Shown: positions 1 to 63,061 of the stretch, piece after piece
How the letters are laid out: each line of letters starts with the position of its first letter
Position numbering within the stretch: position 1 is the stretch's first letter
Assembly (NCBI GenBank): GCA_030150665.1
Contig: JASLFJ010000029.1
Span: 1-63,061 of the forward strand
Direction of reading: 5' to 3'
DNA: 63,061 bases
DNA from: Enterococcaceae bacterium
GTDB lineage: Bacteria; Bacillota; Bacilli; Lactobacillales; Catellicoccaceae
Program-made: the position numbers and the translations under genes
The notes under the pieces: generated by a model
Databases searched by the model: none
The model's input: the letters and a program-made list of their open reading frames with translations, nothing else
What the model was told of the DNA's origin: nothing

Positions 1-610
1 AAAACTTAGGATTAGCGTAGACAGTTCCATCTGAAAGAATAGCAAAATCTTTCAAACCGAGATCTATACCTACAGAAGCATCTGTTTTTTCTAACGGTTG
101 TACTTCTGTTTCTACAAGAATGGATATGAAATATTTCCCACTGGGATTACGTCTCATAGTTGCATTAAGAATACGACCTTCTACTTCACGACTTTTTGCA
201 AAACGAATCCATCCAAGTTTAGGTAATTTGATGTTATGACCCTCAATAGCAATATTGCCATTTGTATACTTTGTCGTGTAAGATTGAACAGGATTTTTCT
301 TCGACTTAAAACGAGGTCTATTGTTTTGTTGCTTAAAGAAGCGAGCATAAGTGTCAGCAAGATTTTTTAACGATGATTGAATTGCAATACTATCTACTTC
401 TTTTAGCCAAGTTAATTCTTTTTTAAGTTGTGTTAACTGAAGAGAACAAGTACGATAAGTTAACCCTTTTCCTGTTTCTTTGTAAGTATTGTCCCATTTT
501 GCTAAAAAATGATTAAATACAAATCGAGAACACCCCAATGTTTTATGAATTAATATTTCTTGTTCTTTGTTTGGATAGATTCTAAATTTATACGCTTTAT
601 GTACCATCAT
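1..610 (-). CDS. tnpB: TnpB/OrfB (IS605-family RNA-guided endonuclease-like protein), N-terminal ~203 codons. The C-terminus is outside the window
   Basis: My own translation from ATG at 608-610 gives MMVHKAYKFRIYPNKEQEILIHKTLGCSRFVFNHFLAKWDNTYKETGKGLTY...KTDASVGIDLGLKDFAILSDGTVYANPKF. This is a typical OrfB_IS605 N-terminus including the first RuvC motif GIDLG. The frame stays open to the window edge and is not in the ORF track because it is truncated. Confidence 0.85.
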   Translation of the reverse strand, partial: MMVHKAYKFRIYPNKEQEILIHKTLGCSRFVFNHFLAKWDNTYKETGKGLTYRTCSLQLTQLKKELTWLKEVDSIAIQSSLKNLADTYARFFKQQNNRPRFKSKKNPVQSYTTKYTNGNIAIEGHNIKLPKLGWIRFAKSREVEGRILNATMRRNPSGKYFISILVETEVQPLEKTDASVGIDLGLKDFAILSDGTVYANPKF

Positions 611-649
611 TGATGTTCACCTCTTTTTTGTAAATATCAAAAAAAGTTA

Positions 650-967
650 TTATTAAAAGTCGGTGATGATATTCAAGCTGAAATCGAATCAACAGCTAAT
701 CATTACGGTTGGCAAGTTACTAAACAAGAAATAGACCAAGACCCTATTCATATTCTAATCAGATATTCCCCGAAATGGAGTATTCTTGAAATCGTTAGAT
801 GATTGAAGCAACTCACAACTTATCGAATGCGTTAAAAGCATAACACATATCTTTCTCAGCATTTTTGGAAAGAATGAACCTTTTGGAGTGATGGATATTT
901 TTCTTGTATTATTGGAAATGTAAGCAAAGAGATTATCCTAAAATATATTCAAGAACAAGGTCATTAG
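650..967 (+). pseudogene. tnpA: IS200-type Y1 (HUH) transposase TnpA remnant, 5'-truncated with three in-frame stops
   Basis: The frame reads KKLLLKVGDDIQAEIESTANHYGWQVTKQEIDQDPIHILIRYSPKWSILEIVR*LKQLTTYRMR*KHNTYLSQHFWKE*TFWSDGYFSCIIGNVSKEIILKYIQEQGH*. Stops are at 800-802 (TGA), 833-835 (TAA) and 875-877 (TGA). The first ~30-40 aa of a normal TnpA are missing and the HUH position reads PIH. Confidence 0.7.
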
Positions 968-976
968 GGCTTACAT

Positions 977-999
977 CCCCTAGCCTAAAGGCATAGGGG
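977..999. repeat. Imperfect hairpin CCCCTAGCCT-AA-AGGC(A)TAGGGG, a candidate IS200/IS605 subterminal end structure
   Basis: Inverted repeat read directly. It is preceded by TTAC at 971-974 and lies 10 nt after the tnpA remnant stop. Confidence 0.45.
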
Positions 1000-1012
1000 T
1001 TTTGCGCCAATC

Positions 1013-2167
1013 TTATAAAACGCGAACACCAAAACTTGGTGTGTAATCTGAAATAGATGTATATTTTACAGATTCACCTGGCTGTGGCGCATGAATATAT
1101 TGTCCATTTCCAGTATAAATACCAACATGATACGTAGCTCCTCTAGGACCAAAAAAGACGAGATCTCCTGGGCTTAGTTGGTTTATAGGAACAACTGTTC
1201 CAGAAAATTCTTGTGCTGTCGTTACCCTTGGTAAACTCACCCCATTTTGAGCAAAAACATATTGGGTAAAGCCAGAACAATCAAAACCAGATGGAGTGCT
1301 CCCTCCCCAAACATAAGGAACACCTAAATACTGAGCTGCTGTTGTTGGAATCCCTTGTACAGAAGCACTTGCTTGCACTAAAGCAGCAGCTGCCGGTTGA
1401 TTGTCTTGTTTTTGTTGTTCTTGAACTTGTCTTGCTTGTGCTTGAGCTAGTTCATTTAATCGTTCTTGTTCTTTACGCTCTTGTTCTAAGCGCTCTTTTT
1501 TTTGAATGAGCTCTGCTCGTTTTGCTTGTTCTGTTTCTTTTTCTAAAGCAATCGTTTGTTTTAAAATTTCACTGTTTCGCTGTTTTGTTTCTAAATCATT
1601 TTTTTTACGTTCTAATGTTGTAATATTTTTCTGTAATGCTTGTAGCTTTTCTTCTAACTGATGCTGCTTATCTGCTAATAGTTGTTTATCAGCTTCTTGT
1701 TGTTGCATCATATGTTGTTGGGCACTTACTAATTTATTAGCAGCAACAACACGTGTTAAAACACGTGTCACTGATTCTGAATTTAAAATATAAGATAATA
1801 ACTTTTGATCAGGCCCATCAACTTGCATTGATCGTGCTTGATCTCGAATCACTTGCTCACGTTCTTCAATGCGTATTTGCAACTCATCCATTGCTTCTGT
1901 TAATGATTGAATTTGATCTCGAATGGTCAATTGTTGTTGTTCAAGTACTGCTGCTTCTGCTAAGATCTCTTGAATTTCTTGATCAATTTGCTGCAATTCT
2001 GCTGTTAATGATTGTTCTTGTACTGTTAAATGCTCAATTTTTTTATCTTTTTGAACAATATCATCATCAATAGGCTCAGCATAAACCCATTGCATGCTAA
2101 AACAGCTAATTCCTAAAACTCCTACAAATTGCCATAATCTTTGTTTTCTCACCAATCTATCCTCCAC
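1013..2167 (-). CDS. Secreted coiled-coil plus C-terminal NlpC/P60 D,L-endopeptidase (CwlO/PcsB-like architecture)
   Basis: N-terminal signal/TM segment and a long Q/E-rich heptad region. The C-terminus reads YLGVPYVWGGSTPSGFDCSGFTQYVF...YHVGIYTGNGQYIHAP, which carries the NlpC/P60 Cys-His core. Confidence 0.85.
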   Translation of the reverse strand: MEDRLVRKQRLWQFVGVLGISCFSMQWVYAEPIDDDIVQKDKKIEHLTVQEQSLTAELQQIDQEIQEILAEAAVLEQQQLTIRDQIQSLTEAMDELQIRIEEREQVIRDQARSMQVDGPDQKLLSYILNSESVTRVLTRVVAANKLVSAQQHMMQQQEADKQLLADKQHQLEEKLQALQKNITTLERKKNDLETKQRNSEILKQTIALEKETEQAKRAELIQKKERLEQERKEQERLNELAQAQARQVQEQQKQDNQPAAAALVQASASVQGIPTTAAQYLGVPYVWGGSTPSGFDCSGFTQYVFAQNGVSLPRVTTAQEFSGTVVPINQLSPGDLVFFGPRGATYHVGIYTGNGQYIHAPQPGESVKYTSISDYTPSFGVRVL

Positions 2168-2276
2168 ATACTAAATCTTATTTACAACTACCCACATAAA
2201 CCAATAACATCGATATTCTAGCACACCTTACATCAAGAATCTAGTTCTTTAAGATAACAAAACAACAACATTTTCA

Positions 2277-2783
2277 TTAAAGATTCATTAATTTACGCAT
2301 AGGATAATACAATAAAATAAATAAAATCGTATTTAATGCTAGTGTCGGTCCTAGATCATGAATAATAAAAGAAACCGTTGAAACATGAATCAGTTGAAAA
2401 ATATTTTGTAATAAAAATGTGCTACCTTCCATTAAGGTAATAAAAATAATCATACTGCCTAATAGCGATAAAAATGAAGGAGAGACATGTTTAAAAATCC
2501 AATAAATAAATAAAACAATAATCGGTAATACAAACGCTTGAATGCCTAATAATCCGTAATAATAACTATCATATAATAAACCCATAAATGTACTCACCCA
2601 TAAAAGATAAGTTCTTGAACAGTGAAAAGAGGCAATTAAAATCGCAAAAAGTAATAAATGAATATTAAAGCTAATATCATTTTTAGCAATAATCTTCATC
2701 AAAAAACTTAGCTGACCATCTAAAAACATCAACATATAAAAAATAATCGGTAGACTCCACATCCAAATTCGTGACTGACTCAT
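2277..2783 (-). CDS. mreD: Rod shape-determining protein MreD
   Basis: 168-aa polytopic membrane protein that overlaps the mreC stop by 4 nt. Confidence 0.7.
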   Translation of the reverse strand: MSQSRIWMWSLPIIFYMLMFLDGQLSFLMKIIAKNDISFNIHLLLFAILIASFHCSRTYLLWVSTFMGLLYDSYYYGLLGIQAFVLPIIVLFIYWIFKHVSPSFLSLLGSMIIFITLMEGSTFLLQNIFQLIHVSTVSFIIHDLGPTLALNTILFILLYYPMRKLMNL

Positions 2784-3649
2784 GATTCATCACTTCCAGC
2801 TAAACGTTTAATGACCGTCACGGCTGTAAGATCATAAGTAGGAGTGCCTGGAGTCACATAAACTTCTTTTTCTAGCCCAAAATCAGTATCTTTAATCGCT
2901 TTAACTGTACCTACATAAAGTCCTCTTGGAGATTTACCACCCAGTCCTGATGTTGTTACTTCATCTCCAGGCTGTACATTAGAAACAGCAGATGTTAATT
3001 GCTTAATCACTAAAGCATCTTCTTCTTCATCATATTCTGATAAAATGCCATAAGCAATATCCCCTTCTTTAGGCAAAATCATAACTGGAAAATGATTGGC
3101 ATTTTGATTTGATGTTGTTAACAACTCTACTTTAGCTGAATGCTCATTGACCGATAAAATTCGACCAATTAAGCCTTTACTTCCCATAACTGGCATATCA
3201 ATACCAATTCCATCTTGCGATCCTTTGTCAATAATTAATATATTTTGCCATGTATCTGGTGAGCGATCAATGACGCTTGCATTAATGCGTTCAAAATTAG
3301 ATAACGTCGCATCTAGAGCTAGTTGATCTTTTAATTGCTCATTTTCTTGTTTATAAGCAATATTTTCACTGCGCATATTCTCAAATTCATCTAATTGTTT
3401 TTTTAATCTTTGATTTTCTTCATATGTTGCAGACACATATTGTAACGCCCCTACAAAATCTCTTGTTTTATGAATGGGCCAAGCTACAATTTTATCAGAA
3501 GTAACCATAATATCATTGACAAAACGCTGCACCCCTGATTCATTTTCTCCTTGATTTCTTCGCGTTGCAGTCACAGTTACTAATAACACAACGACTAAAA
3601 CAATGAGCAAAGCAATAATAATCCGCTTATTTGAATTGATTTTTTTCAC
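2780..3649 (-). CDS. mreC: Rod shape-determining protein MreC
   Basis: N-terminal TM segment, a coiled coil (ENQRLKKQLDEFENM) and the beta-barrel motif GMPVMGSKGLIGRI...GLGGKSPRGLYVGTV. Confidence 0.85.
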   Translation of the reverse strand: MKKINSNKRIIIALLIVLVVVLLVTVTATRRNQGENESGVQRFVNDIMVTSDKIVAWPIHKTRDFVGALQYVSATYEENQRLKKQLDEFENMRSENIAYKQENEQLKDQLALDATLSNFERINASVIDRSPDTWQNILIIDKGSQDGIGIDMPVMGSKGLIGRILSVNEHSAKVELLTTSNQNANHFPVMILPKEGDIAYGILSEYDEEEDALVIKQLTSAVSNVQPGDEVTTSGLGGKSPRGLYVGTVKAIKDTDFGLEKEVYVTPGTPTYDLTAVTVIKRLAGSDES

Positions 3650-3681
3650 AGGCTTCCCCTCTTTTTCTTCTAATCCAACAG

Positions 3682-4602
3682 TTATTGATCACGCCCTAAA
3701 ACGCGGACTTCAGTTTCTAAACGCACCTTAAATTGTTGCCAAATTTGGTCTTGAATATATTGAATTAACGTTAAATAATCCGTTGCTGTTGCATGATCAA
3801 TATTGACAATAAATCCTGCATGTTTGGTCGATACTTGAGCTCCACCAATTTGATACCCTTGAAGGCCTGCTTGTTGAATGAGTTGTCCTGTATAATGTCC
3901 TTCTGGTCGTTTAAATACACTACCGCAAGATGGGTACTCTAAAGGTTGCTTATCTTCTCTACGACACGTTAAATCTTCTCGAATAGCATCAATCTGTGCT
4001 TGATCTCCATATTCTAGTAAAAAAGTAGCCGATAATAAAATCTCTCCGGTTTCTTGTAACCGACTATGTCGGTAAGAAAAAGCCATCTCTTCATTTGTAT
4101 ATCGGTGTAACACGCCTTCTGGAGTTAATACATCTGCATAAAGCAAACAATCTTTAATCTCCCCACCATAAGCGCCTGCATTCATATAGACTGCTCCACC
4201 AATGCTTCCTGGAATCCCACAAGCAAATTCTAATCCTTGTAATTCATGCTCTGCAGCTAAGCGACTGACTTCAATTAAAGAAGCACCTGCTTCTGCTGTA
4301 ATCACACGGTCTTTAATATGAACTTCTTTACATTGATCAAACAAAATAACAACGCCTTCAACGCCACCATCTCGAACAATCACATTACTGGCATTACCTA
4401 AAACAAGCCACGGAATATGATGTTGATTACAAAATAAAATTAATGATTGACATTCTTCTGCATTTGTTGGGTGAGCAATAACATCTGCAGGCCCACCTGT
4501 TTTTGTATATGTATAATCAGCTAATGATTGATCTGATTCTAAAAACATCATTGGAAATTTTTGTTGTATTGTATGAGCTAGTTGATTCATACATGTATTC
4601 AT
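3682..4602 (-). CDS. murB: UDP-N-acetylenolpyruvoylglucosamine reductase
   Basis: FAD-binding PCMH-type domain (YTKTGGPADV, GNASNVIV) and the MurB C-terminus (SCGSVFKRP...GGAQVSTKHAGFIVN). Confidence 0.9.
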   Translation of the reverse strand: MNTCMNQLAHTIQQKFPMMFLESDQSLADYTYTKTGGPADVIAHPTNAEECQSLILFCNQHHIPWLVLGNASNVIVRDGGVEGVVILFDQCKEVHIKDRVITAEAGASLIEVSRLAAEHELQGLEFACGIPGSIGGAVYMNAGAYGGEIKDCLLYADVLTPEGVLHRYTNEEMAFSYRHSRLQETGEILLSATFLLEYGDQAQIDAIREDLTCRREDKQPLEYPSCGSVFKRPEGHYTGQLIQQAGLQGYQIGGAQVSTKHAGFIVNIDHATATDYLTLIQYIQDQIWQQFKVRLETEVRVLGRDQ

Positions 4603-4803
4603 CCTCTCTTTATCTTCATCATTTTATCATGTTTCTAATGATTGTGCCATCTGATTTATAGATCCCAAAGATCTTTGTTACAGATAAAAAGAGCTATAGC
4701 TTCACTACTTTTAACAGATAGCATTGCTCGACTGTCTTTTGAAAAAATGATACACTATCAACAAAATACAGTTTTTATTTATGATTTTACAAGGGGGATT
4801 TAT

Positions 4804-5679
4804 ATGATTGAAATGATTGCATCAGATATGGATGGTACATTACTTAATGCACAAATGGAGATTTCTCTAGAAAATCAAGCTGCAATTCAATATGCAACAG
4901 AACAGGGAATCCAATTTGTTATTGCTACGGGACGAGGAATTACAGAAGCACTTCCTCCTCTGCAAGCTGCAAATATTTCGTGTCCGATGATTACAGGAAA
5001 TGGGGCACAAGTATTTGATCAGCACGGTCAGCTCTTATTTTCTTATCCCATCGATCCAGATGATGCTGTATCTATTATTGATAAGTTAAATGAAGAACAG
5101 CTCTATTTTGAATTAGCTACGAGTCAAGGAGTCTTTTCTAATAACCGAACACAACGCATTTCTATGGCAACCAGTATGATTGGCATGACCTTACCTCATC
5201 TGACACATAAAATGGCACTTAGTATGGCTGTTGCTGTGCTTGATGAATTTCAAATCCATTATATCGACAGTTATGATCAATTACTGCGCCAACCAGATAT
5301 TGATATTTTAAAAATATTTGTCTTTTCTGAATATGGCACCTCTCGTTTACTGCCCATTCAACAAAAACTAAATGAACACTATACATTATCTATTACTGCT
5401 TCTGGTGCTAATAATTTAGAAATTAATGCCCCTCAAGCCACAAAAGGAAACGCTGTTTTAAAACTTGCAAAACACCTCAATATTCAAGAATCACAAATTA
5501 TGACTTTAGGAGATAACATCAATGACTTAAGTATGTTAGCATTAGATGGTGTTACGGTTGCTATGGAAAATGGTTCTGAACAAGCAAAATCGACAGCTAA
5601 ATATATGACACATGCTAATTTAGATCACGGGGTAGCTCATGCCATTTATCAAGTCATCAATGGACAATGGACACCTTAA
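4804..5679 (+). CDS. Cof-type HAD-IIB sugar phosphatase
   Basis: DMDGTLL motif I, ATGR motif II and GDNINDLSM motif IV. I moved the start to ATG 4804 behind AGGGGG, because the 54-codon N-terminal extension in the ORF track has no HAD homology. Confidence 0.8.
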   Translation: MIEMIASDMDGTLLNAQMEISLENQAAIQYATEQGIQFVIATGRGITEALPPLQAANISCPMITGNGAQVFDQHGQLLFSYPIDPDDAVSIIDKLNEEQLYFELATSQGVFSNNRTQRISMATSMIGMTLPHLTHKMALSMAVAVLDEFQIHYIDSYDQLLRQPDIDILKIFVFSEYGTSRLLPIQQKLNEHYTLSITASGANNLEINAPQATKGNAVLKLAKHLNIQESQIMTLGDNINDLSMLALDGVTVAMENGSEQAKSTAKYMTHANLDHGVAHAIYQVINGQWTP

Positions 5680-5690
5680 GGGGTTAGTTT

Positions 5691-6254
5691 ATGACCAAAT
5701 TATTTTTTAAACATCCAAAAAATAACACATACTATCATCAAATTCCAGTTTATCAGTTAACAAATAAACAAGTCCGCTTTATCATTCATGGAAGATGGGG
5801 ACAGGCTGGAGATCAACTAACCATTTATAATCATCAGTACCAACCCGTCCTGACATTAAAACAACCAAAACCGCCTTATCCGTATCACTTTTTTATTTAT
5901 CAAGATCAAGAATTAATTGCAGAACTCAAAAAACATGTTCCACTTCCGGTTCCTATTTATTTTTTAAGACAATTAAACTGGGTCATTTTAGAAGTTAAAG
6001 AACATCATTATATCGTGCGGAATGTTACAAAACAGCTGATGACTATCACTCAAAAGCACCATCAAAATGATACAGCATATGAGCTTTCTATCTTTAATCA
6101 GCATCACGAAGCCATAGGTATTGCTATAGCATTAATTTTAACGCACTTTTCAACATCTTCAGCACAAGATCAAGCTGCTTATCCTAGAGAAATTTTACCA
6201 GACATTGCATTATCTTCTTATCAAATCACTCCGAAAAAAAAGAATGAACCTTAA
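5691..6254 (+). CDS. Hypothetical protein, possibly tubby-like/YxjI (LURP-one-related) fold
   Basis: 187-aa ORF 11 nt after the HAD gene. The alternating beta-strand pattern and hydrophobic C-terminal helix resemble YxjI-type proteins. The family call is weak. Confidence 0.4.
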   Translation: MTKLFFKHPKNNTYYHQIPVYQLTNKQVRFIIHGRWGQAGDQLTIYNHQYQPVLTLKQPKPPYPYHFFIYQDQELIAELKKHVPLPVPIYFLRQLNWVILEVKEHHYIVRNVTKQLMTITQKHHQNDTAYELSIFNQHHEAIGIAIALILTHFSTSSAQDQAAYPREILPDIALSSYQITPKKKNEP

Positions 6255-6258
6255 TCGG

Positions 6259-6756
6259 TCATTCTTTTTTATTTTGTGCATAAGCATCATAAATATCTTG
6301 AACTAAAGCTTCTGGAACATAGGAACGAATATCACCTTGATAATACAATAATTCTCGAACTAAACTTGAGCTAATCATTTGATACTCAGGTTCTGTAAAT
6401 AAACAGAGAGTTTCTAAATAAGGAGGATAGGTATGTAATATGTTTGCTAAATTTTGTTCATAAATAAAGTCTTGTGTATTTCTTATTCCTCGAATACAAC
6501 ACGTTACTCCTAATGCTTTGGCAATATCTGCTGTTAACTGATCTGTATTTTGTACAACCGTCACATTTAAATGACTCGTCACCTGCTGAACCCATTTTGT
6601 TCTTAGCGGTAACGAAAAATACGATTGCTTTTGCGTATTATGAGTTACAGAAATATACAAATGATCAAATAACAAAGCAGCTCGTTCTATGAGTGCCAAA
6701 TGTCCTTTAGTAATCGGATCAAAACTTCCGGTTATCAGGGCCTGCTTTTCATTCAT
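6259..6756 (-). CDS. coaD: Phosphopantetheine adenylyltransferase
   Basis: GSFDPITKGHLALIERA (T/HxGH nucleotidyltransferase motif) and the C-terminal ISSSLVRE motif. Confidence 0.9.
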   Translation of the reverse strand: MNEKQALITGSFDPITKGHLALIERAALLFDHLYISVTHNTQKQSYFSLPLRTKWVQQVTSHLNVTVVQNTDQLTADIAKALGVTCCIRGIRNTQDFIYEQNLANILHTYPPYLETLCLFTEPEYQMISSSLVRELLYYQGDIRSYVPEALVQDIYDAYAQNKKE

Positions 6757-7318
6757 CTTGATCTACTCCTACCCACCGATAGATCTTAATTTGTGTATTT
6801 CCATAATATTTATGACGATAAAGTTCATATCCAAAAAGATCATCTGGAATAAAGTCTCGTTTATCTAATTCACAAACAACAAATGCGCCTTCTAAAAGCA
6901 ATTGATATTCAGCAAGTTTTTCCAGTAATTCAACTAGCTTCTGCTTAGCATATGGAGGATCTAAAAACACAAGATCCCACGTTGTTTTTTGTTGCTTTAA
7001 ATCGAATAAGGCTTTAAATGCATCTTGTTGCATCATATGTACTTGCTTAGGGTTATCTAAACGCTCTATATTTTCTCGAATAATCCGAACCGCTTGAGGA
7101 TTTTTATCAACACAACAGGCTTGTTTTGCTCCTCTAGAAATAGCCTCAATGGCAAGAGCCCCACTTCCAGCATAAAGATCTAAAACATTAGCCTCAATTA
7201 CATAAGATTGTAACATATTAAATATAGCCGCTTTTACTTTATCACTAGTAGGACGTGTCTGCATGCCAGGTAACGTTTTTAATTTTTGCCCTCCAGCCGT
7301 TCCACCAATAATGCGCAT
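6749..7318 (-). CDS. rsmD: 16S rRNA (guanine966-N2)-methyltransferase RsmD (YlbH)
   Basis: MRIIGG...RPTSDKVKAAIFNML, LDLYAGSGALAIEAISRGA and DPPY motifs. It occupies the ylbH position upstream of coaD. Confidence 0.9.
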   Translation of the reverse strand: MRIIGGTAGGQKLKTLPGMQTRPTSDKVKAAIFNMLQSYVIEANVLDLYAGSGALAIEAISRGAKQACCVDKNPQAVRIIRENIERLDNPKQVHMMQQDAFKALFDLKQQKTTWDLVFLDPPYAKQKLVELLEKLAEYQLLLEGAFVVCELDKRDFIPDDLFGYELYRHKYYGNTQIKIYRWVGVDQDE

Positions 7319-7331
7319 GTTTACGCCTCCT

Positions 7332-7613
7332 TTAACATTCCATCTTACGCTCTTCTTGTAAAGTAAAATGATACTTATAAGAAGGTAAAATTTGAATGAC
7401 TTCTGGAATTTTCGTTAATATTTTTTGTATAAGATCTGCATAACTTCGCTCCACAGAAAGAACCACATAATTCATGTGATGAGAAATATATTGAATCCAT
7501 CCATACTGACTTAACTTATCAACATCATGGAGTGATTTCATCTCAATAATTAATGATGTACGTTCTATAATCCAATCTTTGGCAAGATGAGTGGCTTTAA
7601 ATTGATGCTCCAT
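7332..7613 (-). CDS. ylbG: UPF0298 protein YlbG (DUF2129)
   Basis: 93-aa ORF between the ylbF-like gene and rsmD, the same gene order as the B. subtilis ylbF-ylbG-ylbH-coaD cluster. Confidence 0.6.
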   Translation of the reverse strand: MEHQFKATHLAKDWIIERTSLIIEMKSLHDVDKLSQYGWIQYISHHMNYVVLSVERSYADLIQKILTKIPEVIQILPSYKYHFTLQEERKMEC

Positions 7614-8025
7614 GTTGACATCCTCCTTGACATTGACGTTTTAAAAAGGGTTGTCCTGAAATGACATTAATATGATCAGATACTGATTGAGCAATGGTTT
7701 CTGCTACACAATCATATAATTGTTGTAATTCATATTCTGAGGCCCGTAATTCTATAACACTTGGTATCATATCTAAAGCACGCTTTTCTTTTCTAAGCTC
7801 TCTTTGGTATTTTTTATAATCAGGAGCATGTGCACCGTAAGGTGCAATGGCATCAAATCGTTGCTTAGCTAATAAAAAACGCTCTTTTTGTTGTTGTGCA
7901 CCTAAATCCTGCTGAAATGCTTGATAAGCCGCTAAATAATTTTGATAAACCTGACTTTGATATATCGCTTCAATCAAATGATCTTTATCATCTTCTAAAA
8001 TAAGTAAATCACTATCGTAATTCAT
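7597..8025 (-). CDS. ylbF: YlbF/YmcA-family regulatory protein (RicF-like)
   Basis: 142-aa helical protein with a C-terminal Cys cluster (RQCQGGCQHG), in the ylbF position of the conserved cluster. Confidence 0.6.
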   Translation of the reverse strand: MNYDSDLLILEDDKDHLIEAIYQSQVYQNYLAAYQAFQQDLGAQQQKERFLLAKQRFDAIAPYGAHAPDYKKYQRELRKEKRALDMIPSVIELRASEYELQQLYDCVAETIAQSVSDHINVISGQPFLKRQCQGGCQHGASI

Positions 8026-8026
8026 A

Positions 8027-9160
8027 TCAATCTCCTATTTCTATTTTTGGATGTAACGCAGCATCACTGCTTGATACAAATAACAACATATCTTGATCAA
8101 ATGTAATTCCTAAATACCTTGCTTGCTCTTGTTGAAATATTGTTTGAAAGCTACGACGATTATACATACTCATAAGTAACCAGGGCAGGTCATAGGTAGG
8201 GGCATAAAAAACAGCTTGGTCAATCCAGTTTCGATGTGGCAATGTTTTAATAATAGGTTTTAAATCTTTTGTATTCAAATAAAAAACATGTTGCAAATTA
8301 ATATCTTCATATCGACTATCCCAAAATTCAATCTCTTCCATATTAAAAAAGGAAGCACTGTTTGCTAACAATTGTGTTAACATCTCTTGACTAATATCTA
8401 TCAATGCACTTCTTAAAATATAAGGGGAATAACCCTCTTTTACTCTTAAAATCGATAAAAGATTTAAAAACTGTCTTCGATTATCTAAATTAATAACTTG
8501 CCAATCTTGTTGCTTAGTATATGGAATATCTGGCAAATTTCCACTAATCAGTTGATAAGGCATCAGCCTCAACAAACGCTCCGCTGTTAAATAACGAATA
8601 GCCACCAGCTCTCCTGTCCAACGACTCATATGCAGTAAAGCAAAGGCATTATGATCAAACATAATCAAAGGCATTAAGGTTAACTGCTCCTCAGTTAACT
8701 CTATTTCATAAAGATGATCATCTACTTCAAATACAAAATCAGAATAAATAGGAGTCACTTCGGTTAATTCAGATAACTCCATACCCATTTTAAATGGAGT
8801 AATGGAGACTTGATCTCCTAAGACAAAAATTTCTTGGACTCGATCATGATCATAACTCACTTGAAAAAACTGATGCATATCTGCACCATAAATCCACCAC
8901 TCATAACCTAATCCTGTTAATATATGATCTTTAGGCTGACCAAACTCCGCTTCAAATTGTTCCCGGGACTGACCAATATATTGAGAAATACCTCCAAGAG
9001 AAACAGGCGTCTCATTTCGTATAATATGGGGTTTTAATGTGGTCGCATATTGCGATGTAGGAGGGGGAGGAGGAGATGTTAAATCTTTAATAATAGGATA
9101 ACTATAAAAAGCAACTAGACAAATCACTAATGAAATTAAAAATCGTTTTAACCGTGTCAC
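8027..9160 (-). CDS. Membrane-anchored YlbC-like protein (CAP-associated N-terminal domain plus a CAP/SCP-like C-terminal region)
   Basis: N-terminal TM segment, a PPPPP linker, then ISQYIGQSREQFEAEFGQP...WWIYG, which resembles the CAP_assoc_N pattern. The family call comes from memory of the motif only. Confidence 0.4.
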   Translation of the reverse strand: MTRLKRFLISLVICLVAFYSYPIIKDLTSPPPPPTSQYATTLKPHIIRNETPVSLGGISQYIGQSREQFEAEFGQPKDHILTGLGYEWWIYGADMHQFFQVSYDHDRVQEIFVLGDQVSITPFKMGMELSELTEVTPIYSDFVFEVDDHLYEIELTEEQLTLMPLIMFDHNAFALLHMSRWTGELVAIRYLTAERLLRLMPYQLISGNLPDIPYTKQQDWQVINLDNRRQFLNLLSILRVKEGYSPYILRSALIDISQEMLTQLLANSASFFNMEEIEFWDSRYEDINLQHVFYLNTKDLKPIIKTLPHRNWIDQAVFYAPTYDLPWLLMSMYNRRSFQTIFQQEQARYLGITFDQDMLLFVSSSDAALHPKIEIGD

Positions 9161-9495
9161 GATAGTCCTCTTTCATGATTTAATGCTGTATGATCTTGTA
9201 TTCGTTGTTCTTCACGCTGCTCATCATAAACTTCATTGTACATTTGATTGAGTGCATGCTCTAAGTGAGCTAACATTTTAGCACCTTCTGATTGACTAAT
9301 CGCATCAATCTTAACGGCATACATAATCTGCCTTGAATATCCATACATCTGTGTATCAATAACTTCTTCAAAGGCTTTACACTGTGCAATGCATAAATGA
9401 TACTGTTGATTTTCAATAATTTGTAATATTTTATCCGCTTCTTCTTCTAATACTTTTTTTGCTTTTTCTTGCCATAATAACGATGACACACTCAA
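9157..9495 (-). CDS. ylaN: UPF0358 protein YlaN
   Basis: CKAFEEVIDTQMYGYSRQIMYAVKIDAISQSEGAKMLAHLEHAL parallels B. subtilis YlaN ([33 protein letters not shown]..LE). Confidence 0.7.
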   Translation of the reverse strand: MSVSSLLWQEKAKKVLEEEADKILQIIENQQYHLCIAQCKAFEEVIDTQMYGYSRQIMYAVKIDAISQSEGAKMLAHLEHALNQMYNEVYDEQREEQRIQDHTALNHERGLS

Positions 9496-9537
9496 CCCCT
9501 CCTATAACTATTGCATTATTTTTATTATACCATAATC

Positions 9538-10302
9538 TTAATCTTTACTTTGCATCTTCTGAGTATCTTGATCCATTTTTTTTAAAAATTGCTTACCTTT
9601 CACAAAAACACCGACATATTCATCATAAATTTGATCGATCACTGATCTTACTAATCGTTTCGTCTGATCTTTAAGTTGGATTTCACCTAAATCATCTAAG
9701 GAAAGACAAGCTAACTGTCTCATTAAATAAATAGCATTAGGATGAGCGTGATAACGATGAGATACTTTAGAAAAATCTTGAAGGCACACGAGTCCAGAAC
9801 ATTCTGAACTAAAATCAAAAATCCCTGATCTTTGTGCACAAAATCGACACTGCTGCCAATCAAAACAAATCCCAAAATAAGGCAACAATCTTAACTCAAA
9901 TAAAAAACTTAACGCTTCAGGATCTGCTCCTCCTAGAACCCGTGTTCTTAACTCAGAAAATAAAAGGTACATCTCTTGACTTGGCTGACCTTCATCTAAT
10001 GCTGCATTTAATAATTGCGCCCAATATGTCATATACGCATAAGCTAAATAATCATGATAAAGCTCCATTGGTAATTCTATTTCTTTTAAATTATTTAAAT
10101 AAGATAAGCGATTATGATTTATTTTTCCTAAAAACACTCCTTTTGCAAAAGGATGCTTTACGGAAGATAACGCATGACTTGGCATTTGTGCACCTCTAGC
10201 TAAAAACATAATAGGTCCATATTCTTCAGTAAATAACTTCACTAATAAATCTTTTTCCCGATATTTTTTTATATAAATTACAATCCCATGAACACATTCC
10301 AT
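9538..10302 (-). CDS. recO: DNA repair protein RecO
   Basis: GIVIYIKKYREKDLLVKLFTEEYG (OB-fold N-terminus), a zinc-finger-like C..C..C region, and a position downstream of era. Confidence 0.85.
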   Translation of the reverse strand: MECVHGIVIYIKKYREKDLLVKLFTEEYGPIMFLARGAQMPSHALSSVKHPFAKGVFLGKINHNRLSYLNNLKEIELPMELYHDYLAYAYMTYWAQLLNAALDEGQPSQEMYLLFSELRTRVLGGADPEALSFLFELRLLPYFGICFDWQQCRFCAQRSGIFDFSSECSGLVCLQDFSKVSHRYHAHPNAIYLMRQLACLSLDDLGEIQLKDQTKRLVRSVIDQIYDEYVGVFVKGKQFLKKMDQDTQKMQSKD

Positions 10303-10350
10303 GAAGACACATCCTTAATATGAAATAGGAAAAGACTATTAGCATCATGC

Positions 10351-11262
10351 TTAATAGTCTTTTAATCGATATCCATAATCTGATAAATACGTTTGTTTAT
10401 CTCGCCAATTTTTTTGTACTTTCACCCATAATTCTAAAAATACTTTATCTCCTAACAGATGTTCAATATCTTTTCTTGCTTCTGTCCCAATTTTTTTCAA
10501 CATGCTTCCTTGTTTCCCAATGATGATTCCTTTTTGACTATCTCGCTCTACAATAATAGTAGCTTGTACATGAACTTTATCTTCATCAGTACGTTTAATC
10601 CCATCAACAACAACAGCCACCGAATGAGGAACTTCATCTCGTGTGAGTCGTAATACTTTTTCACGAATAAGTTCTGAAACAATAAAGTATTCTGGATGAT
10701 CAGTGACTTGATCTTCAGGATAATATTGTGGTCCTTCTGGCATCTCCTGAATTAAATGATCCAATAAACGCTCTACATTATTTCCTTCTGTTGCTGAGAT
10801 AGGAAATACTTCTGCAAATGAAAATACTGATTGATAGTCTTCAATAATCGGTAATAAAGCATCTGGATGAATCTTATCAATTTTATTAATCACTAAATAA
10901 ACAGGTGCTTGAGCATGACGCAGACGCTCAATAATAAAATCATCCCCACGTCCTCTTGGCTCATCAGCACTGACTAAAAATAAAATTGCATCTACCTCTC
11001 TTAATGCACTATAAGCAGCCTCAACCATATAATTACCTAAAGAATGCTTCGGCTTATGAATCCCTGGAGTATCAATAAATACAATTTGGGCCTCATCAGT
11101 AGTATAAATGCCTTGAATTTTATTTCGTGTTGTTTGTGCTTTATCACTCATAATTGCAATTTTTTGTCGCACAATACGATTTAATAGCGTCGATTTACCA
11201 ACATTCGGCCGACCAACTAATGCTACAAATCCTGAACGATACGTCTCTTTTTGATTCATCAT
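10351..11262 (-). CDS. era: GTPase Era
   Basis: G1 [10 protein letters not shown]3 DTPG, G4 NKID and the C-terminal KH domain ([19 protein letters not shown]). Confidence 0.95.
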
Positions 11263-11281
11263 ACACGCTCCTTTACCTTTT

Positions 11282-11686
11282 TTAATGTAGTAGATGAGAA
11301 ATAAAAATAATCAGTACAAGTATCAGTGCTACGAATGCATTGAATAATACAAAGCCTGCACTAATATCTTTAACCTTTTTGGCGATTGGATGATAAGTAC
11401 AGTCGGTAATTAAATCTACAAGATGTTCAAAAACCGTATTGACCAATTCTAAAGTGATTACCCAAGCAATTAAATAAATAATCACAATCCATTCCCATAA
11501 AGATATATTCAAAATATAAGCAGTAATTAGGGCTAAAATACCTAATCCTGCTTGAATTTTTAAATTGCGTTCTTCTTTAAAGGCCGTTTTCAGCCCTGAA
11601 ATCGCATGATAAAAAGCTTGCCAAACGTGTCGGTTTTTACTCGTCTGATGCGAATCTAGAGAGTCCGAAGGCTTCCAAGATTTCAT
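11282..11686 (-). CDS. dgkA: Diacylglycerol/undecaprenol kinase DgkA
   Basis: Small 3-TM protein with [17 protein letters not shown] and NT..E..VD motifs. The start is ambiguous (ATG 11686, TTG 11698 or ATG 11734), and every option overlaps the ybeY 3' end. Confidence 0.75.
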
Positions 11687-12131
11687 GTTGTAATCCAAAC
11701 ATCTCCTTTTCTTCTTCTGGTGTTTGATGATCATAACCTAATAAGTGAAGAAAACCATGTACAACTAAAAATCCTAATTCTCGTTCGAAAGAATGACCAT
11801 ACCGCTTTGCTTGCTCTTGAACACGATCTATAGAAATTAAAATATCTCCTAAAATTCTCGGTTCATCAACAACATGCCAGTCAATGACATCATAAACATC
11901 ATGTTCAATATCTTCCATCGCAAAACTAATCACATCAGTTGCTCGGTCAATATTTCTATACTGCTGATTATATTTTTGAATGGAATCATCAGACATAAAT
12001 GTCACTGAAAGCTCAACAGATTCTTCTAAACCCACATGCTCTGCAGCAACAGCTAATAATGCTTCTAAAGTGAGCAATCGCTTTTCTGAAATTTCTGGTT
12101 GATATTCTTGATACCAATTAACAACAATCAT
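11637..12131 (-). CDS. ybeY: Endoribonuclease YbeY (rRNA maturation)
   Basis: HGFLHLLGYDH zinc-binding motif. Confidence 0.92.
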   Translation of the reverse strand: MIVVNWYQEYQPEISEKRLLTLEALLAVAAEHVGLEESVELSVTFMSDDSIQKYNQQYRNIDRATDVISFAMEDIEHDVYDVIDWHVVDEPRILGDILISIDRVQEQAKRYGHSFERELGFLVVHGFLHLLGYDHQTPEEEKEMFGLQHEILEAFGLSRFASDE

Positions 12132-14329
12132 CGGTCTTTCCTTTCTTGTGCTTTTTTCATCTCTTCTGCTTCTTCTTTCATTTTCGGATACTTAATTCTA
12201 GAATGAAACGTACTACATAAACCATTAATAATAGACGCTTCTACTTTACGAATTTCATTAAGCGTAAGTCCTGAGTCATCTAATTGTCCATCTTCAATTC
12301 GATTTTTCACTAAATTTTTTACAAAAGCTTCAATCTTTTCATTTGTAGGATGATCCATCGCACGCACTGCAGCTTCTGCACTATCTGCAATACTAACAAC
12401 TGCAGCTTCTCTTGTTTGAGGAATTGGACCTGGATATCTAAATTCATCTTGTGTCACCGTATCATCTTGTTCTTTAGCTTTTACATAAAAATATTTCATC
12501 AATGTCGTTCCATGATGTTGCTGACAAATATCAATCACAAGCTGGGGCATCTGTTCTTCTTTTAAGATTTTAACGCCTTCTGTGACATGATCAAAAATAA
12601 TTTCTTTACTATCTTTTGGTAGTAAAAAATTATGAGGATTTTCAGCTCCTGCTGGTAAATTTTCTACAAAAAAGTTCGCATGTTTAATTTTACCAATATC
12701 ATGATAATAACAAGCTACCCGTGTTAAAAGCGTTCTCCCCCCAATTTCTGCCACCGCATTAGCACTTAAATTAGCAACCATCATACTATGATGATACGTA
12801 CCTGGAGCTTCTGTTAATAATTGCTTCAGTAACGGATGATTGGGATTGCTCAATTCATTCAGTACAATTAAACTATCATCATTTAAAAGCAGTTCAATAT
12901 AAGGATGTAACCCAATGGAAAGTAAAAAAGAAAGTAAACTTCCAGCAAGTGCACAAATAAAAATCAGCCATGTTTTAATATCTGTAAACTGTAATCCTTG
13001 AAGTGTTACTAAAACAATCGAAAAACTAAAGGGAAATAAGACAAGCCAAACAAGGCCTTTTTTCAACTGATTACCAATTCTTTCTTGTCGCAACATCGTC
13101 GCAAAAACCCCAGTGAAAATATAGTAAATACTGACCATCAGTAAAGAACTGCTACCTAAAAGATCATTAAAAATAAAAAACATATAGGCTACTTGAAAAA
13201 TGGCTGCCGTAACCCCTAACCTTCTTGAGATAAAAATCGTTAAGACTAAAGGGGTAAAGGCTGCTGGAAACAAATACATAACATAAGATAACGACTCATT
13301 TTGAAAGGTATGTAAAAATTTAATCATTAAAATATTAATTAAAAAAAGTAAGGCATAAAACGTAATATAAATCGTCTGTTTATCTTCATGTTCTACTTCA
13401 AACTGTTTTCCTAAATAAAGAAGTACAGCTGCTTGAAATAAAATTAACAACACTAAAGAAACAATAGGAAAAATAGAGGTCGTTTCATTCATCATACCTA
13501 GTAATGTTAATTTTTGAATCGCTTTTTGATCAATTTGCACTCCTTCTTGAACAATCACTTCTCCTTGATAAATCATACTCGGAGCGACACTATCTCGTGC
13601 GGCTTTTTTTAGATCTTCTGTTTTTTTCTCATTAAATCCTTCATTAACAACAATAGCTCTTGTTAATAAATCTGTAATCACACTTTTTTCTTTTTCAGAA
13701 ATCGTCATGCGATCTACATCAATAACCGCCTGTTTTCTTGCATCTTCTAAATTAGAAGTCCGAATATGTTGTGACATAATACGATCTAAACTATTTTTTG
13801 TAATCGTTAATGCATGTGATCGTTCTTCATCAGATAAAGAAAAAATCGTTTCATAAAAATGCGGTGGTAAGCTTTGATAAAATAAAATATCATGTTGATT
13901 TAGCTTTTCAAATTCTTGCTTTAACGCAGCAATTTCTTCTTCAATGGTCGGTTTTGAAATAATCTCACCCGAATTATGTTGCACTTTTTCTTGATAACTT
14001 TCTTGAGCCTTTTGTTTAATTTTAGAAACTAATTTAAATAATTGCTCAACCGTTGCGATTTGTTCTTCTTTTTTTTGTTCATCAAAGGTTGAAGCTGGTA
14101 TCACCGCTTCTTCAGCAAGTTGTCTTTTGTCTTCTGTCTCTTCTGTATTTTCAATGGTTTTATTCGCACGAATCGTTTCTTCAGCTAACTGACCTTCAAC
14201 AATATTCATCTTCTTGGGTCTGACGTTATTGTAAACTAAGGCAAAAAGAAGTAAAGAAAATACTGCTAACACAATATAAACATAGCGCTTTCCCATATTG
14301 TGCTTAATTTCTTGCACACTCCACTTCAT
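12128..14329 (-). CDS. pgpH: 7TM-receptor HD-domain phosphohydrolase (PgpH/YqfF family, cyclic-di-AMP phosphodiesterase-like)
   Basis: Extracellular N-terminal domain, a 7-TM block and an HD domain (HSMMVANL...YYHDIGK). It sits between phoH and ybeY, as in Bacilli. Confidence 0.85.
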   Translation of the reverse strand: MKWSVQEIKHNMGKRYVYIVLAVFSLLLFALVYNNVRPKKMNIVEGQLAEETIRANKTIENTEETEDKRQLAEEAVIPASTFDEQKKEEQIATVEQLFKLVSKIKQKAQESYQEKVQHNSGEIISKPTIEEEIAALKQEFEKLNQHDILFYQSLPPHFYETIFSLSDEERSHALTITKNSLDRIMSQHIRTSNLEDARKQAVIDVDRMTISEKEKSVITDLLTRAIVVNEGFNEKKTEDLKKAARDSVAPSMIYQGEVIVQEGVQIDQKAIQKLTLLGMMNETTSIFPIVSLVLLILFQAAVLLYLGKQFEVEHEDKQTIYITFYALLFLINILMIKFLHTFQNESLSYVMYLFPAAFTPLVLTIFISRRLGVTAAIFQVAYMFFIFNDLLGSSSLLMVSIYYIFTGVFATMLRQERIGNQLKKGLVWLVLFPFSFSIVLVTLQGLQFTDIKTWLIFICALAGSLLSFLLSIGLHPYIELLLNDDSLIVLNELSNPNHPLLKQLLTEAPGTYHHSMMVANLSANAVAEIGGRTLLTRVACYYHDIGKIKHANFFVENLPAGAENPHNFLLPKDSKEIIFDHVTEGVKILKEEQMPQLVIDICQQHHGTTLMKYFYVKAKEQDDTVTQDEFRYPGPIPQTREAAVVSIADSAEAAVRAMDHPTNEKIEAFVKNLVKNRIEDGQLDDSGLTLNEIRKVEASIINGLCSTFHSRIKYPKMKEEAEEMKKAQERKDR

Positions 14330-14380
14330 ATGCTAATCTCCTTTTATGTATCCATAATTATGATTAACGTAGTCATCATC

Positions 14381-15349
14381 TTATGCATTAAACTGCTGAT
14401 ATGCTTGAATAATTTGGGCAACTACAGGATGTCGCACCACATCATCTGAAGAAAACGTAATAAATTGAATCTCTGGAATATCTTTTAACACACGCTCAGC
14501 ATGGATTAATCCACTAGTAACTCCTTTAGGTAAATCAACTTGTGAAGGATCTCCATTAATAATCATTTTAGACTGTGTGCCAAGACGTGTTAAAAACATC
14601 TTCATCTGAGCTACTGTCGTATTTTGCGCCTCATCTAAAATCACAAAGGCTTCATCTAGTGTTCTTCCACGCATATAAGCAAGCGGTGCTATTTCAATCA
14701 CCCCTCGATCCATCAATCGTGTCGTCTGTTCTAGCCCTAAAATGCGATTTAACGCATCATACATTGGTCTTAAATAAGGATCTACTTTTTCTTTTAAATC
14801 ACCTGGTAAAAACCCTAAATTTTCTCCAGCTTCAACAGCAGGACGTGTAATAATAATTTTGCTTACTTTTCCTTGTTTTAACGCAAGCACAGCCATTGCA
14901 ATCGCTAAAAATGTTTTTCCAGTTCCTGCAGGACCGACTCCAAAAACAACATCTCGACGATAAATAGCATCCACATATTTTTTTTGACTAAATGTTCGTG
15001 GTCGAATAGACCTGCCTTGTTTATCCGTTAACAATTCTGTATGGTATAAATCTAAAAATTGATGTAGTGTTCCATTTTTTGCCATATGAATGGCTGTTAA
15101 AACATCTCCATACTCTATATTCATCCCTCGAGATATTAATTTTTGTAGTTCAGAAAGAATATCAACTGCCAAACAAGCATGATCATCAGATAATGCTTTA
15201 ATATAAATCATCTCACCTCGATGTGTGATTGTAACATCTAATTGAGATTCTAAAAGTTTAAAATATTGATCATGCGTTCCTACAAGCTGTTGTAACATGC
15301 CTGGATCAGACACTTGTACAACACGTTGATGTTCATTGATTTCGTTCAA
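14381..15349 (-). CDS. phoH: PhoH-like ATPase
   Basis: Walker A GPAGTGKT, Walker B ILDEAQN and a PhoH-type C-terminus. Confidence 0.9.
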   Translation of the reverse strand: MNEINEHQRVVQVSDPGMLQQLVGTHDQYFKLLESQLDVTITHRGEMIYIKALSDDHACLAVDILSELQKLISRGMNIEYGDVLTAIHMAKNGTLHQFLDLYHTELLTDKQGRSIRPRTFSQKKYVDAIYRRDVVFGVGPAGTGKTFLAIAMAVLALKQGKVSKIIITRPAVEAGENLGFLPGDLKEKVDPYLRPMYDALNRILGLEQTTRLMDRGVIEIAPLAYMRGRTLDEAFVILDEAQNTTVAQMKMFLTRLGTQSKMIINGDPSQVDLPKGVTSGLIHAERVLKDIPEIQFITFSSDDVVRHPVVAQIIQAYQQFNA

Positions 15350-15410
15350 AAAAAAGCCTCCTTCATTTCATTCCTAACTACCCTATCATAGCATATTTTC
15401 AGCTAAAGAT

Positions 15411-16307
15411 CTATGTAGGAGATAGTGCACTCAGTGCATTAGAAAGTGCTGCAAACTCTTGAATCGACAGCTGCTCAGCACGAACACTTGGTAAGATATC
15501 TGCCTCATTTAATGCTGTTTTAAGCCATTTTTGAATTTGCTCATCTTTACCAAATAATGCTAATAAGTTATTCCAAAGTGTTTTTCTTCTTTGTTGAAAC
15601 GCACCACGTACTAATTTAAAAAATAGCGATTCATCAGTCACTTCAACAAGTGGCTCTGCTCTTTTTTGACATACTAAAATCGCTGAGTCCACATTAGGTT
15701 TTGGAATAAAGACGGTACTTGGCACGGTAAAGGCAATGGATGCTTCCATATAGTATTGAATCGCAACCGATAACGAGCCATATGCTTTTGTTCCAGGCCC
15801 TGCCTGAATACGCTCTGCTACTTCTTTTTGCATCATCATTACATAACGGTCAATCGGTGCTTTTGTTTCGATAAGATGCATTAAAATCGGTGTAGTAATA
15901 TAATACGGTAAATTCGCAACGACATGAACAGGCAGCGTAGAATCTGTAAAGTAGGTCTGAATATCTGAGGCGATATCTGCTTTTAAAATATCTTTACCGA
16001 TGACGGTCACCTGATCATAATCAGCTAATGTTTGATTTAAAATCGGCAGTAACTGCTGATCAATTTCATAAGCAAGCACTTCATTAGCACTACGTGCTAA
16101 TTGCTCTGTAAGCGCCCCAAATCCAGGCCCGATTTCAATGACATTTGTCTTTTGATCCAGCTCTGCAACTTCAATAATTCTCTCTAAAATATTTAAATCC
16201 GTTAAAAAGTTTTGCCCATATTTTTTCTTTAACACAAATTGATGTTCCTTTAATAATTTTTGTGTATAACTCGGTGTTCCAATCTGTTCCTTTTTTGATG
16301 ATGTCAT
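15411..16307 (-). CDS. rsmA: 16S rRNA (adenine1518/1519-N6)-dimethyltransferase
   Basis: KKKYGQNFL, IEIGPGFGALT and NLPYYITTPI motifs. Confidence 0.93.
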   Translation of the reverse strand: MTSSKKEQIGTPSYTQKLLKEHQFVLKKKYGQNFLTDLNILERIIEVAELDQKTNVIEIGPGFGALTEQLARSANEVLAYEIDQQLLPILNQTLADYDQVTVIGKDILKADIASDIQTYFTDSTLPVHVVANLPYYITTPILMHLIETKAPIDRYVMMMQKEVAERIQAGPGTKAYGSLSVAIQYYMEASIAFTVPSTVFIPKPNVDSAILVCQKRAEPLVEVTDESLFFKLVRGAFQQRRKTLWNNLLALFGKDEQIQKWLKTALNEADILPSVRAEQLSIQEFAALSNALSALSPT

Positions 16308-16867
16308 AATAACGCCTCCATTTGTTCATAAGCCTGAAAAAATTCTTCTTCTGTAATGCCAAACATAACGAGTTTCTTTTGAAACTGCTTACTATTCCCA
16401 TAACCAATATGTAGTAAGTCCCCTAAAATTTCTCTTCGTTTTTGTGCCATAGCGCCTGATGATAAGCCTAATTGAAGCCACTTACCCGGAGAAAAACAAA
16501 TCCCTTGATACTGGTTATCTGGTATATTACGAATATGTGCTAAAGCAGCAGATAATGCTTCATAAGAAGCATGTTCTACCCCTAAACTATCGCTTGGATG
16601 ATTTGACTTTGCCTGAGCTCTTGATAAAAAAGCATGTCCTACTTCAGGAACATACTGAGTGACTGTTTGTCTAATTTTTTCTCCTGAAAAGTCAGGATCT
16701 GTAAATACGACCACAGGTCTTATTTGAACTAAGCGCTGAATAGCGTTTAAAGTCTGTTTAGAAATTTCTGAACCGTTCGTTTCAATCGTATCTACATGAT
16801 AAAATTGCTGAAGACGCTGCGTATCACTTTTTCCTTCAACAACAAGTACACAATCTAAGCTAATCAT
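16304..16867 (-). CDS. rnmV: Ribonuclease M5 (Toprim domain)
   Basis: VVEGKSD...TNG...FTDPDFSGEKIR Toprim pattern, in the conserved tatD-rnmV-ksgA gene order. Confidence 0.88.
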   Translation of the reverse strand: MISLDCVLVVEGKSDTQRLQQFYHVDTIETNGSEISKQTLNAIQRLVQIRPVVVFTDPDFSGEKIRQTVTQYVPEVGHAFLSRAQAKSNHPSDSLGVEHASYEALSAALAHIRNIPDNQYQGICFSPGKWLQLGLSSGAMAQKRREILGDLLHIGYGNSKQFQKKLVMFGITEEEFFQAYEQMEALL

Positions 16868-17634
16868 ACATCAATTCCAAACAGCTGACAGGCATTATCC
16901 ATCGTTTGCTTAGCAATCATATCTACAGGACAATTTTTAAGCTTTGCAAGCATCTCAGCAACATAGACGACATAACTTGGCTCATTACGTTTTCCACGAA
17001 AAGGAACAGGGGCTAAATAAGGCGCATCCGTTTCAATAAGTACTTTATCAAAAGGAACATAAGTTGCTGCTTCTTGGACATCTGTTGCTTTTTTAAAGGT
17101 AACTACACCACTAAAAGAAATATGCATGCCTAAATCTAAAAAACGCTCCATCCAATAACGATCTCCACTAAAACTGTGCATAATCCCACCGACATCTTCA
17201 ATATGTGCTGATTTTAAAATACGATACGTATCTTCCAGTGCCTCTCTTGTATGAATACTTACCGGCAACTGAACATGTTTAGCGAGCTCAATTTGTTCTA
17301 AAAAGACGCGTTCTTGTACTTTAGGATCATCATTCATCCAGTAATAATCCAAACCAATTTCACCTAATCCGACAACCTGAGGATGCTTTAGTTGCTCTTC
17401 TAACCAGTAAGCGATTTGTGATGTATAAGATCCTGCCTCTGTCGGATGCCAACCGATAATACTATAAAGTCCTTCATAAGTTTCACTTAAGGATAAGCTT
17501 TGTTGAATTGTTGGCGTGTCAAAACCAACAATCGCCATTTTAGTCACTTGAGCTTCTTGAGCACGCATGAGCACTTCTTCTACATCCTTAGAAAAAGCAT
17601 CGACATTTAAATGCGTATGTGTATCAAAATACAT
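16864..17634 (-). CDS. tatD: TatD-family metal-dependent DNase/hydrolase (YabD)
   Basis: FDTHTHL, GEIGLDY, HTREA and ETDAPYL motifs. Confidence 0.9.
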   Translation of the reverse strand: MYFDTHTHLNVDAFSKDVEEVLMRAQEAQVTKMAIVGFDTPTIQQSLSLSETYEGLYSIIGWHPTEAGSYTSQIAYWLEEQLKHPQVVGLGEIGLDYYWMNDDPKVQERVFLEQIELAKHVQLPVSIHTREALEDTYRILKSAHIEDVGGIMHSFSGDRYWMERFLDLGMHISFSGVVTFKKATDVQEAATYVPFDKVLIETDAPYLAPVPFRGKRNEPSYVVYVAEMLAKLKNCPVDMIAKQTMDNACQLFGIDV

Positions 17635-17651
17635 AATCCTTCCTCCTTTTG

Positions 17652-17684
17652 AAAAAAACGATTGAGTTTTTCAACTCAACCGTT
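17652..17684 (-). terminator. Rho-independent terminator after metG
   Basis: The minus strand reads AACGGTTGAGTT-GAAAA-ACTCAATCGTT followed by TTTTTTTC, directly after the metG stop codon. Confidence 0.7.
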
Positions 17685-19709
<2,025 letters not shown>

Positions 19710-19792
19710 TTATTAAGCTACATCGCTTCTGACGTTACATCGATATCTTCTCTAGTATATCATATTTTAACTTTTTCTTAAGGCTATTTTCC

Positions 19793-19838
19793 AAAAAAAA
19801 AATACTTAGATTATCTAGCTGGGCTAGACAATCTAAGT
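19793..19838 (-). terminator. Rho-independent terminator after tuf
   Basis: 16-bp stem (ACTTAGATTGTCTAGC/GCTAGATAATCTAAGT, one mismatch) followed by a U-run of about 10 on the minus strand. Confidence 0.85.
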
Positions 19839-19851
19839 AAGAAAGAATTAA

Positions 19852-21039
19852 TTATTTTACGATTTCAGTAACAACGCCTGATCCAACAGTACGTCCACCT
19901 TCACGAATTGAGAAACGAGTTCCGTCTTCAATCGCAATTGGGTGAATTAATTCAACTTCCATTGCTACGTTATCGCCAGGCATTACCATTTCAGTTCCTT
20001 CTGGTAATTCTACAACACCGGTAACATCAGTTGTACGGAAGTAAAATTGTGGACGGTAGTTAGAGAAGAATGGTGTATGACGTCCACCTTCATCTTTTGA
20101 TAATACATAAACTTCAGCTTTGAAACGAGTATGTGGTGTAATTGAACCTGGTTTAGCTAATACTTGTCCACGCTCAATATCTTCACGTGCAATACCACGT
20201 AATAATGCACCAATGTTATCTCCAGCTTCAGCGTAATCTAATAATTTACGGAACATTTCAACACCAGTAACTGTTGTTTTTTCGATTTCAGGTTTGATAC
20301 CAACGATATCAACTTCATCCCCAACACGAACTTGTCCACGCTCAACACGTCCTGTTGCAACAGTTCCACGTCCTGTAATAGAGAATACATCCTCAACAGG
20401 CATCATGAATGGACGATCATTGTCACGTTCTGGAGTTGGAATGTACTCATCAACTGCAGCCATTAATTCTAAGATTTTTTCTTCATAAGCAGCATCGCCT
20501 TCTAAAGCTTTTAATGCAGATCCAGCGATAATTGGTGTATCATCACCTGGGAAGTCATATTCAGTTAATAAGTCACGAACTTCCATTTCTACTAATTCTA
20601 ATAATTCTTCGTCATCAACCATATCAACTTTGTTTAAGAATACAACGATGTATGGAACACCAACGTTACGTGATAATAAGATATGCTCACGAGTTTGTGG
20701 CATTGGACCATCAGCAGCAGATACTACTAAGATAGCTCCATCCATTTGAGCTGCTCCAGTGATCATGTTTTTAACGTAGTCCGCGTGTCCTGGGCAGTCA
20801 ACGTGTGCGTAGTGACGTACATCTGTTTCATACTCAATGTGTGAAGTATTGATTGTAATTCCACGCTCTTTTTCTTCAGGTGCGTTATCGATTTCTGCAT
20901 AACTTGCAGCTTCTCCGCCACCATGTTTTGATAATACAGTTGCAATCGCAGCTGTTAATGTAGTTTTACCATGGTCAACGTGTCCGATAGTACCAATATT
21001 TACATGGGGTTTAGAACGATCAAATTTTTCTTTTGCCAT
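19852..21039 (-). CDS. tuf: Elongation factor Tu
   Basis: Full-length EF-Tu ([19 protein letters not shown]). Confidence 0.99.
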
Positions 21040-21113
21040 TTTAAGATAGCCTCCTAATAATTTATATTTTATAGAGAGAGCTTACAGATGCACGCATCTA
21101 TAAACTCAATCAT

Positions 21114-21142
21114 TAATTATCATTTTACATGATTTTTGTCAA
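21114..21142 (-). promoter_or_regulatory. Possible internal promoter for tuf
   Basis: The minus strand reads TTGACA, a 17-nt spacer and TAATTA in the fusA-tuf spacer. Confidence 0.3.
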
Positions 21143-21157
21143 AAAATACAGACTTAA

Positions 21158-23242
21158 TTATTCAGATTTACCACCATTTTTTTTGATGATTTCTTCTTGA
21201 ATAGATTTCGGTACATCTTCATAATGATCAAATGTCATCATAAATGTTCCGCGTCCTTGTGTAGAAGAACGTAATGTTGTTGCATAACCAAACATTTCAG
21301 ATAATGGAACAATCGCATTCACAATTTGTGAATTTCCTTTAGCTTCCATACCTTCAACACGTCCACGACGTGCTGTAACATGTCCCATAACATCTCCTAA
21401 ATATTCTTCAGGAACAGTCACAACAACTTTCATCATAGGCTCTAAAATTACAGGATTTGCTTTTTTAGCAGCTTCACGAAGTGCCATAGATGCAGCAACA
21501 CGGAATGCTGTCTCACTTGAGTCAACATCATGATATGATCCATCATAAAGTTTTGCTTTAATATCTACTAATGGATAGCCAGCTAAAACTCCGTTTAACA
21601 TAGCATCTTCTAATCCTTTTTCTACCGCTGGAATGTATTCACGAGGAACAACCCCACCGACAATCGCATTTTCAAATTCAAAGCCTTTTCCTTCTTCATT
21701 TGGTGTAAATTCAATCCAAACGTGTCCGTACTGACCTTTACCACCGGATTGACGTACAAATTTACCTTCTGCTTGAGTTGCATTGCGGAATGTTTCACGG
21801 TAAGACACTTGAGGTGCCCCAACGTTTGCATCTACTTTAAACTCACGGCGCATACGGTCAACTAAAACGTCTAAGTGAAGCTCACCCATTCCGGCAATAA
21901 CCGTTTCACCTGTTTCTGCATTTGTTTCAACACGGAATGATGGATCTTCTTCAGCAAGTTTTTGTAATGCAATTCCCATTTTATCTTGGTCAGCTTTAGA
22001 TTTAGGCTCTACCGCAACCTCAATAACTGGCTCTGGGAATTCAATAGATTCTAAGATAACAGGTGCTTTTTCATCACATAATGTATCCCCTGTTGTTGTA
22101 TCTTTAAGACCTACTGCTGCAGCGATATCTCCGGCATATACATTTTGAATTTCTTCACGTGTATTCGCATGCATCTGTAAAATACGTCCAATACGTTCAC
22201 GTTTGCCTTTAGAAGCATTTAAAACGTAAGATCCTGAATCTAAAATTCCAGAATACACACGGAAGAATGTTAAACGTCCAACAAATGGATCGGTCATTAC
22301 TTTAAATGCAAGTGATGCAAATGGCTCATCATCAGAAGATGGACGCTCCGTTTCTTCACCTGTTTTTGGATTTACCCCTTTAATTGGTGGGATATCTGTT
22401 GGTGCTGGTAAGTAGTCAATTACCGCATCAAGTAATAACTGAACCCCTTTATTTTTAAAGGCTGTTCCGCACATTACTGGGAAAAACTCTACAGATAATG
22501 TTGCTGTACGAATTGCTGATTTTAATTCTTCTTCAGAGATTTCTTCTCCGTCTAAGAATTTCATCATCAATTCTTCATCCATATCTGCAACAGCTTCAAT
22601 TAACTTTTCACGGTATTCTTCAGCTTGTTCACGGTACTCTTCAGGAATTTCAGTTTCTTGAATTTCTGTTCCTAAATCGTTTGTGTAAATTTCAGCTTTC
22701 ATTTTAACTAAGTCAATGATTCCAGTGAAATCATCTTCTGCACCAATTGGAAGTTGAATTGGATGTGCATTTGCTTGTAAACGATCATGAAGTGTTGATA
22801 CAGAATATAAGAAATCCGCACCAATTTTATCCATTTTGTTACAAAATACAATACGGGGTACTCGATAATCTGTCGCTTGACGCCAAACTGTTTCTGTTTG
22901 TGGCTCTACCCCAGATTGTGAGTCTAATACCGTTACCGCACCATCTAATACACGTAGTGAACGTTGTACTTCAATAGTAAAATCCACGTGTCCAGGGGTA
23001 TCAATGATATTGACACGATTCCCTTTCCACTGTGCAGTCGTTGCGGCAGATGTAATTGTAATTCCACGCTCTTGTTCTTGTTCCATCCAGTCCATTTGAG
23101 AAGCTCCTTCATGAGTTTCTCCAATTTTATGGATTTTACCTGTATAGTACAAGATACGCTCTGTTGTTGTTGTTTTTCCGGCATCAACGTGAGCCATGAT
23201 TCCTATATTTCTCGTTTTTTCTAACGAAAATTCTCTTGCCAT
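21158..23242 (-). CDS. fusA: Elongation factor G
   Basis: [25 protein letters not shown]. The start is placed at ATG 23242 behind GAGAGGAG, because the 16-codon extension in the ORF track is not EF-G-like. Confidence 0.98.
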
Positions 23243-23328
23243 GTGTGCACTCCTCTCTATTTTCCACACGCATACAGCCTCGATGATCAATCACATCGAG
23301 TTAAGCTGCATCTCTTACGAGACTTAAA

Positions 23329-23799
23329 TTACCAACGATAATGCGCAAATGCACGGTTTGCATCAGCCATTTTATGTGTATCTTCGCGTTTTTTAACAGA
23401 AGCTCCTGTGTTGTTAGCAGCATCCATAATTTCTTTTGCTAAACGCTCTTCCATTGTATGCTCTCCACGTAAACGTGCATAGCTTACAATCCAGCGTAAT
23501 CCTAAAGTGGTACGACGCTCAGGACGTACTTCTACAGGGACTTGGTAGTTTGACCCACCAACACGGCGTGCTTTAACTTCAAGAACAGGCATAACATTTT
23601 CCATTGCTTGTTCAAATACTTCAAGAGGATCTGTACCTGTCTTCTCTTGAATAATGTCAAAAGCATTATAAATTATTTTTGATGCGATTCCACGTTTTCC
23701 ATCAATCATCACCTGATTAATTAAACGTGTAACTAGTTTGGAATTATAAATCGGATCTGGTAAAACATCACGTTTTGCAACAGGACCTTTACGAGGCAT
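23329..23799 (-). CDS. rpsG: 30S ribosomal protein S7
   Basis: [28 protein letters not shown]. The start is trimmed to ATG 23799. Confidence 0.98.
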
Positions 23800-23871
23800 C
23801 CAAACTCCTCCTTCCATCTTCTTAAATTTTTTATTTTTATTTTATAAAATACTTATTTTTGATGACAAAAA

Positions 23872-24285
23872 TTAACCTTTAGGTTTTTTTGTTCCGTATT
23901 TAGAACGGCTTTGTTTACGATCAACCACACCTGCTGTATCTAACGCACCACGAACAATATGGTAACGTACCCCTGGTAAGTCTTTTACACGTCCTCCACG
24001 GATTAATACAACACTGTGTTCTTGTAAGTTATGCCCAATCCCTGGGATATAAGCAGTAACCTCAATTAAGTTTGATAAACGAACACGCGCATATTTACGT
24101 AACGCTGAGTTCGGTTTTTTCGGTGTCATTGTTCCAACACGTGTACAAACACCACGTTTTTGAGGAGCATGCACATTTGTTTGTGTCTTTTTAAAGCTAT
24201 TATACCCTTTATTTAAAGCAGGGGAATTTGATTTCGTTGTTTTTGATTTACGAGGTTTGCGTACTAATTGATTAATTGTAGGCAT
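23872..24285 (-). CDS. rpsL: 30S ribosomal protein S12
   Basis: [15 protein letters not shown]...[11 protein letters not shown] possible promoter (TTGACA, 17-nt spacer, TATCCT) overlaps the trmB stop at about 24442-24470. Confidence 0.98.
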
Positions 24286-24465
24286 CTAAAGTTCCTCCTC
24301 CCTTTCTATTTCCTATTCTAGATCCACACATCCAGGCGAACCATTTTTATCATGAAAAAATATTGCAGCTATCTCTGCAATCATACTTGGCTTTATTGAC
24401 AGTCAGCACGTCTTTCGACCTGTTCTAAAGCACCTTAGTTAGGATATCATAGTTCCTCTATGCTG

Positions 24466-25116
24466 TCAACATTCTTCTTTAGGAAAATGTGTTTTAAGTC
24501 GGTAAATTCTTTGTCCTCTAGAAGAAAATTTTTCTTCATATTCTGTCATTACATTTTCTATATCTTCTAATCGATGTAAATCTAAAGAAACTTCATCTAA
24601 CATCCATCCTTGTTCTGATAGTGTCACTAAAGTATACTCAAATAGCCCTTGATTGTCTGTTTTCATATAAATTTGACACTCTGGTGCTAAAATTTCTTGA
24701 TAGGCAACTAAAAAATCAGGAGAAGTTAATCGACGTTTTTCATGTCTTTTTTTAGGCCATGGATCAGAAAAGTTAAGATAAATACGATCCACTTCACCTG
24801 CTGCAAAATACTGCGTTACAGCACGACCATCTGTATGAAGTAATTTTACATTCGGTAACTTTAATGTCTCTAACTTTTCAAGTACATGAATCAGTACACT
24901 TGCTTGAAGCTCGATCCCGATAAAATTAATCTCAGGATGTTTTTGGGCAAGTTCTGTAATAAATCGACCTTTACCTGTTCCTATTTCAATATGAATCGGC
25001 TGCTCTTTTACAAAAACAGATGGCCAACTCCCTTGAAACTGTTCTGGATTTTGTACAACATATGTTGTATTACTTTGCAGTTTCTCTAACGCTCCTGGCT
25101 TATTTCTTAAGCGCAT
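24466..25116 (-). CDS. trmB: tRNA (guanine46-N7)-methyltransferase
   Basis: IEIGTGKGRF, GIE...LHTDG and FSDPWPKKRHEKRRL motifs. Confidence 0.92.
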   Translation of the reverse strand: MRLRNKPGALEKLQSNTTYVVQNPEQFQGSWPSVFVKEQPIHIEIGTGKGRFITELAQKHPEINFIGIELQASVLIHVLEKLETLKLPNVKLLHTDGRAVTQYFAAGEVDRIYLNFSDPWPKKRHEKRRLTSPDFLVAYQEILAPECQIYMKTDNQGLFEYTLVTLSEQGWMLDEVSLDLHRLEDIENVMTEYEEKFSSRGQRIYRLKTHFPKEEC

Positions 25117-25287
25117 ATGAATTCCCTTCCTTTATATGAGATATATAACTTTATATCTAAGTTTCTGCTTTATTTTAACAAAAAGCCTGCTTTTTGTCAG
25201 AGATTTTTTAAAAAAGTTTTTCTTTGATCTAAAAAAGAAAAAAATCATGGTATAATAAAGCTACAAATAAAAAGGATGGTGAATCTC

Positions 25288-25449
25288 ATGACAACATTAA
25301 GAGACGGATTAAAAGAAAATCGTGAAAGCTTTGAACGTGAAGCTTATAAACATGCAGAAGAAAAAATAATTGATGAACGTGAAGCTCACGTTGCTGAAAA
25401 AAAATTAGAAAAGAAAGAAAAACGTGAAGAACGTGAACATAAAGGTTAA
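25288..25449 (+). CDS. Small (53 aa) highly charged Lys/Glu-rich protein. It is not in the ORF track because it is below the length cut-off
   Basis: ATG at 25288 lies 7 nt after AAGGATGGTG, and an extended -10 TGGTATAAT sits at 25248-25256. The translation is MTTLRDGLKENRESFEREAYKHAEEKIIDEREAHVAEKKLEKKEKREEREHKG. Confidence 0.55.
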   Translation: MTTLRDGLKENRESFEREAYKHAEEKIIDEREAHVAEKKLEKKEKREEREHKG

Positions 25450-25477
25450 TTTATTTTAAGTAAGAAGGTGCATATTC

Positions 25478-26062
25478 ATGTTAACAATGAAAGATATCGT
25501 ACGCGAAGGCCATCCTCAACTTAGAAAAACAGCTCAACTGCTAACAACACCTCTTTCCAAAGAAGATCAAGAACTGGCTGAGCAGATGATGGAGTTTTTA
25601 AAAAATAGTCAAGATGAACAACTCGCAGAGCAATATGACTTAAGACCTGGCGTAGGCCTTGCAGCACCACAATTAGGTTTAGATAAACAAATGATTGCAG
25701 TCCATATTCCAAATGTAAAACAGCACCCAGAACATCCTGATCAGTTAGAAGAGTATATTTCATTGAGTGAAGTACTGATTAACCCTAAAATTATTCGGGA
25801 ATCGCTTCAAAAAGTATGTTTACCTGATGGTGAAGGGTGTCTTTCTGTAGACCGAGAAGTTCCTGGTTATGTCCCAAGAGCTGCGCGAATTAAAGTAAGA
25901 TATACAGATATTGACGGCAAAGAACACGAACGACAATTTAAAGATTATGAGGCAATCGTGTTACAACATGAAATTGATCATTTAAATGGTATCCTTTTTT
26001 ATGATCATATTCACGAATCTGCTCCTTGGACTGTACCTGATGGAGTCACTGTGTTGCAATAA
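25478..26062 (+). CDS. def: Peptide deformylase
   Basis: GVGLAAPQ, EGCLS and QHEIDHLNG motifs. Confidence 0.95.
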   Translation: MLTMKDIVREGHPQLRKTAQLLTTPLSKEDQELAEQMMEFLKNSQDEQLAEQYDLRPGVGLAAPQLGLDKQMIAVHIPNVKQHPEHPDQLEEYISLSEVLINPKIIRESLQKVCLPDGEGCLSVDREVPGYVPRAARIKVRYTDIDGKEHERQFKDYEAIVLQHEIDHLNGILFYDHIHESAPWTVPDGVTVLQ

Positions 26063-26100
26063 TACACACCCATAAAACAGCAGTAAAACAACAATATAAA

Positions 26101-26147
26101 AACAGACATGATACTTTAACTCGCTAAAGTATCATGTCTGTTTTTTG
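26101..26147. terminator. Bidirectional rho-independent terminator (def and histidine kinase converge here)
   Basis: Perfect 18-bp stem AACAGACATGATACTTTA/TAAAGTATCATGTCTGTT with a 6-nt loop. It is flanked by an A-run upstream and a T-run downstream. Confidence 0.9.
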
Positions 26148-26252
26148 TTGCACGTTGTCATTTACATATAACTCACAGACGAATAGAACTCCTATCACTG
26201 ATCATAACCACTAGCCTAAAGAGAAAAAGGAAGTATCAATATCTCTAACCTG

Positions 26253-27716
26253 CTATAAAGACTCCTGACTTTTTCTTTCACCTGGAAAAAAGAGAGAAAA
26301 TGTAGTTCCTTCTCCTAATTGACTGTCTACAGAAATAGTACCTTGATGCAGTTTAACGAGTTGTTGCACAATCGCTAAACCTAGTCCAGATTCACCATAT
26401 TTTGTATTTTTTCGTGATGGATCGACTTTATAATAACGATCCCAAATATTTTTCATCTGCTCTTCTGTCATTCCAATTCCTGTATCCGAAATTTGAATAC
26501 ATGTGCCATACTGCACATCATCCCATGTCAAATAAAGATCAATCTTGCCTTGCTCTGTAAATTGGATCGCATTTTGAACAATATTTACAATAATTTGCAC
26601 AAAACGATCATAATCCGCATAAACTTGAACCGATTGTTCTTGATGAAGTGTTAATTGATTGCCCTCAGCCTCTGCTTTATTTTCTAATTGATGCACAATC
26701 ATACGCAGTGCATCTGTTGCATCAAACCAATACTTATGCATGGAAATTTGATGAGTTCTAATCTTTTCATAATCTAAATTCTCATTGACTAATCGAATAA
26801 GCCGCTTTGTCTCATCTTGCATCAATTGAATACATTTTTCTTGTTGATCTTCAGGTATCGCTTGATAAGCTAAGCCTTCTAAAAGTCCATTAATTGTTGT
26901 TAACGGCGTACGCATCTCATGGGCTGCATCAGCCATAAATTGCTTTCTTCTTTCTTCTTGTCGCTTAATTTCTAATTCATATTCTTTTAGCGATTGGGCC
27001 ATTTGATTAAAATCTGCAGCAAGCTCTCCTAACTCATCTCGCGTTTGACTGTCTACATAAACATCAAACTTTCCTGACGCAATTTCTTTTGTAGCACGGC
27101 GCATTTTATTAATTCTGCCCACTTGAAATCGTGCGAGTAAATAACTCAGGATTAACGAAACTAAAATCGCAAAAACAGCTGCTTTCATAAAATCTTTAAG
27201 CAACATTTCAATACTAGCATCAATATAACTTACAGGCTGTAATACAACTAATACCCCATCAAATTCACGATATGCAGGAGAAGTATAATCTGCTTTTGAG
27301 CGCATTAACGGATAAAATACGGTTGCAACAGACACCTCTTGATCTTCTTTTAAGTTAAACTTTTGTAAAATTTTAATCACTTTTCCTGAATGCAGTTGTT
27401 CCCAAAGATCTTTAGAAATTGAGAAATCGATTGCCACATCTTGTGGATATTTAATTTCATACTGAGCATCAATATATATAAAAGATACATCTTGTTGACT
27501 TAATACAGCTTGAGTAATCGGTAAAATGCGTTCTAATTCATGATCATTATTATAAATACTATTTTGTTCAATAGACTTTGCATAATTAATCATCTGATCA
27601 TAAGCAGTTTCTTGCAATGTTTGTTTAGTAAATTGCACAAAAGTTACACTCGCAAGAATAATCATCATCAGGATTACAGCACCAAAAGCAATCATTTGTT
27701 GCCATAAATATTTCAT
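26253..27716 (-). CDS. Sensor histidine kinase (2 TM, extracytoplasmic domain, HAMP, HisKA, HATPase_c)
   Basis: H-box AAHEMRTPLT, N-box NIVQNAIQFT and G-boxes DTGIGM / GLGLAIV. Confidence 0.88.
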   Translation of the reverse strand: MKYLWQQMIAFGAVILMMIILASVTFVQFTKQTLQETAYDQMINYAKSIEQNSIYNNDHELERILPITQAVLSQQDVSFIYIDAQYEIKYPQDVAIDFSISKDLWEQLHSGKVIKILQKFNLKEDQEVSVATVFYPLMRSKADYTSPAYREFDGVLVVLQPVSYIDASIEMLLKDFMKAAVFAILVSLILSYLLARFQVGRINKMRRATKEIASGKFDVYVDSQTRDELGELAADFNQMAQSLKEYELEIKRQEERRKQFMADAAHEMRTPLTTINGLLEGLAYQAIPEDQQEKCIQLMQDETKRLIRLVNENLDYEKIRTHQISMHKYWFDATDALRMIVHQLENKAEAEGNQLTLHQEQSVQVYADYDRFVQIIVNIVQNAIQFTEQGKIDLYLTWDDVQYGTCIQISDTGIGMTEEQMKNIWDRYYKVDPSRKNTKYGESGLGLAIVQQLVKLHQGTISVDSQLGEGTTFSLFFPGERKSQESL

Positions 27717-28426
27717 ACTTTAACTCCTGAATCATCAAATTTATACCCAACACCCCAGACCGTTTGAATCACTTCAGGACCGATATCATCAAGTTTTTGC
27801 CGTAATTTTTTAATATGAGCATCAACAGTTCGTTCATCTCCAAAATACTGATATTCCCAGACTAACTCTAATAATTTTTCTCGAGAAAAAACTTGTTTAG
27901 GATGACTGGCTAATACGTATAGTAAATCAAACTCTTTTGGTGTTAATCCTAAAATAGGTACTCCATTAAACGTAACTTCTCTTGTTGTCAAGTTCATATA
28001 AAAATACTTGGTTTTAATATCTTCTTGTTGATCTATATGATTTGCGGTCAGATCTTCTTGATGTGTACGGCGATATAGCGCCTTCATTCTAGCAATTAAT
28101 GTTAACGGACTAAAGGGTTTAGTCACATAATCATCTGCTCCCATCTCTAACCCGATCACTTGATCACTTTCTGAATCTCTTGCCGTTAACATAATAATAG
28201 GCACTTTACTCGATACTTTTCTAATTTCCCGACAAACCGAGACACCATCTAAGCCTGGAAGATTCAAATCTAAAGTAATCATATCCCAGTAATCTGGTTG
28301 TGCTAAAAAAGCATCTAATCCTTCTTTACCATCATCTTTAAATGTAGCTTCCCAGGATTCATTTAAAAAAAACATCTGCATCATTTCTGATACAGATTTA
28401 TTGTCTTCAATCATTAAAATACGCAT
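27713..28426 (-). CDS. OmpR/PhoB-family response regulator
   Basis: Receiver domain (MIEDN...ITLDLNLPGLDG...KP) and a winged-helix C-terminus (TVWGVGYKF). The start is set to ATG 28426 behind AAAGGAGG, and the gene overlaps the kinase gene by 4 nt. Confidence 0.9.
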   Translation of the reverse strand: MRILMIEDNKSVSEMMQMFFLNESWEATFKDDGKEGLDAFLAQPDYWDMITLDLNLPGLDGVSVCREIRKVSSKVPIIMLTARDSESDQVIGLEMGADDYVTKPFSPLTLIARMKALYRRTHQEDLTANHIDQQEDIKTKYFYMNLTTREVTFNGVPILGLTPKEFDLLYVLASHPKQVFSREKLLELVWEYQYFGDERTVDAHIKKLRQKLDDIGPEVIQTVWGVGYKFDDSGVKV

Positions 28427-28456
28427 GAAAATCCTCCTTTTATTATACAACTATGA

Positions 28457-29476
28457 TCAATCATGATTAAGGGGACGTGTACTTTCTTTTTCTGTCATAC
28501 TATAAGGTAAAATAACCGTGTGTTCCTCAATTTCTTCTTGATGCATTAATTTCGTTAAAAGACGCATTGAAACAGCACCAATATCATATAAGGGTTGTTT
28601 AATAGACGTTAATTGAGGTCTAGAAATTTGCGTTAATAATGTATGATTACTAGTAATAATTTGAACACGTTCAGGAACTAAGACACCTCTGTCAGTTAAG
28701 CCGTTTAATACACCAACTGCAATTAAATCATCAGACACATAAATACCATCAACACATTGATCTAACAAAGATTTAGATAATGCTTCACCTGCATGATAGG
28801 TTGGATCAACGGCATAAATTAACGTCTCATCATAAGGAATATGATATTCTTTTAGCGCTCGCTGATAACCTAAAAGACGATATATGCCATTAATAGGATC
28901 TGATAAAGGGCCTGAAACAAAGGCAATTTGCTTACTGCCTGTTTCTAAAAGACGTTTCACAGCATAATAGGTTGCTTCTTCATAATCAATATTAACCGAT
29001 GGAAACATACCTTCAGGGTCAACAGTTCCTGCTAAAACAACAGGAGTTCTCGTTCTTTTTAGCTCTTGTCTTATAGCATCACTTAAAACATAGCCCATAT
29101 AAATTAATCCATCAACTTGCTTTGATAGTAATGTATTTAATACTTTTAACTCCTTCATCTGATTTTCATCAGAATTTGCTAAAATAATATTATATTTATA
29201 CATCGTTGCCACATCGTCAATGCCTCTTGCTAAAGAGGCAAAAAAGATATTGCTAACATCTGGAATAATCACACCTACGGTTGTTGTGCGTTTACTTGCA
29301 AGTCCTCTTGCAACGGCATTTGGACGGTAATCTAGACGCTCGATAACTTCTAGAACTTTTTTTCTTGTTGCAGGTTTTACATTGGGATTTCCATTCACAA
29401 CACGTGATACCGTAGCCATTGATACATTTGCCTCACGTGCAACATCATAAATTGTCACTGTTTGTTTTTCCATCAT
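28457..29476 (-). CDS. ccpA: Catabolite control protein A (LacI family)
   Basis: TIYDVAREANVSMATVSRVVNGNPNVKPATRKKVLEVIERLDYRPNAVARGLASKRTTTVGVIIPD is nearly identical to the B. subtilis CcpA N-terminus. The gene is divergent from pepQ, as in many Lactobacillales. Confidence 0.93.
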   Translation of the reverse strand: MMEKQTVTIYDVAREANVSMATVSRVVNGNPNVKPATRKKVLEVIERLDYRPNAVARGLASKRTTTVGVIIPDVSNIFFASLARGIDDVATMYKYNIILANSDENQMKELKVLNTLLSKQVDGLIYMGYVLSDAIRQELKRTRTPVVLAGTVDPEGMFPSVNIDYEEATYYAVKRLLETGSKQIAFVSGPLSDPINGIYRLLGYQRALKEYHIPYDETLIYAVDPTYHAGEALSKSLLDQCVDGIYVSDDLIAVGVLNGLTDRGVLVPERVQIITSNHTLLTQISRPQLTSIKQPLYDIGAVSMRLLTKLMHQEEIEEHTVILPYSMTEKESTRPLNHD

Positions 29477-29634
29477 TTATATTCTCTCCTTATGATCCTC
29501 GATCATCTTATTCTTTAAGGCTATCAAAAAAAAATTGACTTTGCAACCGTTTTAAAAAAACAACTTATCTCTTATAATATATTTAAAATATGATACAATA
29601 ATCATAATCTAAAAAGAAAGAAGGCATAAGACCT

Positions 29635-30741
29635 ATGTTAACCTCTATTTATCAGTGGATGGAAGATACACAGACGGATCTGATATATCTAGAACATCCA
29701 GAAACAATTGCTTATTTAACAGGCATTCACTGCCAACCCCATGAACGTTTTTTTGCACTTTTTATTCCAAAACAAGGCACCCCGGTTCTTGCACTGCCTG
29801 CTCTTGATTTAGGAGAAGCAAAACAACAAAATTGGAAAGGAATTTTAGTACCTTATCAAGATCATGAAAATCCATGGGATGAGATTCATCAACATCTCCT
29901 CATCAAAAAACAAACACCGATCCAGATAGCTATTGAAAAAAACCTTTTATCAGTAGCAAGTTATGATCACATACAACAACATTTTCATATCAAAACAACA
30001 CAAGATATTACACCATTTATCGAACACATCAAAGTCATCAAACACCCTGAAGAAATCAAATGGATGAAAGAAGCCGGACAATGGGCTGATTTAGCGATTG
30101 AAATAGGGTGTGCTACACTTAAAGAAGGTATTTCAGAACAAGAAGTGGTCGCAGAAATTGAGTATCAGCTAAAAAAACGTGGTATAAAATCAATGAGCTT
30201 TTCTACTATGGTTTTATTTGGTGATCATGCAGCAAATCCTCATGGTAAACCAGGTTCTAGAACATTAAAAAAAGGAGAGCTTGTTCTTTTTGATCTCGGT
30301 GTTATTTGGCATGGCTATTGTAGTGATATTACACGTACTGTTGCCTTTGATCCACCCTCTGAGCATCAACAACAGATTTATCATATTGTTCAAAAAGCAC
30401 AACAAGCTGCACAAGATGCTGTCAGACCCGGCATTAAAGCTTGTGAATTAGATAAAATTGCCAGAGATATCATTACTGAAGCAGGATACGGAGCATACTT
30501 TACCCACCGTTTAGGACATGGCATTGGTACAAGTGTTCATGAGTATCCTTCAATTAATGCTACCAATGAACTGATCTTAAAACCAGGGATGTGTTTTTCC
30601 ATTGAACCTGGCATCTATATTCCAGATGATGTCGGTGTACGTATTGAAGATTGCGTCGTCGTAACAGAGACAGGGTGCATCCCGTTTACAACAACATCTA
30701 AACAATTACACACCTACACAAATGATACAACAACGATATAA
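29635..30741 (+). CDS. pepQ: Xaa-Pro dipeptidase (M24B)
   Basis: The M24 metal ligand pattern (FDLGVIWHGYCSDITRT, HRLGHGIG, EPGIY, RIED). Confidence 0.88.
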   Translation: MLTSIYQWMEDTQTDLIYLEHPETIAYLTGIHCQPHERFFALFIPKQGTPVLALPALDLGEAKQQNWKGILVPYQDHENPWDEIHQHLLIKKQTPIQIAIEKNLLSVASYDHIQQHFHIKTTQDITPFIEHIKVIKHPEEIKWMKEAGQWADLAIEIGCATLKEGISEQEVVAEIEYQLKKRGIKSMSFSTMVLFGDHAANPHGKPGSRTLKKGELVLFDLGVIWHGYCSDITRTVAFDPPSEHQQQIYHIVQKAQQAAQDAVRPGIKACELDKIARDIITEAGYGAYFTHRLGHGIGTSVHEYPSINATNELILKPGMCFSIEPGIYIPDDVGVRIEDCVVVTETGCIPFTTTSKQLHTYTNDTTTI

Positions 30742-30743
30742 AA

Positions 30744-30774
30744 AAGGTTAAGCACTCATGCTTAACCTTTTTTA
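30744..30774. terminator. Bidirectional terminator between pepQ and the autolysin gene
   Basis: AAGGTTAAGCA-CTCA-TGCTTAACCTT, an 11-bp stem flanked by A- and T-runs. Confidence 0.85.
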
Positions 30775-30780
30775 TCATAT

Positions 30781-32493
30781 TTAAGGTTTTAATCGTAACC
30801 ATTGATTTGTTGCTAAAATCGTGTCATCTAATTTATTCCAGGCTTTAAGTTTAGAAACAGGAACTTTTGTTTTTTTAGAAATACTTTCTAACGTATCGCC
30901 TTCTTGAACTTTATAATAAGGAACATTGCCTTTTTGCATTGCTTTAGCTGAATACACTTTATCTTTTTTATATTTTTGATTCATCTGAACACGACGCATA
31001 TTTTTAGAAACATTTTTCCCAACACTTTGCACTTGATCTAATGCTTGTTGTTGAGTTTGTTCTAATTGTTTTTCTTGTTCTGTAAGCGCTGCTAGTGTCT
31101 CATAGGCATTTTCCTCTTGAGCTGCTGTATCTGCTTGTACTTCATTCACTTCAGGAGCTTCTTGTGGCTGCTCGCCTTCTGGAACTGCTTCTGCTGCTTG
31201 TTCTTCTTCTGTTCCTTCTTGTGACGTTTCGGTTTGCGTTATTTGATTTAATAAAACGTCTCTGCGAGATTTATTATGTTCTGAAAGTTTTGCTTCTTTT
31301 TCAGCAATCACTTCTTGAATAGACACCGGTTGTTCTTCAAACCCAACAATAAGTGTTTGCCCTTCATGTAGTACATGCGTATCTAAATGGTTCCAAACAA
31401 TTAAATCAGGAATACTTACTTCATTTACTTTTGCAATATCCCATAAAGTATCTTTAGCTTCAATCGTATAAAGCTTAGGTCGTTTGACTAAAACCGTATC
31501 ACTATCTGTTGGCGCTTGATCAAATCGTGTTAATTGATACGCCTCAATCAGTCCATTAAGTTTTAAATAATACTGAGTATCTGTCGCATAACGGCCTGTT
31601 AAAAAGCGTGTTGCATCTTCATAAGAAGTCGTTTGACTTTTCCAAGCTCCTTTATAAAATGCATTCGATCCATCAGTGCCACCTTTTAATAATTTAGCAT
31701 AATCTTCTAATGATTCTTTATAAGATGGGTACTTTCTAAAATAAGCTTGGATCCCATACATATTACCGCTACCATCATCTTCTAATGTCGCAAATTGAAC
31801 ATGTGCTCCCTCATAACTTCCTTTAATACCAAACAAATTATAGTTAGGTGCAGAAGCTAATTTACTATTTCCAGATGCACTTTCTAAAATCGCTTGTGCA
31901 ATCATTACTGAAGCGTAAAGATCATTATCCCAAGCCACTTTTTGTGCATCTTTACCAATTTTTTCAATAAATTCCTCTGTAGTTTGATTTTTAGTATAAT
32001 AAATCGGCTCAGCAGGTACCGTATCCACAATCGTTGGTGGAATAATCGGTGCACCTACTAAATTAGGAGGAATAATAGGTGTCTCTGAAACAGGAGGAGC
32101 AGCGGGTATATTGGGCACGTTCGGTTGTGCTGGGGGTGTTTCTACTGCTAATGGTGGTGGTGAAGTGACCTCATTTTCATGATTGTCTTCTACGGCTTGT
32201 CCAGGTTGATCAGAAGATTCTAAAGTATCATTTTCTAAGTCAATGCCTTCTTTTTTATGCTGATCAACAACAGGTAACGTACTTGTCCATTCATCTGTCG
32301 TTGTTTTTTGTTCTTTTGTTACAACATCATCCGTATCAGATTTTTTTTGCGAAGCTAAATCAGCAGCTAAAACAGGTTGTGCTACAGCAGGTGTCAATAA
32401 TCCGGTAATAAGCCCTAAACTTAAACTACGGTTAATCCAAAGTGGGTTAGGCTTATGATGTTGTTGATGATTTTTCTTTGGATGTTTATACAT
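30781..32493 (-). CDS. Secreted peptidoglycan hydrolase: GH73 N-acetylglucosaminidase domain plus two LysM domains
   Basis: Signal peptide, a Pro-rich linker and the GH73 core (VMIAQAILESASGNSKLASAPNYNLFGIKG). LysM1 is YTIEAKDTLWDIAKVNEVSIPDLIVWN, followed by a Q/E-rich linker, and LysM2 is YKVQEGDTLESISKKTKVPVSKLKAWN. The start is probably ATG 32493, whereas the ORF track uses GTG 32502. Confidence 0.88.
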   Translation of the reverse strand: MYKHPKKNHQQHHKPNPLWINRSLSLGLITGLLTPAVAQPVLAADLASQKKSDTDDVVTKEQKTTTDEWTSTLPVVDQHKKEGIDLENDTLESSDQPGQAVEDNHENEVTSPPPLAVETPPAQPNVPNIPAAPPVSETPIIPPNLVGAPIIPPTIVDTVPAEPIYYTKNQTTEEFIEKIGKDAQKVAWDNDLYASVMIAQAILESASGNSKLASAPNYNLFGIKGSYEGAHVQFATLEDDGSGNMYGIQAYFRKYPSYKESLEDYAKLLKGGTDGSNAFYKGAWKSQTTSYEDATRFLTGRYATDTQYYLKLNGLIEAYQLTRFDQAPTDSDTVLVKRPKLYTIEAKDTLWDIAKVNEVSIPDLIVWNHLDTHVLHEGQTLIVGFEEQPVSIQEVIAEKEAKLSEHNKSRRDVLLNQITQTETSQEGTEEEQAAEAVPEGEQPQEAPEVNEVQADTAAQEENAYETLAALTEQEKQLEQTQQQALDQVQSVGKNVSKNMRRVQMNQKYKKDKVYSAKAMQKGNVPYYKVQEGDTLESISKKTKVPVSKLKAWNKLDDTILATNQWLRLKP

Positions 32494-32532
32494 AGTACTC
32501 ACCTCATCCTTCCATTCATATCTATATTCCGA

Positions 32533-33012
32533 TTAATTTTGTAATTCTGTATCTTGAGTTAGCTGCTCTAAATTAGATAACATTTCACCAAATAAACGGT
32601 CAGATTCTTTTTGAGTCTCTTGTACTTGACGATAATAAATACGTGCTTCACGCATGACCATATCTAATTCTAACTCTGTTTTTGCAAGCATTGCTCGTGC
32701 TTCTTGCACTTCAAATTTCGCACTTTCTGTCATCTCTTGTGCTTTACGCTGTGCTTCTAACATAACTTCTGCAATCATTTCTTTAGAAATTGCATTTGCT
32801 TCTTCTTGAGCTTTTAACCTTGCTTCTAACTCAGTCACTGATGCTTTTAATGCTTCATTTTCTTGAGTTACTGTTTGCATATTACCTTCAGCATCTGCTA
32901 ACATATCTATTTTAGCTAAAGCTTCTGTTAACTTTTGTTCTGTAGATAATAATTTATTTTCAAGCTCTTTATTTTTAATTGTTAATTCCTGAATACGTTC
33001 TTGTTCTGACAT
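32533..33012 (-). CDS. Coiled-coil protein of unknown function, co-oriented 30 nt upstream of the autolysin gene
   Basis: 159 aa with an almost entirely heptad-like E/K/Q/L-rich sequence and no TM segment or signal peptide. Confidence 0.6.
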   Translation of the reverse strand: MSEQERIQELTIKNKELENKLLSTEQKLTEALAKIDMLADAEGNMQTVTQENEALKASVTELEARLKAQEEANAISKEMIAEVMLEAQRKAQEMTESAKFEVQEARAMLAKTELELDMVMREARIYYRQVQETQKESDRLFGEMLSNLEQLTQDTELQN

Positions 33013-33209
33013 TCTAGGGTAAGCCTCCTTAAGTAACTATATTAATAAAATATATAACAAAAAATTAAAACTACATAGTATCTCTATAATAGTATACGTA
33101 AATTATACATACTTGTAAAGATTTCATCTATTTTTATGATGAAAATCCCTAATATTTTTTATAAAATAACATGTTATAATAAACACCATAAACAAAAGGA
33201 GTGAGCACA

Positions 33210-34100
33210 ATGATGGAAGAGCGTTATCAAGAATTAAAATCTGCTGAAAAAGGAGCTATTGTCAGTATTTTTTCTTATATATTTTTATCCACTGTAAAAA
33301 TTATTATCGGAAAATATACCCATTCTGATGCACTGATTGCTGATGGGTGGAATAACTTTACTGATATTTTAGCTTCTTTTGCGATTTTTATAGGCTTAAG
33401 ACTGGCAAGGCGTCCACCTGATGATGATCATAAATACGGACACTGGAAAATAGAAACCGTCTCCAGCATGATTACCTCTTTTATCATGTTAGCGATTGGT
33501 CTTGAAGTTTTAACATCATCCATAAAGACCTTTTTTGTGCCACAAAAACAAACTCCTGAACCTTTAGCGGCTGTGATTTCTTTAGCTTCTGCGTTACTGA
33601 TGATGCTTGTGTATATGTATAATAAATCCTTAGCGAAAAAGGTAAAAAGCGGGGCATTAATGGCTGCTGCTAAAGATAATATTAGTGATGCTTGGGTCAG
33701 TATTGGTGCAGCATTAGCTATTTTTACAGCTCAATTTCAAATGCCTTGGCTGGATACGCTCGCTGCTATGATCATCAGTGCCATTATTTTAAAAACGGCC
33801 ATTGAAATTTTTTTAGAAAGTGCTTTTTCTTTATCTGATGGTTTTCCAGAAGAACAACTCCATATTTATCAAGAAGCCGTCTCTAAAATTCCTGGAGTCT
33901 GTGGTGTAGGTGCTATTAGAGGAAGAACTTATGGGGCGAATATCTTTTTAGATATTGTCCTTTATATGGATCCTAAACTGACCGTACAACAAAGTCATGA
34001 TATTACTGAACAAGTTGAATTTTTACTAAAGAAAGAGTATGATGTTTTTGATATTGATATTCATGTTGAACCATTTTCCTCAACTGCAGAAAGGATGTGA
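33210..34100 (+). CDS. Cation diffusion facilitator (CDF) family divalent-metal efflux transporter
   Basis: 6 TM segments with HSDALIADGWNNFTD (TM2) and the DNISDAWVSIG (TM5) metal site, plus a C-terminal cytoplasmic domain. ATG 33210 lies 8 nt after AAGGAG. Confidence 0.85.
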   Translation: MMEERYQELKSAEKGAIVSIFSYIFLSTVKIIIGKYTHSDALIADGWNNFTDILASFAIFIGLRLARRPPDDDHKYGHWKIETVSSMITSFIMLAIGLEVLTSSIKTFFVPQKQTPEPLAAVISLASALLMMLVYMYNKSLAKKVKSGALMAAAKDNISDAWVSIGAALAIFTAQFQMPWLDTLAAMIISAIILKTAIEIFLESAFSLSDGFPEEQLHIYQEAVSKIPGVCGVGAIRGRTYGANIFLDIVLYMDPKLTVQQSHDITEQVEFLLKKEYDVFDIDIHVEPFSSTAERM

Positions 34101-34121
34101 CGTTCCTTTAGGAACACAATT

Positions 34122-34835
34122 ATGTCAGTAAAAAAACGTGCCGGCTACCAAGCAGCAAGTTATGTAACCGATGGAATGATTGTAGGTCTAGGTACAGGAT
34201 CTACAGCTTATTTTATGATTGAAGCACTTGGAAAACGCGTCAAAGAAGAAGGACTTTCTATAATTGGTGTCCCGACTTCTAAAGCTTCTGAACAACAAGC
34301 ACGTCAATTAGGAATTCCCATTAAAACGATTGATGAAGTCCCTTATGTTGATCTAACGATTGATGGAGCTGATGAAATCGGACCCAACTGGATCGGTATT
34401 AAAGGCGGTGGGGGTGCTTTATTATTTGAAAAAATTGTTGCTAACTATTCAAAACAAGTATTATGGATTGTAGATCCTTCAAAAATTGTCCCACACTTAG
34501 GCGCCTTCCCACTACCGGTTGAAGTTATTCCTTATGGTAGTGAGCAATTAATGCATCTGTTTCAATCAGAGGGATTATCCCCAAAACTTCGCTTAAAAGA
34601 AGATCACACTCCTTTTATCACCGATGGCGGACATTTTATTATTGATCTTCACCTCAGTCATATCAAACATCCAAGACCATTAGCTCAGTGGCTTACTGAG
34701 CAAGTAGGAGTTGTAGAACACGGTTTATTCATTGATATGATGTCTGAAGTCCTTGTCGGTACCCAAGAAGACGTACTTTATGCGAAAAAATCAGAAGATC
34801 ATGAAAAATTATTACAATCTCTTACGTTATTTTAA
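34122..34835 (+). CDS. rpiA: Ribose-5-phosphate isomerase A
   Basis: GLGTGSTA, DGADE and KGGGGALLFEK motifs. Confidence 0.93.
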   Translation: MSVKKRAGYQAASYVTDGMIVGLGTGSTAYFMIEALGKRVKEEGLSIIGVPTSKASEQQARQLGIPIKTIDEVPYVDLTIDGADEIGPNWIGIKGGGGALLFEKIVANYSKQVLWIVDPSKIVPHLGAFPLPVEVIPYGSEQLMHLFQSEGLSPKLRLKEDHTPFITDGGHFIIDLHLSHIKHPRPLAQWLTEQVGVVEHGLFIDMMSEVLVGTQEDVLYAKKSEDHEKLLQSLTLF

Positions 34836-34903
34836 AAAAACAGTGTACAATAGAATATAGGAACGTCTGTTCCAAAATAACTCTATAGAAAGAAGGAACG
34901 TAT

Positions 34904-35590
34904 ATGTTAACGCTTGTGTTTGTCCGTCACGGACTTAGTGAATGGAATGCAAAAAACTTATTTACAGGTTGGGTAGATGTTGATCTCAGCGAAGCAGGTA
35001 TTGAAGAAGCAAAAGAAGCTGGACGTAAAATTAAAGAAGCTAATATTCAATTTGATGTTGCTTACACTTCTGTGTTAAAACGTGCAATTAAAACCTGTAA
35101 CTATATTTTAGAAGAATCTGATCAATTGTGGATTCCACAAATTAAATCATGGCGTTTAAATGAGCGTCACTACGGAGCACTTCAAGGACTCAATAAACAA
35201 GAAACTGCAGAAAAATATGGTCCTGATCAAGTACAACTATGGCGCAGATCTTATGATACACTACCTCCACTATTAGATGCTGAAGATGAAGGTTCAGCAC
35301 ATCATGATCGCAGATATCAACATCTAGATCAACGCGTTATTCCTGGTGGAGAAAACTTAAAAGTAACCTTAGAGCGTGCGATTCCTTTTTGGGAAGATCA
35401 TATTGCCCCAGCACTACTTGATCAAAAAACAGTGCTTGTTGCAGCCCATGGAAACTCACTGCGTGCACTTGTAAAACATATTGAACATATTTCTGATGAA
35501 GCCATTATGGATGTTGAAATTCCAACAGGTCAACCACTTGTTTATCAACTCAATGATGACTTATCCGTACATAATAAATTTTATCTATAA
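34904..35590 (+). CDS. gpmA: 2,3-bisphosphoglycerate-dependent phosphoglycerate mutase
   Basis: [20 protein letters not shown] (the RHG motif), ERHYG and [10 protein letters not shown]. Confidence 0.95.
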
Positions 35591-35595
35591 ATAAC

Positions 35596-35628
35596 AAAAA
35601 TACGGAGCTATTAGGCTCCGTATTTTTT
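35596..35628. terminator. Bidirectional terminator (gpmA and the 71-aa ORF converge here)
   Basis: TACGGAGC-loop-GCTCCGTA flanked by AAAAA and TTTTTT. The stop codon of the minus-strand ORF sits in the loop. Confidence 0.75.
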
Positions 35629-35826
35629 ATTGTGCTTATAATAAAGCGTAATGACTCCTTCATAACCAGCATGAGCTATAAACTCGTTTTTATCCTCTAA
35701 ACTTTGGCAATACTGCCAAACAGCAACATAGTCTTTTGCAGGAACTGTTAACTCTTGAATTGTTCCTGCTCTTAATAATTGAATTTGTTCTATAAAATAC
35801 GTTAGATCATAAGACTCTTGCATCAT
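35611..35826 (-). CDS. Small hypothetical protein (71 aa) following the ABC exporter pair
   Basis: The ORF starts 11 nt after the ABC gene stop and ends in the terminator. I recognise no family for it. Confidence 0.5.
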   Translation of the reverse strand: MMQESYDLTYFIEQIQLLRAGTIQELTVPAKDYVAVWQYCQSLEDKNEFIAHAGYEGVITLYYKHNKKYGA

Positions 35827-35837
35827 CGCATTCCCCT

Positions 35838-37607
35838 TTATTCAAATACAAACTGATTTTCATAAAGCTCTGCATAAAATCCTTGTCGGGCAATAAGCTC
35901 ATCGTGAGATCCTTCTTCAATCACAACACCCTCTTTTAATACAACAATGCGATCTGCATTTAAAATAGTTTTTAAGCGGTGCGCAATCACAAAACTCGTT
36001 CTCCCTTGAATTGCTTCATCCATTGCGGTTTGAATTTTAGCTTCGGTCACCGTATCTACATTACTTGTCGCTTCATCTAAAATTAAAAATGAAGGATCCG
36101 TAATAATCGTACGTGCAATACTGATTAACTGCTTTTGTCCTGTACTAAAAATATTATTTTCTTCTGTAATCCGTGTATCATACTGCTCGGGTAGCGTTTC
36201 GATAAAGTCATGAATATTAGCTTGTTTTGCCGCATAAATCACTTCTTCTTTAGTCGCATCTGGCTTACCGAAAGCAATATTTTCAAAAATAGTTCCTGAA
36301 AATAAAATAGAATCTTGAAGCACAATCCCTACTTGTGATCTTAAGCTAGGTAGATCAATGGTTCTAACGTCTCTTCCATCGTATTGTACAGAGCCTTCAT
36401 TAACGTCATAAAAGCGCGTCATTAAATTCATAATGGTCGTTTTCCCAGATCCAGTCGGTCCTACAAGGGCAACCATCTCCCCTTTATTGACGCGAATCGT
36501 TACATCTTTTAAGACGTAATGATCTTGATCGTAACCAAAAGAAACATTATCGAGTAAGACTTCTGAGACAACCCCATTAAATCGATACCCATCTTTTGGA
36601 TTTTGTTCTTCTTCTTGATCAAAGACTTCATTTAATCTTCCAGCACCTGTAATGGCTAATTGAATCATATTATAAACAGAAGAAATTTGCATCATCGGTT
36701 GATAGTATTGCTGAGAATATTGAACAAAGGCAACGACAAGTCCTAACGCTACAGAACGCTCTAAATCCCCATTAAGTGCTAACCAACCGCCAAAGAAAAT
36801 CACAATCGCTGTATTTAAAAATGACATCCCTTGCATCGTTGGAAATAACAGTCCTGAATAAAGCTGTCCTTTAAACGTATCTTTGCGCACTTGTTCATTT
36901 TTTTCTAAAAATCCATCAATGGTCTCATCTTGCAGGCCATAAGTAATGATTACTTTTTGTCCATTTAACTTCTCATTCATATATCCATTTAAAGCACCAA
37001 TCGCTGCTTGTTGTTTATTTACATAGTGTCTTGCTTTTGTAATAATCAGAACCGCAAATAAAATCGCAACCGGTGTTGAGGCAATCGTAATCCAAGCCAT
37101 TTGTACATTTTCTCGAAACATCATAATAATAATTCCGATAAATAAAGCACTATTGCTTAAAAATTGGAGTACCGCTTGGTTTAAACTATTTTGAATATTA
37201 TCTAAATCACTGGTAAAACGACTTAAAATCTCACCATCTTGATGCTCATCAAAAAAACGAATGGTTAAATGTTCTAATTTATAAAACAGTCCCCAACGCA
37301 TTCGGTTAGTGGAGTATCCTACCACACGACTAAATAAAATACTGTAAATAAAACTTGCTGCACTTAAACATAAATAAAAGAGCACCAGTTTCCAAATCAC
37401 AGCCACAAACTTCGTCTTATCATCAACACCGTGCATTAATCCTCCGGCATAGTTAGCCAGCTCTTGAAACGCTTCTCCGATATATTTAGGTGCATGAACT
37501 TGGAAAAATGTAGCAGCAATAATACCTACAATAATAAAGAAAAACATTCCTTTATAAGCTTTGAAGTAGCGAAAGAAAAATCGCCATGCTTTATTAAAAT
37601 CACTCAT
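35838..37607 (-). CDS. ABC exporter, fused permease/ATPase subunit (heterodimeric multidrug-type, LmrCD/YheIH-like), subunit 2
   Basis: 6-TM domain, Walker [10 protein letters not shown], signature [12 protein letters not shown] and Walker [12 protein letters not shown] 37607 overlaps the upstream stop by 8 nt. Confidence 0.88.
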
Positions 37608-39324
37608 GTTGATCTCCCTCCTTCGCTTTTTGTGTTTCATAAATCTCTTGATATACTGGATTATTTAAAACTAACTCGTCATGAGTTCCTACACCTACTA
37701 ATTTCCCTTCATCTAAAACAAAGATTCGATCTGCATGAACCACAGAAGAGATTTTTTGAGAAATCACAAGTGTCGTTGTTCCTTTAAGCTCTTTATTTAA
37801 AGCTTCTTTAACTAATTTTTCAGAACGTGCATCCAGTGCGCTTGTACTATCATCTAAAATTAATATTTTAGGTTTACCAACAACCCCTCTTGCAATCGAC
37901 AAACGCTGTTTTTGTCCACCTGAAAAATTATTACTACGCTCTTCAACAACAGCATCTAACTCATCAGGCAGGGCACCAATAAACTCTTGAGCTTGAGCAA
38001 TATTAGCTGCCCAATTCAACTCTTCTTCAGTTGCTGTAGCGTGACCATGTCTTAAATTTTCTTTAATGGTTCCTGAAAATAAAATTGCTTTTTGCGCTAC
38101 TAAAGATACTGTTTTTCGAAGATCTTCTTCATTAATCTCTTTAAGCGGTACGCCCCCAATTGAAATACTGCCTTGGGTAGGATCATAAAGTCTTGGAATA
38201 AGCTGAGCAAGCGTTGATTTTCCTGATCCAGTCGCACCAACAATACCGATCATCTCTCCATCGTTAATATGAAAAGATATGTCTTTTAATGTATCTTCTT
38301 CTTCTCCAGGATAAGCAAAAGAAACTTGATCAAATGTAATTTGACCGTCTAATTCTTGATGCGGTGTATCTGGAAAAACAATATCTGGACTTACTGCTAA
38401 AATTTCTTTAATTCGTCCTAATGACACAATCGCACGTGAGACCATCATAGTCATCATACCACCAATAATAATAGACATCATAATCTGCATTAAATAACTC
38501 ATAAATGAAGCGATTTTACCAACGACGGTAGGATCTGCTTTCACAAGATGACTCGCAAAATAAATAGAGCCTGCCATTGCTAAATAAGCAGCTAACATAA
38601 AGGAAGGAACAATAATTGAAAAAATGGTGCCGACAGTAATATTATGTCGTGTTAATCGGTCACTTTCTTCTTTAAAACGGGCTAACTGATTGTCTTCTTG
38701 AACAAAAGATTTAACAACACGAATCCCTTGTAAGTTTTCTTTTGCAATATTATTGGTTTTATCAATTAATTTTTGAATAATACGAAAATGTTTTCCCATT
38801 CTTGTAAACGAAAGCCCTGTAATCGTTACAACAACGACAATAAGTAAAATAATAATCCACCATAATTGTGGAAGAGTATACATCGCTAGCGCAAAACTTC
38901 CAATAAATAAAATAGGAATCCGAAACAGCGACTGTAAACTAATCATCACCATATTTTGTACTTGGTTCATATCATTGGTTAAGCGAACCGCTAAATTTCC
39001 TGCTGAAAACTCTTCGATGTTTCCAAATGAAAACGTCTGTATTTTTCGAAACGTCCGTTCTCTAAGATCCGCACTCACACCTTGTGATACTTTTGCCGCA
39101 AAAAAAGTATTTAGCACTCCTGCTACTAAACCGACTAAAGCAATCACAACTAACTGAATCCCAAGACGTTTCATTTCTTGTTGATCATCTTGCATAATCG
39201 TTTCTAATACTTTTTGTAATAACTTAGGTTGCCAAAGTGAAGAAAAGACCATAAATACAACCGCAATCATAGAAGCGATAATGGTTTTTCTATACTTTTT
39301 TGCATGTTGAAACACTAAATCCAT
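37600..39324 (-). CDS. ABC exporter, fused permease/ATPase subunit 1
   Basis: 6-TM domain, Walker [10 protein letters not shown], signature [13 protein letters not shown] and Walker [13 protein letters not shown]. Confidence 0.88.
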
Positions 39325-39353
39325 ATCATCCCTACTTTCTTAAATTAATCATC

Positions 39354-39794
39354 TTAAAGCTCTAATGCATCATTTAATGCATCAATCACTTTCTGACTTA
39401 CATGATATAGACATTCTTTTTCTTCTTCTGTAAGACAAGAAAATATAGCAATCGTATCTTTACCGCGCTCTTTCATCTCTAACACCCTGGCTTTGCCTTG
39501 GTCTGTCAAACCAATCAAGCTCATCCTTCGATCTTCTTTGGACGTTCTTTTATAAATGAGTGCTTGATCTTCTAATTTATCAAGCAATTCACTTAAGGAT
39601 TGTGGACGAATCGCAAGCAAGTATGCCAGTTCTTTTTGGGAAATCTCTGACTGCATACTCAGCAGCATCAAGACTCTTCCTTGTCCGTGATGAGGCTGAT
39701 AAGTCGCACCTTCTTTAAGGCGCTGTCTTGCATAATAACGGTGTAACAGATGCACGACTTGTTGATACGATGAGACTAATGTCTGATCATCCAA
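39354..39794 (-). CDS. MarR-family transcriptional regulator (TTG start)
   Basis: Winged-helix core (ISQKELAYLLAIRPQSLSELLDKLEDQALIYKRTSKEDRR). TTG 39794 lies 7 nt after AGGAGG, and this is the first gene of the marR-ABC-ABC operon. Confidence 0.85.
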   Translation of the reverse strand: MDDQTLVSSYQQVVHLLHRYYARQRLKEGATYQPHHGQGRVLMLLSMQSEISQKELAYLLAIRPQSLSELLDKLEDQALIYKRTSKEDRRMSLIGLTDQGKARVLEMKERGKDTIAIFSCLTEEEKECLYHVSQKVIDALNDALEL

Positions 39795-39836
39795 ATGGTA
39801 TCCTCCTTTATTTTTTCTGGATTAAATTATACAGGT

Positions 39837-39865
39837 ACCTGTTTATTTTGTCAATTTAAGCTTAT
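39837..39865 (-). promoter_or_regulatory. Consensus sigma-A promoter of the marR-ABC operon with an embedded 12-bp palindrome (putative MarR operator)
   Basis: The minus strand reads TTGACA (39860-39865), a 17-nt spacer and TATAAT (39837-39842). The perfect palindrome ACAGGTACCTGT (39842-39853) occupies the spacer and abuts the -10. Confidence 0.75.
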
Positions 39866-40066
39866 CAAATAAAACATATCGAGTGAATATGACTTTCTAT
39901 TTATATTTTTAAAATCCCTTGCTTTTTAACACATTCATCATCTTATCTGTCGTTACTTACATTTAAAAACGTATTTTCTGTGAACACGCAAGAAAATCTT
40001 TCAAAAAAAGCATAGAGATAAGTCCTATGCAGGAAATAAATGACTTCATATACATTAAAAGACAAA

Positions 40067-40107
40067 ATAAAAGGCACAATCGCAACACTTGCGACTATGC
40101 CTTTTTG
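40067..40107. terminator. Imperfect hairpin terminator downstream of the permease gene
   Basis: GGCACAATCGC-loop-GCGACTATGCC flanked by AAAA and TTTTT, with two mismatches in the stem. Confidence 0.5.
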
Positions 40108-40127
40108 ATCTATGTATCATACTCACA

Positions 40128-41567
40128 TTAAGCTGTTTTTTCTTTAGAACGACGTGCAATAAACGGTAAAATCAGTCCTAAAAGTAATAGTACAATAGGT
40201 GTACAAATATTTAAAATAAATTGGAACCACCACGCTCCTGGATCTGCATCATAAGCAATTTTAGGTACCATTCCTAAAAGACAGGCAAATGCCGTAAATA
40301 AGAAGCACCACAGACCAATAATAAAGCCAAAGGTCTTATTTTTCACAAAATAATACTCTGAATTAAAGCGTTCTGCTTGTTTATTGACTAACATAAAGGC
40401 TAAAAATACCCATAAATAACGCATTGGCATCACAACTGAATTAAGATTTAACAGCCAATTATAAAGTTCATTCATATTCCCAATCCCAAGAGATGGTAAA
40501 ATAATTAATAAACTTACTAAAATACCTGTTAAAATATAGCCGTTAACTGGGGTATCACGATGATTAAATTTCGACAGTTTTTTCGGAATAAACTCATCAT
40601 CAGCATCCGCTAATAAAATACGTAACGGCGCATCAATAGAAAAAGCTAAAGCAGAAACTTGAGCCAGTACGTTAGCAGCTGCATATAAAATCATAAAGGA
40701 ATTCCCTACATGATAGTAATTACCTAACCGCTGAAACGCTTCATAAGCTCCATTGACCATTAAATCTTCTGGAATATTGTCTCCATTAAACAACATCCCC
40801 ATTGAAATAGATCCTAATAAGGCACTAATAGCTACCATCCCTGCTAAAAATAACATTCCCTTAGGAAACTCTTTAGAAGCATTTTTTGTATGATTAACGT
40901 AAGGTGAGATCTTCTCAGCACCACCGACTGCAAATACAAGCATAGATAACGTAGTAAAATAGCCAAAATTAAACGTTGGAATATACGTTTTAATACTGCC
41001 CATATCTGGAGTAGCCACTGAAGCCCCTGTTAGCTTTGGTGCAGAAACCGCAAGTAAAATAAATAAGATCGACATCACAAACATAGCCGTTCCTGCCATA
41101 CTTCCAATCCCTTTTAATGTTGAAAGTCCTCTTGAAGCAAACCATAAGAAAAATAGAAAAATACCTAAACAGATAATAGATACCGTAAGGGCTGATGTAA
41201 CTTTTACAAAGTCCCCATTGCCACGAAACAGCCAACTTAAAGCCACTAAAATCCCTTGAGGTTTTTGTGCAAGATAGGGAATATGCACGACCCAATAAGT
41301 CCAAGCAGCATAATAAGCTAGTTTAGGGGTTGATGTTTCTCTAATCCACGTTGAAACCCCACCTTCTTGATCTTTAAATGTTGAACCGAGTTGCCCGACA
41401 CTTAGTGCATAAGGGATAAAGTATAATCCTAAAATAAGTAACCAAGATACAACTACTGTTAATCCTTGATTGGCATAATTATTAACTACATTTCCTAATC
41501 CCCATACAGAGACAAAAGCAATTAAAGCAATATTATACCAACGCAGTTGCTTTTGATTCATATTCAC
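40128..41567 (-). CDS. APC-superfamily amino acid permease (YjeM / Glu-GABA antiporter-like)
   Basis: 479 aa with about 12-13 TM segments and a typical APC N-terminus (ALIAFVSVWGLGNVVNNYANQG). The substrate cannot be called. Confidence 0.8.
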   Translation of the reverse strand: MNMNQKQLRWYNIALIAFVSVWGLGNVVNNYANQGLTVVVSWLLILGLYFIPYALSVGQLGSTFKDQEGGVSTWIRETSTPKLAYYAAWTYWVVHIPYLAQKPQGILVALSWLFRGNGDFVKVTSALTVSIICLGIFLFFLWFASRGLSTLKGIGSMAGTAMFVMSILFILLAVSAPKLTGASVATPDMGSIKTYIPTFNFGYFTTLSMLVFAVGGAEKISPYVNHTKNASKEFPKGMLFLAGMVAISALLGSISMGMLFNGDNIPEDLMVNGAYEAFQRLGNYYHVGNSFMILYAAANVLAQVSALAFSIDAPLRILLADADDEFIPKKLSKFNHRDTPVNGYILTGILVSLLIILPSLGIGNMNELYNWLLNLNSVVMPMRYLWVFLAFMLVNKQAERFNSEYYFVKNKTFGFIIGLWCFLFTAFACLLGMVPKIAYDADPGAWWFQFILNICTPIVLLLLGLILPFIARRSKEKTA

Positions 41568-41744
41568 CGCTCCTTTTAAAGTTAATTGTATTTTTCATTC
41601 TAAAAAAAGAAAAACACATGCTTTTTTATTGTAACACAGCTTTTTTTATAAAACTATACCATTAAAGAAGAGTTTTTTTGTCATATAAACCATACAAATT
41701 AAAATAACTCCTAAAATGATGAATCTACGAATCCAGTTAAATAA

Positions 41745-41773
41745 TTGACACTATATACCCTATTTATTATATA
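41745..41773 (+). promoter_or_regulatory. Possible promoter for the LacI-family gene
   Basis: TTGACA (41745-41750), a 17-nt spacer and TATATA (41768-41773), about 190 nt upstream of the ATG. Confidence 0.35.
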
Positions 41774-41965
41774 AAAGCTCTATAAATAACTTACATATGA
41801 ACAATCTTATTCCTCCTTATTATTCAGCGCTTCATATTCGTCTTAATTCCGTAATTTAACAGGATCATGTATACTGTATAAGACCGATAAGTTCAATTAC
41901 GATATGTCATTGCTTATTCCATCAATTAAGATGAATCATCACTAGAAACTAAGAAAGGACCCCTT

Positions 41966-42952
41966 ATGACTACAATTATCGATGTCGCAAAACATGCTGG
42001 AGTTTCTAAATCGACAGTCTCTAGAGTCATTACAAAAAATGGTTATGTCAGCAAAGAAACTGAAGCAAAAGTAATACAAGCCATGCATGAATTAGCATAT
42101 TATCCGAGCCATCTAGCAAGACAGCTGCGCTTAGGAAAAACAAAAACGATTGGCTTTGTCTCACAAGCTTATATTGATGCTATGCAGATTTTTTTAAAAG
42201 AATTCGTTGCGATTGCTAAAGAGTATGGTTATTTTGTTCATCTTTACTTTACAGAAGGCGATCCTGACAAAGAACTGGAAATTTTAAAGATGCTTCAATT
42301 AAAACAAATTGATGGTTTATTTATTTTTACACGTACTAATGACTGGGAGATCATTGAATCTTTTGCCCAGTACGGACCTTTAGCCACATGGCATAGAAGA
42401 GAATCTAAACATCTTTATTCAGCTTACTTTGATCATTATGCTGGATATAATCAAGCACTGAACTATTTATTTAAACAAGGATTTCAAAATATAGGACATA
42501 TTATCGGCTATAGCAGCAATTTAAACACACAAGCTAGAAAAGAAGCGATTTCTGATTTTTATGCAAAAAATAAACTGATACTAAATCCCAATTGGCTCAT
42601 TACTAAGTTACCTCAACAACATAGTGGTCAATTTATGGCTGAGTATTGGTTAAAACATAAACAAGATATTGACGCATTAATTGTCTATTCAGATGCCTTA
42701 GCTGCTGAATTTTTATCAACCATTCAGCTAATGGGCTATAATGCTCCTGAAGATATTGCACTGATGAGTTTTGATAATACAGATATTAGCCGGCTTATGC
42801 ATATTACAACCATTGATTATTCTATAAAACATCAAGCCTATAACTCTTTTATCTATCTTTATAATGCATTAACACAAAGTCAGATGCCATTTAAAGAACT
42901 GAATATGACATTAATTGAGCGTAGAACAACGCAAGTGCAACAAAAACCATGA
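41966..42952 (+). CDS. LacI-family transcriptional regulator (orphan, with no adjacent sugar genes)
   Basis: HTH motif TIIDVAKHAGVSKSTVSRVITKNGYVSKETEAKVIQAMHELAYYPSHLARQLR plus a periplasmic-binding-like effector domain. Confidence 0.88.
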   Translation: MTTIIDVAKHAGVSKSTVSRVITKNGYVSKETEAKVIQAMHELAYYPSHLARQLRLGKTKTIGFVSQAYIDAMQIFLKEFVAIAKEYGYFVHLYFTEGDPDKELEILKMLQLKQIDGLFIFTRTNDWEIIESFAQYGPLATWHRRESKHLYSAYFDHYAGYNQALNYLFKQGFQNIGHIIGYSSNLNTQARKEAISDFYAKNKLILNPNWLITKLPQQHSGQFMAEYWLKHKQDIDALIVYSDALAAEFLSTIQLMGYNAPEDIALMSFDNTDISRLMHITTIDYSIKHQAYNSFIYLYNALTQSQMPFKELNMTLIERRTTQVQQKP

Positions 42953-43067
42953 CAGTGATGTTTTTAAAGATGACTGCTTAATGATGATAAACTCACTGAA
43001 TTATGATAAAATCAAATGGTATTGATGAGCTATTATCTATATGATCCATAAAAAGGAGTGAGTCATC

Positions 43068-43727
43068 ATGAAACAGATGATGAAAAGTATATGGTTTATT
43101 ATCCCAATGATTATTGCCGTACTGGTCACCTTTAATACAGCAAAAACATATATAACGCATCCAACGAGTCAAAGTCAATTATTATGTTTAGAAATGCTAG
43201 GAGCGCTCATTTTAATGTTTTTACCCTTTATCTTCAATCGCATATTTACTTATCAGTTTCCTAAAGCCATTATTTATTTTTATTGGGTATTTATGGCAGC
43301 TGCTGCCTTTTTAGGTACAGGACTCCATTGGATGGGACGAGTTCCTTATTATGATAAACTACTGCATTTTATCAGTGCTATTTTATTTACACTCATTGGT
43401 TATATCGTTGTCAATCACATGCTTAACCAACAAAAAATCACGCATCCCATGCTTTACTCTCTGCTTGTTTTTATGTTTACCTTAGCGTGTTGTACCCTTT
43501 GGGAATTTTACGAATTTACCGTAGATGCCGTTATGGATTTAAATTTACAACAATACCGCTCAGGAGCTAGCCTTTATTGTGGTCGTGATGCACTGCAAGA
43601 TACAATGCAAGATCTGTTATTTGGTGCTACAGGAAGTGCCCTTTATGTCATATACCATTACATCAAATTACGTAAACATCCTCACGCATTAAGTGAGCTA
43701 AAAATGATCAAAAAACAACCTAAATAA
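43068..43727 (+). CDS. Integral membrane protein, possibly YjdF/DUF2238 family
   Basis: 219 aa with about 6 TM segments. The motifs DKLLHF, WEFYEF and QDTMQDLLFGATG resemble DUF2238. The family call is tentative. Confidence 0.45.
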   Translation: MKQMMKSIWFIIPMIIAVLVTFNTAKTYITHPTSQSQLLCLEMLGALILMFLPFIFNRIFTYQFPKAIIYFYWVFMAAAAFLGTGLHWMGRVPYYDKLLHFISAILFTLIGYIVVNHMLNQQKITHPMLYSLLVFMFTLACCTLWEFYEFTVDAVMDLNLQQYRSGASLYCGRDALQDTMQDLLFGATGSALYVIYHYIKLRKHPHALSELKMIKKQPK

Positions 43728-43762
43728 TATAGTTCCAAATAAAAATGACCTGAATACAAAAA

Positions 43763-43826
43763 AAACACAGAATGATCTGCAAGAGCTAAGTCGTTTTAAG
43801 TAAGCTCTGCAGCCTATTCTGTGTTT
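43763..43826. terminator. Long imperfect bidirectional hairpin terminator (the membrane protein gene and glyS converge here)
   Basis: AACACAGAAT...CTGCA(A)GAGCT-loop-AGCTCTGCAG...ATTCTGTGTT flanked by A- and T-runs. Confidence 0.75.
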
Positions 43827-43830
43827 TTTA

Positions 43831-45903
43831 TTAGTCTTTAACAACTAACGCATCAACATCCATTAAGTCATTAATATAAGTCGCTAATGTTGATAACATC
43901 GCTAAACGATTGTTTCGAATAGCTTCTTCATCTACCATAACCATCGTCGTATCAAAATATTCATGAATGAGTTCTCTTAATGTCATTAAATTCATTAATT
44001 TTTGAGCAATCGTCTGCTCTTGATTGATTATCATTTGATTCATCGCATCATATAATTTTTGTTCTGCTTCTTGTTCAAAATACTTAGGATCAACTGGTGT
44101 AGCTGCTTCCTCTGCTTTTTTTGCCAGTTGCACAACACGAGTTAGTGCCTCAATAGTTGATCTAAAGGTATCCTCTTGACTGAACTCATTTAATAACCGA
44201 CTCACTTCAAAGATTTGCGTTAAATCCTCAGGATCTGCATTCAGTGAGGCTTCAATAATATCTCCTCGAACGCCTTGTAACATGAGATATTGTTTCATAC
44301 GCGCATATAAAAATTCTCGGAATATAGCACCCGGTGCCACTAATGTAACGCCATAGCGCTCTAAATCTTGATTAATGTGGTCAATAAATTGTGTTTGAAT
44401 CCGTGCTAACGGAAATTGCCAATCACGATCTGCTAAAATACGCACAATGCCAAACGCTTGACGTCTTAAAGCGTATGGATCATTAGATCCTGTTGGTAAA
44501 AGATCAACAGAAAAGAAGCTATATAATGTATCGAGACGATCTGCAATGGCAAGCGCTGCGCCAACATTAGATTGTGGTAATTTACCTTCACTACTTTTTG
44601 GTAAATAATGTTCACGAATAGCTTGTGCTACAGAAGTGCTACGTCCTTGATGTTTGGCATAAATCTCACCCATAATACCTTGAAGTTCTGGAAACTCATC
44701 TACCATATGCGTTACTAAATCAAATTTATAACACTGAGCTGCTTCATTAAGGGCAACACGTTCTTGTTCTGTCAGGCCAAAATAAGGAGCTAAAAGCTCT
44801 GCAAGATAAGTCACTCGCGCCATTTTTTGTGCCATCGATCCTAATTTTTCATGAAAGGCCACATCTTTTAACTTATCTAGTGCTGTTTGAATAGGTAATT
44901 TTAAATCTTCTTCATAAAAGAACATCGCATCTTCTAACCGTGCCGTCAATACTTTTTCATTACCTAAACGCACTTTATCTAAGTGCTTATCATTTCCATT
45001 GCGTACCGCAAAAAAGTGTGGCAATAACTGTCCACGTTCATCTCTAATTTCAAAATAACGTTGATGTTCTTTCATCGTTGTAATCAGTACTGGCTCAGGT
45101 AAGGTTAAGTATTTTTCTTTAAAGTGTCCAACAAAAACGGTTGGATACTCAACAAGTTGGGTCACTTCTTCTAATAATCCTTCATCTAAAGTCACTTTCC
45201 AATTGTTTTTTTCAACATAAGTATTAATTTGACGTAAAATCTCTTCTTTTCTCTCATCTGGATCAACCCATACAAAAACTGATTTCATCTGTGCTACATA
45301 TGTATTCGGTGCCTTAATTTCTACAGCATCTCCTAAAAAACGGTGTCCTTGAGAGATATTTCCAGAGCATACGTCAAACACTTGAAATGGTAACACGGTT
45401 TCATCAAGTAAAGCAACAACCCAATGCACCGGACGAATATAAGTAAATAAATGACTACCCCATCTCATAGAAACTGGGAAATTAAGATCCATCACAACTG
45501 AAGATAATCCTTGAAGCACTTCATCAGCTGATTTTCCTGGGATAAATTTTTCTAAGTGCACATAATCAACACCATTAACAGTTTCAAAAAAGATATCTTC
45601 TGTCGTCATTTTTTGACCACGAACAAATCCTTCAGCAGCCTTACTCCAAGAACCGTCCTCATTTAAAGCAATTGCTTTTGAAGGTCCTTTAACTTTTACC
45701 GTTTCATCTTCTTGTCCTTTATCTAATCCAGTAATCAAAACCCCAAAGCGTCGCGGTGTCGCAAATGCATCAATGTGTTCATAACCTAATCGATGCTCAG
45801 CTAAATAAGCAATTGTTTTCTCTTTTAATTGTTCCATCGTTGGCCGTACAACATGAGCGGGCATCTCTTCTAAACCGATTTCTAATAAAAATTGATGTTT
45901 CAT
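43831..45903 (-). CDS. glyS: Glycine--tRNA ligase beta subunit
   Basis: 690 aa with the N-terminus LLEIGLEEMPA and a position downstream of glyQ. Confidence 0.95.
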   Translation of the reverse strand: MKHQFLLEIGLEEMPAHVVRPTMEQLKEKTIAYLAEHRLGYEHIDAFATPRRFGVLITGLDKGQEDETVKVKGPSKAIALNEDGSWSKAAEGFVRGQKMTTEDIFFETVNGVDYVHLEKFIPGKSADEVLQGLSSVVMDLNFPVSMRWGSHLFTYIRPVHWVVALLDETVLPFQVFDVCSGNISQGHRFLGDAVEIKAPNTYVAQMKSVFVWVDPDERKEEILRQINTYVEKNNWKVTLDEGLLEEVTQLVEYPTVFVGHFKEKYLTLPEPVLITTMKEHQRYFEIRDERGQLLPHFFAVRNGNDKHLDKVRLGNEKVLTARLEDAMFFYEEDLKLPIQTALDKLKDVAFHEKLGSMAQKMARVTYLAELLAPYFGLTEQERVALNEAAQCYKFDLVTHMVDEFPELQGIMGEIYAKHQGRSTSVAQAIREHYLPKSSEGKLPQSNVGAALAIADRLDTLYSFFSVDLLPTGSNDPYALRRQAFGIVRILADRDWQFPLARIQTQFIDHINQDLERYGVTLVAPGAIFREFLYARMKQYLMLQGVRGDIIEASLNADPEDLTQIFEVSRLLNEFSQEDTFRSTIEALTRVVQLAKKAEEAATPVDPKYFEQEAEQKLYDAMNQMIINQEQTIAQKLMNLMTLRELIHEYFDTTMVMVDEEAIRNNRLAMLSTLATYINDLMDVDALVVKD

Positions 45904-45916
45904 TCTTCTACCCCTC

Positions 45917-46810
45917 CTAGACTTGATCTTCTTTTAATAAAGGAAATCCTAATTTTTCACGTTCAGATACAAATTGTTGTGCAACACGGCGAGCAAGATG
46001 ACGAATACGTGCTAAATAACCTGCACGCTCAGTTACCGATACAACACCTCTGGCATCCAATACATTAAAGGTATGGCTACATTTTAAAATATAATCATAA
46101 GCTGGGTGTACTAAACCTTGATCTAAACACTGAATAGCTGTCGTTTCATACGTTTGAAATAATTGAAGTAATACGTCTGGATCACTAACTTCAAAGGAAT
46201 ACACAGAATGTTCATATTCTGGTTGTTGGAAAATTTCTCCGTATTTTACCCCTTTAGTCCACTCAATATCATAAACATTATCTACCCCTTGTAAATAAGA
46301 GGCAAGACGTTCTAATCCGTATGTAATCTCAACCGTTGTAGGGTGGCACTCTAACCCACCCACTTGTTGAAAATACGTAAATTGTGTCACTTCCATACCA
46401 TCTAGCCAAACTTCCCAGCCTAAACCAGCACAACCCATCGATGGATTTTCCCAGTTATCTTCTACAAAACGGACATCGTGTGCTAATAGATCTAAACCTA
46501 ATACACGTAAACTTTCTAAATAACGCTCTTGAATATCAATCGGACTTGGTTTCATCACCACTTGAAACTGATGATGTTGATATAACCGATTGGGATTTTC
46601 TCCGTATCTACCATCAGCAGGACGTCTTGAAGGCTCTACATAAGCTGCATTCCAAGGCTCTGGTCCAATGGCACGTAAAAAAGTATAAGGACTCATCGTT
46701 CCAGCCCCTTTTTCTGTATCATAAGCTTGCATTAATACACAGCCTTGCTCTCCCCAATAACGTTGTAACGTTTGAATAATATCTTGAAATGTTAATCCTT
46801 GCTTCATCAC
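45917..46810 (-). CDS. glyQ: Glycine--tRNA ligase alpha subunit
   Basis: [19 protein letters not shown]...[20 protein letters not shown]. Confidence 0.96.
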
Positions 46811-46825
46811 AACTCACTCCTTATT

Positions 46826-47046
46826 TTTTGGCATAAAAAAACCCTATGCCTATCCTAGAATAAGCATAGGGACGATAACATTATCGCGGTTCCACCCTAC
46901 TTTTAAGACACTTGTCTTAACTCTTCATTACACGCATTGCTCCAAAGTGCCAAATTTTATCCTCTTTTGCCCTAGCTTTCACCATCCTAGAGTCGCTATA
47001 TCTAAGATTAAGATAAAACCCTCTTTTTCATCGCAATCACTTATTT
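46826..47046 (-). ncRNA. T-box riboswitch leader (glycine, GGC specifier) controlling glyQS
   Basis: The minus strand reads TTGCGATGAAAAAGAG (stem I base), a specifier region AAAATTT-GGC-A, and the T-box GGGTGGAACCGCG (plus-strand 46885-46897, where UGGA matches the tRNA-Gly UCCA end). A terminator follows: CCCTATGC-loop-GCATAGGG (46842-46871) plus TTTTTTT. Confidence 0.9.
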
Positions 47047-47053
47047 TCTTATC

Positions 47054-47082
47054 ATAGTATCTTGATTTTTAAGCTTTGTCAA
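47054..47082 (-). promoter_or_regulatory. Promoter of the glyQS T-box leader
   Basis: The minus strand reads TTGACA (47077-47082), a 17-nt spacer and TACTAT (47054-47059). Confidence 0.65.
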
Positions 47083-47170
47083 GTAAAATTGTTCTCTTAG
47101 CATTGACGAATAAAAAAAGATCCGTTAAGGTTAATACATCAACGCTAGCAACTAAAAGGAGGTCTCTTTT

Positions 47171-48076
47171 ATGTGGTTTATTCCAGCACTTATTACAATT
47201 ATCTGTTGGGGGACTGCGGATTTATACTATAAAAAAGCGAATCCACCTCATGAAGCTTATAGTGCTATTAAAACGGTGATTTTAGTAGGTTGCATTATGG
47301 GACTGCACTTTTTAGGTTATTATATTCTTTATTTAGGTATCTCTTATGAAGCTATAAATTTTATCAAATACTTACCCGTCTCTTTAAGCTATATTATCTC
47401 TATGGCTATTGGTTATTGGGGGCTTAAATATATTGAACTTTCAATTGCCTCTCCCATCAGCAATGCTTCTGGAGCCGTTTCTGCACTGTTAACTTTTTTA
47501 ATTTTTGGTGCCACCATGAATCTCATTCAATTTAGTGCGATTTTAACGATCTCAATCTCTATTATCTTACTCGCCTTTATTGAACACCGACAAGAAGTCC
47601 CTGTATTAGAGATTTCAGATCAAGACGTCTTCAAATACCGCTTCGGCCCTTGGGCTATTTTACTGCCTATTTTATATTGTCTCATTGATGGATTAGGGAC
47701 CTTTTTAGATGGGTATTATTTAGAATTTGGACACGTCATGTCTGAAGATCAAGCAAATATGAGCTATGAATTAACCTTTTTCCTATTAGCACTGATTTTA
47801 TGGTTTTATCTTGAACGTGTGAAAAAACATCCAGTACGCATCTTTTATGAGCGCGAAAAAACACTCGCTGCCGTTTATGAAACGATCGGTCAATTTTTCT
47901 ATATTCAAGCAATTGCTAGCCGTGCTGTAATTGTTGCCCCTATGATTGCTTCATATAGTGTTGTTTCTGTACTACTTTCACGCATCTTTTTAAAAGAATA
48001 TTTATCAAAAATACAATATATTTTAATTACTCTTATTTTACTTGCGATATTTATTCTAGGATTTTATGATAGTTAA
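47171..48076 (+). CDS. DMT-superfamily (EamA/GlcU-like) 10-TM transporter
   Basis: 301-aa polytopic protein with two similar 5-TM halves. AAAGGAGG lies upstream of ATG 47171. Confidence 0.65.
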   Translation: MWFIPALITIICWGTADLYYKKANPPHEAYSAIKTVILVGCIMGLHFLGYYILYLGISYEAINFIKYLPVSLSYIISMAIGYWGLKYIELSIASPISNASGAVSALLTFLIFGATMNLIQFSAILTISISIILLAFIEHRQEVPVLEISDQDVFKYRFGPWAILLPILYCLIDGLGTFLDGYYLEFGHVMSEDQANMSYELTFFLLALILWFYLERVKKHPVRIFYEREKTLAAVYETIGQFFYIQAIASRAVIVAPMIASYSVVSVLLSRIFLKEYLSKIQYILITLILLAIFILGFYDS

Positions 48077-48091
48077 CGAAAGGATGATACG

Positions 48092-48364
48092 ATGGATCAA
48101 GCATTCAATCAAGCAAGACAAGATATTGAAACGATTGATGCAGCACTAATACAGCTGCTTATTGAGCGTTTCTTGCATATTGAAACGATTAAAAACTATA
48201 AACAAGAACATCATTTACCGATTTATTGTCCAAAGCGTGAACAACACCTATTAGATGAGCTTCATCAACAGTTAAAAAATAATCCTGCCAAACCTTATAT
48301 TACAGCAATCTATCAAGAACTGCTGACTCAATCAAAAAATTTCCAAAAACATTTTGATCAGTAA
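48092..48364 (+). CDS. Monofunctional chorismate mutase (AroQ class, 90 aa)
   Basis: RQDIETIDAALIQLLIERFLHIETIKNYK...PIYCPKREQHLL, a CM_2-type helical pattern. Confidence 0.75.
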   Translation: MDQAFNQARQDIETIDAALIQLLIERFLHIETIKNYKQEHHLPIYCPKREQHLLDELHQQLKNNPAKPYITAIYQELLTQSKNFQKHFDQ

Positions 48365-48367
48365 GGG

Positions 48368-48396
48368 TTGTATTTATCAAATATCTATGTTAATAT
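48368..48396 (+). promoter_or_regulatory. Probable csp promoter giving a 5' UTR of about 120 nt
   Basis: TTGTAT (48368-48373), a 17-nt spacer and TAATAT (48391-48396). Long leaders are typical of cold-shock genes. Confidence 0.4.
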
Positions 48397-48521
48397 AAAG
48401 AAAGTGATATTTGCGTTTTAAGTTTTAAAGAATTGAGTTATTTCATTTTTATAAAGTAATTCCTCTTTTTATCTTATCAACACAAAATATTGCAACTATT
48501 ATTCAATTGGAGGAACTACAC

Positions 48522-48722
48522 ATGCAAACAGGTACAGTAAAATGGTTTAACTCAGACAAAGGTTTTGGATTCATCACAATCGAAGAAGGAAATGACGTAT
48601 TCGCACATTTCTCACAAATCCAAGGTGAAGGATTTAAAACATTAGAAGAAGGTCAAACAGTAACGTTTGAAATCGAAGAAAGCGATCGCGGACCACAAGC
48701 GATTAACATCGTTAAAAACTAA
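48522..48722 (+). CDS. cspA: Cold-shock protein (CspA family)
   Basis: [18 protein letters not shown] (RNP1) and VFAHFS (RNP2). ATG 48522 follows GGAGGA, and the track's upstream TTG start is unlikely. Confidence 0.95.
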
Positions 48723-48738
48723 TTTTAATGACTAACTC

Positions 48739-48772
48739 AAACCACTATAAGTTCGCTTATAGTGGTTTTTTT
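48739..48772 (+). terminator. csp terminator
   Basis: AAACCACTATAAG-TTCG-CTTATAGTGGTTT followed by TTTTT. Confidence 0.9.
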
Positions 48773-48863
48773 ATGCTGTTTTGTCTAAAATAAGCGTTTA
48801 TTGATAAATTATGATAAAATAATGAACAGGAAAAAACACATTGTGTTAGAAAGGATGCTTCTT

Positions 48864-49325
48864 ATGACTTTTTATACCTATCATTATCTAGAATCGCAAA
48901 AAACCGTAGGGAGTTTTGTCAAATATGGTATTATCTTTGCTTTATTGATTATCTCAATTACCGCCTTTATTTTATATATGAGACATCGCTTACAGACAAA
49001 ATACCGCGATTTAACGATTATTACTTTTTTAATTTTATTATTTTTACTGATTGTCCAATTTTCAGACTACTCACAAGATCAAGCCAATCATCAAAATCTT
49101 TCACGCATGGCTTTTTTTATCCAACAAGTCGCTAAAGATAATGATATAGATCCTAATGATATTTTAGTTAACTCAACACGGTTTTCAGATGGAGTGATTT
49201 TAAATTTCAATCAACACTTTTACCGTGTTTCTTTAAGTAATGAACAAAATTTCTATCAATTAGAAGAAACGTATCTCATTCATGATAAAGTAACCATTAT
49301 CGATCAACCCGATACATCTCAATAA
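48864..49325 (+). CDS. DUF3290-like small membrane protein
   Basis: 2 TM segments plus a soluble C-terminus. I prefer ATG 48864 behind AAAGGA. It is paired with a DUF421 gene, as is commonly seen in Bacilli. The family call is from memory. Confidence 0.5.
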   Translation: MTFYTYHYLESQKTVGSFVKYGIIFALLIISITAFILYMRHRLQTKYRDLTIITFLILLFLLIVQFSDYSQDQANHQNLSRMAFFIQQVAKDNDIDPNDILVNSTRFSDGVILNFNQHFYRVSLSNEQNFYQLEETYLIHDKVTIIDQPDTSQ

Positions 49326-49341
49326 TATAAGGAGGATCTTT

Positions 49342-49980
49342 ATGCAGCTTTATACACCGGTGATTATTAAATTAGCCTTAGGCTTTTTATGTATTATTTT
49401 TCAAATTAATATTTTAGGAAAGAGTAATTTAGCACCTAGCTCTGCTATGGATCAAGTCCAAAACTATGTACTTGGGGGCATTATCGGTGGCGTGATTTAT
49501 AACGATAATATTTCAATTACCCAATTTGTCCTCGTCTTAATTATTTGGACTGTCCTTGTTCTTACAGTTAAATTTGCGAAAGAACATAATCATACAATTA
49601 AACACTTAATCGATGGTAAGCCTATTACTTTAATTCAAAATGGCATCCTTAATGTGCCCGAATGCTTAAAAAATGGAATTTCTGCCAATGAATTAATGTT
49701 TCAATTGCGCTCTGATGGTATTTATGAAATTAGTCAAGTCAAACGAGCCATTTTAGAACAAAATGGTCAGCTGACCATTATTTTATTTGGAGATGAAAAT
49801 GTAAGATATCCAATCATTGTCGATGGTCTTGAAAATTTCGATGTCTTAGACTTAATCCAAAAAGATGAACAGTGGTTATTAGAACAAGTACAAGCACAAG
49901 GCTTTAATTCCATTAATGATATTTATCTTGGAGAATATGTAACAGGAGAACTGATTTTATATCGCTATCCAGAGACTTAA
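49342..49980 (+). CDS. DUF421 (YetF-like) membrane protein
   Basis: 3 N-terminal TM segments and a C-terminus reading HLIDGKPITLIQNGILNVPECLKNGISANELMFQLRSDGIYEISQVKRAILEQNGQLTI. Confidence 0.65.
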   Translation: MQLYTPVIIKLALGFLCIIFQINILGKSNLAPSSAMDQVQNYVLGGIIGGVIYNDNISITQFVLVLIIWTVLVLTVKFAKEHNHTIKHLIDGKPITLIQNGILNVPECLKNGISANELMFQLRSDGIYEISQVKRAILEQNGQLTIILFGDENVRYPIIVDGLENFDVLDLIQKDEQWLLEQVQAQGFNSINDIYLGEYVTGELILYRYPET

Positions 49981-50096
49981 ACTAATACTAGGCTAAATGT
50001 GTAGTGGATGCTTAAGTACAGCGTTTTATCAAACTCTAATGAACTAAGCTATCTTCATAGTTTCTACGGTTAAGCACAAGGCTTCCTTGCAAAGAT

Positions 50097-50136
50097 AAAA
50101 AACACACAACGAAGTTTTCGTTGTGTGTTTTTTTAT
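50097..50136. terminator. Bidirectional terminator (DUF421 gene and the 798-aa gene converge here)
   Basis: AACACACAACGA-loop-TCGTTGTGTGTT flanked by AAAAA and TTTTTTT. Confidence 0.88.
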
Positions 50137-50140
50137 TTTT

Positions 50141-52537
50141 TTAAATAAATAACTGCATTGAGGCTGTCTCACTTGCACCTAAAAACGTAGCAACCCCACC
50201 ATAATCTACAAAATCAAACAGTTCTTCTTCTGTAATTCCCATCACATCCATACTCATCGTACATGCAATAAATTTCACACCTAATTGATGTGCTTGCCAA
50301 ATCATCTCAGGAAGGGGGGTGACGTGTTTTTCTTTCATAATTTGATTCATCATACGTCTTCCCATCCCTCCCATATTCATTGAAGACAGTGGTAATTTAG
50401 AAGCATTTTTAGGTAAAAAGATATCAAACATTTTCGCGAACCCTTTCTTTTTTACGGGTTGTTTTTTTAATGCACTCAGTCCCCAAAATGTAAAAAATAA
50501 GGTAACAGGTTTACCCATAGCAGCTGCTCCAGAGGCAATAATCATCGATGCTAAAACTTTATCCATATCTCCACTAAAGACAACCATCGTCACTCCATCT
50601 TGAAGATGAGATACTTCTGTTTGCACAGAAGCTACTTTAAAACCCCCTTTTTGTAGCCGAATACGCATCAACCCATCTGCTTCTGTCATTTCATAAACAC
50701 TATTTCCTGTTTTTTCCGCCCAAGCACACACATCGTGATAAAACCCAGCATCAGAAGATAAAACACAAATAGTCTCTCCTTCTTGAATCTTTTGCATCGT
50801 TTCATTGACTTGAATAATCGGTCCTGGACACTGCATCACAGTAGCATCAATTGTATATCGATCTTCAGTAACGACTTGCTTTACTGTTTCTTTCACCTTT
50901 TCCACTCCTTGATCTATATTTTGATGTGGCGCTACAACGGGAACGGGCCATACTGTTTTTATGCCTTGTTGATAGGTTTTAAAGCCACCTTCTAAATTCT
51001 TAGCAGTCAAGCCATAAGCTTGTAGTAAACGTACTGCACGGTATCCTCTTAACCCAACTTGACAGAAAACATAGATGATCTGATCTTTAGGTAGCTCCTG
51101 AATACGTTCACTTAACTCAGATAAGGGAATATGATGACTTGTGTTTATCGTTCCTTGTTCCACTTCTACGGCTTCTCGTACATCTAATAAATACGCATCT
51201 TCTGCAACTAAATGATCAACTTCTTGCCAAGAAAAGACAGGAATTTGTCCTGTTAACACAAGGTCACATATAGCACCTAACTGTTGAAGTGGATCTACCC
51301 ACTTTGTTTTTTGTGGATGATAAGCAAAATCAATCCCTTTAATGCTTGGTAACGTCTTCTGATAAGTCCGCAACATATTTAAAAGGTTCACACGCTCCCA
51401 AACACCTGTTTTCCCAATCACCTGCGCACCGAAACACATCCCTTGTGGATCCATAATCACTTTTAGCGCGATCGGATCTAATGAGCCGATGCCAGGATCT
51501 TGAAGTGTAGGATACGTATGAATAGCTTGATAATGATCTTGATCATCCTGATCAGCTAGCTCTGACTCTGGTATCCCAAAACTCGCTATTTCCAGATCAA
51601 AACACTGAAAATAAACAGGAGCCTCTGTTCCCTGTTCTGTATCAAGCGCCTCATCTAAACTTGTATCTTTTTCTAACACTTTATTCGTTAATGCCCAAAT
51701 CTTATGCATTAATGCATGAGGATGTCCTACGCTTTCTATAGGATAAATATGTAACTGTTCCAGTACATCTTGATCTTCACTGAGTGCTTTAGAAATACCT
51801 TGTGGATACACAAGCACCGGTGTTTCTTGATGGAGCACAATAACGTGATCAGCTGTTACTACGTGTCCGTCACTTAATATAAGTTCATGATCATTGATGA
51901 TATCTTGAATATGTTGATTTAACGATAAAGCAATCCCTTGTTGACTACATACCTCTTGAACTAAAGCAGCCATCTCTTGATCTAAAAGATTAGGGAAAAG
52001 GTGCGTCTGATCGGTAATGATATGAACAAAAGCCCCTTGCTTTACTAAATATTCAGCAAGCTGAACACTGATCGGACCGCCTCCTAAAATCACAACATCT
52101 CCTGTTATTTTAGCTAATTGCGCTTTTGATAACAAGACCTCGCTATCTGCATCCACCCATGTATCTGGATAGGCCAAATCAGGAAATAAGGCTTGTTTTT
52201 GTTGCTGATACGTTGCAATAAAAAGCCCATCATAAAAGAACACTTGATCATCTGCTAAATATAACTTTTGTGCTTTTGGATCAACAGTCACTTGATCTGT
52301 ATTATAAACAGAAATGCCTAATGCTTTTAGCTGATCAGGCCAAGTGACTGGCTTTTCTTCCCACATCACTCTTAACTCATCAAACCAATATGCTATATCT
52401 GGGGCTAAAGACATTGGCGCATTCCCATCATAAATGACGATCACCTCATCTAAAGGAGATAAACGCTTTAATCGTTTAGCAAGACTCACCGCTGGCATAT
52501 CTGATCCTAAAATAATCCATAATTTTTGTTTTTGCAT
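50141..52537 (-). CDS. Four-module sulfur-trafficking protein: CoADR-like pyridine-nucleotide-disulfide-oxidoreductase fold (apparently degenerate), rhodanese, TusA/SirA-like and DsrE/DrsE_2-like modules
   Basis: The N-terminus LWIILGSDMPAVSLAKRL sits where GxGxxG is expected, and MSLAPDIAYW sits where the CoADR motif SFANC(G/A)LPY is expected. A second Rossmann motif VVILGGGPISVQLAEYL is retained. The rhodanese loop is VFCQVGLRGYRAV, the TusA motif is MQCPGPII, and the DsrE-like C-terminus reads VVFSGDMDKV...FIACTMSMDVMG. Confidence 0.8.
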   Translation of the reverse strand: MQKQKLWIILGSDMPAVSLAKRLKRLSPLDEVIVIYDGNAPMSLAPDIAYWFDELRVMWEEKPVTWPDQLKALGISVYNTDQVTVDPKAQKLYLADDQVFFYDGLFIATYQQQKQALFPDLAYPDTWVDADSEVLLSKAQLAKITGDVVILGGGPISVQLAEYLVKQGAFVHIITDQTHLFPNLLDQEMAALVQEVCSQQGIALSLNQHIQDIINDHELILSDGHVVTADHVIVLHQETPVLVYPQGISKALSEDQDVLEQLHIYPIESVGHPHALMHKIWALTNKVLEKDTSLDEALDTEQGTEAPVYFQCFDLEIASFGIPESELADQDDQDHYQAIHTYPTLQDPGIGSLDPIALKVIMDPQGMCFGAQVIGKTGVWERVNLLNMLRTYQKTLPSIKGIDFAYHPQKTKWVDPLQQLGAICDLVLTGQIPVFSWQEVDHLVAEDAYLLDVREAVEVEQGTINTSHHIPLSELSERIQELPKDQIIYVFCQVGLRGYRAVRLLQAYGLTAKNLEGGFKTYQQGIKTVWPVPVVAPHQNIDQGVEKVKETVKQVVTEDRYTIDATVMQCPGPIIQVNETMQKIQEGETICVLSSDAGFYHDVCAWAEKTGNSVYEMTEADGLMRIRLQKGGFKVASVQTEVSHLQDGVTMVVFSGDMDKVLASMIIASGAAAMGKPVTLFFTFWGLSALKKQPVKKKGFAKMFDIFLPKNASKLPLSSMNMGGMGRRMMNQIMKEKHVTPLPEMIWQAHQLGVKFIACTMSMDVMGITEEELFDFVDYGGVATFLGASETASMQLFI

Positions 52538-52559
52538 ACTTCATCCTCCTTATTTTCTA

Positions 52560-52596
52560 CATGTTTAAATATACCCCCTATAAGTATATTCGTCAA
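52560..52596 (-). promoter_or_regulatory. Promoter of the 798-aa gene overlapped by operator copy 1
   Basis: The minus strand reads TTGACG (52591-52596), a 17-nt spacer and TATATT (52568-52573). The spacer and -10 consist of the inverted repeat AATATAC-N9-GTATATT (52568-52590) with the core ATACCCCCTATAAGTAT. Confidence 0.6.
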
Positions 52597-52679
52597 CTCC
52601 TACTATATGGTCATAATTATGATCTTCATAAAATAGAAATCCTTTAATATTATGATATTAATTTATATATGTGCTTCGC

Positions 52680-52726
52680 TTGACTTTTAACTTATTTCAT
52701 GTTTATATATACCCATACAAGGTATT
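52680..52726 (+). promoter_or_regulatory. Promoter of the rhd-coaPR-rhd operon overlapped by operator copy 2
   Basis: TTGACT (52680-52685), a 17-nt spacer and TTATAT (52703-52708). CATGTTTATATATACCCATACAAGGTATT (52698-52726) repeats CATGTTTAAATATACCCCCTATAAGTATATT (52560-52590). The core is ATACC-N7-GGTAT. Confidence 0.6.
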
Positions 52727-52743
52727 AAAAGGAGGCGATAATC

Positions 52744-53064
52744 CTGGTTTTTGGATGGTTCAGTGTACCGACATGTACTACTGAGGACTTAAAAGCAGCA
52801 TTAAAGAAAGATCCAAAATGTGTCTTAATTGACGTAAGAACACCGAGTGAATTTCGTCAAGGTCATATCAGACAAGCAAAAAATGTCCCATTAAATACAC
52901 TAACAGATGATAATGTGCCACAACATCAACCTGTTTATGTCATTTGTCAATCCGGGATGCGCAGTAAAAAAGCCGTACGCCAACTGAAAAAACAAGGTAT
53001 TTCAGCGATTCATGTCAAAGGTGGCATGCATCAATGGAATGGACCGACTCAAGGAGGAAAATAA
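52744..53064 (+). CDS. Single-domain rhodanese (RhdA-like) with no canonical start codon
   Basis: My own translation is (L)VFGWFSVPTCTTEDLKAALKKDPKCVLIDVRTPSEFRQGHIRQAKNVPLNTL...VYVICQSGMRSKKAVRQLKKQGISAIHVKGGMHQWNG. A strong AGGAGG lies at 52730-52735. Between the upstream stop (52726-52728) and residue ~60 the only in-frame candidates are ATA 52738, ATC 52741 and CTG 52744. The gene is absent from the ORF track. Confidence 0.6.
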   Translation: MVFGWFSVPTCTTEDLKAALKKDPKCVLIDVRTPSEFRQGHIRQAKNVPLNTLTDDNVPQHQPVYVICQSGMRSKKAVRQLKKQGISAIHVKGGMHQWNGPTQGGK

Positions 53065-53067
53065 ACA

Positions 53068-54717
53068 ATGAAAATTATTATCGTAGGTGGTGTTGCAGGA
53101 GGTATGTCTGCTGCAACACGATTACGCCGCTTAAATGAAGATGCTGAAATTATTATTTTTGAAAAAGGGCCTTACGTATCCTTTGCCAACTGTGGTCTTC
53201 CTTATTTTGTCTCTGGAGAAATTGATGACCGTGAAAAACTACTGGTGCAAACTCCAGATTCTTTAAAAGCACGCTTTAACTTAGATGTTAAAACAAACCA
53301 TGAAGTACTAGATATTGATCCTGAACAAAAAACAGTGACGGTAACACATAACGGAAAAACATGGGAGGAATCTTATGATGCATTAATCTTATCTCCTGGT
53401 GCAAAACCGTTTGTCCCACCTATTCAAGGATTAGAAGAAGCAATAAATGTTCATACATTAAGAAACGTACCTGATCTTGACCGTATTATGCAGCAGTTAA
53501 CCCCTGCAACGAAAAAAGCAGTCGTGATTGGTGCAGGATTTATCGGTATTGAAATGGCAGAAAATCTAGCTCATCGCGGTTTATCAGTAACTATTGTAGA
53601 AAAAGCACCGCATGTGCTACCACCTTTAGATGAAGAAATGGCTGCATTTATTGAACAAGAACTCACACAACACGGAGTTTCTGTCATCTGTTCTCAATCC
53701 GCAGTAGCCTTTCATGATCAAGGATCAACAATTGAGTTAGAAGATGGGTCTCAATTAGAAGCCGATCTTATTATCTTATCGGTAGGTGTTACTCCAGAAA
53801 ATGAACTGGCATTAAAAGCAGGGCTAAAAACAGGGCTTCGCGGAGGTATTTGTGTTGATGAGCATTACCAAACAAGTCATAAAGATATTTATGCAGTAGG
53901 AGATGCGATTATTGTAAAACAACAAATTACAGGAGAAGATGCACTTATCGCACTTGCATCTCCAGCAAACCGTCAAGGTCGCCAAGTGGCTGACGTTATT
54001 TCTGGAATGGATCGTAAAAATAAAGGAAGTATCGGAACAGCTATAGTCCGTGCCTTTAACCTTACGGCAGCTTCTACAGGACTTAGTGAACGTGCAGCGC
54101 GTCTTTCTGGATTAACACCATCAGTTGTACATATTAGCGGTAAAGATCACGCTGGATATTATCCAGGAGCACAAGATTTACTATTAAAACTTATCTTTAA
54201 TAAAGAAACAGGAGCAATTTACGGCGCACAAGGAATCGGAGCTCAAGGAGTAGATAAACGTATCGATATTTTAGCTACAGCGATTAAAGCAGGACTTACT
54301 GTTCAAGATTTACCAGAGTTAGAATTCTCTTATGCACCACCCTTTGGTGCCGCAAAAGATCCTGTCAATATTTTAGGCTATGCAGCGCTGAACTTAATGG
54401 AAGGGATTAGCGAAAATATTCAGTGGTATGAACTCAATGATTATATAGCACAAGGACGTCACATTTTAGATGTTCGTGATGAACGAGAACTTATTGAAGG
54501 TCGCTTTAAAGATTCTATAAATATCCCATTAAATCAACTTAGAGATCGTCTTCATGAGCTTGATCCAAAACAACCCTATATCGTTAGCTGTCGTAGTGGA
54601 TTACGCAGTTACGTTGCAGAACGTATTTTAAAACAACACGGATTTGACGTGTTGAACTTAGATGGTGCCTTCCATCTTTATTCAACGGTTCGACCAGAGG
54701 AGTGTGTCTATGAATAA
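53068..54717 (+). CDS. CoA-disulfide reductase fused to a C-terminal rhodanese (CoA persulfide reductase / NADH-dependent persulfide reductase type)
   Basis: IIIVGGVAGGMSAATRL (FAD GxGxxG), SFANCGLPYF (redox Cys), VVIGAGFIGIEMAE (NAD(P)H), IYAVGDA, and the rhodanese loop VSCRSGLRSY. Confidence 0.88.
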   Translation: MKIIIVGGVAGGMSAATRLRRLNEDAEIIIFEKGPYVSFANCGLPYFVSGEIDDREKLLVQTPDSLKARFNLDVKTNHEVLDIDPEQKTVTVTHNGKTWEESYDALILSPGAKPFVPPIQGLEEAINVHTLRNVPDLDRIMQQLTPATKKAVVIGAGFIGIEMAENLAHRGLSVTIVEKAPHVLPPLDEEMAAFIEQELTQHGVSVICSQSAVAFHDQGSTIELEDGSQLEADLIILSVGVTPENELALKAGLKTGLRGGICVDEHYQTSHKDIYAVGDAIIVKQQITGEDALIALASPANRQGRQVADVISGMDRKNKGSIGTAIVRAFNLTAASTGLSERAARLSGLTPSVVHISGKDHAGYYPGAQDLLLKLIFNKETGAIYGAQGIGAQGVDKRIDILATAIKAGLTVQDLPELEFSYAPPFGAAKDPVNILGYAALNLMEGISENIQWYELNDYIAQGRHILDVRDERELIEGRFKDSINIPLNQLRDRLHELDPKQPYIVSCRSGLRSYVAERILKQHGFDVLNLDGAFHLYSTVRPEECVYE

Positions 54718-55009
54718 TATTTCCAATGAAACTTTATATCAAAAATTACCTTTACCTGATACTGCTGTCTTGCTTGATGTTCGTGAAATAGATGAATACC
54801 AAGAAGGCCATATTCCAGAAGCCATCAATATACCCTTAAGTACATTGACAGAAACATATCAACAGCTAGATCCAAAAAAGACTTATTATATCATCTGTCT
54901 TTCAGGCATGCGCTCATTAAATGCCAGTCAATGGCTTGTAGAACATGGATTTCAAGATGTCTATAATGTCACAGGAGGCATGAGTCAGTGGAAGGGTCCT
55001 ATCGAATAA
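54710..55009 (+). CDS. Single-domain rhodanese (RhdB-like)
   Basis: LLDVREIDEYQEGHIPEAINIPL...YIICLSGMRSLNASQWL. ATG 54710 overlaps the upstream stop by 8 nt, and the longer ORF in the track is an out-of-gene extension. Confidence 0.85.
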   Translation: MNNISNETLYQKLPLPDTAVLLDVREIDEYQEGHIPEAINIPLSTLTETYQQLDPKKTYYIICLSGMRSLNASQWLVEHGFQDVYNVTGGMSQWKGPIE

Positions 55010-55012
55010 AAA

Positions 55013-55047
55013 AATACGCTTTGACGTTTGTCAAGGCGTATTTTTTT
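55013..55047 (+). terminator. Terminator of the rhd-coaPR-rhd operon
   Basis: ATACGCTTTGAC-GTTT-GTCAAGGCGTAT (one G-U pair) followed by TTTTTTT. Confidence 0.85.
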
Positions 55048-55265
55048 GAGATAAACTATTTTAACACAAAAAAATCATCAATATATTAAACTCAATATTT
55101 CAATGATGATCACAAACAACTTGCCTCACCATAAAAAGAGCTCATCTAAAACCTTTATCTTGTTCATTTCGATGGTATTTTAAACGGTAAAAAGAGGCAA
55201 ACCATGGTTTTAAATGATGAATCATTCCAGGGTACTTATCATGTTGAAGCACTAACATATAGTTG

Positions 55266-55299
55266 ATAAAAAATCTATAGGCTGAGCCTATAGATTTTT
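55266..55299 (-). terminator. Terminator of the P-type ATPase gene
   Basis: ATCTATAGGC-TCA-GCCTATAGAT followed by TTTTTT on the minus strand, directly after the stop codon. Confidence 0.88.
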
Positions 55300-57954
55300 T
55301 TATTTAAGAAACATACGCTGTCCCCATTTAATCAGTTCTACAATAGGAATAATACTAAATGAAGCTAAAGCTACAATCAGCCACTGATGCGTATCTAAAT
55401 GAGCGACTGAAAAAATATCATTGAGTCCAGGAACAACAACCGTAGCTGCTAATAAAACAAAAGAAAGGAAAATAGCCCCATTAAACCATTTATTTTCAAA
55501 TGTCTTACGTGTCAAAATAGACTGATGTACGGATTTGACATTAAATGCATGAAACAGTTGTAATAACCCAAGTGTCACATAAGCCATAGTTAACGCATCT
55601 GCATGAATAGCTTCATAAGTCTCATGAACGGGCCAAATAATCGCTGAAGCATACACCCCTAAAGTAATGGCAGCTTCTAAAACCCCTTGATAGATAATAC
55701 TACTTCGCACACCCCCTGATAAAAAGTTACTTGATTTTCCTCGAGGAGGCTGCTCCATAATCTGATCACCAGCTGGATCAACCCCTAAGGCAATGGCAGG
55801 AAAGGTATCTGTAACAACATTAATCCATAATAGATGAATCGGGAGTAACGTATCCCAATGAAATAGTGTCGCTAAAAAGACAGTAAGCACCTCTCCTAAG
55901 TTAGCAGACAGTAAATACTGTACTGTTTTTTGGATATTACTAAAGACTTTACGTCCTTCTTTCACCGCAACAATAATCGTTGAAAAATTATCATCAGCAA
56001 GCACCATATCACTTGCGCTTTTAGAAACTTCAGTCCCTGTAATCCCCATACCAATACCAATATCTGCTGCTTTAAGCGCTGGAGCATCATTTACCCCATC
56101 ACCAGTCATTGCAACAATTTTATGTTGATCTTGCCACGCCTTAACAATCCGTACTTTATGTGCTGGAGAAACCCGTGCATATACAGAATACTCTGTGACG
56201 CATTGATCAAAGGCTTGATCAGAAAGCTGATCTAACTGTGCTCCTGTAATCACGCCTTCTTCTTGTTGATCTTTTGATAAAATATGAAGACGCATCGCAA
56301 TCGTCCGTGCTGTAACAGGATGATCTCCTGTAATCATAATAGGTCTAATCCCAGCCGCTTTTGCCTCTAATACAGCCGCTTTCGCCTCTTCTCTTTCTGG
56401 ATCAATCATTCCTGCAAATCCGACAAAAATAAGCCCTTTTTCTACATCTGAAAGTGTCTCAGGCAATTTATCGACATATTGATAAGCCGCAGCAAGTACG
56501 CGAAATGCTTGTTGGGCCCACGATGCATTTAGTGTTTCAAACTCTTCACGCAGTGCACCTGTCATCGGAACTATGTCTCCGTGACTGTTAAGCGTCCATT
56601 GACATAAATCAAGCAACACATCTGGTGCTCCTTTTGTTGCGACTAAATACCCTTGATCTTGTGTTTGATGAACCGTAGTCATTCGTTTTCTATCTGAATC
56701 AAAAGGAATCTCTGCAATACGAGGATAGGCTTTATCGAGTGCTTTTACCTCATCATTGTATTGACTGACATATTTATAAAATGCTGTTTCTGTTGGATCT
56801 CCTAAAAAATCCCCGGTATCATCTTGCTTTGTATCATTACATAATAAAAACAACGTATAAAACGGTGGATGCATAGAAAATAAGGACACATCATCCTGAT
56901 GATCACAGCGATAAAGTGCTTCAATAGTCATTTCATTCATCGTTAATGTTCCTGTTTTATCCGAACAAATAATTTCAGTACTGCCTAATGTTTCTACAGC
57001 GGGTAATTTTCGAATAATCGCATGACGCTGTGCCATTTTTTGTGTACCTAACGCTAAAATAATCGTGACAATCGCAGGAAGTCCTTCAGGAATCGCTGCA
57101 ACGGCTAAAGAGACAGCCGTCAGTAACATCTCAATCCATGATTTTTGTCCAGATAACCACCCAATGAAAAACATAATGACACAGATGACTAAAATGACAC
57201 CTGTTAATGTTTTTCCTAAATGATTTAAATTTTGTTTTAGCGGAGTCTCATTTTCCTTCGTATCACTTAATAATGCTGCAATATGCCCTACTTCTGTATC
57301 CATTCCCGTAGCAACAACGTATCCTGTCGCCCGGCCATAAGTAATACTGCTGTTCATATAAAGCATATTTAGCCGATCTCCAATCGGTGTATCTGGACTT
57401 AGCTGAGCGGTTATCTCTTTTTCAACAGGCACTGATTCTCCGGTAAGTCCTGATTCTTCTACCTTTAATGAAGCCGCAGTGATCAGACGAATATCTGCAG
57501 GTACAATATCTCCTGCTTCTAAAAAGACGAAATCTCCAGGAACAAGGGTTCGACTGTCAATTTCTAAAATATCCCCACCTCGTTTTACTCGTGCTTTAGG
57601 AGAGGACATATCTTTAAGCGCATCAATCGCTTGTTCTGCTTTAGATTCTTGAAACACACCAAAAATAGCCATCAAAAACACAACACAAAGAATCATAATC
57701 GCTTCTGTTTTATCTCCCATAAAAAAAGAGAGCAGGGCCGCTACCATTAACACTAAAATCATAACATCTTTAAATTGATTGAATAAACGCTGCCACCAGG
57801 TGACCTTTTTACTAGCCACTAATTCATTTAATCCGTACTGCGCATAACGCTGTTCAACTTCTTGTTGTGTTAATCCAGACTCACGTGTCTTTAACCGTTC
57901 AGTTACTTCTGATAATGATAACGTATACCACTGATGATTTGTCTTTTGTTTCAT
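55300..57954 (-). CDS. P-type (type IIA, SERCA/YloB/MgtA-like) Ca2+/Mn2+-transporting ATPase
   Basis: TGES, AIPEGLPA (TM4), CSDKTGTLT, MITGDHP and TGDGVNDAPALK motifs. The start is ATG 57954 behind AAAGGAGGAAG, and the track's 17-codon extension runs through the upstream terminator hairpin. Confidence 0.9.
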   Translation of the reverse strand: MKQKTNHQWYTLSLSEVTERLKTRESGLTQQEVEQRYAQYGLNELVASKKVTWWQRLFNQFKDVMILVLMVAALLSFFMGDKTEAIMILCVVFLMAIFGVFQESKAEQAIDALKDMSSPKARVKRGGDILEIDSRTLVPGDFVFLEAGDIVPADIRLITAASLKVEESGLTGESVPVEKEITAQLSPDTPIGDRLNMLYMNSSITYGRATGYVVATGMDTEVGHIAALLSDTKENETPLKQNLNHLGKTLTGVILVICVIMFFIGWLSGQKSWIEMLLTAVSLAVAAIPEGLPAIVTIILALGTQKMAQRHAIIRKLPAVETLGSTEIICSDKTGTLTMNEMTIEALYRCDHQDDVSLFSMHPPFYTLFLLCNDTKQDDTGDFLGDPTETAFYKYVSQYNDEVKALDKAYPRIAEIPFDSDRKRMTTVHQTQDQGYLVATKGAPDVLLDLCQWTLNSHGDIVPMTGALREEFETLNASWAQQAFRVLAAAYQYVDKLPETLSDVEKGLIFVGFAGMIDPEREEAKAAVLEAKAAGIRPIMITGDHPVTARTIAMRLHILSKDQQEEGVITGAQLDQLSDQAFDQCVTEYSVYARVSPAHKVRIVKAWQDQHKIVAMTGDGVNDAPALKAADIGIGMGITGTEVSKSASDMVLADDNFSTIIVAVKEGRKVFSNIQKTVQYLLSANLGEVLTVFLATLFHWDTLLPIHLLWINVVTDTFPAIALGVDPAGDQIMEQPPRGKSSNFLSGGVRSSIIYQGVLEAAITLGVYASAIIWPVHETYEAIHADALTMAYVTLGLLQLFHAFNVKSVHQSILTRKTFENKWFNGAIFLSFVLLAATVVVPGLNDIFSVAHLDTHQWLIVALASFSIIPIVELIKWGQRMFLK

Positions 57955-57971
57955 CTTACTTCCTCCTTTGT

Positions 57972-58105
57972 ATAAAAAAAGAGACTTATGTATGGAAAAC
58001 TCCATACATAAGTCTCACTATTTAAGATAGTACCAGAAAAAAATTTTTTTCGCGTCTGATGATACTATCACAACCTAAGTTGCTAGCTACTCCCCTATGC
58101 ATCTT
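57972..58105 (-). ncRNA. Candidate yybP-ykoY (Mn2+-sensing) riboswitch with an intrinsic-terminator expression platform
   Basis: The minus strand has ATGCATA-GGGGAGTAGC (the exact conserved L1 decamer, plus-strand 58086-58095). Next come hairpin CAAC-TTAG-GTTG and a long hairpin GATAGTATCA[TCAGACGC]GAAAAA-AATT-TTTTTC-TGGTACTATC with an 8-nt asymmetric loop. GAGAC-T-TATGTAT can then pair back to ATGCATA. That 3' strand is also the 5' arm of a perfect 16-bp terminator (GAGACTTATGTATGGA/TCCATACATAAGTCTC, 57981-58016) plus T7. Confidence 0.55.
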
Positions 58106-58113
58106 ACTCTTTT

Positions 58114-58142
58114 AGTATACGCATTTTCTTCCCAAATAGCAA
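58114..58142 (-). promoter_or_regulatory. Promoter for the riboswitch and ATPase transcript
   Basis: The minus strand reads TTGCTA (58137-58142), a 17-nt spacer and TATACT (58114-58119). It starts 4 nt after the leuS stop. Confidence 0.5.
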
Positions 58143-58145
58143 TCA

Positions 58146-60572
58146 TTACGCAGGTTTTACAACAATATTCACTAATTTTTTAGGAACAACAATCACTTTC
58201 ACAATCTCAACATCAGTGAGTTGTTCTTTAATTTTTTCATCTTCTAAAGCTTGTGTTTCTAAATATGCTTGATCTGCAGTTACAGGAACTGTTAATTTAC
58301 TGCGTACTTTTCCGTTAATCTGTACAACAATTTCTACTTGATCTTCTTCTAAAGCTGCTGGATCAAAACTTGGCCAAGGAGCATGTGTAATACTTTCTTG
58401 ATGTCCTAATTTTTCCCATAATTCTTCGGCAATATGAGGTGCAACTGGAGCAAGTAGCTGTAAGAATCCTTCTAAATAACCTATATATAACGCATCTGCT
58501 TTATACGCTTCATTGATAAAAATCATCAACTGGGAAATGCCTGTATTAAAACGTAGTGCTTCATAATCTTCGGTAACTTTCTTTACAGTTTGATGATAAA
58601 CTTTTGTCAGTGAATCATCATTAATCGTTGTAATACGATCTCTTAATGCTCCTTTATCATCAACCATCAAGCGCCAAATACGATCTAAAAACTTACGACT
58701 GCCTTCAAGCCCTTGTTCACTCCAAGCAATGGAAGCATCAAGAGGTCCCATAAACATTTCATAAAGACGTAACGTATCTGCTCCGTATTGGTCGACTACA
58801 TCATCAGGATTTACGACATTACCACGAGATTTAGACATTTTCTCATTGTTTTCTCCTAAAATCATTCCCTGATTAAAGAGCTTTTGAAACGGTTCAGGGG
58901 TAGGTACCACTCCGATATCATATAAAAACTTATGCCAAAAACGAGCATATAATAAATGCAGTACCGCATGTTCTGCACCGCCAATATAAATATCTACAGG
59001 CAACCATTCCTCTAATTTTTGATAATCAGCCAGTGCTTTTTGATTATGCGGATCAATAAATCTTAAGAAATACCATGAACTTCCTGCCCACTGTGGCATT
59101 GTATTTGTTTCACGTTTTCCTTTTTTACCAGTTTTTGGATCCACAACATGAACCCACTCTGTTATATTTGCTAAAGGTGACTCACCGGTCCCACTAGGTT
59201 GAATCTCATCAGTTTTTGGTAACACAACAGGAAGCTCTTCTTCAGAAACCGCTGTTGTTGTCCCATCTTCCCAGTGAATCACAGGAATCGGCTCTCCCCA
59301 GTAGCGCTGACGAGAAAATAACCAGTCCCGTAAGCGGTACGTCACTTCAGCATATCCTGCATCATGAGCTTCTAACCACTCAATCATTTTTTGACTAGCT
59401 TCTTCTTGATATAAGCCATCTAAAAAGTCAGAAGCCATATGAGGTCCGTCTTCAGTATAAGCACGTAGTTCAATATCACTACCTTCAATAACTGGTCTGA
59501 TCAATAGATGATGTTTTTTCGCAAACTCATAGTCTCGCTCATCATGTGCAGGAACTGCCATCACTGCCCCTGTTCCGTAGCTGCCTAACACATAATCAGC
59601 CACCCAAATCGGAACTTCAGCACCTGTTACAGGATGAACTGCATAGGCTCCTGTAAAGATACCTGTTTTTTCTTTAGCAAGTTCTGTACGGTCAAAATCA
59701 GACTTCTTAGCAGCGGCTTCTTGATAAGCTTCAACAGCTTCTTTTTGTTCTGGAGTCACAATATCTTGAACTAACGAAAGCTCAGGTGCACAAACAACAT
59801 AAGTAACACCAAATAATGTATCTGGACGTGTTGTAAATACTTCAATGACTTGATCTTCATGACCGGCTACTTTAAATTGAACGCGCGCTCCTTCAGAGCG
59901 TCCAATCCAATTACGCTGCATTTCTTTAATATTTTCTGGCCAATCAACAAGATCTAAATCTTCTAATAATCGATCAGCATAATCTGTAATTTTTAACATC
60001 CACTGTTTCATCGGCACGCGATATACAGGATGATCTCCTCGCTCTGATTTACCATCAATCACTTCTTCATTAGCTAATACGGTTCCTAATGCTGGACACC
60101 AGTTTACAGGGACTTCCGCTTCATAGGCAAGCCCTCGTTTAAAGAGCTGAACAAAAATCCACTGTGTCCAATGATAATACTCTGGATCTGTTGTGTTAAT
60201 CTCACGGTCCCAATCATAACTAAATCCAAGCGCATTTAATTGCTTACGAAATACTTCGATATTTTGTTCTGTAAAAATAGCAGGATCATTACCTGTATCC
60301 AGTGCATATTGTTCTGCAGGAAGACCAAACGCATCCCATCCCATCGGATGTAATACGTTATATCCTTGCGCCCGCTTCATACGTGCTAAAATATCTGTTG
60401 CTGTATAGCCTTCAGGATGCCCTACATGAAGCCCTTGTCCAGAGGGATAAGGAAACATATCAAGCGCATAAAAATAAGGCTTATCGGGATCTTCTGTTGT
60501 TTTAAATGTATGATGATTTTTCCAATAATCTTGCCATTTTTTTTCAATAGATTGATGATCATAATGCATCAT
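58146..60572 (-). CDS. leuS: Leucine--tRNA ligase
   Basis: [16 protein letters not shown] (HIGH region) and [11 protein letters not shown] 60572 lies 7 nt after AAAGGAG, whereas the track starts two codons earlier at GTG. Confidence 0.97.
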
Positions 60573-60590
60573 AAACACACTCCTTTAAAT

Positions 60591-61046
60591 TTATAATATA
60601 TCAATATGAATGGATTGACACCACTGATCTTGATCTGTATGTAAAAACAAGCTTAACTGATATGTACTCACTTCTTTATTGATCTTTGGCTGTTTTAATG
60701 ATAAGGTAACTGTCTCTTTTTCTGGAATCAAAATAAGATGTCCTTGCTCAGATAACGTTTCTGCTTCATACCATTGATCTTGATCTTTAATTTTATAATG
60801 CCATATTCTTTGTGCACTATCTTCCCATATAGGATCAGGATTTTTATTAGTTAATGTAATCAATACTTCATCTTCATTAAGTATAACCTCATCAATATCT
60901 AGCTTTTGTATCTGTTCAGGCATCACTTTACATAAATTATCGATTTCCTGTTGGGTTTTAAAAGAAGCATTACCACAACTGGATAAAAGTAGTAAGGAAA
61001 CAATAAATACCGGAATAAAATGACTAAACTTCATTAACAGACTCAT
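60591..61046 (-). CDS. Lipoprotein of unknown function (151 aa)
   Basis: Signal peptide with the lipobox LLSSC-G, then a beta-rich acidic domain. It overlaps the upstream gene end and stops 18 nt before the leuS start. Confidence 0.7.
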   Translation of the reverse strand: MSLLMKFSHFIPVFIVSLLLLSSCGNASFKTQQEIDNLCKVMPEQIQKLDIDEVILNEDEVLITLTNKNPDPIWEDSAQRIWHYKIKDQDQWYEAETLSEQGHLILIPEKETVTLSLKQPKINKEVSTYQLSLFLHTDQDQWCQSIHIDIL

Positions 61047-61944
61047 CTCCTACAGGAAGAGGTGGTGTTTCATACATAAAAAACCACTGGCGCAATGTTG
61101 GATAAGTTAATAATAGATCAAAAAAGCTCAGCTGATCGTCTGAATGAAACGTAAGTTCAAAAATTGCTCTTTGATCTTCTTGATGATTAATCTGAATATA
61201 TAATGTTCCTTGTTCTAAACAGACATAATAATGATGATGATCTTCTTGCATTAAAATCGGTAAATCTCCATCATAAAGCGCCAGTAATAACGCATTAAGA
61301 TCTTCCTCAATAGAAAGCATGCTGCGTTTTGTGATTGCTTGATCATCATGATTTAATACTCCTAGGTGAACTGTATAGTCAAGCAACTGATATCCTGTAT
61401 TAAGACGCTCTATAAATATCATAAGTAAAGATAAATATTCATGCATGGATTCTAATTGCACTGATTGATAAAAAAAATCTTCATGTATTAACACAATATT
61501 ACTGTGTAGCATAATACTACAAAACACTTGGTCCTCAAATAATAAACGGATTTTCCGTTCTTCTAAATGATAAACCACTTGAATTTTAGCAAGAATAACT
61601 CCTTCTTGTTCTAAACAAATCCATTGTTTTTTTGAAGTCACTTGCCAGTTGTGACTGCGCGGACTCATTCCTTTATGTGCTGCTGCTGTGACAAATTCAG
61701 AGGCAAAATAAGTTAAGCGAAATAAATCTGAAGCATCTTCTTGAAAAATAGAATCTGTTAATAATCCAACAAAAGTATCAATTGCTTTAGAAAATGCCCC
61801 TTCTTGGCACAAAACAGATTGATACATCATCTGTCTTTGACGATAAGACGTATGTTCTTGAATATGTTTTTGTGTCTCGTTTAAAATATCGGCGCCTTGA
61901 TTAAATAACTGCTGAAACTCCGTCAATTGCTGTAAAATACTCAT
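61024..61944 (-). CDS. Hypothetical cytoplasmic protein (306 aa), family not recognised
   Basis: A long ORF in an AT-rich genome. ATG 61944 lies 8 nt after AAGGAG, which overlaps the upstream stop. The track's 27-codon extension overlaps the upstream gene. Confidence 0.65.
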   Translation of the reverse strand: MSILQQLTEFQQLFNQGADILNETQKHIQEHTSYRQRQMMYQSVLCQEGAFSKAIDTFVGLLTDSIFQEDASDLFRLTYFASEFVTAAAHKGMSPRSHNWQVTSKKQWICLEQEGVILAKIQVVYHLEERKIRLLFEDQVFCSIMLHSNIVLIHEDFFYQSVQLESMHEYLSLLMIFIERLNTGYQLLDYTVHLGVLNHDDQAITKRSMLSIEEDLNALLLALYDGDLPILMQEDHHHYYVCLEQGTLYIQINHQEDQRAIFELTFHSDDQLSFFDLLLTYPTLRQWFFMYETPPLPVGDESVNEV

Positions 61945-61957
61945 AATATAGGCTCCT

Positions 61958-62887
61958 TTACGGTGTATTCGGCATTGATGGTTGATGGTGTTGCTCATCT
62001 TGCTTTTTAGAGGATGCGGTATCATCTTCCTGATCTTTAGGTACTGATCGTGCTTCTAAATGATCAGGATCTAATGTCAGCTGCTTTAAATAAGTGAAAT
62101 ACGCATCATCTGAAATTGACAGAAGATGATAAATAAATTGCTCAACCGAATCATATAATTTAACAACTTCAGCATAACCCATAGAAGTTACAAAATCTTG
62201 TAATTTTAAAGCTTCTAATGTATCTAACTCTGGAAATACAATTCGGTTTAAAATATCAACACGCTCTAATTTATACTCATCATCTAACTGTTCAATTCGT
62301 AATTGATGTTGCTTAATTTTATGTTCTAAAGAAGAGCGTTCTTCTAATACTTCTGGATTTTTAGGCTTTCCAAAAAGCGTTCTTTCTTCTGGTTCTGCAT
62401 CAATTTGCGCTAATTGATGCTTAATACGAAGTAATCGTTCTTTTTCTTTTTCTTTTTTTTCTTGATAATAAGCTTCACTCGTCTGTAATTCTTCTAAAGC
62501 AATCATATTTAATTTAAACACATCTTGATTACGTTCATATTTTTCTAAATAATTAACAACACTTTGTTCTAAAACAACAGTTAAATAAACTACATCAATA
62601 TAACCAAGATGTTCTGCACGATACCAGTGTCCTAAATAAAGGTTAATCTTACCTGAATCAGGATCAAATTCTGTTTTTAAAAATGGAAAATGTTCAGCCA
62701 AATAATCAATGAGTTTAGGATATAATACTTCAGAAAATGATCGTGCTTCTTCTTGTTTTATATCGTCATAATGATGAATTAAATACTGATAAATTCCATA
62801 ATCATTATCTGCAAGTAAAGCATCTTTTAACAAATCTAATTCTACTTTTACTGCTTCTATATGTTTTAATAACGCTTGTTTTGCCAT
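61958..62887 (-). CDS. Hypothetical protein (309 aa) with a central charged coiled-coil and an acidic low-complexity tail, family not recognised
   Basis: ATG 62887 follows GGAGAGAGGA. It is the first gene after the terminator at 63014-63044. Confidence 0.65.
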   Translation of the reverse strand: MAKQALLKHIEAVKVELDLLKDALLADNDYGIYQYLIHHYDDIKQEEARSFSEVLYPKLIDYLAEHFPFLKTEFDPDSGKINLYLGHWYRAEHLGYIDVVYLTVVLEQSVVNYLEKYERNQDVFKLNMIALEELQTSEAYYQEKKEKEKERLLRIKHQLAQIDAEPEERTLFGKPKNPEVLEERSSLEHKIKQHQLRIEQLDDEYKLERVDILNRIVFPELDTLEALKLQDFVTSMGYAEVVKLYDSVEQFIYHLLSISDDAYFTYLKQLTLDPDHLEARSVPKDQEDDTASSKKQDEQHHQPSMPNTP

Positions 62888-63000
62888 ACATCCTCTCTCC
62901 TTAACCAAATCCCTTAACATAAACCTAGTAGTCACTATGTTGTTATTATACAATATCTTAATCAAAAAATCTTTATCCGTTTTTCTAAAAACAAAAGAAC

Positions 63001-63044
63001 TTCATAATAATAAAGAGTTGTTTTCAAAAAAGGAAAACAACTCT
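63001..63044 (-). terminator. Terminator of the gene lying to the right of the window, which insulates the hyp-hyp-lipoprotein-leuS unit
   Basis: 12-bp stem AGAGTTGTTTTC/GAAAACAACTCT with a 7-nt loop, followed on the minus strand by TTTATTATTAT. Confidence 0.7.
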
Positions 63045-63061
63045 GTTTACGTTATCATGAT

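Follow-up and report, generated by a model that had tools for sequence, protein, structure and literature searches.

A likely CstA-like persulfide relay on a degenerate reductase scaffold in a CstR-type locus of a Lactobacillales lineage

What use might a sulfurtransferase make of a reductase domain that has lost its catalytic motifs? The question is raised by a 798-aa four-module protein encoded in the 63-kb stretch of DNA that we analysed (63,061 nt, hereafter the window), divergently from genes for two rhodaneses and a CoA-persulfide reductase (CoAPR). Our best reading, which we consider probable though by no means secure, is a CstA-like persulfide relay built onto a pseudo-reductase domain that serves as scaffold, within a CstR-type detoxification locus for reactive sulfur species (persulfides) of a Lactobacillales lineage. 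The minus arm is laid out as follows.

50097 to 50133, no strand assigned: bidirectional intrinsic terminator with a 17-bp stem, closing the 798-aa gene (terminator scan)
50141 to 52537, minus strand: 798-aa four-module gene (pseudo-CoADR, rhodanese, TusA, DsrE/DrsE_2)
50144 to 50593, minus strand: DsrE/DrsE_2 domain, residues 649-798, Cys759 (ACTMSMD; Pfam PF13686, 1e-49)
50642 to 50872, minus strand: TusA domain, residues 556-632, Cys570 (QCPGP; Pfam PF01206)
50948 to 51247, minus strand: rhodanese domain, residues 431-530, active-site Cys492 (CQVGLRG; Pfam PF00581)
51248 to 52537, minus strand: degenerate CoA-disulfide-reductase-like domain, residues 1-430 (motif loss, alignment)

The initial annotation had described a CoADR-Rhd backbone extended by TusA and DsrE modules with the cysteine motifs QCPGP and ACTMSMD, and a Pfam scan returned the same order: Pyr_redox_2 (residues 8-234, 67 bits, with Pyr_redox at 148-216), Rhodanese (438-523), TusA (561-630) and DrsE_2 (649-797), Pyr_redox_dim remaining sub-threshold (18 bits vs. 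a cut-off of 25.3). In alignment with intact homologues the carrier cysteines Cys492, Cys570 and Cys759 are invariant, and the three carrier domains retain 91 of 98 family-conserved columns (27 of 29 for rhodanese, whose pLDDT is ~87, 12 of 15 for TusA and 52 of 54 for DsrE). Staphylococcus aureus CstA, a multidomain Rhd-TusA-DsrE sulfurtransferase as cited in PMC5480029 (Higgins et al. 2015 Biochemistry 54:2385), lines up the same three modules identically, with a cysteine in each; the likeness is one of modules and cysteines, not of sequence similarity. For both proteins the expected chemistry is persulfide/thiosulfate sulfur transfer between cysteines, and both would belong to a CstR-type regulon, although in the window CstR control is presumed. 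Unlike the 798-aa protein, CstA has no reductase-derived N-terminal domain, and its neighbours cstB and sqr are absent from the window locus; the three-module unit described here derives from a four-module ancestor rather than from CstA. Sulfane sulfur would be loaded on Cys492 and passed on to Cys570 and Cys759 or else to some external acceptor.

The N-terminal domain presents a different picture. Judged against 43 intact homologues, it keeps 37 of 115 family-conserved columns (32%), and its identity to intact relatives is 20-26% (about 24%). The FAD motif GGVAGG has become GSDMPA and the redox-Cys segment SFANCGLPY has become MSLAPDIAY, placing Pro46 at the Cys42 equivalent, with no Cys anywhere in residues 1-196; the GD motif YA(I/V)GD and the active-site HxxxYYPG, with its Tyr and His, are gone, and ten residues are deleted from the GAKP region at the FAD/NAD crossover. 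The alignment thus bears out the losses of FAD motif, redox Cys and GD motif originally read from the sequence; the second Rossmann motif, GGGPIS, had been thought to survive, but Ser already occupies the third Gly position of its GxGxxG, and the motif is polymorphic, reading GGSPIS or GSSPIS in four of the six alleles compared while GGGPIS also occurs. The redox cysteine is therefore lost, the motifs suggest that FAD binding went with it, and NAD(P)H binding has very probably been lost as well. An active flavoprotein or reductase with some non-canonical cofactor binding is highly improbable: Pyr_redox_2 homology and a predicted CoADR-like fold do persist, and the retained columns include G11, G152, E162 and D186, but against this stand the losses just listed, the Asp and Pro inside the pyrophosphate-binding turn (GSDMPA), and a TIGR03385 score of 85.6 bits vs. 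a cut-off of 578.8. Moreover, FAD motif and redox Cys are both present in every one of the 116 other full-length four-module members examined, which argues that activity strictly requires both.

The four-module architecture itself, at first thought to lack a characterised example, proved to be common rather than rare, with at least 117 full-length matches among 120 listed, annotated 'CoA-disulfide reductase', and one member, Bacteroides fragilis BF638R_0572, studied genetically (PMC6158253). More than 100 of these proteins, 810-835 aa in length, carry a live reductase; examples of the family come from Enterococcus sp. LJL98 (819 aa), Streptococcus dysgalactiae, S. suis and S. henryi (820-823 aa), Vagococcus intermedius (831 aa) and Fusobacterium (809 aa). 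The window protein shares their domain order and length class, and its gene shares with its four-module relatives a CstR-type operator-like site upstream; whereas all members examined keep GGVAGG, SFANCG and GGGxxG, the window protein has lost the FAD and GD motifs along with the redox Cys. The dead reductase is the sole unusual part, making this a lineage-specific derivative of a known architecture, and the minus-arm protein would be a derived member of the CoADR-Rhd-TusA-DsrE fusion family. The derivative was found as seven distinct alleles forming one 90%-identity cluster, in six independent assemblies besides the window. When 1.84 billion representatives were searched by HMMER with the N-domain as query, one close cluster came up, the next match lying at E = 2e-19 and 27% identity.

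Among the matches listed, the best four-module homologues are 37-42% identical overall to the 798-aa protein. Compared with LJL98, identity is 23.5% for the N-domain, 48% for Rhd, 34% for TusA and 75% for DsrE (as it also is with Streptococcus homologues), while LJL98 and S. dysgalactiae share 75%, 67%, 62% and 77%, respectively; N-domains of intact members are 50-76% identical to one another vs. about 24% for the window protein. TusA (34-39% vs. 54-64% among closer intact relatives) and Rhd (40-54% vs. about 57-67%) show acceleration too, which may mean that the relay has switched partners. In LJL98 the intact 819-aa gene, followed by cstR, diverges from rhdA-coaP-rhdB-trx, the same divergent layout as in the window, where cstR is missing. 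The 798-aa protein, at first taken for a paralogue of the neighbouring CoAPR, is instead the positional counterpart of this intact gene. That neighbour belongs to the plus arm.

52744 to 53064, plus strand: rhdA, single-domain rhodanese (CQSGMRS), ~106 aa (tblastn, direct reading)
53068 to 54717, plus strand: coaP, CoA-persulfide reductase (CDR + rhodanese), 549 aa (Pfam, TIGR03385, homology)
54710 to 55009, plus strand: rhdB, single-domain rhodanese (CLSGMRS), 99 aa (homology, direct reading)
55010 to 55047, plus strand: likely intrinsic terminator after rhdB (AAAAATACGCTTTGACGTTTGTCAAGGCGTATTTTTTT; direct reading, absent from the terminator scan list)

Reading frames and motifs agree with the earlier description of this arm as a rhodanese, an intact CoADR-rhodanese fusion and a second rhodanese, and so do gene order and homology with its assignment to the Enterococcus-type cst-like operon. 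The coaP product has every motif (GGVAGG, Cys42, GAGFIG, YAVGD, Cys508), scores 497 bits with TIGR03385, and is 72-75% identical to homologues from E. italicus, E. aquimarinus and LJL98; its Cys42 and Cys508 correspond to the catalytic residues of E. faecalis CoAPR (EfCoAPR; PMC9405070). The E. faecalis and S. mitis cst-like operon runs cstR-rhdA-coaP-rhdB (CoAPR structure PDB 8A56; PMC9405070, PMC8643695), and the window shares its gene order but differs in lacking an adjacent cstR and a thioredoxin gene downstream of rhdB, in its non-canonical rhdA start and in the extra divergent four-module gene. Between the rhdB ATG and the coaP stop there is an 8-nt overlap, as there is in LJL98, and the longest possible rhdB reading is a 115-aa ORF from 54662. 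The plus arm would supply a pair of rhodaneses together with a NAD(P)H/FAD CoA-persulfide reductase that is fully competent, and it is apparently because this intact CoAPR is encoded next door that the reductase half of the 798-aa protein became redundant and lost its motifs.

If redundant, why has the domain been kept? The window and five independently assembled Logan contigs (L001-L005) carry the 798-aa ORF in full, a sixth (L006) having it cut off by the contig end, and neither stop codons nor frameshifts occur in the gene across the window and five further contigs, the sample used for selection. Within it, pN/pS is 0.24 for the N-domain (44 nonsynonymous and 50 synonymous changes) and 0.05 for Rhd+TusA+DsrE (7 and 39), a significant difference (Fisher p = 3e-4); the N-domain value is nonetheless well below neutrality (binomial p = 9e-12), showing that this domain is still under purifying selection. 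Constraint is strongest in DsrE/DrsE_2 (0.02, vs. 0.07 for Rhd and 0.06 for TusA), and the linkers between domains evolve at a neutral rate or above it (pN/pS >1). That separate genes were joined into a chimera during assembly, or that the gene is dead as a whole, is scarcely credible, the idea having nothing beyond the unusual N-terminus to commend it against the very strong selection on the carrier domains, a good RBS (AAGGAGG, 7 nt 5' of the ATG) with a predicted promoter, and the identical domain order of >100 homologues. Artefact and pseudogene are ruled out by the unbroken frame across contigs and by this selection; the ORF was recovered from at least six independent SRA assemblies as well as the NCBI contig, and the concern that it might be an assembly fusion is thereby dismissed.

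A decaying relic is a tentative alternative that we think rather unlikely: residues 1-430 would be functionless, staying in frame solely because the essential Rhd-TusA-DsrE is translated from the upstream start, with residual constraint just preventing misfolding or aggregation. The five-fold higher pN/pS, the strain-to-strain variation of the NAD motif, the meagre column retention, the fast linkers and several segments with pLDDT <50 all suit it. Against it, the N-domain pN/pS lies far below 1; the 1290-nt frame has stayed open despite the divergence of its product, in a genome of ~35-38% G+C; no strain compared shows a deletion or internal restart; and the dimerisation sub-domain is as constrained (0.22) as the rest of the N-domain. 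Standalone Rhd-TusA-DsrE exists as CstA, so deletion of the N-domain should be viable were it useless.

We favour the proposal that the ex-reductase domain would be kept as a folded, non-catalytic scaffold for dimerisation and positioning of the rhodanese domain. An AF2 model steered by aligned intact homologues predicts that residues 1-430 keep the CoADR fold, matching BaCoADR-RHD (3ICR/3ICT) and EfCoAPR (8A56) with target-normalised TM-scores of 0.73-0.75, pLDDT dropping below 50 at residues 39-64, where the redox-Cys helix used to be. EfCoAPR has its rhodanese domains held by a 3600 Å2 dimer interface built from the CDR domains (PMC9405070). For residues 1-530 the best structural and sequence matches are Bacillus anthracis CoADR-RHD (3ICR/3ICS) and Shewanella Npsr (3NTA), FAD- and Cys-dependent enzymes, whereas the 798-aa protein lacks the catalytic apparatus and has TusA and DsrE appended. 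Separately, the ~5-fold faster nonsynonymous evolution of the N-domain and its polymorphic NAD motif might mean that deletion is under way instead.

Also unlikely, in our view, is a neofunctionalised ligand-binding role, in which the ex-reductase and rhodanese domains still form a pocket for CoA (3'-phospho-ADP) with no redox chemistry; on this view the 798-aa protein would act as a sulfurtransferase specific for CoA persulfide, draining CoASSH sulfur into TusA/DsrE rather than to H2S. Helix alpha-1 (A20, R22, R25, L26; AxRLxRL) is retained beside the destroyed FAD motif, and the rhodanese domain is well conserved, but that helix could equally be structural, the pantetheine channel ends at the lost Cys/FAD site, and the active-site Tyr and His are gone.

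Returning to the scaffolded relay, its control can be approached through the intergenic region.

52568 to 52596, minus strand: predicted sigma-70 promoter of the 798-aa gene (TTGACG, 17 nt, TATATT; consensus match only)
52569 to 52587, no strand assigned: CstR-type operator-like site 1 (ATATACCCCCTATAAGTAT; motif scan)
52707 to 52725, no strand assigned: CstR-type operator-like site 2 (ATATACCCATACAAGGTAT; motif scan)

The rhdA gene lacks an ATG, GTG or TTG start, and translation apparently begins at CTG 52744 (or ATC 52741), where the frame opens after AGGAGG at 52730-52735; residues 1-104 of LJL98 RhdA match 52747-53061 by tblastn (50% identity), and the start region is invariant in six contigs. 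Gene callers shorten rhdA to 49 aa.

Site 1 is similar to the S. mitis cst operator (ATATACCCTTATGGGGTATAT; PMC8643695). It falls in the spacer between the -35 and -10 elements predicted for the 798-aa gene, and site 2 lies just 5' of the rhdA RBS, overlapping a possible -10 of a TTGACT (52680) promoter. A tblastn search with CstR queries found no cstR in the window, including after the terminator at 50097-50133; the likely repressor of both arms is a CstR whose gene lies beyond the window, with persulfides as the probable inducer. Two such sites occur in the window vs. zero expected by chance, and they are invariant in six contigs (~2.4 substitutions expected, none seen), which is weakly informative as the contigs are closely related. 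The two-site layout recurs in LJL98 and E. italicus, and the motif was found upstream of the cst-like operons of both, upstream of intact four-module genes in V. intermedius, S. dysgalactiae and S. henryi, and at 1 of 80 control loci.

The locus region holds two divergent transcription units, one encoding the 798-aa protein and the other (the plus arm) rhdA, coaP and rhdB, separated by a 206-bp intergenic region with two operator-like sites.

50097-50133: bidirectional terminator with a 17-bp stem, ending the 798-aa gene
50141-52537, minus strand: 798-aa gene, with AAGGAGG 7 nt 5' of its ATG
52569-52587: operator-like site 1, ATATACCCCCTATAAGTAT
52707-52725: operator-like site 2, ATATACCCATACAAGGTAT, just 5' of the rhdA ribosome-binding site
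52744 (frame opens) to 53064, plus strand: rhdA, rhodanese
53068-54717, plus strand: coaP, 549-aa CoADR-rhodanese fusion (CoAPR)
54710 (likeliest start) to 55009, plus strand: rhdB, second rhodanese, with an 8-nt overlap with the coaP stop, as in relatives
55010-55047: terminator-like hairpin 3' of rhdB

In the 549-aa protein a complete reductase of the CoA-disulfide type is joined to a rhodanese (TIGR03385, 497 bits). It is 72-75% identical to Enterococcus CoAPRs and has both Cys42 and Cys508, the two residues that E. faecalis CoAPR needs for catalysis (PMC9405070). In these cysteines and in the gene order rhdA-coaP-rhdB the plus arm agrees with the Enterococcus-type cst-like operon, but the adjacent cstR seen in Enterococcus sp. 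LJL98 and E. italicus is absent; apart from that it is an ordinary operon of this type. Two of its start sites deserve comment. For rhdB, the ATG at 54710 (99 aa, 8-nt overlap) is used by relatives and by most gene calls and is probably the true start; an alternative 115-aa reading from ATG 54662 would overlap coaP by 56 nt. The rhdA frame (52738-53064, plus strand) has no ATG, GTG or TTG start, and gene callers give merely a 49-aa fragment from GTG 52915. Homology to Enterococcus RhdA starts right after CTG 52744, where relatives have ATG; this CTG lies 8 nt 3' of GGAGG, and the start region is identical across six contigs. Initiation is likely non-canonical, at CTG or ATC.

The domain set proposed for the 798-aa protein in the initial annotation was borne out by a Pfam scan, in which the Rhd, TusA and DsrE domains all exceeded their cut-offs.

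Residues 8-234: Pyr_redox_2, 67 bits vs a cut-off of 26.1
Residues 148-216: Pyr_redox
Sub-threshold: Pyr_redox_dim
Residues 438-523: Rhodanese
Residues 561-630: TusA
Residues 649-797: DrsE_2

Cys492, Cys570 and Cys759, one in each of the three carrier domains, are invariant in our alignments. The N-domain has fared otherwise. Alignment with intact homologues confirmed the losses first read by eye at the FAD motif, the redox Cys and the GD motif: GGVAGG has become GSDMPA in all six alleles compared, SFANCGLPY has become MSLAPDIAY, which puts Pro46 where the redox Cys should be (residues 1-196 have no Cys at all), and YA(I/V)GD is substituted or deleted. The GAKP crossover has suffered a 10-residue deletion, and the active-site segments HxxxYYPG and AYAPPY are replaced. 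Even the NAD motif, which had been thought to survive as GGGPIS, lacks its last Gly (now Ser) and is polymorphic: four alleles of the six carry GGSPIS or GSSPIS. The tally of conserved columns follows the same division between the N-domain and the carrier domains.

Conservation by module. Conserved columns are those in which 90% or more of 43 intact four-module homologues agree; pN/pS is from pooled counts over six alleles (the window and five Logan contigs); identities compare the intact four-module proteins of LJL98 and S. dysgalactiae, then the window with LJL98.
Module; conserved columns kept; pN/pS; LJL98 vs S. dysgalactiae; window vs LJL98
N-domain, whole; 37/115; 0.24 (44 nonsynonymous, 50 synonymous); 75%; 23.5%
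FAD-N sub-domain; 10/40; -; -; -
NAD sub-domain; 11/22; -; -; -
FAD-C sub-domain; 1/14; -; -; -
Dimerisation sub-domain; 15/39; -; -; -
Rhd; 27/29; 0.07; 67%; 48%
TusA; 12/15; 0.06; 62%; 34%
DsrE; 52/54; 0.02; 77%; 75%
Three carrier domains pooled; -; 0.05 (7 nonsynonymous, 39 synonymous); -; -

TIGR03385 gives the 798-aa protein 85.6 bits where its cut-off is 578.8, which makes the protein a homologue of CoADR and not an equivalog. An AF2 model of the 798-aa protein (mean pLDDT 72), built with intact relatives in the guiding alignment, matched B. anthracis CoADR-RHD (3ICR) and E. faecalis CoAPR (8A56) with target-normalised TM-scores of 0.73-0.75 in Foldseek. The rhodanese, TusA and DsrE modules were predicted confidently, while pLDDT fell below 50 at residues 39-64, where the redox-Cys helix is expected, and at 291-304, 345-353 and 405-413. 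The reductase half is predicted from these motif losses to be dead.

An assembly fusion of separate genes, which the initial annotation had named as something that would refute its reading, and a pseudogene are both ruled out by the intact ORF in independent assemblies together with strong purifying selection on the C-terminal half. Besides the NCBI contig, the same locus was found in six Logan contigs, each assembled independently from a different SRA run. The six alleles compared (window included) have no stops and no frameshifts, and the dead motifs are conserved in them. In pN/pS the N-domain stands apart from the carrier domains (Fisher p = 3e-4) yet lies far below neutrality (binomial p = 9e-12), so at 0.24 it is relaxed but not free. 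Its 1290-nt frame, which stayed open while diverging to ~24% identity, must have been translated and selected throughout. The linkers (residues 531-555 and 633-648; window 50873-50947 and 50594-50641) evolve at the neutral rate or faster, with nine nonsynonymous changes vs one synonymous, and carry the 2-aa Pro-Val indel that separates 798-aa from 796-aa alleles.

Synteny points to where such a protein may have come from. LJL98 has the same divergent layout: one arm has an intact four-module gene (819 aa) and, after it, cstR (86 aa), and the other has rhdA-coaP-rhdB-trx. In E. italicus cstR is divergent from rhdA-coaP-rhdB-trx and the four-module gene is absent, and an intact four-module gene stands alone in three further species, S. 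dysgalactiae, S. henryi and V. intermedius. Judged by identity per domain, the comparison of the window with LJL98 shows that the reductase half has specifically collapsed. The simplest history would be an ancestor with both the four-module protein and a separate CoAPR, after which the redundant reductase half of the former decayed; cstR and trx would also have been lost from the locus in the window lineage. No cstR was found in the whole 63-kb window by tblastn with CstR of S. aureus, LJL98 and E. italicus and CsoR of B. subtilis, and no thioredoxin gene or remnant was found in the window 3' of rhdB. Where LJL98 (locus L007) has cstR and the thioredoxin gene, the window has only terminators (49981-50140 and 55010-55299).

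By descent the 798-aa protein belongs to the four-module CoADR-Rhd-TusA-DsrE family: it shares this domain order in one polypeptide of ~800-835 aa, all its best full-length matches are members, and it is syntenic with the 819-aa gene of LJL98. The initial annotation knew of no characterised example of this architecture, which turns out to be common. Among the best 120 of 472 relatives from the protein search, at least 117 were full-length four-module proteins of ~810-835 aa, with hosts among the matches listed including Streptococcus, Vagococcus, Trichococcus, Clostridium and Fusobacterium; moreover BF638R_0572 of B. fragilis, of the same architecture, is BmoR-regulated and affects diamide sensitivity (PMC6158253). 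That genetic study was the only one to turn up, our literature search finding no papers on the biochemistry of the four-module fusion. The labels given to four-module proteins are 'CoA-disulfide reductase' and 'FAD-dependent oxidoreductase', and homology would pass one of them on to the 798-aa protein. It is almost certainly neither enzyme; lacking the catalytic features that define CoADR/CoAPR, it does not belong under CoA-disulfide reductase in a classification or an annotation.

The dead-reductase version is not common. Apart from P0001, a relative 96% identical to the 798-aa protein, the 116 other full-length homologues among the matches listed retain the redox Cys and GGVAGG (the form that the FAD motif takes in this family, instead of GxGxxG) or a close variant; five Fusobacterium members were flagged by regular expression as missing GD, which are probably pattern misses. 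HMMER with the N-domain against 1.84 billion representatives found a single close cluster and no wider clade of dead-N-domain proteins, the next match having E = 2e-19 and 27% identity. The 798-aa protein is a lineage-specific pseudoenzyme. Two unrelated proteins among the HMMER matches, P0223 (826 aa, four modules, redox Cys absent, GD changed to GS, FAD motif retained) and P0227 (a 559-aa CoADR-Rhd protein, redox Cys absent), show independent partial reductase degeneration, so the family has lost reductase function on more than one occasion. The contig itself comes from an undescribed Lactobacillales-like lineage that has no closely related genome among GTDB species representatives, yet it recurs in at least six SRA runs. 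Its LeuRS (58146-60578, minus strand) is at most 75% identical to genome matches from Enterococcus, Carnobacterium, Vagococcus, Granulicatella and Bacillaceae, and a scan of genome contigs of GTDB species representatives found no relatives of the 798-aa four-module protein.

The sole conserved reactive residues of the 798-aa protein are its rhodanese, TusA and DsrE cysteines. In domain content it resembles CstA-type sulfurtransferases, which have the same Rhd-TusA-DsrE modules, each with a conserved cysteine, and by this analogy it probably works like S. aureus CstA. The latter is the multidomain sulfurtransferase of the cst operon and is reported to be able to strip persulfide from SufS (Higgins et al. 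2015, as cited in PMC5480029). Sulfane sulfur would pass from Cys492 through Cys570 to Cys759, or leave for a partner, with NAD(P)H-dependent CoASSH reduction left to the neighbouring CoAPR. The ex-reductase domain would most plausibly be retained as a scaffold for dimerisation and positioning, by comparison with EfCoAPR, in which the CDR domains form a 3600 Å2 dimer interface with the rhodanese domains wedged in (PMC9405070). A more adventurous variant would have it still help to form a pocket for the 3'-phospho-ADP of CoA, and residues A20, R22, R25 and L26 of helix alpha-1 do survive beside the destroyed FAD motif; we think it unlikely that the N-domain, far from being a passive relic, has been repurposed as a CoA-binding and dimerisation module, making the protein a CoA-persulfide-specific sulfurtransferase. 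Were this so, the ancestral function would have switched from CoASSH destruction (reduction to H2S) to sulfane-sulfur salvage onto TusA/DsrE. Bacterial reactive-sulfur metabolism would then offer a natural case of an enzyme turned pseudoenzyme, and the use that the uncharacterised four-module family makes of its carrier domains would be defined.

The window lineage is a natural dissection of a family that is widespread (streptococci, enterococci, clostridia, fusobacteria, Bacteroides) and biochemically uncharacterised, and the 798-aa gene is a clean, datable example of pseudoenzyme formation through redundancy. With a separate CoAPR next to it, catalysis can dispense with the reductase half, whereas DsrE is kept almost unchanged, Rhd and TusA less so; this suggests that what the family does non-redundantly resides in its sulfur-carrier half.

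Both operator-like sites are similar to the S. mitis cst operator ATATACCCTTATGGGGTATAT, for which binding has been shown by experiment (PMC8643695), and the pattern ATATACCC-N4-8-RGTAT occurred nowhere else in the window and not at all in shuffles. Both overlap predicted promoters, site 1 falling in the spacer and -10 element of the best promoter match on the minus strand, TTGACG-17-TATATT. The sites are invariant in six contigs, which is weak evidence at such low divergence. CstR control of the window locus is likely, with a repressor gene that must then lie elsewhere; none is nearby, yet the operators have been kept. A relaxed motif, ATACCC-N4-8-RGTAT, has two copies in the LJL98 intergenic region and two in that of E. 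italicus. It also lies immediately 5' of the intact four-module gene in each of V. intermedius, S. dysgalactiae and S. henryi, compared with only one occurrence in 80 control loci. With a CstR-type operator 5' of them, these intact genes are probably CstR-regulated, which suggests that the whole four-module family may lie in CstR regulons, a placement for which we found no paper. In the contigs bearing those three genes the sites are palindromic (V. intermedius, L010 7946-7984; S. dysgalactiae, L091 4952-4967; S. henryi, L092 4953-4968) and sit 17-55 nt 5' of the start codon, about 35 nt in the streptococci.
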